DNA of 64,000 nt from an uncultured Planctomycetota bacterium (GTDB lineage: Bacteria > Planctomycetota > Planctomycetia > Isosphaerales > Isosphaeraceae). The position numbers and the translations under genes were made by a program. Each line of letters begins with the position of its first letter. Position 1 is the first letter of the stretch. Location: NCBI GenBank assembly GCA_963823665.1, contig CAWGMQ010000004.1, forward strand, positions 992,001-1,056,000. Reading direction: 5' to 3'. The notes beneath the pieces were generated by a model. The model saw only the letters and a program-made list of their open reading frames with translations. It made no database searches and had not been told where the DNA came from. Positions 1 through 64,000 of this stretch are shown here, piece by piece.

Positions 1-42
1 GGTGCGACATTGAGTGCCGTCAAGATGAAGGGAAGAACCATC

Positions 43-1017
43 ATGAATATCGGCTGGATCGGAACTGGTCGCATGGGCTACCCGATGGTGACTCGGCTGT
101 CAAAGGCCGGCCATAGCATTCGAGTTTGGAATCGGAGCATCGACAAGGCGCGGCCGCTGGCCGCCTTGGGCGCCCAAGTCGTCGACCGGCTGGAATCTCT
201 GGGCGGCCTCGACATTCTCTTTACCGTCGTCACGAGCGGGAACAGTCTGCATGAGGTTTGTTTCGGACCGTCCGGCGCCTTTGCCGATACCAAGACCAAA
301 GTTCCGCGCATCCTGGTGGATTGCTCGACGATTGGAGTCGCGGAATCCGAGGTGTTGCGCGAGAAGCTGACAAAACGACAGGTCGCCTATCTGGCAGCCC
401 CGCTCAGCGGTAATCCAGAATGCGTCGTGGCCGGGCAGTTGTCCAGCGTCGTCTCGGGCCCGCGACAGGCCTTTGACGAGGCGGAGCCATTGATCAAGAC
501 CTATGCAGTGCGCGGCGCCGTCTATGTCGGTGAGGGCGACCTCGCGAGGATCTGCAAGATCGCCCACAACACCTTCCTCGCAGGGGTGATGGAAAGCTTG
601 ATGGAGGTCACTTTGTTGGCCGAGAAGGCTGGCGTAGCGCGCGACACCTTCCTGGAGTTCATCAACAAAAGCGTGATGGGCTCAGGGTTCACTCAGTACA
701 AATCCAGGGCGCTGGTGAATCTCGATTTCACGCCGACGTTCACGGTGCCGCTGCTCCTCAACAAAGATCTTCAACTCGGCCTTGATGCCGGCCGGAGGCT
801 CGGAGTCACGATGCCGGTCGCGTCCGCGACGCGGGAAATCCTCCAGTCGCATGTCGGCCTGGCATCCCAAAGGCCGGATGCCAAGGCCTACCTGGAAAAC
901 GACTTTGCGGCGGTCATTGAAACGCTCGCGGCCCTTTCCGGCATGAAGCTGGTGCCGGAAAACGTTCATGTGCCAACCGGACTTGAGGTGCCAGAGGATT
1001 CGCCCGGGCCCGACTGA
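43..1017 (+). CDS. NAD(P)-dependent oxidoreductase, 3-hydroxyisobutyrate/6-phosphogluconate dehydrogenase family
   Basis: N-terminal IGWIGTGRMGYPM Rossmann motif, VDCSTI, APLSG and CKIAHN motifs; ATG at 43. Confidence 0.9.
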   Translation: MNIGWIGTGRMGYPMVTRLSKAGHSIRVWNRSIDKARPLAALGAQVVDRLESLGGLDILFTVVTSGNSLHEVCFGPSGAFADTKTKVPRILVDCSTIGVAESEVLREKLTKRQVAYLAAPLSGNPECVVAGQLSSVVSGPRQAFDEAEPLIKTYAVRGAVYVGEGDLARICKIAHNTFLAGVMESLMEVTLLAEKAGVARDTFLEFINKSVMGSGFTQYKSRALVNLDFTPTFTVPLLLNKDLQLGLDAGRRLGVTMPVASATREILQSHVGLASQRPDAKAYLENDFAAVIETLAALSGMKLVPENVHVPTGLEVPEDSPGPD

Positions 1018-1582
1018 CCACCATCATGAAAGCGTGAATGAGTCTTTGTGTCGCTTCCATGGGAATCTCCGTTCGCGCTTTAATTCGCCTCGAATTCAGC
1101 TCGGACATCGCGACAATTCGCGGTCAAGTTTGTCGACAAAGTAACTCACAGCTTCCTTCGGCGGCGACGGCGACCGTCACCGCCGAAGAAAGCTCCGACT
1201 GAGGCAGATTCTCGTCGTTACTGGAGCGTGGTGAATTCCGCCTGGAAGCCGGCTTATGCATCGGGCATAAATCAGCCGACCCGGTGACTGTGCGCGAGCT
1301 CGGCCAGGCCAGTGCCGTTAAAGCCGTGCCCGCCCTGGTTGCCGAAATGGGAAATTTCCGCTGCCGTATGGCTCCCTCCTGACCAATGCCGGGCGGCTCC
1401 CAAGCGGCCCCACTCCGGCTCGGGATGCGCTGAAAGCGAAAGCATCCCGGGTGCCGGCGACGGTCCTTACGTCGGCGGTCGGTGCGCGGGCTGTGCGGTA
1501 CTGGTCCGATCTCCGGCCCGCACTTCAGCCCAACCCCTGACGCCAGCGGTGGATCGATCGACGCGGTGCGACACTTTGAGTT

Positions 1583-1598
1583 CGGCGCGGGAATTGCA
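1583..1598 (+). promoter_or_regulatory. Possible sigma-54 (-24/-12) promoter for the CBS gene
   Basis: CGGCGCGGGAATTGCA has GG-N10-GC spacing with TTGCA and lies ~70 nt upstream of the ATG at 1670. Confidence 0.35.
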
Positions 1599-1669
1599 CC
1601 TCTATCTCGAACGAGCCCCGTTCGCCAGCGCGAAGTCGGGGCGGTGGTTATTCCGTCAGGAGCAAAATC

Positions 1670-2098
1670 ATGTTGATTAGTGAAGTGATGACCCACGACG
1701 TTGAATTCATCAGACCCGACGACACTCTTCAGAACGCCGCACTCAAAATGAAAGAGCTTGGAGTGGGCACATTACCCGTGTGCGAGAACGCGGGCGTCGC
1801 GGGAATGCTCACCGACCGCGATATCACCATCCGTGCAGTCGCCGGAGGGAGGAACCCGCAGACCACGAAGGTCCGCGATGTGATGTCCACTGAGCTCGTG
1901 TGCTGCTACGAAGATCAAGAAGTCGAGGTCGCCGCTCATCTGATGCGTTCCCAGCAAATTCGGCGCGTCCTCGTTCTCGACCGAGACAAGCGGTTGGTGG
2001 GAATCGTCTCCCTCAGCGACCTGGCACTTGATGCACCGAGCGCCGAAGACGCCGGCGTGATCCTCCAGGACGTGTGCGGAGGCGCGTCTCAGGTTTGA
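1670..2098 (+). CDS. CBS-domain pair protein
   Basis: EVMT..., GMLTDRDITIRAVA and LVGIVSLSDL motifs; AGGAG RBS. Confidence 0.92.
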   Translation: MLISEVMTHDVEFIRPDDTLQNAALKMKELGVGTLPVCENAGVAGMLTDRDITIRAVAGGRNPQTTKVRDVMSTELVCCYEDQEVEVAAHLMRSQQIRRVLVLDRDKRLVGIVSLSDLALDAPSAEDAGVILQDVCGGASQV

Positions 2099-2110
2099 TT
2101 CGGACAAGCC

Positions 2111-3292
2111 CTAGACCAGGAACTCTCCGAGCGTCTTCAGAATCTCGCCAAGCGGAACGGATGTTCCCAGGAGCGGGATCATCGGCAGAACCGCGGCCAC
2201 CACAAGCACCAAAGATGCCTTTTTGTCGAACGGCAGCAAGAGCATCTGGTCAACGTGTTCAAACGCACGCGCGATCGCTCCCAGGGAGGCAACGTCGCGG
2301 CTGCCGAGAAGGTTTTCTTGCTTGCTGCTCGGGTTCCTGATCCACTTCTCGTCAAATTCGTGGTCGTGGGCCCAGATCAGGTTGCCGAAATCCAGCAGCC
2401 CGCGAAAACGACATCGCGCCAGCCGCCCGGTGAAGACGAGCAGCGGGGCGTGCAGGATCACCATCGCGATGCTCACAAAGATGATCACATGATACTTGAT
2501 ATCGTCAAGAGATGATCCGCCGTGCACGATCTCGCGGGCCAGACTGCCCGAGAGCACGGCCGAGACCGCCATCACGACCAGGCCGAAGCTCGCCATGCCC
2601 CAGCCCAGAAACCCGATTCCTCCCGCCCGGTCGGGGTGAGTCGGAGTGAGCTCGAGGTCCAGTCGCGACACGCGAAACAGAAACCATGCCCACAGAACAA
2701 ACAGCCAGAGCCAGCAGAGCACGAAGAAGTAGAGGACAGGCAGGCTGATCAAGATGTACCACCAGCCGGCGGGAGTGATCGCCGTACCCACGCGCTGCCA
2801 GCTTGAACCGGCGATTTGAAGATTTCCGACGGTTCGTATCAGCACCGAGAACGAGATTGCCACGATCGCGATGCCTACCTCCACGCCCGGTGCGTTCCGC
2901 AGGCGGGTGATCTCGGCAACCACAGCCTTGTACTCCGGGCGCTGGCGCTCGGGAATGAGACCCGAAGAGAGAAAGTGGCGCATCTGCACCCGTAAGCTTG
3001 TCTCGACCACAATCTGTGCCAGCTCGAGCAGCGGAACGACAAATAGAAACCGGGTGTGCACGACCGGGTCGAGCAAGAGCGGAATCGACACGTGCCCGCT
3101 CCAGGCGTGGCCGCGCAGCGCCGAGAGAAGCACGAGTGGAAGCCAGGTCGAAAGGACGAGCAGCGAGACTTTCAAGAGCCGCCGCGCGGGCGTTGGTGGC
3201 TCGAGCCCCAGCCGCTGCGCCAGAGCGTGGGCAAACCCGCCGCGGGCGAGCGCATGAACGCCAAGGTCGAGATCAGACGACTCGTTCGTCAT
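2111..3292 (-). CDS. Conserved hypothetical multi-pass membrane protein
   Basis: 393 aa with several hydrophobic helices and an HPDRAGGIGF motif. Confidence 0.75.
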   Translation of the reverse strand: MTNESSDLDLGVHALARGGFAHALAQRLGLEPPTPARRLLKVSLLVLSTWLPLVLLSALRGHAWSGHVSIPLLLDPVVHTRFLFVVPLLELAQIVVETSLRVQMRHFLSSGLIPERQRPEYKAVVAEITRLRNAPGVEVGIAIVAISFSVLIRTVGNLQIAGSSWQRVGTAITPAGWWYILISLPVLYFFVLCWLWLFVLWAWFLFRVSRLDLELTPTHPDRAGGIGFLGWGMASFGLVVMAVSAVLSGSLAREIVHGGSSLDDIKYHVIIFVSIAMVILHAPLLVFTGRLARCRFRGLLDFGNLIWAHDHEFDEKWIRNPSSKQENLLGSRDVASLGAIARAFEHVDQMLLLPFDKKASLVLVVAAVLPMIPLLGTSVPLGEILKTLGEFLV

Positions 3293-3347
3293 GTTTGGGA
3301 ATCATCGAGAATCTGTCGACGCGGCCATCGGTCGCCGCAGATCGTGC

Positions 3348-4535
3348 TTACTTTGCTGGCTTGACGCAACGGAAACCCAGGTGATTGCTCGCGGTCGAGA
3401 CTTCGCCCTTGCCCCGTGTGCCGATCATGTAGCGCGTGCAGTACTGTTCCGTGCAAAGGAACGAGCCGCCTCGATGAACGCGCTTGCGCTCGCGCGGTTC
3501 GAAGGGGTCGAAACTGCTCTCCGGGCCCTTCGGATTGCGAACGACGGTTCCTTTGTCGGCGGCGGCCACACATTCGGCATAACCGTCGGGGCGGTACCAG
3601 TCGGAGCACCATTCCCAGACGTTACCGGCCATATCGAGGAGGCCATAGCCATTGGGAGGAAACTTACCAACCGGGGCCACGCCCACGTACCCGTCTTCGC
3701 CCGTGTCTTTCACGGGGAAGTTGCCCTGATAGGTGTTCGCCATCCAGCGTCCGCTCGGCTGAAACTCATCACCCCAGGAGTAGGGCTTTCCGGCGACACC
3801 TCCTCGCGCGGCAAACTCCCATTCGGACTCGGTCGGGAGCCGCTTGACGGCCCACTTCGCGTAGGCCACGGCGTCCGCGTAGGCGATGTGCGTGACCGGA
3901 TAATCTTCGCGCCCCTCGATGCTGCTCTTGGGTCCCTCGGGATGCCGCCAGCTCGCGCCGTGCGCGTAGCGCCACCACCGGTAGTGATTGTCTAGCGGGA
4001 CTTCTTTTGGCGTAGGAGTAAATACCACGGAGCCCGCGACGAGATCCTCGGGCAGCGCACCGGGAAACTCGGCCGCGGTAGGCGTGCGCTCGGCCACCGT
4101 GATATAGCCCGTCGCCTTCACGAACACCGCATACTGCCGGTTGGTCACTTCGGTGCGATCCATCCAAAAACCGTCGACTGAAACACGGTGGATCGGGCGG
4201 GCGTCAGGCATGTCTTTATCGCCGCCATGGGGCAATCCCCGAGGGTCATCACAACCCATCGAGAACTCGCCGCCGGGAATCCAGACCATGCCCTCGGGGG
4301 CCACGCCCGGGGGCGCCGGGGCGGCCGGCTTGGTCTGCGTAAACGATTCCGGCGCTGATTGAGAGACCACCGGCGCGGGTGAATTGATCGAATGAGCCGC
4401 GGACGACTTCCACGCACGGACCGAGGCGTATGCAATACCGGCGCTGACCAAAAGGAGGCCCGCGCGGAGAAGCCACGTCTGGAACCAGTGTTCCTTCTGC
4501 TTTGGTTTCGAATACGACACGTTTTTCTTACCCAT
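3348..4535 (-). CDS. Formylglycine-generating enzyme family (SUMF1/FGE-sulfatase) protein with N-terminal anchor
   Basis: WIPGGEFSMG, RLPTESEWEFAARGG, NGYGLLDMAGNVWEW, RGGSFLC..YC and GFRCV motifs. Confidence 0.93.
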   Translation of the reverse strand: MGKKNVSYSKPKQKEHWFQTWLLRAGLLLVSAGIAYASVRAWKSSAAHSINSPAPVVSQSAPESFTQTKPAAPAPPGVAPEGMVWIPGGEFSMGCDDPRGLPHGGDKDMPDARPIHRVSVDGFWMDRTEVTNRQYAVFVKATGYITVAERTPTAAEFPGALPEDLVAGSVVFTPTPKEVPLDNHYRWWRYAHGASWRHPEGPKSSIEGREDYPVTHIAYADAVAYAKWAVKRLPTESEWEFAARGGVAGKPYSWGDEFQPSGRWMANTYQGNFPVKDTGEDGYVGVAPVGKFPPNGYGLLDMAGNVWEWCSDWYRPDGYAECVAAADKGTVVRNPKGPESSFDPFEPRERKRVHRGGSFLCTEQYCTRYMIGTRGKGEVSTASNHLGFRCVKPAK

Positions 4536-4653
4536 CGTTTCTCATCTCAGCATCTCGTTCGGGTGCCGGAAGGCGAAATGCGCTGGATGCGACTGCCCTA
4601 TGGTAACCGGTCGACCGACGCAGATCGATCCAGTGCCAGCAGCACGAGACGCA

Positions 4654-5403
4654 TTACCAGTCCGGAGTTAATGCCTCACCCCCGGCGATCGTCACGAGGG
4701 ATTTCAGCCGCTTCGCAGACGTCGAATCTGGCAAGAAACGGCAAGTAGCGTCGCCGAGTGCGACATTGGCTCCGCCTGAGTGATTGCTCGAAACGCTCGG
4801 ATACTTCCGATGGTTGACGTGCGAGCCCATCTTGTTCACATCGAGATCCTCAGGCTTGGTCCAGGGAATCTGCAAATTCGCCACTTCAACGACCATGAGT
4901 GTTTCCGCCGGGCGGTCGGTGACCTGGTCGAGCCGGATCGATTCCGCGCCGGGAAACATCGTGCCGGGGCCACTGATCGCGAGATAGCTGGTGAATGCCG
5001 AAACACCCGGCCCCGGCGCGTGATTGCTCGGGCACCCGAACATGAAAGGCATGTTGCCCAGGAGCTTGATGTTGTTGGGGCCGTCCCACGGCTCGCGAAA
5101 ATCGTACTGGTCGTAGAGACTTTGTTGCTCCAGAAAAGGCAGAATGAGCACGCGCCAGCTATGCCGCGGGCGGCCTTGCTCGTCGGCGATATACGCCGGT
5201 GGTAAGGAACCGTAAGCCGCTTGATAGTTGTGCAAGGCGAGCGCAATTTGCTTGAGGTTGTTCACGCACGCGGCGCGGCGGGCCGCTGGCCAATTGCACC
5301 ACGTTGGCCTGGGGAAAAGCAGAGCGACCAGCAGAGCGACCAAGCCTCCCGCGAAGAGGATGGCTCTGATTTTGCGTGCGATAGCGATCGAACTGCTGGT
5401 CAT
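4654..5403 (-). CDS. DUF1559 domain protein (planctomycete family)
   Basis: CVNNLKQIALALHNY, HSWRVLILPFLEQ and HSGGANVALGD motifs; N-terminal TM helix. Confidence 0.9.
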   Translation of the reverse strand: MTSSSIAIARKIRAILFAGGLVALLVALLFPRPTWCNWPAARRAACVNNLKQIALALHNYQAAYGSLPPAYIADEQGRPRHSWRVLILPFLEQQSLYDQYDFREPWDGPNNIKLLGNMPFMFGCPSNHAPGPGVSAFTSYLAISGPGTMFPGAESIRLDQVTDRPAETLMVVEVANLQIPWTKPEDLDVNKMGSHVNHRKYPSVSSNHSGGANVALGDATCRFLPDSTSAKRLKSLVTIAGGEALTPDW

Positions 5404-5447
5404 GAGCTTGTCGCCATTAGCTGTTCGTTGTCATACGGGACGCTCGC

Positions 5448-6027
5448 TCATTCCGTGGCAATCGGCTCGCCTCCGGCGATTGTGAGCAGCGACCTGAGGA
5501 AATCGGTGCTGATCGATGCCTTCAGAAATCGGCATGAACCGTCAGCGAACAGGACCTGGGCACCCCCCGGGTGATCGCTCGAGATGCTCGGATTCTGCTT
5601 GTCATTGAGTTTCAAGCTCATCGTGCGAACATCCAGATCCTCGGGCTTGGTCCAGGGGATCTCCACGTCCGCTATATCGGCGGCCATCAATGTATTCGCC
5701 GAGCCATCGGTCACCTGTTCAAACCCGATCGATTCCGATCCCGGGAACATCGTGCCGGAGCCGGTGACCGTAGCCGAATTGATAATTGTGGAGAGCCAGC
5801 CCGATCTGCTTCGGGTTGTTCATACACTTGGATCGTCGGGGGACAGGCGCCTGCACGGCTCGATCGACGAGAATGAAGAGGCCTACGAGACAGCCTGCGA
5901 CAAAAATCACCCTCATCATCGTCCCGACCGTCATCTGGTATCGCCGCCGTGCGACCGGCGGGAAGTCGATATCGGACGATGTGCCTTCGATGATCTTCAC
6001 GAGCCAGTTCCACAGAGCGGGATTCAT
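5448..6027 (-). pseudogene. DUF1559 paralog with internal deletion and frameshift
   Basis: CMNNPKQIGLALHNYQFGYG joins out of frame to VTGSGTMFPG...HPGGAQVLFADG; about 80 codons present in the neighbouring paralog are missing. Confidence 0.8.
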
Positions 6028-6217
6028 TCACCAGGTGCCGTAAATGATAAGCAGTCGCTCGCAGATCAGCAAGCGCGCGACGATGGCTCACAAAACAGCT
6101 CGGATGCGCGGATTACCCCCGTCCGGCTTGCCCGGGTGAGCAATGCCACCTAAGATTGGTTCTGATTCTCACCGCCTGCCACAGCCGGGCCGGCCGCCAG
6201 GAGCCAGATACGCCACC

Positions 6218-7888
6218 ATGACGCGCCCTACACCACTGCTTGCGGGTTTGTTGATCGGCCTCGTCTCGAGCGCTCCGGCCTCGTCCGCGGCCGGACCGGA
6301 AACCGAATTCGCGTTCTTTCACGAAAACGTCCTGGGCACGTCGCTCGAGCTGCGGGTAAACGCACAGAGCCGCGCGGCTGCCCAGGCCGCCGAAGAGCGC
6401 GTGCTCGGTGAGATCGATCGACTGGCCGCCATCTTCAACGGCTACGACCCCTCCAGCGAGCTGTCGCGCTGGCAAGAGCGCCGCGCCTCCTCGCCGAAGG
6501 TCTCTCCCGAGCTGCTCGAAGTTCTGCAGCACTCGGATCTATGGATCTGCAAAACAGCCGGCGCATTCGACCCGCGAGCCGAGGCTCTCACGCGGCTGTG
6601 GTCTTCGAGCTCCCGTCTGGACCGGCTCCCGACCAAGGCTGAACTGGCGGGCGCCCGGGCTTTGATGGCGCCGCCGGCCTGGAAGCTCGACGCGGCCGCG
6701 CGCACCGCGGAGCGTCTCTCGGATTGCCCGATCAGCTTGAATGGGATCGCCAAAGGCTACATCGTCGGCCGCGCCTGCGAGGCGGCTCAGAGAAGCAAAG
6801 AAGTGCACGGAATTCTGTTGAACGTCGGCGGTGACATGCGAGTTTGCGGCGACTTCACCGGAACAATCGGGGTCGCTTCTCCCTGGGGCGACTCGGAATC
6901 GAGCGATCCGCTGGTCTTCATCAAGGTCAAAGATCGCTCGGTCGCCACCAGCGGAAGCTCCCAGCGCGGCTTTCGGATCGGCGGCAAGTGGTACTCGCAC
7001 GTCTTCGACCCGCGAACCGGTACCCCAGTCGAGCGCGTCGCGAGCGCGACCGTGGTTGCCCCGGGTGCAGTCGACGCCGATGCGCTCGCAAAGGCCTGCT
7101 GCGTGCTCGAGCCCGACCAGAGCATGCGCTTGGTCCAGAGTCTGCCGGACACGGAATGCCTGATCGTCATGGCAAGTGGTGAGCTCAAGAAGAGCAATGG
7201 CTGGCCGCTCCTCGAAAGCCCACCCCTTGTGGCACTGGGAGCAGCCGAGGATCCCCAGGCGCAGGGCAAGCCGGCAGCAGAGTCGACCAAACAAAAAATC
7301 GCGAAGAAGGCCGAGAAGAAACCACGTCCCGCCATCGCGTGGAACAAGGAGCTCGAGGTGCTCATCAACTTCGAGATCAACAACCCGGTAAGCGGCGGCG
7401 GGGACGACGAAGAGGAAAAGGGAACACGAGGGCGAGGGCGCGGAGGCCGGGGAGGGCGATACCGGAGGCCTTACGTGGCCGTCTGGGTCGAGGATGCCGA
7501 CGGTCATCCCGTGCGGACGCTCTCGCTCTGGGTCTCGTCGGGTGGTGCAGGGCCGTTTCAGTGGCTGCCCGACCTGAAGCGCTGGTACCAGGCCGATCAG
7601 GACCGGAAGCGCACCGAAAAGAAAGAGATCCTGTTCACCGTCTCTCGGCCGACACGGCCGCCCGGCAAGTACAAGGTCATCTGGGACGGCAAGGACAACA
7701 ACGGGAAGCAGCTCGCCGGCGGCGAGTACACGATCACGATCGAAGCGGCGCGCGAGCATGGGACGTATCAGAGCATCCGCAAGGAAGTGGTCATCGAGGG
7801 CAAACCATTCACCGAGGAACTCAAGGGGAATGTCGAGATCAAGTCCGCCTCGATCGAGTATCGCCGCAAGCCTGCGGCCAAAGAGTGA
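6218..7888 (+). CDS. apbE: FAD:protein FMN transferase ApbE fused to a C-terminal DUF2271 domain
   Basis: Signal peptide; ApbE motifs GAFDP, LNGIAKGYIV, VATSG, YSHVFDPRTG, ADALA; C-terminal YRRPYVAVWVED...WDGKD...EAAREHG. Confidence 0.88.
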   Translation: MTRPTPLLAGLLIGLVSSAPASSAAGPETEFAFFHENVLGTSLELRVNAQSRAAAQAAEERVLGEIDRLAAIFNGYDPSSELSRWQERRASSPKVSPELLEVLQHSDLWICKTAGAFDPRAEALTRLWSSSSRLDRLPTKAELAGARALMAPPAWKLDAAARTAERLSDCPISLNGIAKGYIVGRACEAAQRSKEVHGILLNVGGDMRVCGDFTGTIGVASPWGDSESSDPLVFIKVKDRSVATSGSSQRGFRIGGKWYSHVFDPRTGTPVERVASATVVAPGAVDADALAKACCVLEPDQSMRLVQSLPDTECLIVMASGELKKSNGWPLLESPPLVALGAAEDPQAQGKPAAESTKQKIAKKAEKKPRPAIAWNKELEVLINFEINNPVSGGGDDEEEKGTRGRGRGGRGGRYRRPYVAVWVEDADGHPVRTLSLWVSSGGAGPFQWLPDLKRWYQADQDRKRTEKKEILFTVSRPTRPPGKYKVIWDGKDNNGKQLAGGEYTITIEAAREHGTYQSIRKEVVIEGKPFTEELKGNVEIKSASIEYRRKPAAKE

Positions 7889-7895
7889 CCAGCCC

Positions 7896-8555
7896 TTGAC
7901 CTCCAAGCCGCCCGCGCGCCCGTTCAAGCGCCGGTTCAACATCCGGTTTGCCAAGCTCATGCGCTGGCTGCACATCTATCTGTCGATGTTCAGCCTGGCC
8001 GTCGTTCTTTTCTTCAGTGTGACCGGAATCACGCTCAATCACCCCGACTGGTTCTGGAGCGGAGCCGAAAGCACGCACGAGGCCGAAGGGGAAATCAAAC
8101 GGGCGTGGCTGCACATCGCGGGCGGACAAGCAACCGACGCGCCCGGCGACACCGACCGCCAGGTTTCCAAGCTAGAAATCGTCGAGTATCTGCGGAACAC
8201 CCACGCGATTCACGGCGCGCTGGCCGACTTTCGGGTCGACGAGGGCGAATGCGTCGTCGCCTTCAAGGGCCCCGGCTACGGCGCCGACGCCTTCATCGAC
8301 CGCGAGACCGGCCAGTACCGGCTGACCGAGACCTATCACGGATTCATCGCCGTGATCAACGACCTGCACAAGGGCCGCGATTCGGGGCCGGTGTGGTCGG
8401 TCCTGATCGACGTCTCGGCCGTGCTCATGACGCTCATCTCGCTCACCGGGCTGGTCCTTCTGTTCTATCTCAAGTTGAGACGGATTCCCGGGGTGATCGT
8501 CGCCGTGATCGGCACGGTCATCGCGTTCGTGCTTTATCGGATTGGCGTGCCGTGA
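7896..8555 (+). CDS. PepSY-associated TM helix domain protein
   Basis: RWLHIYLS, FFSVTGITLNHPDW and NDLHKGRD motifs; directly follows apbE; start approximate. Confidence 0.85.
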   Translation: MTSKPPARPFKRRFNIRFAKLMRWLHIYLSMFSLAVVLFFSVTGITLNHPDWFWSGAESTHEAEGEIKRAWLHIAGGQATDAPGDTDRQVSKLEIVEYLRNTHAIHGALADFRVDEGECVVAFKGPGYGADAFIDRETGQYRLTETYHGFIAVINDLHKGRDSGPVWSVLIDVSAVLMTLISLTGLVLLFYLKLRRIPGVIVAVIGTVIAFVLYRIGVP

Positions 8556-10587
8556 GAGAGCGCAGTGGCACCGGAGCGCGTGGTCTCCGTCGGTCGCGCT
8601 TCTGGCTCACCGCCTGGGTCACCGCGGCGCTGGTGCTCGCGGCCGGCACGCTCTTGCCCTGGTTCGCCATGGCGATCGAGCGCGATGACGTCGAGGCGAG
8701 CGAGTCGCCGCTTTTGCTTGCGGTCGCCAGGCAGCTCACCCACGGGCCGCGGGAGCTTTACGGGCCGTATGGCGCCGGCAATCCACTCGTTCTCATCCAT
8801 CCGCCGCTATATTACCGCCTGGCGGCGCTCTGTGCCTGGCCGATTGCGCGCGCGGGCATTGACGTTGAAACCGCCGCGCGGATCGCGGGCCGCACCCTTT
8901 CGCTTCTGGGGTGGATGGCGACGCTCGCCGGGGCGTTCGTTCTGGCTCGCGTTCCGAGCGCGCCCCGGAACGCAGGCTGGTGGGCCATCCTCTTGGCCGC
9001 GGCGACACCGGTCTACGGCGGGCTGCCGTTGGAGGTCCGTCCCGATCTGATTGGAGTCGCCCTTCAGACCTGGGGCGTCGTCCTCATTTTCGCCGCGCCG
9101 CTGAGGAACGGCCGGCCTGACAAACTGAAGATTCTGCTTGCATTCGCATTCTTCGCACTGGCGGGCTGTATCAAACAGCATCTGGTGGTGACACCCGGAG
9201 TCGCGTTCTTCCTTCTGATTGGAGCCCGAACGGCAGGGCGACCAGGCTGGAAGACGATTGCCGGTGCGCTGCTCGCTCGAGGCACTCATTCTGTTGTCGT
9301 ACTACGGATTCGAGGAGTGGTTAACGGCAGGACGGATGTCTCGTTCGATGCTGGCTGCGAAGGAAGCCGCTGTCATCCATCCGTCGACGTGGCAAAACGC
9401 CGGGGCTTTCATGCTGGTCTTGTGCTGGAAATGCGTCGGGCTGATTCTCGTGCTGGCGGCTGCGGCGGTCGCCGCAGTCTCGCGCAGAGACGGCCTCTGG
9501 CGACGCGTGCTGACGACGACCGGCGCTGCACTCATCGGTCTCGTGGCGGCGTTGACCATTGGCCAAGTCTTCGCGGTTACCCCCTGGATCAGCCAGTTGA
9601 TCGTACTCGGATTGGTTGTCACGACGGTATGCTTCACGCCGATCGGCGCCGCCGCTCTCCGTCGTGCCTGGCGGGCAGGCGAAATCGATCCTGCGCTTGC
9701 CCTCTTCCTGGTGGCTGAGTTCGCGCTTACAGCTTATCTCGTCGAGCGAAGCACCGGCGCATGGTACAACTATGCCGTCCAGGCAGTCGTATTCGCCTCG
9801 GTCCTTGCCGCGCGGGCACTGGCGCGGGATCGAGGAGACTCTGCCTGCGCGGCCGGCTCCGGCTCGTGCCGCCGTGTGGAACGCGATGGCGCGGGCTCTC
9901 GAAGAAGCGCTGCCAGAAGCCCGCGGGACCAAGGAGCACGGCACAGCGCTCGAAGCCCTGGCGCGGGCCCTTGACCAACCGCTGCCTTTTCGGGCCGTTT
10001 TCGCGGTCGCGGTCGCGGTTCTGGCCGTGCCGGCTTTCGCGCTGACCGACATGAAAGAGACCATCGCCCGCCGGCGAGCGGAGAGTGTCTTGATCCGCAG
10101 ACTGGCCGAGCGAACGGAGGTGAGATCCGACGCCGTCTTCTTCGCCGACCGGCCCGGGCTCAACCGGGTGCACGGGCGAGTGGACCTTGTTTATGATCCG
10201 TGGCTGTACCCCGTGTTCGAGTCGTTGGGCCTCGCCGAGCCGCGATCGGAATGGCTCGCCAAGGCGCTCGAGACCGGCCCGGTGCGGCTGATCGTGACGG
10301 CCGCGCCGCAAACGCGAATCGACGGCATTCCACGCGGACTTTCTGAGCTGGGATACACGCTGCGACTGCCGCTGGGCCCCTGGCTGGTCTGGACGCGGAG
10401 CCCTCCGCCGCCCCGGCGCGCCATTCGGGCCGATCGGCCCGGAACTCGGCCACCGCGATCCATCCGTTTTGTTGCCAACCCTATCGATCAAACTGCCAAC
10501 CTGTTACACTCGTGGGAGCCGACGAACGAATTCGCTGATCGTCGCGTCCGACCGGAATTCGAGCAGCAGAAAGCGAGCGAGTTGTGA
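8552..10587 (+). CDS. Polytopic membrane protein, possibly GT-C glycosyltransferase-like (frameshifts near 9280 and 9828)
   Basis: HPPLYY, RPDLIG, CIKQH and GAWYNY motifs spread over three consecutive overlapping frames; 3' end uncertain. Confidence 0.55.
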
Positions 10588-13278
10588 AGCTGATCCCTCA
10601 TCGGATTCGCACTGCCCTGATCGTGTTCCTGGCTGGCTGGCTCTTGCTCGAGGCCGCGAGTCCGGCAAGGGCCCAGCTCCCAACGTCCGAAGAAGAGAGA
10701 CTGCAGATCCTGACCGATCCCGATGCGCTCAGGAAGAAGCTCGAGGAAAAAAAGAACCGGCCGCCGTTCGAGTTCTTCCGCTCGCAGGTCGCCCCGTTCG
10801 ACATACTTCCCTATGTGAAGGTCAATCACTGGTCCACGCTCACGTTCGAGCTGAGGGCCAACGACGATAATTACGAGGGCGTGCTCCAGACCGAGGCGGT
10901 GAAGCTAGCCAATATGCCGCACGAGGTTTACTTCCGTCGCGACGGACGGCTGATGAAGGAGCAGCGTGCGAAGCTTGCCTTGCAGTTCATGGTTCCCGAC
11001 GTGGAATCGGGCCAGGTTCGGAAGCAGTTCATGGTTGACTTGCTCCGCCCCGGGGCTCTGCGTGCCGATGCGAGCTGGCAGGCGAATCTGTCGACTCTGC
11101 CGCCGCATCAAATGCTGGTGCTCATTCTGTCGAAGGAATCGACCACGAAGTTCGCGGCATGGAGCCGGATGGCGGCGACACTGCCCGGGTCGGCCGAGCG
11201 CGATGGGGGCGACCTTGAGAAAGTGCGCTATTACCGGCTCGTTCTGCCGATCGGGCCCGACGCCCCGCCGCTGTCGTCTCACCCCCTGGCGTGGACCACG
11301 ACGAGCCACGTCATCTGGGACAACTATTCGCCCGACGAGCTCAAGCCTGCTCAGCAGCAAGCGATGCTCGACTGGCTGCACTGGGGTGGGCAAATCACTC
11401 TCTGCGGAGGGGCCGGACAATCGTTTTCGGTGTTGCGCGATAGCTTTCTCGGCCCGTATCTGCCGGGTGAAGCCACCGGTGCCACCGTGCCACTTGCCGA
11501 GGACGATCTTCGGCCGCTCTCTCAGTCTTATCCTCCCCCCCACTATGCTTCGGCCGTCGATAACCAGAGTGAGCCGGTGAACGTGGACCGGCGGGGGACC
11601 CTCCGGCGCGCGATGCGCATTTACCGTGCGCCGGTGCCGATCCGCCCGGGTGCGAAACGGCCGATTTACCTGGCGGTGCTGAAGGCGAAGGAGGGAGCTT
11701 CGACGATCCCACTCGGCGAGGCCAGCCCCCACGTGCTCGCCGTCGAATGGCGCGTCGGCCGGGGAAGGATCACCATGCTGGCGGCCAACCCCAACGAAGA
11801 GTCGATTCTGGCCTGGCCGGGCATCGATACGCTCATTCGCCGCGTCATCCTCCGTCGCCCGGAGGAAACGCTGGGCGAGTGGACCGGCCCTGAAGGGGCG
11901 ATTGCGAACTCGCCGGCGCGCAACCGGCTGCTCAGCCAGGAACTCTCGTGGTACCGGATCACCAGCCGCGACCTGGTAATCAAGGGAGTTGACCAGCTTC
12001 CGCCCAAGGAAAAAACCAAGACACAAGCAGAGCCGGTCGATACCTCCGGCGGCGCGACGGCGGTGACAGTCGGGGAAAACGATTTTCACGAGTTCCCGGC
12101 CGTGGCCGACTGGCGCGACACCGCCAGTCTGCCCCGATTGAGCCGCGACCTGCTCGAAGAGGCATCCGGCATCACCATTCCCAGCTCTAACTTCGTGCTG
12201 CGCGTGATTCTCGCTTACCTGCTCGCCGTGGTGCCGCTCAACTGGCTCATCTGCCGGTTCGTTCTCAACAAGCGCGAGTGGACCTGGGTTGTCGTTCCTC
12301 TGGTCGCTCTCGCGTTCGCCATCGGTGTGGAGCGAGTGGCCGCGCACGACATGGGCTACGACACCGCCGCCGATGAGATCGATCTGCTGGAGCTTCAAGG
12401 CGACTATCATCGCGCCCATCTGACGCGACTGGTCTCGCTTTATACGAACGGGAGATCGCACTTCACGATATCTTATCCCAGCGACCCGACCGCGCTTGCA
12501 CTGCCGCTTGACAACGGTCGTTCGATCCGCGGCGAGGACATCGCTAAATCGTGGTGGCAATCAACGCCGGTCCCGGCGCTGCATGAATTTCACCGTCCAG
12601 CCCCGCAGCCTCGCGATGTTCCGAGCCGAAGAGATGCTGAGCTTGAACGGCACCATCCGGCTGGCGGAAACGGATGGAAAGCGCCGGGTCGAGAACGCAA
12701 GCCAGCTCGAGCTCAGGGACGCCGTGCTGGTCGAATCGACAGGTCCAGGCAAGCGCCAGGAGCGCGCGCTGGGAACGATCAAGCCCGGCGAGTCCGTCGA
12801 GATCGAGCCCGGGGCGGCCGGCGAGGTTTCGGCGCGGGTCGACGCCGGCCCGGGGCCGGACGCGAATCTGTTCCTGGAGGCGCTGCGGTCGTCGTGGGAG
12901 GACCGCGAGGAAGACAAGGGAGAGCTTCGCCTGGTAGCCTGGGCGAAAGACACACTGCCGGGCCAGTCGATCGAGCCGGCCATCGATCGCAAGCGAGGCT
13001 TCACCGCGGTGCTCGTTCACCTGCGCAGCGGCCCTCCACCCAGCCCCGACGGCCGGCGCTACAACCTGATGGCTTCGGGAAACACCGCGGAAGACGGGTC
13101 TGCCGTCGAGCGAACCGGGGCCGAGGGTACGGCCTCCCGTACACCGGGCAAGATGGCTCGAAAGATGTCGCCACAACCGCAAATATTCAGTGGGGGCTGC
13201 CCCGGCCAAGGGAGCGCCCAGCAAGTGAATTCACGGACTCTCGAGCGAAGCAAGCCGTTGGAGATTCTTGATCGATGA
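10584..13278 (+). CDS. Large exported/membrane accessory protein of the ABC system (frameshift near 12590)
   Basis: Signal peptide; QQQAMLDWLHWGGQ segment; two TM helices (YLLAVVPLNW, WTWVVVPLVAL); C-terminus continues in ORF 12496..13278, overlapping the next start. Confidence 0.7.
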
Positions 13279-14204
13279 TCGAGGTCAGTCATTTCACCAA
13301 ACGCTACGGCGATTTCGTTGCCGTCGACGATCTCAGCTTCTCCATCGGCAAGGGCGAGATCTTCGGCTTCATCGGTCCCAACGGCGCGGGCAAAAGCACC
13401 ACCATCCGTTTCCTGGCGACCTTGCTGCGACCGACGGCCGGCGAAGGGAAGGTCGCAGGCTTCTCGGTGACTTCCGACCCGATGGCGGTGCGCCGCGTCA
13501 TCGGTTTCATGCCGGACGATTTCGGGGTCTACGACGGCATGAAGGTCTGGGAGTTCCTCGATTTCTTCGCGGTGGCGTACGAGATTCCTCGATCAACTCG
13601 CAAGAAGATCATCGGTGAAGTTCTCGAGCTGCTCGAGCTCACGCACAAGAGGGACGACTACGTCAACGGCCTCTCCAAGGGCATGAAGCAGCGGTTGTGC
13701 CTGGCCAAGACCTTAGTCCACGACCCACCGGTCTTGATCCTCGACGAGCCGGCCTCGGGACTCGACCCCAGGGCCAGGCTCGAGATGAAGGCCCTCTTGA
13801 CTGAGCTCAAGCAGATGGGCAAGACGATCTTGATCTCGAGCCACATTCTCTCGGAGCTCGCCGACTTCTGTACTTCGATCGGTATCATCGAGCGGGGAAA
13901 AATGCTGGCCGCCGGCAGCATCCAGGAAATCCAGCAGCAAATCCGGGCGCACCGGGTTATCAAGGTGCGAGTGCTCGATCACAGCACGGAACGGGCAGCG
14001 GAGATGCTGCGCAACGACCGGTCGATTCGCACTGTTGAAACATATGATCACACGATCACGGCCGAATTCGAAGGCCAGGATCCCGACATGGCACGGCTGC
14101 TCGGGGGGCTTGTGCAGTCGGGCATCGTCGTGCAATCGTTTGCTGAAGAGCCCCTTTCGCTCGAGGAAGTCTTCATGATGATCACCAAGGGCATCGTCAA
14201 CTGA
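13275..14204 (+). CDS. ABC transporter ATP-binding protein
   Basis: GPNGAGKS, LSKGMKQR, ILDEP and SSH motifs. Confidence 0.95.
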   Translation: MIEVSHFTKRYGDFVAVDDLSFSIGKGEIFGFIGPNGAGKSTTIRFLATLLRPTAGEGKVAGFSVTSDPMAVRRVIGFMPDDFGVYDGMKVWEFLDFFAVAYEIPRSTRKKIIGEVLELLELTHKRDDYVNGLSKGMKQRLCLAKTLVHDPPVLILDEPASGLDPRARLEMKALLTELKQMGKTILISSHILSELADFCTSIGIIERGKMLAAGSIQEIQQQIRAHRVIKVRVLDHSTERAAEMLRNDRSIRTVETYDHTITAEFEGQDPDMARLLGGLVQSGIVVQSFAEEPLSLEEVFMMITKGIVN

Positions 14205-14217
14205 GAGACCTGCACGC

Positions 14218-15883
14218 ATGCTGCGCGACAACCCGGTCCTCTCTCGCGAGCTGCTCGTCACCTTGCGGTCGCCCCGCTCGTTTGTGTTGCAATTGCTCTA
14301 CGTCTGCGTGCTGGGCGCGCTGGTCTTTTTCCAGTGGCCGGCGGGCGAACAAGGCGCGCGCCAGGTGAGCCCGGGCGTGGCGCGCACCCTGTTCGACATT
14401 TTCTTCCTCGGCCAGTTTTTCCTGGTCGCGCTCATGGCGCCCACCTTTGCCGCCGGCAGCATCACCGGTGAAAAAGAGCGAAAGACGTACGAGCTGCTCC
14501 TGGCCAGCCCGCTGCGCCCGGGGACGATCCTGGTCGGCAAGCTGCTCAGCTCACTCTCGTACCTGGTCATCCTGATCATTTCCAGCCTGCCGCTGATGAT
14601 TCTCTGCTACCTCCTGGGTGGGTTACTGCTCTCGGAGATCACCCGCAGCTATCTGGTCTTGATCCTGGCGGCGGGCACGTTCGGGCTGCTGTCGATCGCC
14701 TGTTCGAGTTATTTCCGCCGGACAAGCTCGGCGCTGGTCGTCAGCTACCTGGTCATTCTGCCGCTGGCGGTTCTCTGCGTGGTGTTGACCCGGACCGACA
14801 ATGTCGTCGCTCGCGACTTTGTGTCGCTGGCGATCCTGCCTCCCTGGTGCCTGGCGGCGTGGACGGTCCTGGGCATTCTGATCAACCGCCGGCTTCTGCA
14901 CCCGCCGGACGTCGGCAGCGAAGGCAAGGACGTTGTCGACGAGGAAGAGGAGATGAAGTACGCGATCGGAGTCGTGATCGATCGCGACCTCTTCCCCGAC
15001 AAACTCTTCGCGCCGGCCAAACGCACCGACCTCATGCCCGACGGCACCAATCCCGTCCTGGACAAGGAGCTCCGCAGCGAGATCTTCAGCCAGGGAACGC
15101 TCATGCTGCGAGTCGTGATTCAGGTCAGCATGGTGCTTTCGATTCCGTTGATGGCCATCTTGCTGTTTCTCCGCTCCGACAAGGCGGCCTACTACGTGGC
15201 CTACGTCCTCACCTTCAATTTGCTGGTCGGGCCCGTGTTTTCCGCGGGGAGCATCACCCAGGAGCGCGAGCGCCAGACCTTGAGCCTCCTGCTGACGACG
15301 CTTCTGCGGCCGGGAAAGATCGTCTTCGCCAAGTTGATGGCGTCACTGCGGGTTTCGACCGTGCTGACATTCCTGCTCACCGAGCAGATGCTGCTGGCCT
15401 ATGTGCTGCTTCCCGAGCTGCGCGATCGCTTCTGGACACTGCTGGCGTACTTGCTAATCATCGCAACCACGTGCCTGGCCACGTCGACGATCGGACTCCT
15501 GTGCTCGGCGCTCGCCCGAAGAACCTCCACGGCGATGGTCGATCACTTACCTCACTCTGCTCATTCTGTTCGTCGTGCCGCTGGGAGTGGAGCTTTATCT
15601 GCGCGGGATGTCATCGGTGAGTGAAGAGCAACTGGCCGCCTTCACGATAACCAGCCCGTACTCGGCGGCGATGGGCGTGCCCATGCATACAACGCGAAGC
15701 GACGTCTGGAGTGACAAACCCCTCTCGGTTCCGGCACCCGTGCAGGTGAATATCACCAGGGACTTCTCCGCGCCGGTCTGGGCGATTTTCCTGTGCATCT
15801 ACCCGCCGTTTTGCCTGGGATTGCTCGGGCTGACCTACCTCGCATTTCGCTGGCGCTGGTGGCGGGCAGGGGGGCTGGGGTAA
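14218..15883 (+). CDS. ABC-2 type permease with two internally repeated halves (frameshift near 15541)
   Basis: NPVLSREL/NPVLDKEL and AGSITGEKER/AGSITQERER repeats; C-terminus lies in ORF 15575..15883. Confidence 0.85.
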
Positions 15884-15919
15884 AGGTCGGCTCGTGAGGC
15901 CAACGCGGGGAGGTCAGAC
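15570..15919 (+). repeat. Direct repeat copy A (permease 3' end plus ~36 nt of downstream DNA)
   Basis: About 90% identical (manual alignment) to 21024..21370. Confidence 0.92.
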
Positions 15920-15992
15920 GATCGTAACTGACGTCGGTCGCTCATCCTCGTCAGGCGTCCTGTCGACGACGATCCCCAAGCACGCGATCGAG

Positions 15993-16220
15993 TCAGTCTA
16001 TCCGTGAGGCGGATCGAGACTGCTGATAGTAGCTCAGGGAGAAACGCCGCTCTTGCACGAGGTGGACGAGGTATGCGCGGACGTCTTCAGGGCTGAGGTG
16101 GTCCGGCGAAGATTTAAAGTAGCGCGCGAAGCGGGCAATGCATTGGACGTAGGTGTCGATGTTCTGTGACGTGAAATTGCGGAGGGTCATATCCTCGATC
16201 ATGCGGCGCAAGGGTGTCAT
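15993..16220 (-). pseudogene. Truncated tyrosine recombinase (phage-integrase N-terminal SAM-like domain only)
   Basis: MTPLRRMIEDMTLRNF...YVQCIARFARYF..SPDHL.PEDVRAYLVHL; catalytic domain absent. Confidence 0.85.
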
Positions 16221-16349
16221 GTGCGGCTCCTTTGCACTAGCGACTCGCCGGGAAAGCGGCGAGACTGTAACCGATGTCTACGTGAAGGGCCGGCGTCTTT
16301 CGTCGGTCGAGCCACAACCTATCGGGGACTCAGCGTCAGGAGCTCCGTC

Positions 16350-19300
16350 ATGGCCACCGCCGCGGAACGCGACCTGCTCTTCGGCTTGATCGCCTTGCAG
16401 GTCGGTCTCATCGATCAGTCACAGCTTGTCGCTGCATTTCGGGCCTGGGCCAGCGACAAAACCAAACCGCTCGCCGACCACCTCACCGCCCGCGGGGACC
16501 TTGACGAGGAGCAGTGCGCCGGCGTTTTTTCCATGGTGGGGCTGCACCTCAAGAAGCACGGCGGCGACGCCGAGAAATCGCTTGCTGCGGTTCCCGCCGG
16601 CCTCTCAACGCGCGAGAGACTCGCCCGCTTGGCCGACGCTGACCTGGACGCCTCCGTCGCCCGTCTTGGCACCCTGACGGCGCCCTCTGACGCGGCTCAG
16701 GACGCCGACCGCACTTCAAGCTACTCCGTCGGCGCGGCGACTTCCGACGGCCAGCGGTTCCGTGTGCTGCGTCCTCACGCACGCGGCGGCTTGGGCGCGG
16801 TGTTTGTGGCCCTTGACAGCGAGCTCCATCGCGAGGTCGCACTCAAGCAGATTCTCGACCAGCACGCCGATGACGCCCTCAGCCGGCAGCGGTTCTTGAT
16901 CGAGGCGGAAATCACCGGCGGGCTCGAGCATCCGGGCATCGTCCCGGTCTACGGCCTCGGGACCTACGCCGACGGCCGCCCTTACTACGCCATGCGGTTC
17001 ATCAAGGGCGACAGTCTGAGAGAGGCGATCGATCGCTTCCATACCGACTTATCGCTCAAGATGGACCCTGGCCGCCGAGCGCTTGGGCTGCACAAGCTGC
17101 TCCGCCGGTTCATGGACATTTGCAATGCCGTTGATTATGCGCACTTGCGCGGCGTGCTGCATCGCGACATCAAACCAGGCAACATCATCGTGGGCAAATA
17201 CGGCGAGACTCTGGTCGTTGACTGGGGGCTTGCCAAGCCGATGGGCCGGGCCGAGCCGGACAGCAACTCCGGCGAGCGGACGCTGATACCGTCTTCCGCG
17301 AGCGGCAGCGCCCAAACCTTGCCCGGCAGTGCGCTCGGCACACCCTCTTACATGAGCCCGGAGCAGGCGTCTGGGGATCTCGACAAGCTGGGGCCCCACT
17401 CAGACGTCTACAGCCTGGGTGCCACCCTCTTCTGCCTGTTGACCGGCAAGCCGCCGGTGGAAGGGCCGGACGTCGGCGAATTGCTCCGCCGGGTGCAGAA
17501 CGGTAATTTCCCCAGGCCGAGCCAGCTCGACCCGTTGATCGATCCCGCGCTCGAGGCGATCTGCCTGAAAGCGATGGCGAGGAGGCCTGTTGACCGCTAC
17601 GCATCATGCCGGGCGCTCTCAGACGAGGTCGAGCGCTGGATGGCTGACGAGCCGCTTACCGCTTACCAGGAGCCCATTTCCAGGCGGGTGCGGCGATGGG
17701 CCAAACGCAACCGGACCAAAGTGGCGATGGCCGGAGCGGCGCTCCTGGCCGGCGTGGTTGGTCTCTCGGCGGTGCTGCTGGTGCAAACCCAGGCCACGGC
17801 CGAAATCGCGCGGGCGCTGGCGAGCGAGACGCAGGCCAACGCGGCACTCGCTGATGCGAACGAGAAGGTTCAGGCCCGCTACCGGTTGGCGATGGCGGCG
17901 ATCAAGACCTTTCAAACGGGCGTCACCCAGGACTTCATGCTCAAGGAGGAAAAGTTCAAGGATCTGCGCGACCGGCTCTTGAAATCGGCGGTCGATTTCT
18001 ACGGCCAGCTCGGGGCTCTGCTCGAGAAGGAGAAAGGCGGCACCTCGCGGCGGGCGCTCTCGCAGGCGAACTTCGAGCTCGGGAACCTGATCAGTCAGAT
18101 CGGCCGCAAGGAAGACGCCCTCGCGGTCCACAGGAAGGTTCTGGCCGACCGCGAAGCGCTGCTCTCTGATCCCGGGGCCGATGATAGTGTGAGAATGGAC
18201 CTCGGTCAGAGCACGATCGAGGTCGGCAGCCTGCTCGAGGTAGTCGGCAAGATCGACGACGCGCTCGCGGCCTTCAACCGCTCGGAAACGCTCCTGTCTG
18301 GCGCGGGACCGGCGGCGCGTGCCGCTCTGGCCCGCTCCCGTTCGGGGCTGGGCGCGCTCCTGGCCAAGACCGGCAAGCACACCGAGGCCTTGGCGGCATA
18401 CCGCTTGGCCCGCGCCGATCAGGAACGGATCGCGGCGGACAATGCAAGTTCAGCCGAGGCCCGCGCGAACCTGGCGGAGACGCTCAATCGCATCGGTAAA
18501 CTCTTGTCGCTATCCGCCACACCGAAAGAGGCGGAGCCCGAGTATCGCAGAGCGCTGGCAATCCGGCAAAAGCTCGCCGACGAAAACCCCGCCGATGCCG
18601 AACTCCGGAATAACCTCGGCGCCAGTCACTCCGGCCTCGCCTCACTCCTCTCCGACACCAGGGAGCAACGTCGGGCCGAGGCAGAGTATCGCGCGGCGCT
18701 TGAGATCCAGCAGAAGCTCGTCGACGACAACCCCGCCGTCAGCAGATTTCGTAACAGCCTGGCGAGCACCCGCAACAACCTCGGCATCCTGCTCCTCTCC
18801 GCCGGCAATTTGAAGGATGCAGAGGCGGAATTCCGCGCGGCTGTGGTGAACCAGCGGAAGCTTGCCGACGAGAACCCCGCCGTCGCCGAGTTCCGCAACA
18901 ATCTTGCCAACGGCACCAGCAACGTCGGGTTGGTGCTTTCCCAGGCAGGCAAACTGGCCCCGGCCGAGATCGAGTTGCGTAAAGCGCTGGAGCTGCGTGA
19001 GCGGCTGGTCGAAGAGAATGCCTCCGTCAACGACTTCCGATACCAGCAGGCACACAGTCACCTCAGCCTGGCCGTGGTGCTGGAGAAGATGGGAAAACCG
19101 GCGGAAGCGGATGCCCAGCACCGCGCCGCGATCGCAGTCGGGCGGAAGCTCGCCGCCGAAAACCCCGAAGTCACTCACTACGGGTTCGACCTGGGACGCG
19201 TTCGCCTTTCGTTCGCCATGTCGCTGGCGCGAAGGGGGAAGCTTCTCGATGCGGAAACCGAGTTCCGCGCGGCGGTCGCCATCCTGCGGAAGGCGGCTGA

Positions 19301-20867
19301 GGCCAACCCCGCCGTTACGGATTTCCGCGTCCACCTGTCGAACGCATACTACAACCTCGGCTGGCTGCTCGCAGGTGTCGCAAAGACGGCCGAGGCCGAG
19401 GCCGAGTATCGACAGGCCCTCGCGATCCGACGAAAGCTCTTAGATGAAATCCCGAATAACGCCGGCCTTCGCGCCGAGCTGGCGGTGACCCGGTACGCTC
19501 TGGGTCTTGTTCTCGCGGCGACAGGCAAGACTGCCGCCGCTTTGAGCGAGTATCGCGCGGCGCTCGAGATCCAGCAGAAACTTGCTGACGAGAATCCTAC
19601 CGTGGCCGCTTTCCGCGAAAATCTGGCACGGAGCCAAGCCAGCCTCGGTCTGCTCTTGTCGAACCTGGGCAAGTCGTCCGATGCGGAGGCCGAGCTCCGA
19701 CGGGCAATCGCGGTCCGGCAGAAGCTTGTCGCCGATAATCCCGCCGCGCCCAATCTCCGGAACGAGCTCGCAGACTCGCACCAAACCCTCGGCGTCGTGT
19801 TGGGGCGCACTGGTAAGGTTCTCGACGAGGCTGCAGAGTGCCGGCGGGCGCTCGCGATCTATCAAGAGCTGGCCGATCAATACCCAAGCGTCGCGGACTA
19901 CCGCAACGGGCTGGCGGACAGCCACAGCAATGTCGCCTCCGTGCTCCGCGAGTTCGGCAGCCGGGCGGAGGCGGAAAGACATTTCCGCCAGGCGCTGGCG
20001 ATCCGACAGAAGCTGGTCGACGCCAACCCCACGATCGCCAGGTTCCGCGGTCACCTGGCGATCGGCCACGACGGGTTGGGCTCGCTGCTTTCGGATGCGG
20101 GCAGACTCGCGGAGGCAGAGGCAGAGATGCGCGAGGCCTTAGCCATAAATCAGAAGCTCGCCGAGTTTAACCACGCCATCACTGACTTCCGGCAGAACGT
20201 GGCGAGCGCGCACAAAAATCTGGGCTGGTTGTTCTCGCAGACGGGCAAGCTGTCTCAGGCTGAAGCGGAGCTCGGCAAGGCGCTCCTGATCGCTCGCGAG
20301 CTGGCGCAGGCTCACCCGAACGCCCCGACCTTTCGCCAGACCGTGGCTGACGTCGAGAGTCGCCTCTGCGTCGTGTTTCGTCGGCTTGGCCGCCCGCTCA
20401 AGGCCCGAGACGCAGGCGAGCAAGCCGTTTCGATCAGCGAGGCGCTCGTGAACGCACACCGCGACAACCCGGCATACGCGGTCCTGCTGGCCCGGAGCTG
20501 GGCCAACCGCGGCCTGGCGTCACGCGCGCTTGGTGAATTCGCCGGGGCCGAGGCCGACCTCAGCCGAGCCGTCGCGTTCTGGAGAATGCTGCCGGGGCGG
20601 TCGGGCGAGCTTTGGCTCGAGACCGCGATCGCCCACGCCGCACTCGCAAGCTTGGCCGGTAGGTCCGGCTCGCACGTCTCGGCTGCCGAGGCCTCGAACC
20701 TGATCGATTCCGCGGTAATCCTGCTCCGCCAAGCCATCGCGACGGGCTTCCGCAACCCGGGCGCCTATTGCAACGAGGAAGCCCTCGACTTGCTCCACTC
20801 CCGCGAAGACTGGAAGCTCTTGATGATGGACCTGGCCATGCCCACCGAGTTCTTCACTCCGCCGTAG
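16350..20867 (+). CDS. Hanks-type Ser/Thr kinase with TM helix and long TPR array
   Basis: ARGGLG, VALK, HRDIKPGN, DWGLAK and GTPSYMSPEQ motifs; repeated RxALxIxQKLxDENP units; AGGAG RBS before the ATG at 16350. Confidence 0.95.
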   Translation: MATAAERDLLFGLIALQVGLIDQSQLVAAFRAWASDKTKPLADHLTARGDLDEEQCAGVFSMVGLHLKKHGGDAEKSLAAVPAGLSTRERLARLADADLDASVARLGTLTAPSDAAQDADRTSSYSVGAATSDGQRFRVLRPHARGGLGAVFVALDSELHREVALKQILDQHADDALSRQRFLIEAEITGGLEHPGIVPVYGLGTYADGRPYYAMRFIKGDSLREAIDRFHTDLSLKMDPGRRALGLHKLLRRFMDICNAVDYAHLRGVLHRDIKPGNIIVGKYGETLVVDWGLAKPMGRAEPDSNSGERTLIPSSASGSAQTLPGSALGTPSYMSPEQASGDLDKLGPHSDVYSLGATLFCLLTGKPPVEGPDVGELLRRVQNGNFPRPSQLDPLIDPALEAICLKAMARRPVDRYASCRALSDEVERWMADEPLTAYQEPISRRVRRWAKRNRTKVAMAGAALLAGVVGLSAVLLVQTQATAEIARALASETQANAALADANEKVQARYRLAMAAIKTFQTGVTQDFMLKEEKFKDLRDRLLKSAVDFYGQLGALLEKEKGGTSRRALSQANFELGNLISQIGRKEDALAVHRKVLADREALLSDPGADDSVRMDLGQSTIEVGSLLEVVGKIDDALAAFNRSETLLSGAGPAARAALARSRSGLGALLAKTGKHTEALAAYRLARADQERIAADNASSAEARANLAETLNRIGKLLSLSATPKEAEPEYRRALAIRQKLADENPADAELRNNLGASHSGLASLLSDTREQRRAEAEYRAALEIQQKLVDDNPAVSRFRNSLASTRNNLGILLLSAGNLKDAEAEFRAAVVNQRKLADENPAVAEFRNNLANGTSNVGLVLSQAGKLAPAEIELRKALELRERLVEENASVNDFRYQQAHSHLSLAVVLEKMGKPAEADAQHRAAIAVGRKLAAENPEVTHYGFDLGRVRLSFAMSLARRGKLLDAETEFRAAVAILRKAAEANPAVTDFRVHLSNAYYNLGWLLAGVAKTAEAEAEYRQALAIRRKLLDEIPNNAGLRAELAVTRYALGLVLAATGKTAAALSEYRAALEIQQKLADENPTVAAFRENLARSQASLGLLLSNLGKSSDAEAELRRAIAVRQKLVADNPAAPNLRNELADSHQTLGVVLGRTGKVLDEAAECRRALAIYQELADQYPSVADYRNGLADSHSNVASVLREFGSRAEAERHFRQALAIRQKLVDANPTIARFRGHLAIGHDGLGSLLSDAGRLAEAEAEMREALAINQKLAEFNHAITDFRQNVASAHKNLGWLFSQTGKLSQAEAELGKALLIARELAQAHPNAPTFRQTVADVESRLCVVFRRLGRPLKARDAGEQAVSISEALVNAHRDNPAYAVLLARSWANRGLASRALGEFAGAEADLSRAVAFWRMLPGRSGELWLETAIAHAALASLAGRSGSHVSAAEASNLIDSAVILLRQAIATGFRNPGAYCNEEALDLLHSREDWKLLMMDLAMPTEFFTPP

Positions 20868-21023
20868 TTCACCGGCATAAGCTTCTCGCGACGATTGCCC
20901 TCGACACAACCTCTTTTCTGCGATCGAGCCTGCAACGCAACCAAGAGATCGACTGGGGCCTTGGCCTCAACCCCAGACCGATCACGTCCAAGCCTGAAGC
21001 ACGGCGCGTGTCCTCGGCTCTTG

Positions 21024-21370
21024 TCGTCGTGCCGCTGGGAGTAGAGCTTTATCTGCGCAGGATGTCATCGGTGACTGAAGAGCAACTGGCCGCCTTCACG
21101 GTGAGCCCGTACTCCGCGGCCATGGGCGTGCCCATGCATAGGACGCGAAGCGACGTCTGGAGTGACAAACCCCTCTCGGTTGCGTCACCGGTGCAGGTGA
21201 ACATCACCAGGGACTTCTCCCTACCGGTCCGGGCGATTTTCCTGTGCATCTACCCGCCGCTTTGCCTGGGACTGCTGGGGCTCACGTACCTGGCATTCCG
21301 CTGGCGCTGGTGACGGGCTGGGGGGCTGGGGTAAAGATCGGCTCGTGAGGGCGACCCGAGGAAGTCAGAC
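21024..21370 (+). repeat. Direct repeat copy B: orphan permease 3' fragment
   Basis: Matches 15570..15919, with a 3-nt deletion and TGG>TGA; has no start of its own. Confidence 0.92.
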
Positions 21371-21496
21371 ACATCACAGCGACGACACCCCCGCTGACCT
21401 TTGTCGCCAGTACGTAAAGCGAAGACTTGAGCCTGCGCACGACAAGTTAAAGAACACCGTTCTCGAGTGGAGCGTCCTGGAAGCGATGAATTCGGC

Positions 21497-22414
21497 CTAA
21501 GATCGACGACCGCCGAACTGATCCGCGTGAAGCGATACAAATTCCCGGACGCTCATCGCCGGCCGGCCGGTCACCCGCTCCACACCGTCCGCCATCCGGT
21601 CATAGCGGCCCGCCCGGTTCAACTCGGCCATCGTCACCAGATGGTGGGTCAAGTGTTCCGGCAACCCCGCACTTTTCAGCTCCCGTTCCCAATCCTCGGG
21701 GGAGATGTCCGAGTACGTGACCTCACGGTTTTACGCGTCCGAATACTCCCGGGCGACTCCGTCCATGTCCTGCGAGCGCGGACCGGTAAGTTCGTATATC
21801 CGGCCCACATGCGGCCCAGGGTCGGCGAGGACGACAGCGACGACCCGAGCAACGTCAGCCGAGGATACAGGAGAGGTCTTGCCCCGCCCGAACGGCAGTT
21901 CGATGCGGCCTCGGTCGCGGACGGTCGGAGCGGTGAGAGGGACGAAGAAGCCCTCCAGGAAGACCGTCGGCCGGATGGTAACGACCGGCAGGCCGGACCA
22001 CGCGAGCGCCTGCTCGCTGAGCCAGTGCTGCCGCTGCTGCGGGCTCGGGGTTGTGTTCTGGATGCTCATCTGGGAGACGGTCATCTGGGACATGTTAACC
22101 AGGATGTCCAGCCCGACTTCCCGGGCGACCGCCGCGATGGTCACGCTCGCCTCAAGGTACCCAGGCGAAACGGACATGCCGAAGTAGACCCGCCGACAGC
22201 CACTGACGACCCGATAGACGTCGGCCGGTTCGAGGAGGTCTCCGACCACCACCTCGGCACCGGCGGCCCGCAGGGCAGCCGCCCGCTCGTCCTCGCGGCG
22301 GACCATGGCTCGAACCGGAAGCCCGCGATCGAGGAGCAACTCGGTCACGGTTCGCCCGACTGCCCCGAGGTGACCGGCTGCCCCGGTTACGAGGATCAAT
22401 CCGCTGTCGGCCAC
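21497..22414 (-). pseudogene. NmrA-like NAD(P)H-binding protein interrupted by one in-frame TAA (21731-21733)
   Basis: ILVTGAAG, RPTVF and YELTGP motifs; the same frame continues NREVTYSDISPEDW...DGVERVTGRPAMSVREFV to a TAG at 21497. Confidence 0.8.
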
Positions 22415-22690
22415 GCGACCTCCTCCCTTTCGCAGAACTCGCGATGATCCAACACGATCGCATCATACTACAGGACCGGAAACGGCCGGGGAACGACCGA
22501 ACTCACCGATGCCTCGACAACATGCACGCGGCTGGTTCTCCTCCCCACCCCGCCTCAGACCACGGGTCGATCGCCGTCTTTTCGAATGCCTGCCCCGAGA
22601 GTTGCCCGTCCGAAGGATTCCTGCGAGAATCGCCGCTGAAACCGTGAAGTCATTTGGTTGAGCAACGCGCTCGGGGGGGGAGGGCGTCGG

Positions 22691-23829
22691 ATGACACCGG
22701 AACGGTCGCGCCGGATCGACGAGCTCGTCAACGGCGCACGCCAGCTCGACCCTGCCGCGCAGGAGTCCTGGCTCGAGCGCGCGTGCGGCGGTGACGAGGA
22801 CCTGCGGGCGGAGGTCGGCCGGCTCCTCGCCGGCGGCACGCGGGCGGACCGCGACGGGTTCCTGCGGCCGCCGGAGGAGCCCGCCCAAGGACCCGAGCCC
22901 GGGACGACCGAGCTGCCCGACCCCGAGCGCCCCGCCCTGGTCGATCGCCCCCCCGCCGCCGACGACGCCAATCGAGAACCGGTCTCCGGAGTTCCCGACC
23001 GGCACCGGCACTCTGCCTCATCCTGTATCCGAGGGGCCGGGGGTCACGATCGGCTCGTACAAGCTGCTCCAGCAACTCGGCGAAGGCGGCTTCGGCATCG
23101 TCTACATGGCCGAGCAGGACAAGCCGGTCCATCGTAGGGTCGCTCTCAAGATCATCAAGCCGGGCATGGACAGCACCAGGTCATCGCCCGCTTCGAGGCC
23201 GAGAAGCAAGCCTTGGCCATGATGGACCACCAGAACATTGCCAAGGTCTTTGACGCCGGCACAACCGACTGCGGGCGCCCGTTCTTCGTAATGGAGCTCG
23301 TGCATGGCGTACCCATCACCAAATGGGTCGTTGCTATTACAACCTGGCCCTGGATGCGCAACTTGCACGCCGATGGGACGCCGTGTTGGCCAATGACGAG
23401 AAGGCGATCGAGATCCTGGAGCAACTTGTCGGCAAAGGCTATGGACAGGTCCGTTCCGATCTCCTCGACGGCCGGCTCCTTCGCGCCACCATGCTGGCCG
23501 GACGGGGCGAGCACGAGCGAGCGACCAATGATGCGAACGCCATCGCCACTGAGGAAGGCGTTGGCCAAGTTAACCATTACAACATTGCCTGCGTCTTCGC
23601 CGCATCGTCGGCCGCCGCCCTGAACGACGGCAAACTCGCTCCGGCGGACCGAACCAGGCTGAAAGCGCTATATGCTGACCGCGCCATGGACTTCCTGCGC
23701 CAGGCGGTCGCTGAAGGTCATCAGGACACCGCGTTGCTCAAGGGCGATCCGGACTTAGCCTCGCTGCGCTCGCGCGAGGATTTTCAGAAGCTGGTCCGGG
23801 AGTTGGAACGGAAGAGCACTCGTCAATAA
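22691..23829 (+). pseudogene. Collapsed Ser/Thr kinase-TPR gene
   Basis: [12 protein letters not shown] leader and kinase subdomains I-V ([26 protein letters not shown]) with frameshifts, joined to the C-terminal YNIACV...DPDLASLRSREDF segment; no HRD or DFG. Confidence 0.85.
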
Positions 23830-24052
23830 CGCCGGCATCTTCGTCTCGAGGCCGTTCGTCAATTACGCCGAGGCCGACTACGCGGCGGTGCTGTCCAACC
23901 TGGCGGGCTTCTTCCAAATCACCCAAAGAGTCGCGAGGCGGATGCTCGAGCGAGGGTCGGGCCATATCGTGAACATCACGGCAGCGCTGGCCGAGCACTC
24001 ACAGACGGCCGTGCCCGCGGCGCTCGCGGCGTTAACAAAGGGCGGGCTCCAT
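23822..24052 (+). pseudogene. Internal fragment of a classical SDR
   Basis: VNNAGIF...NLAGFFQITQ...GSGHIVNIT...LTKGGL; both termini missing. Confidence 0.75.
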
Positions 24053-24928
24053 GTGATCGAGATCGTCGATCATCCCAGCCTTCTGCGTCAGGCGCCATCC
24101 CAGCCGCTGCTGCGTGAGCGCGCTCGACGCCGGCATGTCCATCCCGGCAAAGAATCCGAGCCAGCCGAAGTGACCGGCGGCCGCTTCGGGCGACATGGAG
24201 ACAACCGGAATCTTCAAGCCCTGCCCGATCGCCTCCGCGATCTCTCGGGCCGGCACGCCCTCTTCAGCGACCGCGTGATACCTGGCCCGGGCGGTTCCCT
24301 TCTCAAGGGCCAGCCTGTAGACGGGCGCGGCATCGAGCAGATGCACCGCGGGCCAGCGGTTCTGGCCATCGCCGACGTAAGCCGCGACGCCCTTCTCGCG
24401 GGCGATGGCGATCGCGGGCGTGACGAGGCCTTGCTTCTCCGTGTTATGCACCTGCGGCAGTCGAACCACCGACACGCTCACGCCACGCGCGGCGACCTCC
24501 TCTGCCGCGAATTCCGAGGCTGCGCGGGGGTTGGGGTGGTTGGGATCGAAATGGTCCTCGGTCGCGAGGCGGCCGGGCGCCGCGTTCCCCATCCCGGTCC
24601 CGGAGGTGATAACCAGGTGACGGTCGGAGCCTGCGAGCGCGTCACCGAGCGCCTCGATTGCCCGCCTGTCCGCCTCGCAGACCTCCTGGAATCGTGAGAA
24701 GTCGTGGATGAAGCCGGTGTGAATCACCCCGTCCGATGACGCCGCGCCTCTCCGCAGGCTGTCGAGGTTTTCGAGATCGCCTCGGTGCACCTCGGCCCCG
24801 GCGGCGGCGAGCGACGCGGCGCCCGCGTCCGAACGCGCGAGGCCGAGCACCTTGTGGCCCGCGGCGATCAGATCCTGAACGACGGCGGAGCCGACGAAGC
24901 CGGTGGCGCCGGTAACGAAAACACGCAT
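24032..24928 (-). CDS. Extended/atypical SDR (NAD-dependent epimerase/dehydratase family)
   Basis: MRVFVTGATGFVG, DGVIHTGFIHDF and WPAVH motifs; GGGAGG RBS. Confidence 0.9.
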   Translation of the reverse strand: MRVFVTGATGFVGSAVVQDLIAAGHKVLGLARSDAGAASLAAAGAEVHRGDLENLDSLRRGAASSDGVIHTGFIHDFSRFQEVCEADRRAIEALGDALAGSDRHLVITSGTGMGNAAPGRLATEDHFDPNHPNPRAASEFAAEEVAARGVSVSVVRLPQVHNTEKQGLVTPAIAIAREKGVAAYVGDGQNRWPAVHLLDAAPVYRLALEKGTARARYHAVAEEGVPAREIAEAIGQGLKIPVVSMSPEAAAGHFGWLGFFAGMDMPASSALTQQRLGWRLTQKAGMIDDLDHMEPALC

Positions 24929-25048
24929 CAGAAACCTCCCTCAGTTCGACTCGAACTTTCGGTCCCTTGGTCCACAGGGTAGGCTTTTGACCTGAGACGA
25001 TCTATGCTTTAGAGTCCAATCTTTCGTCGCCATCGTCCAGGAGGTCGA

Positions 25049-25975
25049 ATGGACCCTCTCTCAGGCGTGCTGTCGCTCCTGAAACCCCGCAACACGATGT
25101 GCGGCGGCTTCGACGTGGGTGGGGAATGGTCATTTCAGTTCCCCAAGCACGAAGGCATCAAGTGCTATGCGGTGGTCTCCGGCCAATGCTGGCTTTCCGT
25201 GGAGACTGTCCCCGAAGCGGTGCACCTGAAGACGGGGGATTGCTTCCTGCTGCCGCTGGGACGGCCGTTTCGCCTTGCAAGCGACCTCGCTTTGGAGCCA
25301 GTTGACTTCAGGTCGATGCATTCGACCCCGCTCAATGGTCGCGTCGCCTCCTGGAATGGGGGAGGAGACGTTTCCGGAGTGGGCGGTTATTTCGGCCTTG
25401 AGGGCAATCACGCCGGTATCCTGTTGGGGATGCTCCCGCCGATCGTTCACATCAGGAAGGAGGCGGATAAGCTGGCGCTGCGTTGGTCCATCGAGCGGAT
25501 GATGGCAGAGCTGCGTGAACCGCAGCCGGGCAGCTTCCTGGTCCTGGAGCACCTCGCCCACATGATGCTGGTCCAGGCTCTTCGGGCACACCTGGCGGAA
25601 GGGTTGAGCGGGAGCGTTGGATGGCTCTTCGCGCTGGCGGACCAGCAAATGAGCTTGGCAATCCAGTCGATGCACGACGATCCTGCGCATCCCTGGACTT
25701 TGCAGGAGCTGGCTGAGCGTGTCGGGATGTCGCGGTCGGGCATTGCCCAGAAATTCAAGGAGACCGTCGGCGCGACGCCCATTGATTACCTGACGCGCTG
25801 GCGGATGCTTCTGGCCGGGGACCGGCTGAGGAATTCCAGCGACCCCATCTCGGTGATCTCACAATCGCTTGGCTACGAATCCGAAAGCGCCTTCAGCACC
25901 GCCTTCAAGCGTGTCATGGGCTGTTCACCGCGGCGATATAGCCGTGGTCGGGATCTGGTTTCCGCTTCGCATTAG
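25049..25975 (+). CDS. AraC-family regulator (cupin + HTH), divergent from the SDR
   Basis: MDPLSGVL, PWTLQELA..VGMSRS and LGYESESAFSTAFKRVMG motifs. Confidence 0.93.
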   Translation: MDPLSGVLSLLKPRNTMCGGFDVGGEWSFQFPKHEGIKCYAVVSGQCWLSVETVPEAVHLKTGDCFLLPLGRPFRLASDLALEPVDFRSMHSTPLNGRVASWNGGGDVSGVGGYFGLEGNHAGILLGMLPPIVHIRKEADKLALRWSIERMMAELREPQPGSFLVLEHLAHMMLVQALRAHLAEGLSGSVGWLFALADQQMSLAIQSMHDDPAHPWTLQELAERVGMSRSGIAQKFKETVGATPIDYLTRWRMLLAGDRLRNSSDPISVISQSLGYESESAFSTAFKRVMGCSPRRYSRGRDLVSASH

Positions 25976-26556
25976 CGACGGCGCCCGTGCTGTTCAATGG
26001 CCCAGAGGCGGAGGTCTCCGAAGAGTTGTGCGAGGGCGGCGGGCTGGTAGTGAGCGTTGAGTCCGCTGGGGTTGGGGAGGACCCAGGCGTGGCTGCCGCC
26101 GAAGGGGGCATTCTGGAGGCCGACGCGGGCGTCTTTGATGCCGGAGACGATGCGGTAGGGGCCGATGCCGACGAAGGCGACGACGGTGGGGCGCCAGCGT
26201 TTGACCTTGGCTTCCAGTCGCTGGCCGCCGGCGCGAAGTTCGTCGTCGGTGAGCTCATCGGCGCGGACGGTGGCGCGCTGGACGATGTTGGTGATGCCGA
26301 ATTTGAGGTCGAGAAGGAGCGATTCTTCAAAGGGTGAGAAGAGGCGCGGGGTGAAGCCGCCGCCGTGGAGAGCGGGCCAGAAGCGGTTGCCGGGGCGGCC
26401 GAAGTGGCGGCCGATGGCGGCGGTGTAGAGGCCTGGGTTGATGCCGGCGAAGAGGACGATGAGGTTCTTGGCGGCGAGATCCGGGACGCGCTTGTTGCGC
26501 GCGGCGAGGAGCTGTGCTTTGGTGGGTTTCCAGGGAGTGGGCAATGTCCGATTCAT
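25972..26556 (-). CDS. mug: G/U mismatch-specific DNA glycosylase
   Basis: GINPG, HFGRPGNRFW and LPNPSGLNAH motifs. Confidence 0.92.
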   Translation of the reverse strand: MNRTLPTPWKPTKAQLLAARNKRVPDLAAKNLIVLFAGINPGLYTAAIGRHFGRPGNRFWPALHGGGFTPRLFSPFEESLLLDLKFGITNIVQRATVRADELTDDELRAGGQRLEAKVKRWRPTVVAFVGIGPYRIVSGIKDARVGLQNAPFGGSHAWVLPNPSGLNAHYQPAALAQLFGDLRLWAIEQHGRRR

Positions 26557-26657
26557 AGGGTGGAATCCTTGGAGGGTACGTCATTTACGCTCGCACGTCC
26601 AAACCAGTACCATCCTGACTAGCTATCAATAGGTAAGTGATCTGGGCAAAAAAAATG

Positions 26658-27233
26658 TCAGGCAATCAGGGTCTCAAGGATCCATCGGGAGGTGGCCTCG
26701 AACCGCCCGGTATCATGAAAGGCTCTGGCTATCAACAACGCGCCTTCGAGGGACGAGAACAAGGACCGGGCGGCCGAATCCGCGGACCCCTTGAACCGGA
26801 ATTGCCGCCTCTTTCGCCCTTCGTCCAGCAATTTCGCAAGCCACTTCTCGTTGTCTGCGAAGAGCTGCCGGACGGCTTGCCCCACGGCATCCGGCAAGGT
26901 CTCCTGCTCGACCGCGAGCATGGCCCCCAGGCACATCCGGTTGTGACAACCGATCGTGGTGGCCTGAAAGAGCTGGATGAATCGCTCCAGCCGGCGCCGC
27001 GGGTTCTTTTCCGCGGCGTCGAGTCGAGCGAGGTTCCTGGCGAACACGTCCCTTTCATTCTCGATCAAGGCTTCGCCCAGGTCACCCTTTGTGGGGAAAT
27101 GATAGTGGATGCTCGCCGTCTTGATGCCGATCTGCTCGGCCAGATCGCGATAGCTGAAACCGTTGTAGCCCCGTGTCCGCACCAACGTCTCGGCCAGTTC
27201 CAGCAACTCTCTGCGCGTATCGCGATCGCTCAT
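26658..27233 (-). CDS. TetR/AcrR-family regulator
   Basis: RGYNGFSYRDLAEQIGIKTASIHYHFPTK HTH. Confidence 0.92.
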   Translation of the reverse strand: MSDRDTRRELLELAETLVRTRGYNGFSYRDLAEQIGIKTASIHYHFPTKGDLGEALIENERDVFARNLARLDAAEKNPRRRLERFIQLFQATTIGCHNRMCLGAMLAVEQETLPDAVGQAVRQLFADNEKWLAKLLDEGRKRRQFRFKGSADSAARSLFSSLEGALLIARAFHDTGRFEATSRWILETLIA

Positions 27234-27670
27234 CGCTCGGTTCCAATCGAGAAGGGATCGGAGGCACTCAGGACCGCCGGCAGCCAATCCTGAGAACCTC
27301 GTCATCTTTCATTTCTTCGCCCCCATTGACCCAATCCTACCTACTAGATGATAGTTAGTCAATGGGACAGAGCGCCCCATCTCACTCAGTAGGTGGTCGG
27401 CCGACGTCCCAAGTCTTCGATCAGCGAGCGGGGTCAAGCCTTTGACCGCTCGCGTGACGATAGTATGATCGGGCGGGTCTGCGGAGGGTTGCCGCGCTGT
27501 CAGTGGCACGAGGATGGCTTCCCGGGACGGTTGGTCCGGCCTTCTGCGACAGGAGAGCTGATGTGCTGACTCAGCAAAACACAGAATCAGATCTAAGTTA
27601 CGCTTATCTGAATATGATAGCGCCAGATGAGTGTTCTTGTGCACCTATGCGCACCGCTACCTGAACGACG

Positions 27671-27857
27671 CTGGTGGCGCTCGAGTGCGGCTTCGAGAGC
27701 CACGAGGTGTTTATACAAGCGTTCCAGCGATCGTTTGGCATGACGCCCAGCAGCTATCGCCGCCGGGCCGCCGTGGGAGACATACACAACCGATCCTGCA
27801 GATTATCCCGATCCCCAAGATTGGAAGACTGACGTGTTCTGGCCTCTCGCCCGCTAA
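27671..27857 (+). pseudogene. Collapsed AraC-GyrI regulator relic (not in ORF track)
   Basis: Manual translation gives VALECGFESHEVFIQAFQRSFGMTPSSYRRR (second AraC HTH), joined out of frame to PPWETYTTDPADYPDPQDWKTDVFWPLAR* (GyrI-like C-terminus). Confidence 0.75.
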
Positions 27858-27949
27858 TTCCGGCATGTCGCCGTCAGCCGCGGCGACGCCTTCCAGCTAT
27901 TGCGCCCAATGGCTCTGCGCACCGTAATCCGGTAACAGCGGCCGAGGGA

Positions 27950-28260
27950 CTATTTCTTTGGCCCAGACGCGCTTACTACAGGCTGGGCGTTGGGCACGCT
28001 GGGGGCCGTATCTGCCTCACGGACCGAGAGATCGGCGTAGATGATCCGATACGTCTTGGCATCCCGCGGTCGATACCAGAAGACAGGTGTATCGGCTGCG
28101 CCAACCTTGACTCCTTGGCCCGCGTAATGCGCGTCGGCTTCCCGCGACAGTTGTTCGAAGGCAAAGGAGAGGCCACGGACAAACTTGAGCATCCCGTTCA
28201 GTTGTTCCTGCCTCTCTTCTTCGCTAGGACCGTCTTTCATCGGGTGAGACTTTGCCCAAT
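27950..28260 (-). pseudogene. C-terminal fragment of a planctomycete hypothetical protein
   Basis: HYAGQGVKVG...PVFWYRP...YRIIYADLSV resembles the end of longer proteins; no convincing 5' part. Confidence 0.5.
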
Positions 28261-28359
28261 CCTCTTGGAAACTGGTTTTCCCCCCTCGAATTCGACTCGG
28301 CGACTCCGGCCGAGTTCGAATTTCGGCGGGTGGCACGAGACTTTCAAGCAGTAATCGGG

Positions 28360-29090
28360 ATGCTCAAACCCTTGGATATCGCGCCGGATCCGCCCGGTGT
28401 CGCCTCGGTCGAGTTGAAGATTCCAGGATACGAGGTCCTGGGTCGCATTCATGACGGGGCCATGGGCACTGTGTTCAAGGCCCGGCAGATCAGCGTTGAT
28501 CGGATCGTCGCCATCAAGGTCTTGGGGGCGACCTGGGCACGCGATGCGGACCACGTTGAGCGCTTCTGCCGCGAGTCGTTGGTCATCGCACAACTGATCT
28601 TGGTGCCACGTCGTTTCACCTCGTCACGGGACGCGTCCCCTACGGCGGCAAGTCCGTCGCCGAGGCCATGCACCGACACGCGAGCGCGGATCCCTCTGCC
28701 CGCGCCGGAATCGCTCAACTTCGCGCTCACCAGCGGCTTGTGCGCCATCGTGCGGAAGTTGATGGCCTGGAATCGAGAGGACCGCTACCGCAGTCCAGAC
28801 GACCTGATCTTCGACCTCGCGCGGATGCTCCGAGGCGCTGGTCCACTGATCGCCGAGTTCGCGCCGGAAGCGCTCGCTCCGCTCGCCATTGGTGAGGCCG
28901 CGGGCGCGCCGCCGCCCGGTGTGGCCGTGCCTCGGCCGCGCTGCGGAGCCGACGCCCAGTTCCCGACCGGCGACGCCACTGGCGCTCTGCCCGTCTGGGT
29001 TTCGCTTCTCCTGTTCTCGGGCATGACCCTCTCGCTCTTGATGACCGCCGCCGTCCTGATCGTGGTGTCGGTTGATCGGTCCGCCCGCGC
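28360..29090 (+). pseudogene. Collapsed Ser/Thr kinase with TM helix
   Basis: IPGYEVLGRIHDGAMGTVFKARQ...VAIKVL...RFCRE, then KLMA..REDRY (subdomain XI) and a TM helix; catalytic core missing. Confidence 0.7.
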
Positions 29091-30136
29091 TACTGCGACG
29101 CGCGTTTGCGCCGCTCCGCGAGCCAGTCTTTCCCCTGTTCCTTCGTCAACGTCGAGAACTGGGCGTCGATGTCCGGGCGCTTCGGCATGCCGCTCTGTTC
29201 GCACGCGAGCCCCCGGCGCACCATGCCCTCGGTGTCGCCAGCCCAGTTCTCCGAGGCCAGCCCGTTTGCCAGTGCGACGAAATACCAGAGCCGCGCATCA
29301 TTCGGGTAGACCTGGACGAGAGTAAGAAAAACGTCGCGCACCGCTGGGTATTTCCCGTCGCGAAACAGAGCGGCGCCGAGTTCCCTGGTGATGTCAGCCG
29401 GGCTGACCTGACCGGGCGCAGAGCGCGATACCATCGCAGCCTTCAAGGCATTCAACGATGCATCGAGCTGCTTTGGTACGGCGGCGACCTCCGTGCGGAG
29501 GGCGTTCAGACCCTTGTCCAGCGCATCGACGCGTTGGCGGAGTGACTCGAATGTCGCCGGTAGCGGGGAGAGCTTTTGGCTCTCTTTGACGAGGTCGTCG
29601 ATTCTCATCCGCAGCGGCGCGAGGTCGGGCGGCGCGGGCGGCGCGTTGGTCCTTGCGTTCAGACGGTCTTCGAGCCGGGCGAGCTCGCGCCCGAGCGTGC
29701 CGAGCTCCGACTGCACTTCGCCGATGCGCGACGTCAAAGCGTCCATTGCGCTCTTTGAGGCCTTGGCGTCGATTGCACGCACGACTTCGCTCATGGGTGA
29801 ATTCGTTGCGGCCCTGGCGGGGGGTTCCGTGCGTGCGGCGCCCTTCCGCGCGGCGGCCCATCCCGCGAGTCCTCCGCCCAGGAAGAACACGATGTTGCCG
29901 GCGATGACCACGAGGACGACCGGCAACGATGCTCGCCGCTCGATCACGACGCGAGGCGAAGCAGGGGCTCCGGCGAGGCGCGGGGGTAGCGGTGCATCGC
30001 GAGCAGGAAGCGACCGAGCGTGTCTATTGGACGCGGGGGATTCCGGGACGTCGAAGAAGTCGGGCGGTAGTCCGCCCGTCGACGAGAGGGTCTCATCCGT
30101 CTCGAGCGGGTTGCGGTTACTCGGGTTTTCTGCCAT
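29090..30136 (-). CDS. Single-TM coiled-coil protein with C-terminal TPR-like helices
   Basis: TM VVLVVIAGNIVFFLGGGLAGW, heptad-rich middle, YPNDARLWYFVALA. Confidence 0.7.
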   Translation of the reverse strand: MAENPSNRNPLETDETLSSTGGLPPDFFDVPESPASNRHARSLPARDAPLPPRLAGAPASPRVVIERRASLPVVLVVIAGNIVFFLGGGLAGWAAARKGAARTEPPARAATNSPMSEVVRAIDAKASKSAMDALTSRIGEVQSELGTLGRELARLEDRLNARTNAPPAPPDLAPLRMRIDDLVKESQKLSPLPATFESLRQRVDALDKGLNALRTEVAAVPKQLDASLNALKAAMVSRSAPGQVSPADITRELGAALFRDGKYPAVRDVFLTLVQVYPNDARLWYFVALANGLASENWAGDTEGMVRRGLACEQSGMPKRPDIDAQFSTLTKEQGKDWLAERRKRASQ

Positions 30137-30403
30137 TGCTCGTCCGCCTTTCGAGACTTGCCCCGGCATTCGATCGTCGCGAGGAAAACCATTCGCATCG
30201 TCAACCGGCCGCGCAACGCGTTCCTATCGCCCGCCCGCCCAATGGCGACTTGGCTGCAAAAGGCGTTCCGCTGCGCCGGCAATCAAGGCGGCCCGAGCCC
30301 GGCGCTGGACGTGACCGCGGCGGCATCAGGCGCTCCCGGGGTTCAAGCTCACGGCGCCGCCGGGACAGGTGAGCTTGGTCGTTCGCAATTGGGCGAGAAC
30401 ATG

Positions 30404-32317
30404 CTACGGGCCACCAGCCCGGTCGACGGCGCCGCCGGACCGGGCCGGGGCCTTTGCAGGCGGCATCGGCCGGAGCCAACGCAAGGGATTCGCGGCACGC
30501 CCTCTTTCGCCGATCGCATCCGTGACCAGGCGTTCGCAGACGAATCGCGCCTCAGCGAGAGACAAATCGCCCCCGAGGCCGGCGGTGATCACGATGACCG
30601 GGAAGATATTGAGTCGCTCGAGGTAGGCGGGCTCGCTCTCCAGGTGGACCGCCGCGACCTCGCTGAGAGAGATCAAATCACCCATGGCGGTGCGGAGATG
30701 GCTCTGGACGAGCCGCTCGACCTCGCTTCGGCCGGCGGGGTCGATCTTCAAGAGAATGGGCCACTCTCGCCCGACGACCTGGATGTTGCCGGCCTGCACG
30801 GAGCCGAAGACCGCCTGAAGCGATGCGGAGACGTCGGGCAGGGCCAGGCCCAGCCTCGCCACCTTGGCCCGATCGATATCCACGGCGTACGTCGGCACCG
30901 GACGCGGGCCGGCCCACGCGTCGGTCAAGCGGGGGTCTCGCGACATTTGCGCTACGATCGTGTTAGCCAGTTCGCGCAAAGGTTGACGGTCGAACCCGCA
31001 GAGCGCAAATTCGATGGGGTAGCCGGAGCTCCTCGATCGGGCGTCGCCGGACAGGTCGCGCATCCGGATGGAAGCCGACTTCTCCGTGGCGATGCATCGC
31101 GTACGGATCTCACGAAGGATGCGCTCACGGTCCACCGCCGCCCCGTCCACCTGAGCGAGCCCCACGACCAGGCATGGTTGGTTGCGGTCCCGATCGAAGG
31201 GCTGCCCCGAGAGCGCCAGCACGTGGCGAACTCCCGGGATCTCGCGGAGCAATTGGTCGGTGCGGGCAAGAAGCTCGCGAGGGGACTCTTTCGGGCCGGC
31301 GGAGCGCAGGTTCACATCGAGGAGCAGGTGGCCGGGCGTTGCCGGCGCCGTGAATTCGAATTCGTCCGACAACTCGAGTCCTGGCGGCAACAACTCCCGC
31401 AATTCAGGCAATCGGTCCCTCACGGCGGCACTCACGGTGTGCGGGTCCGCCCCCGCCAATGCGTGGACCTCCAGCACGGCGACGGAGTTGCCGTCCAGGC
31501 TCGCGAAGCCAACCAGATCCTCGTTGCTTCGTATGATGGACTTCACGTCGTCGATGCGGATCGCGGTGCCGTTTGGATCGGACTTGATCGCGATCGACCC
31601 GAGCTGATCCATTTTCAGACCGCCCCGAGCGTTCGGCGTGAACTGGAATCCCCCGCGCGGTCCGGACGTCGCCTCGAGTGCCTGCTGTTCGATCGCACGC
31701 TTCACGTCGAGGACGGTCAATTGATAGGCTGCCAGCTTCTGCGGGTCCAGCAGGATTCGGGCGGACATGCCATCGCTACCGTGGAGGGTCACCTCCGCAA
31801 CTCCAGGCACGCGAGCGAGCTGGGGCCTGAAATAGACTGAGGCGAAGTTATTGAGATCCGAGGAGATATCGGCACTTCTGTCGGTCGATGAGACGGTGAG
31901 CAGCATGACCAGGACGGGCGACGCTTTCCTGACGGTGACCCCGAGCCGTCGGACGTCCTCGGGCAGCAGGGGCATCGCGTCGTTCACCCGGTTCTGGACG
32001 AGCATCTGCGCCAGGATCGGATTGGTGCCGCGCCCGAAGGCGATTTCCAGCGAATACGAACCGTCGCGCCCGCATCGCGAGCGCAGTCGCTCGAGGTTTT
32101 CGACGCCATTGATCTTCGCTTCGAGGGTGAACGCGACCCGCTCCTCGACCACCGAAGCCGGCATACCGGGAAACCGCGCCTCGACCGTAAAGGCGGGCAG
32201 CTCCTGGGCGCCAGCGGCCCGCATGGAATTGATCAGGAGCCCGGCGCCCAGCCAGACGAGAAGCCCGGCGCCCAGGCAAATGACGGCGAGAGCTGCACGA
32301 CGCCGCGTGCGGACCAT
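30404..32317 (-). CDS. AcrB/RND-like protein with periplasmic domains only and a single N-terminal TM/signal
   Basis: PN1-like (TVEARFPG...INGVENL...VQNRV...LLPEDV..GVTVRK), PN2/DN-like (LARVPGVAEV, LDPQKL), then directly PC-like (LREIPGV, DIDRAK..LGL); no further TM helices. Confidence 0.75.
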   Translation of the reverse strand: MVRTRRRAALAVICLGAGLLVWLGAGLLINSMRAAGAQELPAFTVEARFPGMPASVVEERVAFTLEAKINGVENLERLRSRCGRDGSYSLEIAFGRGTNPILAQMLVQNRVNDAMPLLPEDVRRLGVTVRKASPVLVMLLTVSSTDRSADISSDLNNFASVYFRPQLARVPGVAEVTLHGSDGMSARILLDPQKLAAYQLTVLDVKRAIEQQALEATSGPRGGFQFTPNARGGLKMDQLGSIAIKSDPNGTAIRIDDVKSIIRSNEDLVGFASLDGNSVAVLEVHALAGADPHTVSAAVRDRLPELRELLPPGLELSDEFEFTAPATPGHLLLDVNLRSAGPKESPRELLARTDQLLREIPGVRHVLALSGQPFDRDRNQPCLVVGLAQVDGAAVDRERILREIRTRCIATEKSASIRMRDLSGDARSRSSGYPIEFALCGFDRQPLRELANTIVAQMSRDPRLTDAWAGPRPVPTYAVDIDRAKVARLGLALPDVSASLQAVFGSVQAGNIQVVGREWPILLKIDPAGRSEVERLVQSHLRTAMGDLISLSEVAAVHLESEPAYLERLNIFPVIVITAGLGGDLSLAEARFVCERLVTDAIGERGRAANPLRWLRPMPPAKAPARSGGAVDRAGGP

Positions 32318-32460
32318 GGTCGATGCCTCGGGGTGACTACCCTCTGTGGGCGCAATTCTCTCTTGCGGACTCCATCCACGACAAGGGGCGACTGGCCGCC
32401 CGCCGCCGGCCCCGGGTGGTGGGTCGCTCACCCGGGTTTTCGCTCGGTCGGCAGGGGAAG

Positions 32461-32588
32461 CAAGACACCCACCCTTTCGTCGGGAATCAAAGATGAAACC
32501 GTGCGGGGAAGAGCGCAGCCGGACACCCATTCTCGCCGTGTGATTCATCCAGGGCTGCCTCAAACTCGCCAGAACGCTGGGTGTCTTG
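32461..32588. mobile_element. ~128-bp MITE/REP-like element with 11-bp terminal inverted repeats, copy 1
   Basis: CAAGACACCCA...TGGGTGTCTTG; a similar copy at 34027. Confidence 0.7.
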
Positions 32589-32595
32589 AATGCCT

Positions 32596-32851
32596 CAGCC
32601 GGCCCGCTGTGAAATGCCGTGGGCGTGAGTATCTGCGGATCATCTATGGTCCCGACTGCACCTCTGAAGAGGATCTCAGTCGCCTGCGTTCTCGTGGGCT
32701 GGGTCGTAAGCGGTCAATCGCCCTGGGTGAGTTTGCGCTCGGAGTGGAGGGGCTGGGACGGTTCTTGCGTGGAGAGCCGCTAAGGAGGGTGCACGAGTGC
32801 GTCTTCGGCGTGCTTGCCCTGGAGAGTGAACCGGTGGACTCGCGGCTATGA
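32596..32851 (+). pseudogene. pnkp: C-terminal remnant of bacterial polynucleotide kinase-phosphatase (Pnkp ligase domain)
   Basis: KCRGREYLRIIYGPD...KRSIALGEFALG...VHECVFGVLALESEPVDSRL* matches the characteristic Pnkp C-terminus. Confidence 0.8.
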
Positions 32852-33236
32852 TCTCGTTCGGCGCACTGAACGCGCAGCGGAAAAAACCAGATTTGCTCGC
32901 GATTCACTTGCGTGTGAATTTTGGTATGTTAGCCTAAATGGGGCGACTCGGAAGAGTCATCTCGCAATGTCGACCCTTGAGAGCGAATTCACAGCCGGGG
33001 TCCGCGCGCCCTCAACTCCAAAGCTGTAACACTCGTTGCGGAATAGAAAACGTCACCAGGAATCCGGATTTTGCCGGGACGAGCGCTCATGGCATACCCA
33101 ATTGCTGTGGGCTAGCACCGTGGCCGCTGAAGATGGATCGAGCCCGGATCATTGGAGGGTCGTGTAGCAAAGCAAGAAAAGCGGCACCGCCTCTCCCCGG
33201 GAAGATCGATCTCCATCGCCACCAAGAGGTGCTGCC

Positions 33237-33686
33237 GTGCCACTGCGGAGAATGACGTGGATAGGATGCGGAGTAGTGCCCGTCTTGCTGGCGACGTGTG
33301 CCATTGGAGTGCGCTACTTCCCCAGCCAAGTGGGAACTGGCAACAAGGCCGAAGATCCCGTGGGCGCCTGGAAACTGAGGTGCGTCTCACCGGACGGAAA
33401 GCAACGCGAGTGCGTTGTCACTGTGTACAGGGAAGGATCGGCCCTGAAAGGGGATTACGCCGCAGACGGTGTGACGCGGCCAGCCAAAAACGTGGTTTTC
33501 GACGATGGCGTACTGAGCGTTGACGTCGACGGTAAATTTGCCGGTCAGTCGTACGGGCTCACTTACAAGGGGGTACCACGGGGTGACGCCCTTCAGGGTT
33601 TGGTGCGCTGGTCGTTCGGTTGGGCGTCCGGTTCCTTCGCCTTCGAGGGCGAACGCATCAAGCAAGAGGTCGCCTCAAGCCGATAA
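33237..33686 (+). CDS. Small exported beta-rich hypothetical protein
   Basis: Hydrophobic N-terminus, DPVGAWKL, predicted beta strands. Confidence 0.65.
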   Translation: MPLRRMTWIGCGVVPVLLATCAIGVRYFPSQVGTGNKAEDPVGAWKLRCVSPDGKQRECVVTVYREGSALKGDYAADGVTRPAKNVVFDDGVLSVDVDGKFAGQSYGLTYKGVPRGDALQGLVRWSFGWASGSFAFEGERIKQEVASSR

Positions 33687-34026
33687 CGATCCCCATGGTC
33701 CCCGGCGCCAGTATTACCAGCACTTCGAGAAACGTAAAGACAAGAAACCATGAGAACATGGGATCCATCCGGAGAACGGAGAAGGCCTGAGCCGCACGGG
33801 GAGATTATTGCGACCCGGAATAGACCGGGCGTCTTGACAGCCGTTTCACACGCGTGGGAATTTATACTGTGACTGGTGGCACAGTGCGGACCGGGAACAA
33901 ACCCTGACCGAGCCAATCTGGCGGAGAATTTTTTCCAGCGCGGCCTGAATCGCCGACCGACCAGGTCGAGCGACCCGGAGGCTACGCTGTTGACCTCGCC
34001 ATCCTTGCCTCCAGTCGCGTGGGAAG

Positions 34027-34183
34027 CAAGACACCCACACTTTCGTCGGCAACCAAAGATGAAACCGTACGGGGAGAGGAGCAGCCGGACACCCGGTCTC
34101 TCCGAGTGATCCATCCATGACGGCCTCAAACTCGCCAAATCGCTGGGTGTCTTGAGTCCCCGCCAAATCGCTGGGTGTCTTGA
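34027..34183. mobile_element. MITE/REP-like element copy 2 with duplicated right end
   Basis: Same TIRs (34027-34037, 34144-34154); CGCCAAATCGCTGGGTGTCTTGA occurs at both 34133 and 34161. Confidence 0.7.
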
Positions 34184-34385
34184 ATCTCTGGTTCTTTCCG
34201 GAACTTGATTCGTGCGGATCACTCACGATGCACCCTGGCGGACCTCGCCTCAGGCTGCTGAAGATTTCAAGGTCTCACCACTGGCCTCCACGTCAGGGAT
34301 TCGTGAGACTGGCTCTTGGAGACAACGGGCCGTTAGGGCGAGAAGCGTCACGACTACACACCACCTGAGCGCCCTAGAGAACCCG

Positions 34386-35594
34386 ATGCAGCAAGTCGTC
34401 ATCGCCAAGCCGTATCAGTTCGCTCCGCCACATCATGGCACGTTTTGGCCGTGGGTCTTGCAAAAATGGCTGCCGGGTCACACTCGCCGCAAGTGGGGTA
34501 TCGAGGGACTGGAATTTCACGGCCTGGAGCGTCTCCAGGCGTCGCTGAAGGCCGGGCATGGCGTGATCCTGGCTCCGAACCATTGCCGGCCTTGTGACGC
34601 GTTCATTCTCTCGTTGCTCGGGGCCGAGCTGCGCCAGCCCTTTTATATCATGGCGAGCGCTCATTTATTCATGAAAACTCGCATTCAGCGTTGGCTCCTC
34701 TGCCGCGTGGGGGCCTTCAGTGTCTTTCGAGAAGGCCTGGATCGCGAAGCCCTCAAAACCGCGTCACAAATCTTGGTGGATGCTCGCAGGCCGCTGGTGA
34801 TATTTCCTGAGGGCGTGATCACTCGGGGGAACGACCGTCTGGGGTATGTCATGGACGGAGTCGCGTTCATCGCCCGGTCTGCGGCCAAGACCCGGGCCAA
34901 GGCGGAGCCAGCCGGTCAGGTCGTGATCCATCCGATCGCCTTGCGATATACCTTCGGCGGGGACCTACGACAGTCGATCGAACCGATTCTCGACATGATC
35001 GAAAAGCGCCTGGGCTGGAGGCCCCATTTCGGAACCAGCTTGGTCGAGCGGGTGCGCCGGCTCGGCGAAGCCCTTCTGACCGTGAAGGAAGTCGAGTACT
35101 TCGGCGCCGCGCAGATTGGATCGCGGGCCGAGCGGCTGCCTCTGCTGATTGACCAAGTGCTGGGCCCGCTCGAGAAGCAATACCTCTCCGGACAGCGCGA
35201 GGCGACAACCGTGGCGCGGATGAAGAAGCTGCGAGTGGCCATTCTGCCCGCATTGATCGAAGGGAAATGCACCGCCCTGGAACAAGCCACCCGATGGCGA
35301 CATCTGGCGGACTGCACGTTCGCCCAGGCGCTCGAATCTTATCCGCGTGGATATATCGATGGCGAGCCGACCACCGAGCGTCTTCTGGAAACCTTGGAAC
35401 GGTTCGAGGAAGACACCACGGACACGAGCCGGGTCCACCGTCCGATGCATTGCCGCATGGACATTGGCGAAGCCTTGCCCGTTACGACCGAGCGGCCGCG
35501 TGGTGAGGCCGACCCGCTCACTGTCCAACTCGAAGAGCGGTTGAAGACAATGCTGGCTGAGTCGGCCCATCTTTGTCACGCCTGGAAGGATTGA
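34386..35594 (+). CDS. Lysophospholipid acyltransferase family (PlsC-like)
   Basis: NHCRPCD (HX4D), GAFSVFREG and IFPEG motifs. Confidence 0.9.
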   Translation: MQQVVIAKPYQFAPPHHGTFWPWVLQKWLPGHTRRKWGIEGLEFHGLERLQASLKAGHGVILAPNHCRPCDAFILSLLGAELRQPFYIMASAHLFMKTRIQRWLLCRVGAFSVFREGLDREALKTASQILVDARRPLVIFPEGVITRGNDRLGYVMDGVAFIARSAAKTRAKAEPAGQVVIHPIALRYTFGGDLRQSIEPILDMIEKRLGWRPHFGTSLVERVRRLGEALLTVKEVEYFGAAQIGSRAERLPLLIDQVLGPLEKQYLSGQREATTVARMKKLRVAILPALIEGKCTALEQATRWRHLADCTFAQALESYPRGYIDGEPTTERLLETLERFEEDTTDTSRVHRPMHCRMDIGEALPVTTERPRGEADPLTVQLEERLKTMLAESAHLCHAWKD

Positions 35595-35731
35595 ATCATG
35601 GCCGACTATTTGAGCGTCAAACCATGTGTTCTGGTCACATCGCGCCTCTGGCGTGATAACTGATCGGTTGGCGCGAAATGCACCTTGGCGGGATCGTGAC
35701 GGATACAAACCCCTTCCACCTCTGATGTACG

Positions 35732-36918
35732 CTAAGCCTCATTGTCTTCGGCGCACCTCTGGCCATCGGAGAATTGGGGGAAGGAAAACTTATAGACTCG
35801 TCCGGTATGGTCTCCCACTACAAGAACTGCATCATCGGATGAGAGGGCCATGCCGCGAAAATCACGGTTTCCATACAACCTGGCCAAGACTGACCCGTCA
35901 CGTAAGTTCCAGACTCGTAACGGGCTAAATTGCGAGGCAAACAAGGCGTTGTCACCCTCCGATGTGACACAAACACCAGTAACCATTGCGCCGGACCACT
36001 TGTGGGTGTGTGAACGTTGACCAGTGCTCAGGTCGACGACTACAAGGGTACGATCCTTTTGTGACCCGGAAATGGCCCTGTCTCCCTGGGGCGTCAGAAC
36101 TAATGGAAGTGCATTCCAATCATACTGTGGTGAAGCCGCCAGGCACTGGCCAGTGGTCAAATCCCAGATACGGAACCCGTCCGACGCCGAGGAGATCGCT
36201 CGATCTCCTGAGGGCACCATCGCTAACCCCCATACCCAGCCGAGTTCCAGCGCAAGCGGCAGCCCCCCGAGCATATGGCAGATGGCCAGGGCGTAGTGTT
36301 GCTCCGGGTGGGCCGGAGCAAGCGTGGGCCGCCGGCTATCGTATCGGAGCAATAGACGCAAGGCAGCGTCCTCGGGGAGGACCGTGACTTCGATTGATGG
36401 AGACCGGCCGAGCTCGCGTTGGCGAGTGGTGAAGAGGATTGGACATGGGAGGTTCAAGATAACGAAGCCGGGGGCAATTTCCCGATTCAACTTCGATGGG
36501 TCGTCCAAATTGTCGAGGATCAGAAGGGCGTCGGGTTTCCGCTTCATCTCCTCGATCGCGACACGGACATCCTTGGCCGGGTTTTCGCTCGATCGTGTCC
36601 GACCCCGTAACCGCACCGAGTCTTGCGAAGCTTAGCTCAAGTTCCTCGGCGGCGTTGACCCAGAAGACCCCACCGGGGTAGTCCTTTCGATACCGATATG
36701 CATATTCGACCGCCAATTGAGTCTTGCCGATGCCCCCCATGCCGGTGAGGCCTATGGGCCGGATGCCCGCGGGCTCTCGCCTCTTGAGAGTGGCGTGGAG
36801 TGATTCGAGCTCGTCGGAGCGGCCGACGAAGTCGAGGTTCCTGAGGAATGGCACGAAGAAAGGTGCCTGGCCCGCCGAGGTGTGACGTCCTGTCCCCGAC
36901 GGGCCTATCGAAAACTTT
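35732..36918 (-). pseudogene. NB-ARC (STAND) NTPase fused to residual WD40 repeats; frameshift near 36630 and internal deletion near 36240
   Basis: FVGRSDEL, GMGGIGKTQLAVEYAY, LLILDNLD, LFTTR and LGGLPLALEL, immediately followed by WD40-like repeats (RAISSASDGFRIWDL). Confidence 0.85.
36869..36918 (-). promoter_or_regulatory. Candidate -1 ribosomal frameshift cassette
   Basis: mRNA GAA-AGU-UUU-CGA-UAG; a 12-bp stem GGCCCGUCGGGG/CCUCGGCGGGCC begins 5 nt after UUUU; the -1 frame is open into NB-ARC. Confidence 0.55.
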
Positions 36919-37565
36919 CGAGGGCCCTCCGGACTGCGTCGAGTCCCGGGCCAGTTGCACTCTCCACCCAGCGGATGAGCTCGGCGACGTGTTCGGGGAC
37001 TGTGCCGTGGCGACTCACGTGAGACGCCGACCCTGGAATCGCGGTGACGAGTCGGGCCATGTCGGTGGGGTCGAACTGCTCCAAGGTTCGCACCAGTGAT
37101 GCGCGATCGGAAACGGGTAGCTCCCCGTGGAGGTCGTCGCTGTGCCCGCTGGGTGAATTGCGGGCGGGGGGGAATGCGATGCCTCAGACCCCAGACGCTT
37201 TACAGCCTCTCGAATCCCCTTGCGACGTCCGCGAATGCCTCGTCGCGGTTGGACCAAGTCGTCACCGCCTTACCGTCCTTCGGTAGGGCTTGGAGCTTCC
37301 CGAATGGTGCCTCTTGCCAAGCGTCAACAGGGCGCAGTATCACCGGGATGACGCGCGCCTCGCCCGCGTCGTTACGCTCAATGGCACGCTTCATTTCGAG
37401 GTCGTAGCAGTAGTCCGAGGCCACGAAGTCAGGGCTGACAAGCAGCAGGATCACTTCTGCCGAGTTGAGATGTTGGTCGATCTGCCCCGCCCACTCGGTC
37501 CCCGCCCCGATCATCCTGTCGTGCTACTCACGGATAGCCCCCTGACGCTTCAGTATCGACAGTTG
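36905..37565 (-). pseudogene. TIR domain plus small helical adaptor (effector-associated-domain-like); 5' truncated, one nonsense codon, two frameshifts
   Basis: LSILKRQG..*HDRMIGAGTEW, ILLLVSPDFVASDYCYDLEM, VIPVILRP and ALPKDGK motifs; C-terminal AELIRWVESATGPGL. Confidence 0.8.
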
Positions 37566-37622
37566 CGCTGTTCTGCGCCCAGGAATGCATCGCCAGGTCT
37601 TGGTCCAGAACGAAAAGCGAAA

Positions 37623-38468
37623 CTATCCGAAGTAGCTGCGCAAGCTGGGCACTGGCTCATTGCCGATCAGGTTAGGTCGCCGAGAACCAAGGCGGATAAG
37701 CTCGGCGACTGATCTCCCTACCCCGTCTATGCCGGGAAACAGAGCGTTCGCGGCAATATTCATCGAGCGGAGTCGCCGAAGAAAATCACTCTTGAACATT
37801 TGTGGTATTATTATTTTTTGGTAATTTACAAATTTCGATTTTTTTTGCTTTGAGAAAAGACCTGAGATGACTTCGCCGTGGTCGCTGAGTGGATCGCGAC
37901 AGATGGTAAAGCATCCTTGTTGAGCCACCATGCGATCGGTGTTGAAACCACGTCGAAATGCGAAGATCCGCTGGGCCGCTTTGGGCTTCTGCCAGTATTC
38001 ATCCGGAAGTAGATTCGGCTTCGAGTCTCTTGCGAAACGCTGAGCAGAGAGAGAAGCCAGTCGATCAGCATCGCAAATCCAGACGGCACCGTCCTTTTCC
38101 CAGTGATCTTCCACGGCAAAATAGGCCGCCACGTAGGGCGAATCACTCCAATCAAGAAGGCGGGTTGGAACTCGATAGTGCTGCATCAAACTCCAGAGCT
38201 CGATGTCCGAGAGATCAATAAGGTGAGGCGGAAGATATAAGTGAGCCTGAGTCATAAATTCGTTTATAGCTAAAGCCTCTACTTTCAGCATTTCAGAGGA
38301 AGTGTAACCGCCTTGAAGGCGTGACAGGGAAGGCTTTAATTCCCAGCTTTCATCGGCTTGGCCACGGTAGATATACCAGGGAGATGCGGTTGCCTCGATG
38401 CTTGAAAGCTTGTCGAGTCGGTCACGGAATTCGTCCCAGCTACCAACAGTTATCGAGGGCCAAGGCAT
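37623..38468 (-). CDS. FRG domain protein
   Basis: IYRGQ, LMQHYRVPTRLLDWS..PYVAAYFA, RMVAQQG.F and LFPGIDG motifs; visibly more AT-rich than the flanks. Confidence 0.92.
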   Translation of the reverse strand: MPWPSITVGSWDEFRDRLDKLSSIEATASPWYIYRGQADESWELKPSLSRLQGGYTSSEMLKVEALAINEFMTQAHLYLPPHLIDLSDIELWSLMQHYRVPTRLLDWSDSPYVAAYFAVEDHWEKDGAVWICDADRLASLSAQRFARDSKPNLLPDEYWQKPKAAQRIFAFRRGFNTDRMVAQQGCFTICRDPLSDHGEVISGLFSKQKKSKFVNYQKIIIPQMFKSDFLRRLRSMNIAANALFPGIDGVGRSVAELIRLGSRRPNLIGNEPVPSLRSYFG

Positions 38469-38907
38469 AATTCGGAGACTCGACTTAACTTCGGTAAAGG
38501 TAGAAGGCTTCGGTCATGAGAGACCTAAGGATTCAGCGTATAATACCTCCCTCGAAGCGGCAAGTATCCTGAACTTTGGGCGGCGATGTGTCAAACGCGT
38601 GATTGCGGCTGGTTCGCCTCGTCGTGTCCGCGATGCATCTTCCAGCGGGAACTTGAGACCGGAGGCCCGAGGCGTTAGGTTGATGACAGCGGTTCTGAAT
38701 ACGGCCCCAAGCGACTCCGTCCCAGCGGACCCGGCCCGACGGGGCGCATGCCGTACGCGTACGGCTCATCTCGCCGTGCAGAGTTCGCTGAACTTGGTCG
38801 GCAGCCGGGTCGAAATTCCCGGAACCAACATGGCCCGCCTGAAGAAGACTCCGAGTTCGCGCGGTCCGATGTGTCCTGTCGCGACGTCGCCGGAATCAGC
38901 CCGACCA

Positions 38908-39996
38908 ATGACGGGGCACGTCGCGGTCGTCGCCGGCGCCACGCGTGGCGCCGGACGCGGTATCGCGCGTGCCTTGGGCGAAGCAGGTGCGATCGTGTAT
39001 TGCACGGGGCGCAGTGTTCGCGGCAATCTCTCCCCGTACGGGCGACCCGAGACGATCGACGAGACCGCAGCGATCATCAAGCAGAAGGGCGGCACAGCCA
39101 TCGCAGTCCGAGTCGATCACACCGTCGAATCCGAGGTCGAGTCCCTTTTCGCGCGGATCGATCGCGAGCACAATCGAGTGGATGTCCTGGTCAACAGCAT
39201 AGCCGGCGAGGAGCCGATGATGGCTCAGTGGAACTCGTTCTGGAAGGCGAACCTGAAAGACGGTGATGCCATCTTGCGGCAAGCCCTCCTCTCGCACATC
39301 ATCACTGCCAAGCACGCCGCGCCCCTCATGATCCGCCGTCGCCGTGGCCTGATCGTCGAGGTGACCGAGAACGACATCCTCATGGCGGGGGGGAACCCTC
39401 TGTCGCAGAGCGTGAAGCTCGCGATCAAGGGGCTCGCCCTCAACATGGCGGCCGAACTGAAGCCGCACGGAGTGGCGGCGATCGCGATCACGCCGGGCTT
39501 CCTGCGCTCGGAGGCAATGCTCGAAGGACTCAGGGTCTCCGAAGCCAATTGGCGTGATGCCGGCCATCAGGACAAGAACTTCCTGGAATCGGAATCGCCG
39601 CTGTTCGTGGGTCGGGCCGTCGCCGCCCTGGCACAGGACGGCCGCGTCCTCGAGCGGACCGGTCAACTCTACGGCTCGTGGGAACTGGGACGCGAGTATG
39701 GTTTCACCGACGCCGACGGCCAGCGCCCGGATTGGGGGTCGATCGAGATCGATTTCTCGGGTCACCCTCCGGCCCTACTCGAGTTGATGAGGACAGGCTC
39801 AGAGATCCAGCTTGCATGGCTGAAAGCGCTCGCGAAACGAACGGAGCGGTTTCTGGGACAGCTACCGCAAGCGCGCCGGCGCCGCGCCGACGTACTCGCC
39901 GATGAACGACCGGCAGGATCGCGACGGCCTGTCCAAGGAGCGGCTGCCCCTGCGGCGGCGACTGGAGCGGGTAGTTCTGAGCACGTCGCGCCGTGA
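38908..39996 (+). CDS. SDR family oxidoreductase
   Basis: VVAGATRGAGRGIA, DVLVNS, TPGFLRSE and SESP.FVGRAVAALA motifs; alternative start at 38830. Confidence 0.88.
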   Translation: MTGHVAVVAGATRGAGRGIARALGEAGAIVYCTGRSVRGNLSPYGRPETIDETAAIIKQKGGTAIAVRVDHTVESEVESLFARIDREHNRVDVLVNSIAGEEPMMAQWNSFWKANLKDGDAILRQALLSHIITAKHAAPLMIRRRRGLIVEVTENDILMAGGNPLSQSVKLAIKGLALNMAAELKPHGVAAIAITPGFLRSEAMLEGLRVSEANWRDAGHQDKNFLESESPLFVGRAVAALAQDGRVLERTGQLYGSWELGREYGFTDADGQRPDWGSIEIDFSGHPPALLELMRTGSEIQLAWLKALAKRTERFLGQLPQARRRRADVLADERPAGSRRPVQGAAAPAAATGAGSSEHVAP

Positions 39997-40002
39997 GCTC
40001 TC

Positions 40003-40392
40003 CTACCACAGATAGTCTTCAACAGGTAGTTTGCAACCGAGTTGTTTCGCAAGAAGGAAATAGTGTCTGCTTTTCTCGCGGTCGATCGGCACTCCGTAGT
40101 CCCCGCTACGGTGTAATGCACCCAGGCTGAAGGCCCCCGTATCGTGACCCCAAGATGCGGCAAGCTGCAGCAGTTCCATGCCTTTTCTAACGTCCTGCGA
40201 GACCGCTTCACCACGCAGGTACATCTGGGCCAGATAGGTTGCGGCGGGCGCGTAGTGCTCCTGGACTAGATCCACGAATCCGGTGTACGCTTCGTCAAAC
40301 TTACCGACTGTATATGCGTATGCCGCGTTCTCGAACCGGATTCTTTGTGCCACCTGCTCATCGTCCATATCGATCACCTGGCGAATCGTCAC
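40003..40392 (-). CDS. Sel1-like repeat protein
   Basis: LAQMYLRGEAVSQD..KG...LQLAA and LGALH..G.YGVPID.EK...YF..A repeats. Confidence 0.8.
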   Translation of the reverse strand: MTIRQVIDMDDEQVAQRIRFENAAYAYTVGKFDEAYTGFVDLVQEHYAPAATYLAQMYLRGEAVSQDVRKGMELLQLAASWGHDTGAFSLGALHRSGDYGVPIDREKSRHYFLLAKQLGCKLPVEDYLW

Positions 40393-40443
40393 GTTTCGTC
40401 TTTAGTTCAAGATTTACGTAACCTTTGATCTATGGAAGAGGTA

Positions 40444-40644
40444 TTACAGCTCGCATTCGCGTCCGGATGCGCCGCGATACGGCCTGAGAGCCACTTCCAT
40501 CCCCACATAGGTCGCGACTAGCACGATTAAAGGCCCCGTGTCAGACCACGATCTGACGTGCGGAAGGATGAGGAAGGGAAAGGCCAGTACCACGACTCTG
40601 GCCATGAAGCATCGCATCGTGAAACGCAATCGGGGTTGTCCCAT
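40444..40644 (-). CDS. Small membrane protein with planctomycete-type RFTxRxxM leader
   Basis: MGQPRLRFTMRCFMARVVVLA followed by a second hydrophobic stretch. Confidence 0.45.
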   Translation of the reverse strand: MGQPRLRFTMRCFMARVVVLAFPFLILPHVRSWSDTGPLIVLVATYVGMEVALRPYRGASGRECEL

Positions 40645-40700
40645 GGCCGGGGGCTCCAGGGGTCATCGTGAACGCTTCGACTACAGGTCAGGCGATGCGC

Positions 40701-41312
40701 CTATTTCTGCCTCGTTGTGCCGGTCGCGACGAGCGCGACGAGCCTCGGAGCGATCTGTTGGATCGGGAGCGATTCGCAGACAGCGTCGAGCCGGACGGCG
40801 AAGTCAGCCGTTCCATAGAGGATCGACGTGGACCTATCCTGCACGATCGTATATCCGCCCGCGTCGCGAACCTGTCTCATCCCCTCGACGCCGTCCTTGC
40901 CCATCCCCGGTAGGATCACGGCCAGAGCCCCAGACCCCTGGTCCCGCGCCATGGAACGGAACAGTGCGTTCTTGGGCCAGCGATCGCGGATGGAGACCGG
41001 GTCCCAGCGCTCAAGCCGGAGGCGGCCTTGTCGCACTGTGAGCAAGCATGAAACTCCCGACGCCAGGTAGACCGTGCCTGACTCAGGCACTTGCCCATCC
41101 TCGGCCACGATGACCTGGAGTCGACATTTCAGGTCGAGTCGCGCGGCGAACTGACTGAGATAGTAGTCATGAAAGCCTGGGACTACCAAGATGGGCACGG
41201 GGAACTCGTGCGGGAGCGTGCCCAAGATCTCCTTCAGGCCCTCGATGCCGCCCGACGCCGACACGATTCCTATCAGGCGGGGCGTGCCCGGCTCGCGTGA
41301 TGGCTGGTTCAT
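40701..41312 (-). CDS. cheB: Stand-alone CheB methylesterase-like domain, degenerate active site
   Basis: SASGG..GL, LFRSMA, LPGMGKDGVEG and GGYTIVQD.STS..YG motifs; GAGGGG RBS. Confidence 0.8.
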   Translation of the reverse strand: MNQPSREPGTPRLIGIVSASGGIEGLKEILGTLPHEFPVPILVVPGFHDYYLSQFAARLDLKCRLQVIVAEDGQVPESGTVYLASGVSCLLTVRQGRLRLERWDPVSIRDRWPKNALFRSMARDQGSGALAVILPGMGKDGVEGMRQVRDAGGYTIVQDRSTSILYGTADFAVRLDAVCESLPIQQIAPRLVALVATGTTRQK

Positions 41313-41602
41313 CTCATTCCCCTCGTGCTCCCCTGGGTACTGTAAACCGTCGTTTCTAGTCCAGGCTTTACACTGACAATTCGACGTAAGTCCTTATTCG
41401 AGGTACAAAACTCCATTGATCCGTCGGGCATATTCACCCGTTACATGTCGGGCACTTGTAAGGTGTCCCCTCTGGCGGTTGTCAGACGTTCATTGTTTGG
41501 GCGATCGCCATCCCCGAGGGCCCCAAAATGGCGATTGAAACAAACCCGGGGCAATCGAGGAGAATGGCTTCGGCCGATCCGATCGAAGCGCGGTTCGTCT
41601 GT

Positions 41603-42571
41603 TCAAGGTCCATTTGGCCCGTAGTAGCAGACGAGGATGTCGTTGGTTTCGATAACGCCGACCGACAACGTGTTGCCGCTACTGTCGACCAGGGTAAGCG
41701 ACGTCGCTGAACCGAGGTCGAGCTCCTGTTCTGGCGTGCCGGCGACTACGTCGCGGAAGAGCGTGGCGCCGTAGTTGGGGAAAGGGTCCAGGACGGTGCT
41801 CCCAATGGTTCCAGGATCCTCGACAATCCATTCGGCAACATTGCCGGAGAGCGTGACGCCGGAGGGCGGAGTGATGGGATAGCTTGCCGTCTGACCGGTC
41901 GTCTGATTGAGGAAGAATGCCGCGCCCTGCGTGTCGGTCGGCGCACACACCGTGCACAAGACCAGGTCGCCCGCGTTCACGGTGAGGTTGGACTCGGTGA
42001 TCCAGGCATTGCCAAACCACTCGATGATCGGCGTGAACGAAGTCCCCGATACCTGGCCGTTCGAGCCCACCGTTACCTGGGAAAGCGTGCCGGCCTGCAA
42101 CACATCGTTCGTGCCATTCCACCCATCAATCCCGACCCACACGAGACAACTGTAGGTGCCGGCGTTCCAACCCGATCCGTTCCACGCGGAAGGCGGCGGC
42201 GCGACATCCGGGACGATCCAGGCACCGCTCACGCTGTTAAGGGACTGGGATTGCGGCTGGTTCACGAACGCGCCGCTCCAGTTCGTGCTGGTGTTCGAAC
42301 CGGCGGACGACGAGAGATTCCTGCGTGGTCGGTGGACCATTCTGTGATCGACACGCGGGTTTGGAGTGATAAAGTGCAATGGACGAGCCAGCGATCGTTG
42401 CCACAATGCCGCGAGTTTGGGGTGCGTGCGCGGATCGGGACGTGAAGGAAATCCATACAATCTCAATTCTCGGTCCGCCGCAACCAACGGCTGAAAACCT
42501 TCCGGGGGCCGCTTCGCGATGCGGAAGTGACTCAGGACATCCTCATCGCTCCATGTCTTCGTCTCGCTCAT
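41603..42571 (-). CDS. G1-family glutamic endopeptidase (eqolisin-like)
   Basis: STNWSG, WVGIDG, VLQAG and AEWIVEDP motifs; AAGGA RBS. Confidence 0.88.
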   Translation of the reverse strand: MSETKTWSDEDVLSHFRIAKRPPEGFQPLVAADRELRLYGFPSRPDPRTHPKLAALWQRSLARPLHFITPNPRVDHRMVHRPRRNLSSSAGSNTSTNWSGAFVNQPQSQSLNSVSGAWIVPDVAPPPSAWNGSGWNAGTYSCLVWVGIDGWNGTNDVLQAGTLSQVTVGSNGQVSGTSFTPIIEWFGNAWITESNLTVNAGDLVLCTVCAPTDTQGAAFFLNQTTGQTASYPITPPSGVTLSGNVAEWIVEDPGTIGSTVLDPFPNYGATLFRDVVAGTPEQELDLGSATSLTLVDSSGNTLSVGVIETNDILVCYYGPNGP

Positions 42572-42889
42572 AAGGATTTCCTTTCGAGTTGGGCTAGACT
42601 GACGAGCGCCAGCATATGTGGCCAGGCTGATGGCCGTCTTGCGGCGACCGCCAAGGCGAGATTGTAACGCGCGGGAAACCGATCGCAACAAGCGGCCTTT
42701 CTGCTAGCATGAAGCTGAATGACGGTGCGATCGGGCTCCCCCGCAAGGGTATACGGAAGGCCCGATGCCCCGTCGCGGAGCGACGGGCGACAATGGGCGA
42801 AGTTCGGGGGGAAACGGCTCGATTGGTGCGCTCGGTGCCGCGTGGCACGGAATCTGGCTGGCGGCGCCTTTTTCTTGCGCCGGCCCTCC

Positions 42890-42994
42890 AAGCCGTAACT
42901 TGTCGAGTTGCAACCGTATTAAATGCGGCCGCGTGTTCACAATTAAGAAAGAAATCGCGCAAAGCCGTAACTCGTCGAGTTGCAACCGTATCAA
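42890..42994. repeat. Two 33-bp direct repeats with internal palindrome, separated by 39 nt
   Basis: AAGCCGTAACT(T/C)GTCGAGTTGCAACCGTAT(T/C)AA at 42890 and 42962. Confidence 0.85.
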
Positions 42995-43106
42995 TTGAGT
43001 GTTTGCAGTTTTTTTTGCAGCGTTTTATGGTCGAACGCAGGTAACCGGCGCATATTCTCTAATGGGAGAAAAAACGGGAGCGCGATGCGGGCGTGACCGG
43101 ACTCGT

Positions 43107-43152
43107 CCCAAGGCGATGCCTTGGGTTGATTTGTTTTGGCCTTGCGGGCCAA
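43107..43152. repeat. REP-like double hairpin
   Basis: CCCAAGGC-GAT-GCCTTGGG followed by TTGGCC-TTGCG-GGCCAA in intergenic DNA. Confidence 0.55.
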
Positions 43153-43784
43153 GGAGTGGAATGCGCAACGACCACAACTCGGGCCGAATATCGACCTTGT
43201 TATCACGCGCTGCGTGCGGCGTGCTTCCCTGCTCGGCTCCCCGTCGAGTCCGAGCTGAATCGAGCCGGTCTCGGCGTCGGCCCGAGACGGGCGATTCCGG
43301 ACCAAGCCCCGAGCTTGCTCGCCAGGAATTCACGCCGATGACCACGTCCACGTCGGCCGACGGCTCCGCTTCGATGGTCCGCGAGCGAAGCGAAGGACGA
43401 CACCCGCCGCTAGTCCGCGGTCCCGTAGGGCTCAGGCAGGCCGATGCGGGCGTAGGTAACCGAGAAATGTTGGGAGCAGACAGTCGTCGAAGATATCCCC
43501 TTGAGACAGGGGAACCGGTTGCCCTGGCGCCTGTTCCGTTCGAAGGGCCTCGGAGGTCTTGTACATGAAGTTACTCGCCGGGGAAGCGGTCCGGCAAGCG
43601 CGTTGCGTCAACTAGACACGAGCGAGCGATTTCCGAGCCCGGTCGGGGCAACGTCATCGGGGGTAGCACCATCCCATCCTCGACGAAGGGGCCTGGAGCG
43701 CGCTTTCGTCTCATGAAGAAACAGGCGTTTGCCCGCACCCGCACAACCGGCCTTTCGCTCGTACGATCATCGACCATATTGAAT

Positions 43785-44694
43785 TCAGCTTAGCGCGCCG
43801 CCGCGAGGCAGAGCTCCGTTTTCGAGGTACCACATCTTGTCGGGCCCGCGAACGAGGGCGATTGCCGCTGGAATCGAGTGGATGGCGCCTTCGGAGCGCC
43901 GGCCGCGAACTGACACGCGGATAGAATATGTCACATCGATGCGGGTTTTGCCCGCGCTCTTCTCGGACTTGAACTCGGTCACTTCGAAAACGAGCGGCGT
44001 CAGCGGCCCAGCGTGACCTTGCCGCAAGCGCGCCAGTTGCTCTTTCCAGTACCCTTGGAACCCTGCAAATGAACCGTACGAGCCGGAAATACGGCCCGCC
44101 GTGCTGAGCAACAGCCACATCCGGCGGAAGTGGGGGACGTGGTGCGATAACGCACCGTAATAATCGCGCAGGGCCTGCTCGGGTGTGATCCGAACCGGGC
44201 GCTCGAGCGTGATCAATATCGGATAGGAGAGCACGACAGCCACAATCGCGCCCACGAGGAGCAGAACAAACGCTAGCGCGTGGAACTCGGTGCCGAAGAC
44301 GAAATAAACGAGGAGCAACATCGCGGTCGACCAGGCCCCGACGACGATGAGGCTCGTGCCCCATTCGGACCATCGCGACCACGTTTCTTCGACCAAGGCC
44401 GACGGATCGAGGCGAGTTTCGTCGCGAGCGCGGGGGATGGTGGCGCCGGCTTCCGATAGACGCGCCGCGGGCTCCGTGGGCGCGCTTGGGCGCCGAAGGA
44501 CTCTGCGCAGGCGCCCAATCAGCGGCCCAGTCGGGTGCGTCCGCCAGGTCGAATACTTCGCCGGAAGCGGGCGCGGGCTGGGGTGCCGGCGCTGCGGGCT
44601 GAGCGGGCGACGTGTTCTGGAACAGCAGGCCGGCATCCCCCACCTGCGGCTGGGGCTCACCGTGACGGGCTGCTTCGGCTTTGTCGTCGGGCAT
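43785..44694 (-). CDS. Hypothetical membrane protein (probable frameshift near 44490)
   Basis: GAGGAG RBS and ATG at 44694; Pro/Ala-rich N-terminus continues into the two-TM ORF (WSRWSEWG, YPILITLERPVRITPEQA). Confidence 0.6.
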
Positions 44695-44954
44695 CCGCCT
44701 CTCCTCTCAAGTGAAGCCTCGCCCAGGCCCTTCGTTGTGCCCGCCAGGCCAAGAGAGACTGAACGCAAACCTCGCGCCGGTCGAGACGGCGGATTGTACC
44801 GTCTCTCTGTCCAACTTGCGACAGGGTAGTGGGATACTGCATTCGCCGATCGGGAATGGTAACCTGAATCGACCCTGAACGAGAGAGAGTGCCGAGCCGG
44901 CAACCAAACCGCTATATACGAAAATCACATGATGAATTCTTGAAGGTGCCGTTC

Positions 44955-45170
44955 ATGGATCAGAAAGCTGTCAGCGCCCTCGAGGAAGACCTGGAAGGCG
45001 CCATTCTGAGCGTGATCATGAAGGCCGTGAAAGGCAGGCGAATTCCGCTGTTGCCCAGCCACCGAACCATCCACCTGATGGCGAAAGCGGCTGTTGTGGT
45101 CTATGAAACTGCGGTCGACGTTTCGGAATCCGAGTCGCGCAACGCGCCCGAGCGCCGCGGGTCGACATGA
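44955..45170 (+). CDS. Small hypothetical protein
   Basis: 71-aa amphipathic ORF (TIHLMAKAAVVVYETAV) filling the gap between genes. Confidence 0.6.
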   Translation: MDQKAVSALEEDLEGAILSVIMKAVKGRRIPLLPSHRTIHLMAKAAVVVYETAVDVSESESRNAPERRGST

Positions 45171-45189
45171 GACGGTGGTTGTCTCTGGC

Positions 45190-45956
45190 TCAGCCCCGAA
45201 AGCCCCCGTCCACCTCCAGGACATGCCCTGTGACGTAGCTCGCCAGGCCCGAGCACAGAAATAGAACCGCAGACGCAACCTCTTCAGGCTGGCCCATGCG
45301 GCCGAGGGCAATCGCGGAACTGAGCTGCTCGCGGGCTTTCTCGGCAACGGACGCCATCATCGCGGTGTCGATCGCGCCGGGGGCGACGGCGTTCACCCGA
45401 ATTCGTCGCTTGGCGCACTCGCGGGCCAGCACCCGCACCAGCGCCTGCACGCCGGCCTTGGCGGCAGCGTAGTTGGACTGGCCGTGTGCGCCGATCTTCG
45501 CTGCCAGGCTCCCGACGCAAACGATCGCACCGCCGTCGCGCATCACTTCCAGGCCGAACTTCGAACAGTGAAAGACACCGGTCAGGTTGACGTTGATCAC
45601 CGCTTGCCATTCATCGAGCGTCATCTTGGCGATCGAACGGTCGCGGAGGATGCCCGCGTTGTTCACCAGGATGTCGAGACCTCCCAGGCTGCGCCTGACG
45701 CGCTCCATCATCGCCTGCACAGCAGCCGCGTCGCTCACGTCGGCCGCCTCGGCAACCGCGCTTCCGGGCGCTCGTGATTGAGTTGATCGGAGAGCGCCAG
45801 GGAATCGTGCAGCGTCTTGCCGTCGGCGGAATCCGGGTGGTTGATCACCACGAGCGCTCCCGCGCCGTGCAGCGCCCGGGCAATCGCGGCCCCGATTCCC
45901 TGGCTGGCACCTGTCACCAGGGCAGTCTTGCCGGAAAGATCAATGATGGCGGGCAT
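45190..45956 (-). CDS. fabG: 3-oxoacyl-ACP reductase-like SDR (frameshift near 45770)
   Basis: TGASQGIG in one frame; [17 protein letters not shown] and VNAVAPG in the next. Confidence 0.75.
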
Positions 45957-45994
45957 GAGGTTTTTGCCTCTGACAGCAGACCACGAAGGAGACT

Positions 45995-46876
45995 TCAACC
46001 AAGTACAAGTCCTTGATCGTCGATTCGATAGGGGATGATTTCGTCGCTGCACGCGCTGCCGCGGTGCTTGGGAATCACCAACGCCCGGCCGAGCCGGCCC
46101 TCCTGGCGGGTCCGGCCCATCAGAATGATCGTGTTGGCCGTGGCGAACACGTTGCCCGATCCGATCGGATCCGTCATCAGGTCTTCAAGCATCACCTGCG
46201 GGGTCGTGTAGAGACAGAGACAACCGATCGAACGATGATCGTAACGGTGGCTCATCACCGATTCCTGGCGGGCGCGAAACTGCTCGCGAAGCCATTCGCG
46301 CGCGGCCCATTCGTCGTCCTGACGTAGAACGTGGTGGTACACGTATTCGAAGAATTCGAACTGGATCGATTCGCTCGATCGCTCGGCCGGCTCGATTCCG
46401 TCGAAAACCGCGCGGCGGGAGCCACGTGCGAAATGCTGATAGAAAAAACCGGTCGCACACCGAAGCACGCGTGAGAGGTCGCTTTTCCACTCGTGCCACT
46501 GTTCCTCATCCAGGTCGGCGCGGGTCACCCGGCGGCCGACGCGGTCCACCGGATGCACGTAGTCGCCGAGCGGCCGGGTGAAGTCCCATGCTTGCTCGAA
46601 GTCAGGCACGAGCGAAACCGTGTAATCGCGAAGCGGCCAGCCGAAAAGACGCATTGCATAAGGGGCGTGATTCTGGGAATCTCCTCGACTTGTCAAGTCG
46701 CAAAGCACGCCCCGGTGGCCTTCACCCGCCAACCCGGCGTTTGCCCATTGCAATCCCAACTGGGTCTTCCCCGCGCCGGTCGCGCCGGCGATCACCGTCA
46801 AGGTGCCCGGAAGCAATCCGCCGCCCAGACTACGATCCAGCTCTTCGATCTCGAAACTCTGTCGTCCCGTAGACAT
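45995..46876 (-). CDS. Single-domain KaiC/RAD55-like RecA-superfamily ATPase
   Basis: [22 protein letters not shown] and KHRGS motifs. Confidence 0.85.
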
Positions 46877-47210
46877 TGGATCCCCATGTGACGCGTCTCG
46901 AAGCGCTTTGCAGATAAGGGGTCGCGGTCGAGGAATTCGATTGTCGATGTTCGGCCGCAGAGGCGGCAAGAGCCAAAACTGTGACTCCAAGCGATAAAAG
47001 CTAAAGTCAGACGCACCCTGCGGCCGATGCCGTCCTACAACCGGTACAAACCGGAAAGTTTAACGTTTCTCTGCCTAAGAAGAGCGGGGCTAAAAGACCT
47101 CACAACTATAGAAGGAAACCGGCACATAAAGGATGCTATTGAAAGCGTTTACGATCAATCAATTCCGGATCCAGCTCTCCCTTCGCGGGCGATCGCGTCG
47201 CGTTGCTGAT

Positions 47211-49320
47211 ATGCGCCGTTCGCATCGATGCGTGCAAGCCATTCTGGTCGCTCTGGTCGGGATTTCTCTGGGCTTGCCGCTCCGCGCAGGTGCCGGAGAC
47301 GCCGGGCCAACCCGGCTCGACGGTTGCGTCCGGGCCAGAACGGGCAGCGCCGCGGCGGGACCTTTCTGCGATGATCGCCCGGGGCGCTCCGTCGGGTCGC
47401 TTCGCACCTTCGCAATCGTCGATCGAGATCACGCAATTGCCTGCGCCGCAGCCGAGCGTGCCGGCGGTTGATCCGATTCCGCGAGTTATTTCGCTCGAGC
47501 CGCAGGCGGGACCGGGTTCGGTACCCGGCAGCCCACCGCAACCGCACATCATTCGGTTTCCGACCGACAACACCGGGCTCAGACCGGAGCGCCCGCCGCT
47601 CGCCGGCCGCGAGAGGTCTCCGGCAGAAGTGACGAAGGACGTGGCGAACCTGGTCGAGCTGGTGCAAGACCCCGAAGCCGAAATCAGCCTGGTCGAGGGC
47701 CAGACGAAGATCATTCAGCTTCGGCGAACCGTCAGCCGCATCGTGATTGCAAACCCGAACGTCGCCGACGTCGAGATCTTCACGGATCAGCCGGATCCTC
47801 GCCAGGTGAACGCCGGGCGGCTCTTGAACCTCTCCGGCCGCGGCTTCGGTACGACGACGCTGACGATCTGGGATGACACGAACCGTCCGGTTACCTTTCT
47901 GGTGCGCGTTTCACTGGACACCAAGGATCTCGAGTCGCGGATTCGCCAGTCGTTTCCGGGAGCCGAGATCAAGGTACGCCAGGCCGGCCCGCAGCTCATT
48001 CTGGACGGGCAGGCGCCCGACTCGAAAACTCTCCACGACATCCTTCAGCTCGTCACCATGACCGTCGCGAGCAACCTGTCGTATCAGGCCGTGCTGCGCA
48101 GCTCGATCGGAGGCACCGGTGGAATGGGGGGTGCCGGAGGCATGGGCGCGGGTGGCGCCGGAGGCGGCGGCGCGGGTGCGGGTGGAGGAATGGGCGGCGG
48201 AATGGGCGGCGGGATGGGTGCTGGCGGCGGAATGGCGATGGGCGGGATGGGGGGAGGAGCAGGGGGCCTTCGCGGGTTCGTGCTCATCAACCGGGTGACC
48301 GTTCCCGGCCCTCGGCAGATTCTCCTGCACGTGAAGATTGCGGAGATCAACCGGACCGCGACCCGGAACGTCGGCGTGAGCTGGGTTTATAATCGCGGCA
48401 ACTCGATCTTCGGGTCGGTGCCGGGCGGCACGAACGCTAGCGCGACCGCGACCTTCGCGGCGACTTCATCATTGTCGCAGGCAACCAACAACGCGGGCTT
48501 CGTGAAGCCTGGGCAGTCGGCTGTGGGGGCTACGAACTCGGTCGTGCCGACCGGGAACACGCCGCTCTTCGGCGTCTTCGACTCGGGGCACTTCTCGCTT
48601 TTCGTCGAGGCGTTGCGCGTCAATGCCCTTGCCAAGATCCTCGCGGAGCCCAACCTGGTTGCCCTGGAGGGCCAACCCGCGCGGTTCCTGGTCGGCGGCT
48701 TGTTCCCGTTCCCGGTCCCTCAGAGCTCGTCGCTCCCAGGTGGAACCGCGGTCGTCACGGTGCAGTTCCAGCGGTTTGGCACGATCCTGACGTTTCTTCC
48801 CGAGATTCTGCCCAACGACGTGATCAGGCTGGATGTTGAGCCCGTCATCAGCAACCTCAATTTCGCGCAGTCCACGACCGTGAATGGCGGCACAGTTCCA
48901 TCCATCACCGAGCGAAGTGCCCGGACGGTCGTCGAATTGCGCGAGGGACAGACGCTGGCGATCGCGGGGTTGCTCCAATCGCTGACGAATGCCACGACGA
49001 CGCGAGTTCCCGGGCTTGGGGACCTGCCAATCGTCGGGCCCTGGTTCAGCGCCGTCCAGCACCAAGTGGTCGAGACCGAGACCGTTGTGCTCGTGACACC
49101 CGAGCTGGTCTCGCCGCTCGAAAAGCACGAAGTGACCGAAGCGCCCGGTGACCGGATCTATTCGCCGAACGATGCCGAATTCTATTTCCTCGGCCGCATC
49201 GAAGGAAAACTGGGCCGGGAGTTCCGCGCAAGCGTCGGCGAACAAGACCCGCTCAACCTGATGAAGCACTTCCAGAGCGAACAGCAGTGGGTCGTCGGGC
49301 CTCACGGGCATTCTGACTAG
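47211..49320 (+). CDS. CpaC/RcpA-type secretin (frameshift near 47280)
   Basis: Signal peptide in ORF 47133; RIVIANPNVADV, QILLHVKIAEINR, LAEPNLVAL, TVVELREGQTLAIAGL and VPGLGDLPIVG motifs. Confidence 0.88.
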
Positions 49321-49337
49321 AGGGGACATTTGCAGAG

Positions 49338-49988
49338 ATGGCAAGACCTGGAGTTCGAATCACGTGCCTGTGGAGCTTGGTTCTCGTCGTGGGCCCGGCG
49401 GCGAGCCAGTCGTTCGCTCAGACTAGCGATGACTCCGCCGTGCCGGCACCCGCACCGGCCGCGCCTCCGCCATGCCCGCGGCGTGGGCGAATTCACCGGA
49501 TGTTCCATCATGTGGCTCACACGGTCCAGGACAAGTTCGTCGGCTATCCGGACACGTTCGCCGAGCCGCCGCTGGGCTATTACGTCAATGAGCAAATGAC
49601 GGTGCAAGTCGCGAAAGCCAATACCCATCGCTTCACGTTCTACCGGAGCGATTTCCTGCCGGGCACGACCGAGTTCTCGCCCGCAGGCGCATCGCGGTTC
49701 AATGTCATGGCCGGCCGGATTCCCGGCTGGATGGGGCCGATCATGGTCGAGTGGATGCCAGATAACCCGGCGCTGGCCGAAGCGCGGCGCGTGGCCCTGG
49801 CCGAGACGTTCCAAAAAGTCGGCATGCCGCTCGTGGCCGACCGCGTCGTGATTGGCCCTTCGCCCTATCCTGGCGCGATGGGAGTCGAGGCCGTGAACCA
49901 TTCCGGAAACACGATCTTGCGAAACGGCGGCGCCGCTCCGATGTTCCCGTTGCCGCCGACCGCAACCGCCGACTCGGGGGTGCATTGA
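49338..49988 (+). CDS. Exported hypothetical protein in the secretin operon
   Basis: Signal peptide; 18 nt after the secretin stop. Confidence 0.75.
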   Translation: MARPGVRITCLWSLVLVVGPAASQSFAQTSDDSAVPAPAPAAPPPCPRRGRIHRMFHHVAHTVQDKFVGYPDTFAEPPLGYYVNEQMTVQVAKANTHRFTFYRSDFLPGTTEFSPAGASRFNVMAGRIPGWMGPIMVEWMPDNPALAEARRVALAETFQKVGMPLVADRVVIGPSPYPGAMGVEAVNHSGNTILRNGGAAPMFPLPPTATADSGVH

Positions 49989-51767
49989 TGCCGACGCGCC
50001 CGCGCTGACTCGAGCGACTTGGAAACAGCGTCCTGCCGGCGCGCGCGCCCGGTTGATCGTCCTGGCGATTTCCTTTGCCGGTTGGGCCGCTCTGGGTTCC
50101 GGCTGCCTCCTGACACCGCTGCAAGCTCCCAGCGCTGCGCCGACAGCTCCTCCGCAGATACCCGAGGGCGCAAACGCCGAAATTGCTGCCCAGCTTCAGC
50201 AGTCGGGGCCGACGACGGATTTCCGTGCCGAGGCGACGGACCGGCAGGCGTTCCAGGTGCATATCGATTTCGGACGCGTCTTCGAATCGCAAGGCAACCT
50301 TGACGCGGCCGTGCTCGAATACCAGGAAGCCCTCACGGTCGTCGAAACCAAGCGGCGGGGCTCGCTCGGCCCAGCGGATGCGGCGCTGGCGCACCGGCGG
50401 ATGGGGGCGCGCTCGATCGTCTGGGGCGATTTGCCCAGGCCGAGTCTCACTATCAAAAATCGCTCAAACTTTCGCCGAGTGATTCCAAGGTCTGGAACGA
50501 CGTTGGCTACAGCTATTATCTCCAGGGGCGCTGGCCTGACGCCGAGCGCGCGCTCAAGACGGCGGCCAAGCTCGCGCCCGACGACGAGCGCGTTCGAATC
50601 AACCTGGGCTTGACGCTGGCCGCCGCGGGCAAGACAACCGAAGCACTTCCGCTTCTCTCGCGTTCAACCGGCGATGCAGCGGGCCATGCCAACCTTGGCT
50701 ACTTGCTGGCCGCGACCGGTCAATTCGACCTGGCTCGACAGCAATACGAGATCGCCCTGGCGCAGCGGCCCGACATGGAACTGGCACGGCGAGCCCTTGC
50801 CCGGCTCGACCGCCAGCAGCAAAACCCAACCATGCCCGACGGCGCCGGCGGATCGCTGGCGGCGAGGAATCGTGACGCGGCCGAGCCGCTAGATCGTCAC
50901 GGCGAGCCAGCGGCTGTAACCACGGCCACGATTCCGCCTGCGCCGAATCGCAGTGTCGAGCCGGCGGCTGTAACCGCGGCCGCAATTTCGCCTTCGCGAA
51001 ATCTCCATGTCGAGCCCGCGGCTCCAACCAAGGCCAAGATTCCGCCTTCGCGAAATCTCCAAGTTGAGCCTGCGGCTGTAATCACAGCCAAGATTCTGCC
51101 TCCGCGAAATCTCCCAGTCGAGCCGACGGCTGTACTCACAGCCAAGATTCCGCCGCCGCGAAATCTCCTAGTCGAACCCGCGGCTGTAACCACGGCCACA
51201 AATTCGCCGCCGCGAAATTTCCGAGTCGAGCCCGCGGCTCCAACCAAGGTCACGATTCCGCCTTCGCGAAATCTCCGAGTCGAGCCCGCGGCTGTGCTCA
51301 CGGCCAAGACTCCGCCGCCGCGAAATCTCCATGTCGAGCCCGCGGCTCCAACCAAGGCCACGATTCCGCCTTCGCGAAATCTCCGAGTCGAGCCCGCGGC
51401 TGTACTCACGGCCAAGACTCCGCCGCCGCGAAATCTCCATGTCGAGCCCGCGGCTCCAACCAAGGCCACGATTCCGCCTCCGCGAAGTCTCCATGTCGAG
51501 CCCGCGGCTCCAACCAAAGCCACGATTCCGCCTCCGCGAAATCTCCAAGTCGAGCCCGCGGCTGTAACCACGGCCACGATTCCGCCACCGCGAAGTCTCC
51601 ATGTCGAGCCCGCGGCTCCAACCAAGGCCGCGATTCCGCCACCGCGAAACTGGAGCGTTCCGCCGGCCTCTCGAGCGCCGAATGCGCTTGTCAATCCGAG
51701 CGGAACGCAGCCTGGCCGAACAGATGTCATCAACGTCTCGAATCCTCCGACCGTGCCGGATATCTGA
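49988..51767 (+). CDS. TPR lipoprotein (TadD/pilotin-like) with Pro-rich repeat tail (frameshift at the G run near 50405; start uncertain)
   Basis: LGSGC lipobox-like motif; TPR helices across the frames (VWNDVGYSYYLQGRW, NLGLTLA, HANLGYLL). Confidence 0.75.
50904..51659 (+). repeat. 14 x 54-bp coding tandem repeat (18 aa, EPAAxTxAxIPPxRNLxV)
   Basis: Units counted directly from the translation and DNA. Confidence 0.95.
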
Positions 51768-51808
51768 GGATCGAGACGATCCGATGGAGTCGTTCTTGTT
51801 CCAGTGCG

Positions 51809-53245
51809 TCACTGCGCGGCCTTGCCCGTGTTGGCTCCGGCCTCAGTGCCTCGGGCGCTGGCAGCGAGGATTTCGAGATTGCCCGTCATCACTCGCTCCG
51901 TGCCGTCGAACTCGGGCCAATCGACGGTGTTGGCCGCAGTGGAGAATTTCCTCAGCACTTCGGTGTGCGTGTCGTCGGACGGGCCGACGATGACCGGAGT
52001 GCGGACGGGCTTGCCGTCGACCTCGAAGAAGACGAAAGAGTTCTGCCCCTGCAATCCGATCGCGCTCGAGGGAAGCGTCCAGACCTGCTTGCGCTCGAGC
52101 GCGATGGTCACGGTCACATACCAGCCGGGGTGGAGGTTGTCATCCGAGTTGGCAACGTCGATTTCGGTCTGGAGCGTACGAGTGGCGGGATCGAGCGAGA
52201 AGGCCGTGCGCACAACTTTTCCCTGGCGGGTGGCGCCCGAGATCGCCTGCATGCGGATCGTGGCCGTGTCGTTGGGATGGATGAAGAACGAGTGCAGCTC
52301 GGGCACTCCGACGAAGACGCGCAGGGGGTCGGTTTGCTCAAGCACGAACAGAGGCCGGCCGCCTGAGCCGGTACCGGGCTGAAGGTAGTCACCGGGGCTG
52401 ACGTTGCGCTGGGTGATCACGCCGTCGTAGGGGGCCTTGATCATGCCGTATTCAACCAGAACACGCGCGTCGCGTTCGTCGGCCTGGGCGACCTCCCACT
52501 GGGCACTGGCCGACTCGACGTCCACCTCCGCACGGTCACGATCGGCGATGGCCTGATCGTAGGAGGAGAGGCTTTCGGACACCATGGCGTCGGCCTGGTC
52601 GCGTGCGGCGGCGGCCTCCTCGAACTGGCGGTACGTTTCGTCGCGAACCTGGACGTCCAGGACGCGCTGGGTGACGAGCGTCTCCAGCCGTTTGTACTCG
52701 GACTCCCAACGGGTGTAGCTGGCCTGGGCCCTCTTGACGCCGGCTTTGGCCGACGCGATTCTTGCCTTGGCCGTTCGCACCTTTGCTTCGGCCGCCTGGA
52801 GGGAGCTCTGGGCAACGCGGATCATGACCTCGGACTTCTTGACCTCCGCGACTTTCTCGGAGTGCTGTTCGACAAAGTCGGGAATCCACATCTCGATCAG
52901 CACATCGCCTTTCTTTACCCGGTCGCCAATGTTGTAGTTGTACTTTTGCACGTATCCCGAAATTCGCGAGTAGACCGGCGTGACCTCGAAGGCCTGCATC
53001 GTTCCGGGCTGAACGACGCGTGTCTTCAAATTGCGGCGCTCGGCGTGGATGACGGAGATTCCTGCGGTCGAGCCTGCCTCACTCTTGCCAGAAGCGCTTT
53101 TCGCCCCGGGAGAAGTCGCGCCTTCCCTGGAGTGATTGCAGCCGGCCGCCAGAATCAGCCCGAGCACGACGAGCGTGGAGACCACGCACGAAAGAGCGGG
53201 ACACATCACCGATGAGAGCCTCGAGACAACCGCGTGCTTCGGCAT
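51809..53245 (-). CDS. RND efflux periplasmic adaptor (MFP), lipoprotein
   Basis: LAAGC, SRISGYV, IGDRVKKGDVL, IKAPYDGVI and LDPATRTL motifs. Confidence 0.92.
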   Translation of the reverse strand: MPKHAVVSRLSSVMCPALSCVVSTLVVLGLILAAGCNHSREGATSPGAKSASGKSEAGSTAGISVIHAERRNLKTRVVQPGTMQAFEVTPVYSRISGYVQKYNYNIGDRVKKGDVLIEMWIPDFVEQHSEKVAEVKKSEVMIRVAQSSLQAAEAKVRTAKARIASAKAGVKRAQASYTRWESEYKRLETLVTQRVLDVQVRDETYRQFEEAAAARDQADAMVSESLSSYDQAIADRDRAEVDVESASAQWEVAQADERDARVLVEYGMIKAPYDGVITQRNVSPGDYLQPGTGSGGRPLFVLEQTDPLRVFVGVPELHSFFIHPNDTATIRMQAISGATRQGKVVRTAFSLDPATRTLQTEIDVANSDDNLHPGWYVTVTIALERKQVWTLPSSAIGLQGQNSFVFFEVDGKPVRTPVIVGPSDDTHTEVLRKFSTAANTVDWPEFDGTERVMTGNLEILAASARGTEAGANTGKAAQ

Positions 53246-53261
53246 GGCAGGTACCTCCGAA

Positions 53262-56200
53262 CTATGAATGCGGCTTCGGGCCGGCTGGGTCTTCATCATC
53301 GGGATCGACGCTGGCGGACTCTCCATCCGCGGGCGGGAACGCGGCGTGCGACCCTTCGCCGGTCGTCGATGGGATCGGGTCGAAGTGAGCGCTCGCCGGA
53401 TCATCGGGATCGAGCGATGGCGATTGGCTCGAAGCGCGCCGCAAGAACAGAGTGAACACCGCCGGCAGGACCAGCAATGTGGCGACGGTTGCCAGGGCCA
53501 TCCCTCCGATCACAGCCCGCGCGAGCGGGGCATTCTGCTCGCTTCCCTCTTCCAATCCGAGCGACATCGGGATCATACCGGCGATCATGGCGCAGCCGGT
53601 CATGATGATGGGACGAAGCCTTCCCTTGGCCGCAGTTATGGCCGCGCGGTCGGCCGGCATTCCTTCTTCGCGGCGATGGCGGTCGGCGAAGCTGACCAGC
53701 ATGATCGCATTCGAAACCGCGACACCCACTGCCATGATCGCCCCCATGAATGACTCGATGTTGAGCGTCGAGCGCGTCAGCGCGAGGGCCAACACCACAC
53801 CAGCGAGGACGGCCGGCACCGAAGCCACGGCGGCCAGGGCCAGCCGCGCTTCCTGGAAGTATGCGGTCAACATGATCAGGATCACGACCACGGCCACGAG
53901 GAGACCTCTCACGAGGGACCAGATCATATCTTCCATGGGCCCGACCTGGCCGCGGAGCTCGACCTCGGTTCCCTTGGGAGGCTGGCCGGCGCGGATGATG
54001 GCGGCGTGCAGACGATCGATCACCCGGCCCAGGTCCTGGCCTTCGATGTTGGCGGTGAGGCTCAAATAGCGTTTCATGTTGTAGCGGTCGACCTCACCGA
54101 TCATCTCGCCGCGCATGACGCGGGCGACGTCGCGGATCAAGAGCGGCGGCTTGGGGGTGGATGGGGTGCCCGCGGCTTGCTCGGCGTGATCGCGGCCGGC
54201 CTGGGGGAGGAGCGGCACGAGCTCGACATCGGTCGCGTCGGTCATTCTGGGCGGCGGCACCTGCACCTGCACCTGGTATGAGTTTCCGCTCACGTCGTCG
54301 CGCCAGAAGATTCGCGTGGTGTAGCGGCTCGAGTAGGTGGCGGCGATCAACGATTGGCCGATGTCGCGGGCGGTGACGCCGCTCAAGCCGGCTCGCTCGC
54401 GGTCGAGTGTAACCTGGACGGTCGGGTAATGCAGCGACTGCTGGAGCTGGACGTCTCGCAGGGATTCGATCCGGTCGAATTGTTCCCGCAGCCTATCCAT
54501 ATAGGTACTTGCCTCGGCGAGGTTTCGGCCGGTCACCACGACCTCGATCGGCGCAGGTGCCCCCAGGCTCATCGTTTCGGAGATCAAGTCGCCCGGCTCG
54601 AAGGCGAAGACCATGTCGGCCACTCGCTGGTCGGCCTGTTCGGCCGTGAGCCCCAGTTGGAGCAGCTCCTGACGGAACCAGGCGCCGACCTTCGTCGGCA
54701 GGGCCTTGCGCAGCCGCTCTTGAAGCTCGAATATGTCGACCTTGCTGCCTTCGCGCAAGGCGACCCGCAGCAGGCTGTCGTCGGAACCACGGCTCCAAAT
54801 GTAGGCCGTGTTGATCGCGAAGTTCGGCGGGTTGCCGCCGGCGTAGCCCATCGTGACCTTGACCTTGTCGGGCCCGGCTTCCTCGGCGATGACGTCGAGG
54901 GTCTTTTGCGCCATCCGCGTGGTGAGCTCGTAGTGGGTTCCCTGCGGCGGCCGAGCGCGAAGCTGGAACTGGCCGGTGTCGACTCTGGGGAAAAGCTCGC
55001 GGCCGAGCCTGCTGCCGACGAGGACCACCACGGCGCCGGTCGCGAGCAAGTAAGCCAGAGCGACGATGAACCCATGCGCGACCGTCCATGAAACCAGCCG
55101 CTGGTAGTGATTCAGCATCCGCTCAAAGAACCCCGGGGGCCCAGACGCCGCGTGCGCGCCGTGGCGGTTCTCGAGCAGCCAGACGGAGAGGACCGGCACG
55201 AACGTGCTCGAAAGCAGGTACGATGTGACCATCGCTCCGCCGACGGCCAGCGAGAGTGGCACAAACAGCGCGCGCACGGCGCCATGCATGATGAACGAAG
55301 GAATGAACACCGAGAGGATGCAGAGGAGCGCCAGCAGACGCGGGACCGCAGTCTCCATGTTCCCCTGGCGTACGGCGCGCGACATCGACTTGGTGTGTTC
55401 CATCTGGGTGTGAATGTTCTCGATCTCGACGGTCGCTTCGTCGACCAGGATGCCAATCGCGAGGGCAAGACCACCGAGCGTCATGATGTTGATCGTGTTG
55501 CCGGTCAAGTTGAGCACGATGATCGAGCCCAGGAGCGCCAGGGGAATATTCAGCACCACGACAATCACGGCCCGCAGGTCGCGGAGGAACAACAGCACCA
55601 TGAGTCCGGTCAACCCGGCGCCCAGGGCCCCCTCGACACCCACGCTCTCAATCGCGCGATAAACGATGGGCGACTCATCGAACTGGAACGAGATCTTCAC
55701 GTCGTCAGGAAGCGCAGCCTGGAAGCGTCCCATGTTCTCCTTGATCGCATTGACGACTGAAAGCGTCGAGGCTGAGGCTTGCTTCACGACCGGCAGGAAG
55801 ACCGACTTGCGTCCGTTGACGAGCGAGTATCCGACCGGAACATCGGTCGCGTCAGATACAGTTCCCACGTCTCGCACGTACACGTTCTCTCCGAGTTTGA
55901 GCGGGACGTTGCGCAGCTCCTGGGGGTCGACGACCATCGTGTTCGAGGGCACGATTGTCAACTGGTCCTTGATTGCCACATTGCCGGACGGGCTGATGAA
56001 GGTGCCGCGGTCGATCGCGTCGACCACGTCCTGCGGCGACAGGTTGTAGGAGCGCAGCCGGTCGGGATCGACGTTGACGACGATCGATCGGATATTGCCA
56101 CCAAAGGGCGGAGGCGACGAGATGCCTGCCAGTCCGGAAAACATCGTCCGGACCCGGAATAGGGCGAGGTCGTTGAGCTGCCCTACAGAGCGAGTTTCAC

Positions 56201-56633
56201 TTTCGAAGACGAGGTATCCGACGGGCAAGCTTCCGGCATCGAGGCGAATGACGTACGGAGGCAGCGACCCGGTCGGCATGATCGAGAGAGCGCGGTTGCA
56301 GTAGGCGACGGTCTGGGCGGTCGCTTCGGCCATGTCGGTGCCGGGCTGGAAGAAGAGCTTGAGCATCACCATGCTCTGGATCGAACGAGACTCGACGTGC
56401 TCGAGGTTGTTGATGTACTGAAAGAAGAGCTCGTACTGGTTGGTGATCAAGCCCTCGATCTGCTTGGGATCCATGCCGCCGTAGTTGTGAATCACGTACA
56501 GGATCGGCTGGTTGAGCGCAGGGAAGATGTCCTTCTGCATCTGGAAGATGCTGTACACGCCGCCCAAGCCCAGGGCCAGCACGAGCATCATCACGGTTAC
56601 CGGGCGGCGGAGCGCGAAGACAATCGGGTTCAT
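53262..56633 (-). CDS. RND efflux transporter permease (full length)
   Basis: FALRRP, NIMTLGGLALAIGILVDEATVEIEN and RLRPIIMT motifs. Confidence 0.95.
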   Translation of the reverse strand: MNPIVFALRRPVTVMMLVLALGLGGVYSIFQMQKDIFPALNQPILYVIHNYGGMDPKQIEGLITNQYELFFQYINNLEHVESRSIQSMVMLKLFFQPGTDMAEATAQTVAYCNRALSIMPTGSLPPYVIRLDAGSLPVGYLVFESETRSVGQLNDLALFRVRTMFSGLAGISSPPPFGGNIRSIVVNVDPDRLRSYNLSPQDVVDAIDRGTFISPSGNVAIKDQLTIVPSNTMVVDPQELRNVPLKLGENVYVRDVGTVSDATDVPVGYSLVNGRKSVFLPVVKQASASTLSVVNAIKENMGRFQAALPDDVKISFQFDESPIVYRAIESVGVEGALGAGLTGLMVLLFLRDLRAVIVVVLNIPLALLGSIIVLNLTGNTINIMTLGGLALAIGILVDEATVEIENIHTQMEHTKSMSRAVRQGNMETAVPRLLALLCILSVFIPSFIMHGAVRALFVPLSLAVGGAMVTSYLLSSTFVPVLSVWLLENRHGAHAASGPPGFFERMLNHYQRLVSWTVAHGFIVALAYLLATGAVVVLVGSRLGRELFPRVDTGQFQLRARPPQGTHYELTTRMAQKTLDVIAEEAGPDKVKVTMGYAGGNPPNFAINTAYIWSRGSDDSLLRVALREGSKVDIFELQERLRKALPTKVGAWFRQELLQLGLTAEQADQRVADMVFAFEPGDLISETMSLGAPAPIEVVVTGRNLAEASTYMDRLREQFDRIESLRDVQLQQSLHYPTVQVTLDRERAGLSGVTARDIGQSLIAATYSSRYTTRIFWRDDVSGNSYQVQVQVPPPRMTDATDVELVPLLPQAGRDHAEQAAGTPSTPKPPLLIRDVARVMRGEMIGEVDRYNMKRYLSLTANIEGQDLGRVIDRLHAAIIRAGQPPKGTEVELRGQVGPMEDMIWSLVRGLLVAVVVILIMLTAYFQEARLALAAVASVPAVLAGVVLALALTRSTLNIESFMGAIMAVGVAVSNAIMLVSFADRHRREEGMPADRAAITAAKGRLRPIIMTGCAMIAGMIPMSLGLEEGSEQNAPLARAVIGGMALATVATLLVLPAVFTLFLRRASSQSPSLDPDDPASAHFDPIPSTTGEGSHAAFPPADGESASVDPDDEDPAGPKPHS

Positions 56634-56780
56634 TCAGATTCTGCCCGCGGGACGATGGAACCAAAACGGGAGCGGATCGCTCTATCAGGGGTCTCACTTT
56701 AGCAGAAGGAGTGCCGGTTCTCACGCATCGCTTTTCGCGCCGGACGGGCGCGTGCGTTCAATCGAGGAAATACTCCGACG

Positions 56781-58430
56781 TCAGGGCGATGGCGGCCGCG
56801 GTGGGGCCGCACCCTCCGGCGGCGGGGTCGATCCAGCCGGGCCGTGAGCGATCGGGGGCTGAGGCGGGTGCCACTGGAGGGACGTGACCCACTGCGCCGG
56901 CTGGCCGAGCGCCCGGTAGAGATCGAACTGGGCCGTGTTGTACTCGTTCACGGCCTGCGCGTATTGTTCATACGCCGTCTCGAGCGCGATGATGGCGGCG
57001 ACGACTTCTTGAGGACGGATGATCAACCGCAGCAGCTCGCCCGCCGGACGCGCCGTTTCGCGCAGCCCGATGAAGTTCTTGTCGGCCGATTCGATCGCCT
57101 GGCGCACGCCCTCGGCCGTTTCCACGACCCGCACCCGCGCGGTCTGTAATCGGGCCACGGCCTGCGCGACGTCGGCCTTCACTCGGAAGATGGTGCGCGT
57201 GAACTCGATCGCGGCGAGGTCGCGATCGGCCCGCTGCTCGCGAATCCGGCCGATGTTCCCGATCCCCAAGTTCTGCAACTGCCAGACTGCGGACAGATCG
57301 ATGGATTGGCCGGACCCGCTGGTGTTGATCTGCGCATTCGGGCCGGCTGAGAGGTTGCCCGCCGCCAGCAGCCCGGTCGTTGTCGTCGGGCTGGTGATCA
57401 CGAGGTTTGGGAGGAAGGGACGCTTCTGCTCGCGCCGCAAGAGGTCGGCGGCCGCGGCGACGAGCTCGCGGCGCGATGTGATTTCGGGCCGGTTATTGAC
57501 GGCGACGGGCACCAGCTCCTTGGCCGACTGGTCGCAAGAGATGAGGTTGATCTGCAAGAAGGGCGGTTCCATGGGCTCGAGCAATGTGTCGGGCTCGAGC
57601 AACAGAACCTCAGCCAGGCGGGCGCTCGCCACTCGCCAGTCCCGAATGGCGACCTGCTGGGTTTGCCGCAAGCTTTGAAGCTCGGCCTGGGCGCGGTTGA
57701 TTTCCAGCGGGGCGATCAGGGCCGGCGCGAGCCCCTTGGTGAAATTGACCAGCAGCTCGGCCCGCGCAATCGTTGCCACCACGCCCAATAGCCGCCCGCG
57801 CGCTGACTGGAGGTCGAAGAACGTTTGCGAGACGGTGAACAAGATGTCGTTCCGAGCGGTCTGTACATCGGCCTGGCGTGCGGCGACCACGCGCCGAGCC
57901 GCCAGCGGATTGAAGATCGCATCCGTGAGCCCGACGAACAGGCTTGGCCCTCCGCCCACAAATATGGACTGGCGATCTTTCTGGAACAGATTACCTTGAA
58001 AGAGGTTCTGCGCGACGCCGTCGTGCCTGAAATAATCCATGCCTGCATTTAAAGTTGGAATCAAGAGTGCTCTGGCCTGAAGCTGCAGGGCCAGGGATTG
58101 CCGCACCTGGACGATCGCTGCTTCGATGTCGAGCGGGCGCACCCCTGCAAGCTGCATGGCCGTCGCCAGGTTGATCGGCAGTCCCCGCGGGGTTTGGGCA
58201 TCCATGCCTCCCACGGGCAAGCCCACCTCGGCCGGGCCGGGGATGGGTTGCGGAGCGAACGGCATCTGCTGCTCGAGACTGCCCGCCGGCTGTCCGGCGG
58301 GGGCGATCGCTTGCGACCGGAATTCCAGGGGCGGCGGCAATGGCGCGGTCTGAGCGTGGACGTTTCCGCCGGCGAGCACCGCCGCGAGAACAATCTGCAA
58401 AAGCCAGCGCCCAAACGCGTTCCCCCGCAT
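56781..58430 (-). CDS. TolC-family outer membrane factor
   Basis: Signal peptide, INLATAMQLA and YNTAQFDLYRALG; GGAGGAG RBS; first gene of the RND operon. Confidence 0.88.
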   Translation of the reverse strand: MRGNAFGRWLLQIVLAAVLAGGNVHAQTAPLPPPLEFRSQAIAPAGQPAGSLEQQMPFAPQPIPGPAEVGLPVGGMDAQTPRGLPINLATAMQLAGVRPLDIEAAIVQVRQSLALQLQARALLIPTLNAGMDYFRHDGVAQNLFQGNLFQKDRQSIFVGGGPSLFVGLTDAIFNPLAARRVVAARQADVQTARNDILFTVSQTFFDLQSARGRLLGVVATIARAELLVNFTKGLAPALIAPLEINRAQAELQSLRQTQQVAIRDWRVASARLAEVLLLEPDTLLEPMEPPFLQINLISCDQSAKELVPVAVNNRPEITSRRELVAAAADLLRREQKRPFLPNLVITSPTTTTGLLAAGNLSAGPNAQINTSGSGQSIDLSAVWQLQNLGIGNIGRIREQRADRDLAAIEFTRTIFRVKADVAQAVARLQTARVRVVETAEGVRQAIESADKNFIGLRETARPAGELLRLIIRPQEVVAAIIALETAYEQYAQAVNEYNTAQFDLYRALGQPAQWVTSLQWHPPQPPIAHGPAGSTPPPEGAAPPRPPSP

Positions 58431-58914
58431 TATCTCCTCCGGGTCGTTACGATCGGGATACTCGCCAGTTGTGTGACTTTTCCGTTCAGGCTGAGTTTGC
58501 CGATGCACGCGAAGCGAAAGGCAATGCCGGATAATCCGCCATCATTATCGGCCGGTGGCAAGCACACGGCTTGAGAGTATTCGTGCAGACACGGCGCAAG
58601 TCTCAAGCGGCGAGCTCAAAGAGCCCTCAACCGGCAAGACAAACTTCGTGCGCCGCGCCCTTGTTAGATTGGATTGCCGGCCCGCCGGGACGAGGAGAAC
58701 TGTTTGTCGGATGCGAGCCTCTGCTTGCTTGCGTGCCTGACAGCTTTTTCGGAGACTGACGGTTACTCGAAAGCCCGGTTGGCTTGTCATTGTGAGGGTT
58801 TTCTCTCACGTAGTTTATTCCAGAACATCGGGGAGTTTTCGAGCTATTTCTGAAGATTAGACTTTCGGGCTCCCACAGATCATTCTGGTGCCCATCACTG
58901 GATCGTAGGCCGAG

Positions 58915-61900
58915 ATGAGCGAGCACGTCTTGGTGGACGAGAGTTTGGTCGGCCGGCTACCCCTTCCCTTGGCCCAGCTTGCGCGGCGGGTCCCGAACGC
59001 GAAAACTGCACTGGAGCGACACCTCGCGGCTTACCTCCTCTGGGAAGCGGGGCTAAAGCTGCTGGCCTCTGTCGCCATCGTGGAATATGCCGAGCGCCAG
59101 GACCCCGACGCCGCGCTGGCCGAACGTCTGCAGCACCTGGCGCGGCCGTCGCTCGGCCACTGGTGGGAGTTCGCGCGGCGGCTCCTTCCGGTGCTGGCTG
59201 AAGGGGATGACGAGGGCTTCCGAGCAGTCCGGGACCTGCTGCTGGGACGTACCCGCGACGATCTGCCTCGCGCCGCCGGGCTGGACGCGGCATTACTGGG
59301 AGCACTTGGAGAACGCGGCACCGCGCGTAGCACGGTTCGTCTGACCGAATTGTTCGATCGGATGGTCAGCTACCGCAACCGCGAGCTTGGCCACGGCGCG
59401 GCTGGGCAGCGGGCACCGGATTTCTACGATCGCATGGCTCGTGCGCTCTTGGCCGGGGTGTCGGAGGTGTTTGATCGACTGGATGTTCTGGCCGGTCGCC
59501 AGCTCGTCTATGTCGATGACGTCCGCCGGCTCGCGTCAGGTGACTGGCTCGTCGACCGTTACGAGTTGATCGGCGAATCGGCGAGACGGATCGAGTCGAT
59601 AACGGTGCCGGACGCGCAGTCCGCCACGTTGCCGTGTCCGCACCGAGTCTACCTCGAGCACCGGGGCGGGGCGTCCAGCACGCGTCGCTCGCTCCATCCT
59701 CTCGTTTGCTACCAGCTCGAAACCGGAAAAGTTTTCTTCTTGAACGGCCGCCGCGGCAAGCAGCGCGCTGAGTACCTCTGCTACGACGACGGAGACTTGC
59801 TGCGCCTTGATCTCGGTGCGGACCACCGGTCGCTGCTCGCCGGCGTACTCGGCCGGCCAGTCGACAGCGAGCTCGCCGCCCGATGGGCGACCGAGAGTAC
59901 GGCGGAGGACCCGCCCGAGGACCTCCCGCGGGCTCCACTTACCGAACGCACAGTCGGCGAGTTCGAGCTGCTGAGCCGGCTCGGCCGAGGAGGGATGGGC
60001 GTCGTGTACCGCGCCTGGCAGCCCTCGCTTTGCCGGCAGGTGGCGATCAAGTGCATGCTCCGGAGCGGCGACCCCAAGGCCGAGGCCCGGTTCGCCCGCG
60101 AGATCAGGGCGCTGGGGCGGGTCGAGCACGCCAACCTCGTGAAAGTTTTTACGTCCGGCTCGGAGGGCGACCAGTGGTTCTATGCCATGGAGCTGGTTGA
60201 GGGCGCCGAGCTTTCCGGCATCTGCGAACAGCTCGCCGGTCGCGAAGCCTCGGCCGTCGACGAATCGACCTGGCGCGATGCCTTGTCGTCGGCCCACGCC
60301 AAGGCCCGCTCGGGCGAGACCCCCCTGAGCGACGAACGGCGCGGTGCTTCTTCCGCTCTCGCTGACGAACCGCCACCCGCCGATTCCCCAGGCGCCGCCT
60401 CGCTCAATCTGCCCGCTCCCGGCGGCCGAGGCTATGTCCGCCGCGTCGTCGAGATCGTCGAGCGGGTTGCCGACGCTGCCCACGCCCTGCACGAGGCGGG
60501 TGTCGTTCACCGTGACATCAAGCCCGGAAATGTGATGATCACGGCCGACGGGCACACGCCGGTACTCATGGACCTCGGGCTGGCGCAGGTCGCCGACGAG
60601 ACCGAGGGCCGGATCACGCGCACCCGCCAGTTCATCGGCACGCTCCGATATGCCAGCCCTGAACAGATCCTTGCTGCCGGACAGGTGGACCGCCGCTCGG
60701 ATGTCTACAGCCTGGGCGCGACGCTCTGGGAGCTGCTCACTTTGAGGCCGCTTTTTGGAGCGACCGACGAAACACCCAGCCCTAACCTCATGCTCGACAT
60801 CCAGTCGAAGACTCCTGAGAGTCTCCGGAAGTACAACCCCCAGGTGCCCCGTGACCTTGAAGCCTGCGTGCTCAAGTGCCTCGAGAAGGACCGCGGCCGC
60901 CGCTATGCGACCGCCGCCGATCTCGCGGCCGACCTGAACAGGTTCCTCCGCGGCGAGCCGGTCGCTGCGCAACCGCCGAGCCTCGGCTACCTGGCGACCA
61001 AGTTCGTCAAGCGTCACAAGCTGCCGCTGGCCTCTGCGGCGGCAGTCGTCTTCATGCTTGCAGCCGGCGGCGCGATCGCTTTCTACCGGATTAACGAGGA
61101 GCGGAAAGACGCATTACGCGCCCGCAACAGCGAGGCAAACGCCAGGATCGAGGCCCAGAACCGCGCCAGGGAATCGAGCGCGCTGGCCGTCAAGAATAAA
61201 GACCTGGCCGAGCAGGAAAGCAAGGCGCGGCAAAGCGCCGTTCATCAGCTTCGCCTCTCCCGGCTGACCGCCTATGACATGCAGCTCGACCGCGCCGGAA
61301 AACTCCTGACAACCGACCCGGCGGCCGCGGCCCGATTGCTCATCGACAATGAGCAGTGCCCCCCCGATCTTCGGGACTTCGCCTGGGGACGGCTGTTGTC
61401 GCTGGCCCGGTGCTCGACCTGGGTCATCCGCGCCGACGACTCCCCCGTCAATCGCGTCGCTTGTGCGCCCCACGGGTTTCTCTTTGCTTCCGCCGGCGCC
61501 GACGGGACCGTTCGCCTCTGGAGCCCCGCAGAATCTTTGCACAAAGCGACGAAGACCTTCTCAGGCCATGAAGGGGCCGTCTGGTCCGTCGCCATCTCGC
61601 CGGATGCCCGGACTGCCGCCTCTGCGGGTCGCGACGGCACTGTCCGCCTCTGGGATTTGATCAAGGGGCACGCCGGCGCCGTTCTGCGTGGTCACGTGGG
61701 GGACGTAGCCGACGTGGTGTTCAGCCCTGACGGCAAGTCCCTCGCATCGGGCGGGCGTGACGGCACCGTGCGCGTGTGGGACGTCAATCGCGGTGTGCCA
61801 GTTGTGACCTTGCGGAATGATGGGGCGCCGATCCTCGGCATCGCATTTTCCCCAGCCGGCGGGTCGCTGGCAGCCTCAGGAGCCGACCGGGTCGTTCGGA

Positions 61901-64000
61901 TCTGGGACGCCGTGCGCAGAATAACGGGCGCCCCCCCTCAACGAGGGGAGCCCGAGGCCGCCAGCGGAATCGACGGTGGATCTGGCGGAGACCGGCCAGG
62001 CCGACCGGCGGCCCAGGTCGTCCGCGACTGGAAGCTGGACGATACTCGTGAGCGGTTAACAATCGCGGTCGAGGGTGCGCCGGTCGGGCCGCTTGCGTTC
62101 GCGCCGGACGGCTTTTTCTTGGCTGGCGGGGGCGTCGACCACGTTGTCCGGGTCTGGGAGTCGAGGACTGGTCGCGAGGCCGCAAAGTTGTCCGGACACG
62201 ACGGGCCGGTGACCGCACTTGCGTTCGCGCCCGACGCGGTGACGCTCGCCTCCTCAGGCGCCAGCGGCATCAAGCTTTGGAATACGGAGGGATGGCGCGA
62301 GATTGCGGTTCTGCGATCTTCGTCCGGCGAGAATCCGACGGCGCTGGCGTTCTCTGGCGATGGCGGGACGCTTCTTGCCGGCCACCGATCGGGCGGGTTT
62401 TCACTCTGGGACATCCCCGAACGGCGAGAGTGGCCGGGGTTCAGAGGCCACAAGAAGGAATTTCGGCGGGCCGTCTTCTCGCCCAACGGCGCGCTCCTGG
62501 CCGCGGGCCAATCCGACGGCGGAATTCGGCTCTGGGACTGCACGACCGGCGCCCCGATTCGGTCACTGAACGGACACACGCTGGCCGTGAGCGGACTCGC
62601 ATTTTCACCCGACGGCAAGGCTCTCGCATCGGCGTCTTACGACGGCACAGTCAGGCTTTGGGACGTGGATTCCGGCCGAGAACGCGCTTCATTGGTGATC
62701 ATTCCCTCGACCGCGAATGGCGAATCCTCGGCGCTTGCGGTTGCGTTTGCGCCCAACGGCAAGACACTGTCGGTCGCGGGCCAGGATGCGAAGATCCACG
62801 TGTTCGACGTGGAGACCGGTCGGGAAAGGGTTGCATTTCCAAAGAACCCGGGGGAGCAAGCGACCACGAAGCCACCCGCAAGCGAGGCCGCGCAGCCGCC
62901 CACTCCGTTACCTGCTCTCCCGGGCACAAGTCCGGCCTCGGTGAAACCAACTGCGGACTCTGAAGAGACCTTACGGCCTGAACAATTGTCGTCAGACCAG
63001 TTGCTTGAACACTTCAGAAAGCGCCGAGATGAGTCCCGCGACAGCCGCGACGACGCCATCGGCATTCTTCGACGGTTGCAGAACGTGATTCGCTCCGCCG
63101 CGCGAGTTGACGAGAGGTACCGCAACACTCTCGCCACCATTATCGGGTCTGAAATCCTTAACACTCAACGCTTACTCGTGAGTCGATGTCTGGGTTATGC
63201 TCCCGACGGCGGCGCCCTTGCTTCGGCGGACGGCAGGGGATTCATTCGGGTTTGGGCGTCAACCGGCGAATTGCTCGCTCAAGTTGGGCGCCAGCCTCAC
63301 GCAGCCGATCGGTTGGAATACTCGCCCGACGGCCGGCTCATCGCCGTTGGTGGTGATGATGGGGCCATTGTCCTCTGGAACCCGTTGGGGACAGGCGAGC
63401 AATTCCGGCTTCCGGGACGCTCTGGAGTGCAACCTTGTTTTTCGTTTGCACCCGATGGGCAGGCTTTCGCGTACCAGGCCGCCGATTCAGTGCGGGTGAT
63501 TGACGTTCAAACCAGGAACATCCTGTCCGTATTCACTGATCTAAACTGGGTCCGGGACCTGGCATTCGCACCCGACGGAACAACTCTTGTGGGGACGAGT
63601 GCGGCCCGCATCTTGGCCTGGAACCTCAAGGCGTCAACCGGAGAATCCACGCTCGCCGGTCACGTGGACGATGTTCGGGCGGTCGCGGCGTCGCCCAACG
63701 GCTGGATTGCAAGCGGCGACATCCGCGGGCGCATTCTGCTGTGGAGCGATTCGGGAGGTCTTGGAGCCGAGCTGACCAGTGGGCCGGACCTGTCGGGCAG
63801 CGATTCCGCGAGGGATGGGGTCGCCGGTTTGACGTTCTCGCCCTCCGGAAGTCTCATCGCGTCGAAGACTGAAAAAGGTGTGATCACGGTTTGGGACGTC
63901 GTCACCGGGCGCGCGTGCGCCAGGCTCGGTACGCTTTCTGACGAGCGTCTGGCACGAAACGATAGCGGCGCTTACCTGCGAAAACCCGCGCAGAGCACCC
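58915..64000 (+). CDS. Large Ser/Thr kinase: N-terminal HEPN-like domain, kinase, TM helix, WD40 repeats (runs off the window)
   Basis: Manual translation from the ATG at 58915: YRNRELGHGA, GRGGMG, VAIK, HRDIKPGN, MDLGLA, GTLRYASPEQ, TM near 61025-61085, many GH...FSPDG...WD repeats; absence from the ORF track is consistent with no stop before the edge. Confidence 0.9.
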   Translation, partial: MSEHVLVDESLVGRLPLPLAQLARRVPNAKTALERHLAAYLLWEAGLKLLASVAIVEYAERQDPDAALAERLQHLARPSLGHWWEFARRLLPVLAEGDDEGFRAVRDLLLGRTRDDLPRAAGLDAALLGALGERGTARSTVRLTELFDRMVSYRNRELGHGAAGQRAPDFYDRMARALLAGVSEVFDRLDVLAGRQLVYVDDVRRLASGDWLVDRYELIGESARRIESITVPDAQSATLPCPHRVYLEHRGGASSTRRSLHPLVCYQLETGKVFFLNGRRGKQRAEYLCYDDGDLLRLDLGADHRSLLAGVLGRPVDSELAARWATESTAEDPPEDLPRAPLTERTVGEFELLSRLGRGGMGVVYRAWQPSLCRQVAIKCMLRSGDPKAEARFAREIRALGRVEHANLVKVFTSGSEGDQWFYAMELVEGAELSGICEQLAGREASAVDESTWRDALSSAHAKARSGETPLSDERRGASSALADEPPPADSPGAASLNLPAPGGRGYVRRVVEIVERVADAAHALHEAGVVHRDIKPGNVMITADGHTPVLMDLGLAQVADETEGRITRTRQFIGTLRYASPEQILAAGQVDRRSDVYSLGATLWELLTLRPLFGATDETPSPNLMLDIQSKTPESLRKYNPQVPRDLEACVLKCLEKDRGRRYATAADLAADLNRFLRGEPVAAQPPSLGYLATKFVKRHKLPLASAAAVVFMLAAGGAIAFYRINEERKDALRARNSEANARIEAQNRARESSALAVKNKDLAEQESKARQSAVHQLRLSRLTAYDMQLDRAGKLLTTDPAAAARLLIDNEQCPPDLRDFAWGRLLSLARCSTWVIRADDSPVNRVACAPHGFLFASAGADGTVRLWSPAESLHKATKTFSGHEGAVWSVAISPDARTAASAGRDGTVRLWDLIKGHAGAVLRGHVGDVADVVFSPDGKSLASGGRDGTVRVWDVNRGVPVVTLRNDGAPILGIAFSPAGGSLAASGADRVVRIWDAVRRITGAPPQRGEPEAASGIDGGSGGDRPGRPAAQVVRDWKLDDTRERLTIAVEGAPVGPLAFAPDGFFLAGGGVDHVVRVWESRTGREAAKLSGHDGPVTALAFAPDAVTLASSGASGIKLWNTEGWREIAVLRSSSGENPTALAFSGDGGTLLAGHRSGGFSLWDIPERREWPGFRGHKKEFRRAVFSPNGALLAAGQSDGGIRLWDCTTGAPIRSLNGHTLAVSGLAFSPDGKALASASYDGTVRLWDVDSGRERASLVIIPSTANGESSALAVAFAPNGKTLSVAGQDAKIHVFDVETGRERVAFPKNPGEQATTKPPASEAAQPPTPLPALPGTSPASVKPTADSEETLRPEQLSSDQLLEHFRKRRDESRDSRDDAIGILRRLQNVIRSAARVDERYRNTLATIIGSEILNTQRLLVSRCLGYAPDGGALASADGRGFIRVWASTGELLAQVGRQPHAADRLEYSPDGRLIAVGGDDGAIVLWNPLGTGEQFRLPGRSGVQPCFSFAPDGQAFAYQAADSVRVIDVQTRNILSVFTDLNWVRDLAFAPDGTTLVGTSAARILAWNLKASTGESTLAGHVDDVRAVAASPNGWIASGDIRGRILLWSDSGGLGAELTSGPDLSGSDSARDGVAGLTFSPSGSLIASKTEKGVITVWDVVTGRACARLGTLSDERLARNDSGAYLRKPAQST

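Follow-up and report, generated by a model that had tools for sequence, protein, structure and literature searches.

How an immune-type receptor could be produced from a gene whose effector part ends in a stop codon and whose nucleotide-binding part is encoded in a different reading frame is the question raised by a locus in the genome of an uncultured planctomycete. The window analyzed here is a 64,000-nucleotide stretch of DNA from a member of the family Isosphaeraceae (class Planctomycetia) and is part of a 16.5-Mb genome in 12 contigs (referred to below as G000). The initial annotation had described a TIR-plus-adaptor ORF on the minus strand, followed in the -1 frame by an NB-ARC ORF, and had proposed that the two are linked by programmed -1 ribosomal frameshifting. 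The geometry of this junction is as described. A re-reading of the sequence finds GAA AGT TTT CGA TAG at the start of minus-strand positions 36919-36869, with the stop codon at 36907-36905; translation and Pfam matches place NB-ARC in the -1 frame, where no stop interrupts positions 36950 to 36339 and the translation continues from KFSIGP... into the NB-ARC P-loop; and the expected hairpin, whose 12-bp stem contains two G-U pairs and closes a loop of 13 nt, lies at 36905-36869, 5 nt past the T run. In this -1 frame, the first GTG comes 19 codons past the slippery site and the first ATG is already inside the P-loop. The folding energy of a 76-nt region is -34.9 kcal/mol (z -3.24), a stability equaled in 2 of 200 shuffles. 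The -1 product is 64% identical over 102 amino acids to an in-frame fusion (L012), and the junction of locus L005 is identical to that of a locus from a genome of the same family. The parts of the window locus, in the order of the minus strand, are listed below.

37623..38468, minus strand: intact FRG-domain gene directly upstream (Pfam FRG, E 7e-25; PADLOC PDC-S15, E 2e-48).
37200..37562, minus strand: TIR effector remnant (Pfam TIR_2, E 5.6e-10; tblastn with P0020 and the L012 fusion).
37105..37221, minus strand: Pro-rich linker in a frame that differs from those of the TIR and the adaptor (three-frame translation; tblastn).
36905..37105, minus strand: 66-aa four-helix adaptor, EAD-like and death-fold-like, ending in ESFR-stop (homologs, structural model, fold search).
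36911..36914, minus strand: putative slippery tetramer U_UUU, consisting of the last base of AGT and the Phe codon TTT (sequence; relatives).
36906..36910, minus strand: 5-nt spacer CGATA, overlapping the 0-frame stop (sequence; relatives).
36869..36905, minus strand: 12-bp GC-rich hairpin with a 13-nt loop, a putative stimulator (fold; covariation).
36612..36911, minus strand: -1 frame, encoding a linker peptide and the N-terminal half of NB-ARC with the P-loop (identity to L012; Pfam).
36242..36590, minus strand: C-terminal half of NB-ARC, fused directly to WD40 at about 36240 (tblastn).
35732..36235, minus strand: partial WD40 beta-propeller sensor (Pfam beta-propeller, best E 5e-11).

The TIR and adaptor, initially taken as a single ORF, are separated in the window copy by two frameshifts (three-frame translation and tblastn), one near a G4 run at 37219-37216 that breaks the TIR frame and the other at about 37170 to 37108. 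The TIR has also lost its first ~30 residues and carries a TAG codon (37526-37524) in place of a conserved Trp, the NB-ARC frame is shifted once more near 36610-36590, and about 280 codons are deleted at the NB-ARC/WD40 joint (~36240) relative to the protein P0130. The initial annotation had already cautioned that this copy is decayed, which comparison with intact relatives bears out; with its 5' truncation, nonsense codon, three extra frameshifts, and ~280-codon deletion, the window copy is a pseudogene and is very unlikely to be functionally active, which leaves its relatives as the basis for judging the mechanism. Short public contigs run uninterrupted across the breaks near 37216, 37110-37170, and 36600, whereas the nonsense codon and the junction are matched without difference by contigs that extend fewer than 31 letters on one side; none of these contigs reaches across the deletion joint at about 36240, and one run (X1) may represent the source sample itself. 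The NLR-like order of effector, NB-ARC, and repeat sensor, seen as Pfam remnants in the window, is intact in loci L017, L023, and L372, in agreement with the architecture proposed initially, and from this domain content an antiviral role would seem plausible. The FRG gene (PADLOC PDC-S15) ends near the expected start of the TIR and may have displaced it. Elsewhere in the window, an intergenic tandem 26-nt direct repeat (96% identical) occupies positions 34133-34186, and a kinase-like remnant recognized by eye (28252-29325, no Pfam match) and a shortened 719-aa AcrB-family ORF (30404-32563) suggest more decay nearby.

The adaptor provides a handle on these relatives, 10, 41, and 194 of which were found in separate searches (150 of the 194 being among the matches listed); it was detected in 1 of 401 genomes of the phylum and 5 of 401 genomes of the class. 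Its model consists of four helices (pLDDT 93), and its fold matches are mostly to death folds of the CARD, DED, and PYD types with middling Z scores of 5-6, a match to FAN1 scoring higher (Z 7.0). Neither the Pfam EAD models (at E<=1) nor NCBIfam gave a match, and EAD1 or EAD7 is present in 10-77% of the members of its Atlas neighbors, with a recognition score below the mark set by the tool. This small all-helical domain occurs in both of two architectures, effector-adaptor and adaptor-core, being C-terminal to TIR, CHAT, PNP, hydrolase, kinase, or EAD1 domains and N-terminal to STAND NTPases, a placement that matches the pattern reported for EADs by Kaur et al. 2020 (PMC7159879). Six loci (L008, L009, L011, L016, L023, and L227) carry at least two copies of the adaptor, one terminal and one N-terminal to the sensor; some N-terminal copies retain the 5' arm of the hairpin as an in-frame GPSG, and the proteins P0081 and P0124 each contain four or more copies in tandem. 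C-terminal motifs of the form [NSD]F(x) or [NSDGRH]P, directly before the stop, end 75 of 119 terminal adaptor proteins versus 5 of 58 other C-termini. Distant relatives, seen as proteins only, end in PNFR or NP, a hint of the same motif in other lineages.

After de-duplication, the adaptor was terminal at 18 close-family junctions and at 3 distant junctions, and several further copies were either fused or N-terminal (L006 and L007, partial and weak matches, were excluded). Among the close-family adaptor gene ends, 15 of 18 have T_TTY (10) or C_CCT (5) as the last or nearly last codon. The distant ends of L104, L112, and L115 lack the signal, which makes the tally 15 of 21 when they are included; L115 comes, like L114 (in which the adaptor is not terminal), from cyanobacterial plasmid relatives. 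By comparison, neither tetramer is found at any of the 39 distinct ends obtained for other CHAT, TIR, and PNP ORFs in G000 (from 50 loci, of which 10 had an ORF extending past the edge of the locus and 2 had a common end). Overall, 23 tetramer junctions were collected, with T_TTY in 10 and C_CCY in 13. Codon choice at these sites is peculiar: CCT is used at 12 of the 13 C_CCY sites and makes up only 11% of the Pro codons in the window ORFs, and a T-ending Ser, Asn, Asp, or Phe codon precedes Phe at all 10 T_TTY sites (AGT accounts for 6% of Ser codons in the window ORFs). A search for homologs with the layout proposed initially thus recovers the slippery motif, the stop, a covarying hairpin, and the -1 ORF, with a Z_ZZN tetramer (U_UUY or C_CCY) in place of the heptamer. 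A full X_XXZ_ZZN heptamer is present in 6 of 23 junctions and absent from the window, so that A AGT TTT does not hold up as a slippery heptamer. Nor is it to be read as the canonical A AAT TTT with one base changed: AGT-TTY recurs in L013, L027, L030, and L012 and is, being common to these four relatives, a normal form rather than a damaged heptamer. The tetramer is kept without a hairpin in L004 and L105, and the hairpin without a tetramer in L011 and L035. Words resembling a Shine-Dalgarno sequence, an optional 5' stimulator, precede 8 of 23 junctions, similar words being found also in adaptor copies that are not split.

The second constant element is the hairpin, which in the relatives begins about 5-6 nt past the tetramer. 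A 12-pair stem is 86% paired over 16 aligned junctions and a 9-pair stem 95.4% over 17; none of 500 shuffles reached the covariation score in either alignment, and sliding the stem out of register lowers pairing to 29-48%. Changes on both sides are seen in 4 of the 9 core pairs, including two changes private to L015, and a class-wide change from G-C to A-U probably represents one event. Since the junction sequences are related, these counts, like those for the tetramer, overstate independence. An 8-bp arm, fully paired and at the same offset, is present in 17 of 23 junctions; the span is 35 nt in 15 of them, 32 nt in one, and 36 nt in another (L375, which has no recognizable -1 product). The loop is free in sequence and nearly constant in length. 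The RNA of the cassette has no match in Rfam at E<=1.

Past the hairpin, the -1 frame is open for at least 90 codons in 17 of 23 junctions, compared to 5 of 23 for the +1 frame. Its predicted products include NB-ARC-TPR (L017, L023, and L372), NACHT (L030 and L223), NB-ARC (L015 and L222), and APAZ (L224) proteins, as well as proteins with a membrane helix and a carboxypeptidase-regulatory domain (L024 and L027); the remaining ORFs have no assigned domain. The product of L017 scores above the NCBIfam FxSxx_TPR cut-off, and PADLOC models gave no match to any of the five NTPase or sensor parts compared with them. The -1 frames of L009, L013, and L025 (3 of the 11 adaptor junctions that have both tetramer and hairpin) are shorter than 40 codons. 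Before the first ATG, NB-ARC pairs differ mostly at third codon positions; the L024/L027 pair shows just 3 changes, all of them non-synonymous, and one other compared pair was misaligned. In L027, a conserved membrane helix precedes any start codon, and in L012 and L031, which are in-frame fusions, the -1 peptide serves as the linker. Taken together, the conserved motif, the covarying hairpin, the open -1 frames, the fusions, and the reuse of the cassette elsewhere (see below) support the frameshifting proposed in the initial annotation, and the junction is very probably a programmed -1 frameshift cassette.

Several other explanations of the split have to be weighed against this one. The effector and the sensor could be two genes under translational coupling, in which the sensor start overlaps the stop of the effector and the hairpin does no more than regulate re-initiation. 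Such coupling may co-occur with frameshifting in one gene cluster (PMC3711429), and 6 of 23 junctions indeed have a start codon, TTG, no more than 13 nt from the stop. The other 17, however, including every TAG and TAA junction, have no start near the stop; the constant feature is the distance from tetramer to hairpin, whereas the stop shifts by 0, 1, or 4 codons after the tetramer; and the choice of the rare CCT and of T_TTY would be left unexplained, which makes this reading improbable. A different proposal would be that the hairpin is a transcription terminator or mRNA stabilizer behind an effector gene and that the genes beyond it are inserts unrelated to the effector. A strong stem that overlaps the stop codon would suit this view, and in L004 and L105 the effector-adaptor gene stands alone, with no recognizable product in the -1 frame. 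Nevertheless, a T-rich tail (at least five T in the 10 nt past the stem) is present in 0 of 23 junctions, and the window stem receives no terminator call. Furthermore, in the in-frame fusions the stem is translated, and a loop that varies in sequence, is held in length, and is read as protein fits a translated stimulator rather than a terminator; this alternative is accordingly highly improbable.

Fused versions of the gene (L012, L031, L225, P0016, P0030, and P0062) and the other lesions borne by many copies, including that of the window, would also be expected if the split went back to one ancestral 1-nt deletion followed by the spread of pseudogenes, or if the slip took place at the DNA or RNA level, through phase variation or transcriptional slippage. 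Against this, the same layout is common to two tetramers, to several effector families and unrelated downstream families, and to two bacterial families, the -1 ORFs are intact over up to 948 codons, and the runs are mostly 3-4 nt, which is too short for the usual slippage tracts, so that neither scenario appears at all likely. As to an assembly indel in the window, other split genes do occur in G000, such as the PNP genes at L213/L217, L219/L221, and L222. The same split, however, recurs across many independent assemblies and is therefore not a sequencing error, and a 155-nt public contig covers positions 36780-36934 with no difference or gap (it has only 20 letters upstream of the T run, below the 31-letter rule); the chance of an assembly artifact is negligible.

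With programmed -1 frameshifting as the preferred reading, the cassette could work as follows. It would comprise about 45 nt, namely, U_UUY or C_CCY in the frame of the effector, a 0-frame stop 0-1 codons after it, and a GC-rich hairpin. The majority of ribosomes would terminate at the stop, releasing the short effector (plus the adaptor, where present). A minority would stall at the hairpin, allowing the Phe or Pro tRNA in the A site to re-pair one base back, and the slipped ribosomes would translate through the hairpin into the sensor module (NB-ARC-TPR/WD40, NACHT, APAZ, or membrane domains). The slip rate is presumably low, with the full-length receptor making up a few percent or less. In E. 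coli, motifs of the T_TTY and C_CCY classes rank second and third among tetramers, and frameshifting at tetramers is weak, amounting with an IS3 pseudoknot 5 nt downstream to 0.26-5.6%, the best rates requiring a pseudoknot (PMC4066793). Upon activation, the long form might recruit numerous copies of the short form by contacts between adaptors or between effectors, by analogy with EAD and death-fold systems. In this way, the cassette may set the effector:sensor stoichiometry.

The cassette is not confined to genes that encode the adaptor. A covariance model built from the adaptor junctions alone was run over 121 genomes of the family, and 4 of the 20 new hits examined proved to be cassettes in genes without the adaptor. 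One of these (L222, G000:C10:733500-742000), a second cassette in the genome of the window, consists of PNP, A_AAC_CCU at junction 3313, the hairpin, and then a 949-aa NB-ARC ORF, an indel breaking the PNP frame shortly upstream. In the others, CHAT is followed by an 808-aa NACHT ORF; PNP is followed, at L224:2854-6130, by the cassette, an APAZ-type ORF, and a short pAgo (PADLOC pAgo_I, E 3e-171); and EAD1-trypsin forms an in-frame fusion through an upstream indel. A rebuilt model (R3), run over the family plus 121 genomes, mostly from other families of the class, yielded 4 more cassettes among 26 hits examined: one between TIR and NB-ARC-TPR, one behind caspase-bDLD3 (L373:2267-5440, in which the cassette precedes a 170-aa ORF and a TPR gene and has a C-G swap at the base of the stem), and two in TIR genes of another family, with -1 ORFs that have no assigned domain. 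In total, 8 of the 46 RNA-model hits examined were cassettes and the other 38 were not. All eight lie behind an effector domain (TIR, CHAT, PNP, caspase-bDLD3, or trypsin), a feature invisible to the model.

Simple DNA patterns were less informative. Loose patterns occur at chance levels, with 24 matches versus 20 for the control in G000 and approximately the control level over the 121 family genomes, and among 111 pattern matches in viral contigs, 0 of the 80 with flanks passed a filter for a stop plus a long -1 frame. The strict pattern of C_CCT, stop, and hairpin is absent from 301 Planctomycetota genomes, almost all of them outside the family; the RNA model did detect weaker variants of the cassette in two genomes from a different family, so that it is known from two families of Planctomycetia. 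The TIR-adaptor/NB-ARC layout to which the initial annotation had tied the signal is thus real and too narrow, since the cassette also occurs without the adaptor and ahead of domains other than NB-ARC. With eight cassettes behind unrelated effectors, the signal looks like a portable effector-to-sensor switch in Planctomycetia, and we consider it somewhat more probable than not that it is a recoding module shuffled among unrelated immune genes, which would provide many effector or adaptor subunits per sensor from one locus.

Programmed -1 frameshifting in bacteria has so far been described mostly in mobile elements and in a small number of genes with cellular functions. The present data, if correctly interpreted, would add a new class of cellular users, in which one cassette is reused over unrelated immune genes, being shuffled among NB-ARC and NACHT NLR-like receptors, a short Argonaute system, a caspase-bDLD3 gene, and membrane sensors. 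Such genes would be the bacterial, single-gene equivalent of inflammasomes and myddosomes, in which amplification relies on a receptor plus an adaptor, and would offer EAD and NLR systems a direct means to set the effector-to-sensor ratio and to amplify a signal without self-poisoning. Annotation pipelines would then be missing the full-length receptors and labeling them as split genes; since gene callers never report the predicted proteins, catalogues of defense systems would lack these receptors.

Tetramer frameshifting, as in the IS3 family, and EAD-STAND systems are each already known, and what would be new is their combination. The literature consulted, with subscription journals mostly outside its scope, yielded no paper that joins the two. 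The main texts of PMC7159879 and PMC8195603 never use the term "frameshift", and it is incidental in the accessible text of PMC13581612 and 10.1101/2022.07.19.500537; the main text of PMC3711429 mentions no NB-ARC, NACHT, or TIR, and its supplements may bear on novelty. The cassette resembles the signals of the IS3 family in its U_UUY and C_CCY motifs, in the 5-nt distance to a 3' structure, and in its predicted output, a short protein from the 0 frame and, more rarely, a -1 fusion, and differs from them in being located in chromosomal immune-type genes rather than transposases and in having a predicted simple hairpin rather than a pseudoknot; its commonest motif, C_CCU, is weak in E. coli (PMC4066793). 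As in dnaX, copA, csoS2, and Mg-chelatase genes, one gene would give rise to two products, one short and one long, that share their N terminus. Each of those cases, however, is tied to one family, whereas the cassette is found behind unrelated effectors and before unrelated sensors, and frameshifting in E. coli dnaX, copA, and csoS2 produces the short form, whereas here it would produce the long one (PMC5009743).

The EAD and bacterial death-like systems share with these loci the small helical adaptor, C-terminal to effectors and N-terminal to STAND NTPases, and the TIR, caspase/CHAT, PNP, and trypsin effectors (a genuine bDLD3 precedes one of the cassettes); the papers on these domains, in the text available, describe separate genes (PMC7159879, PMC8195603). 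The STAND receptors of the Avs, bNACHT, and FxSxx-COOH TPR families have the same effector-NTPase-repeat architecture and, unlike the split genes found here, are described as single ORFs. Short pAgo systems usually take the form of a fused TIR- or SIR2-APAZ protein. Locus L224 follows the order of these systems (an effector-APAZ protein plus pAgo) in that its effector is followed by an APAZ-type region and then by a short pAgo; unlike in the usual short Argonaute systems, its PNP and APAZ parts are joined only via the -1 cassette.
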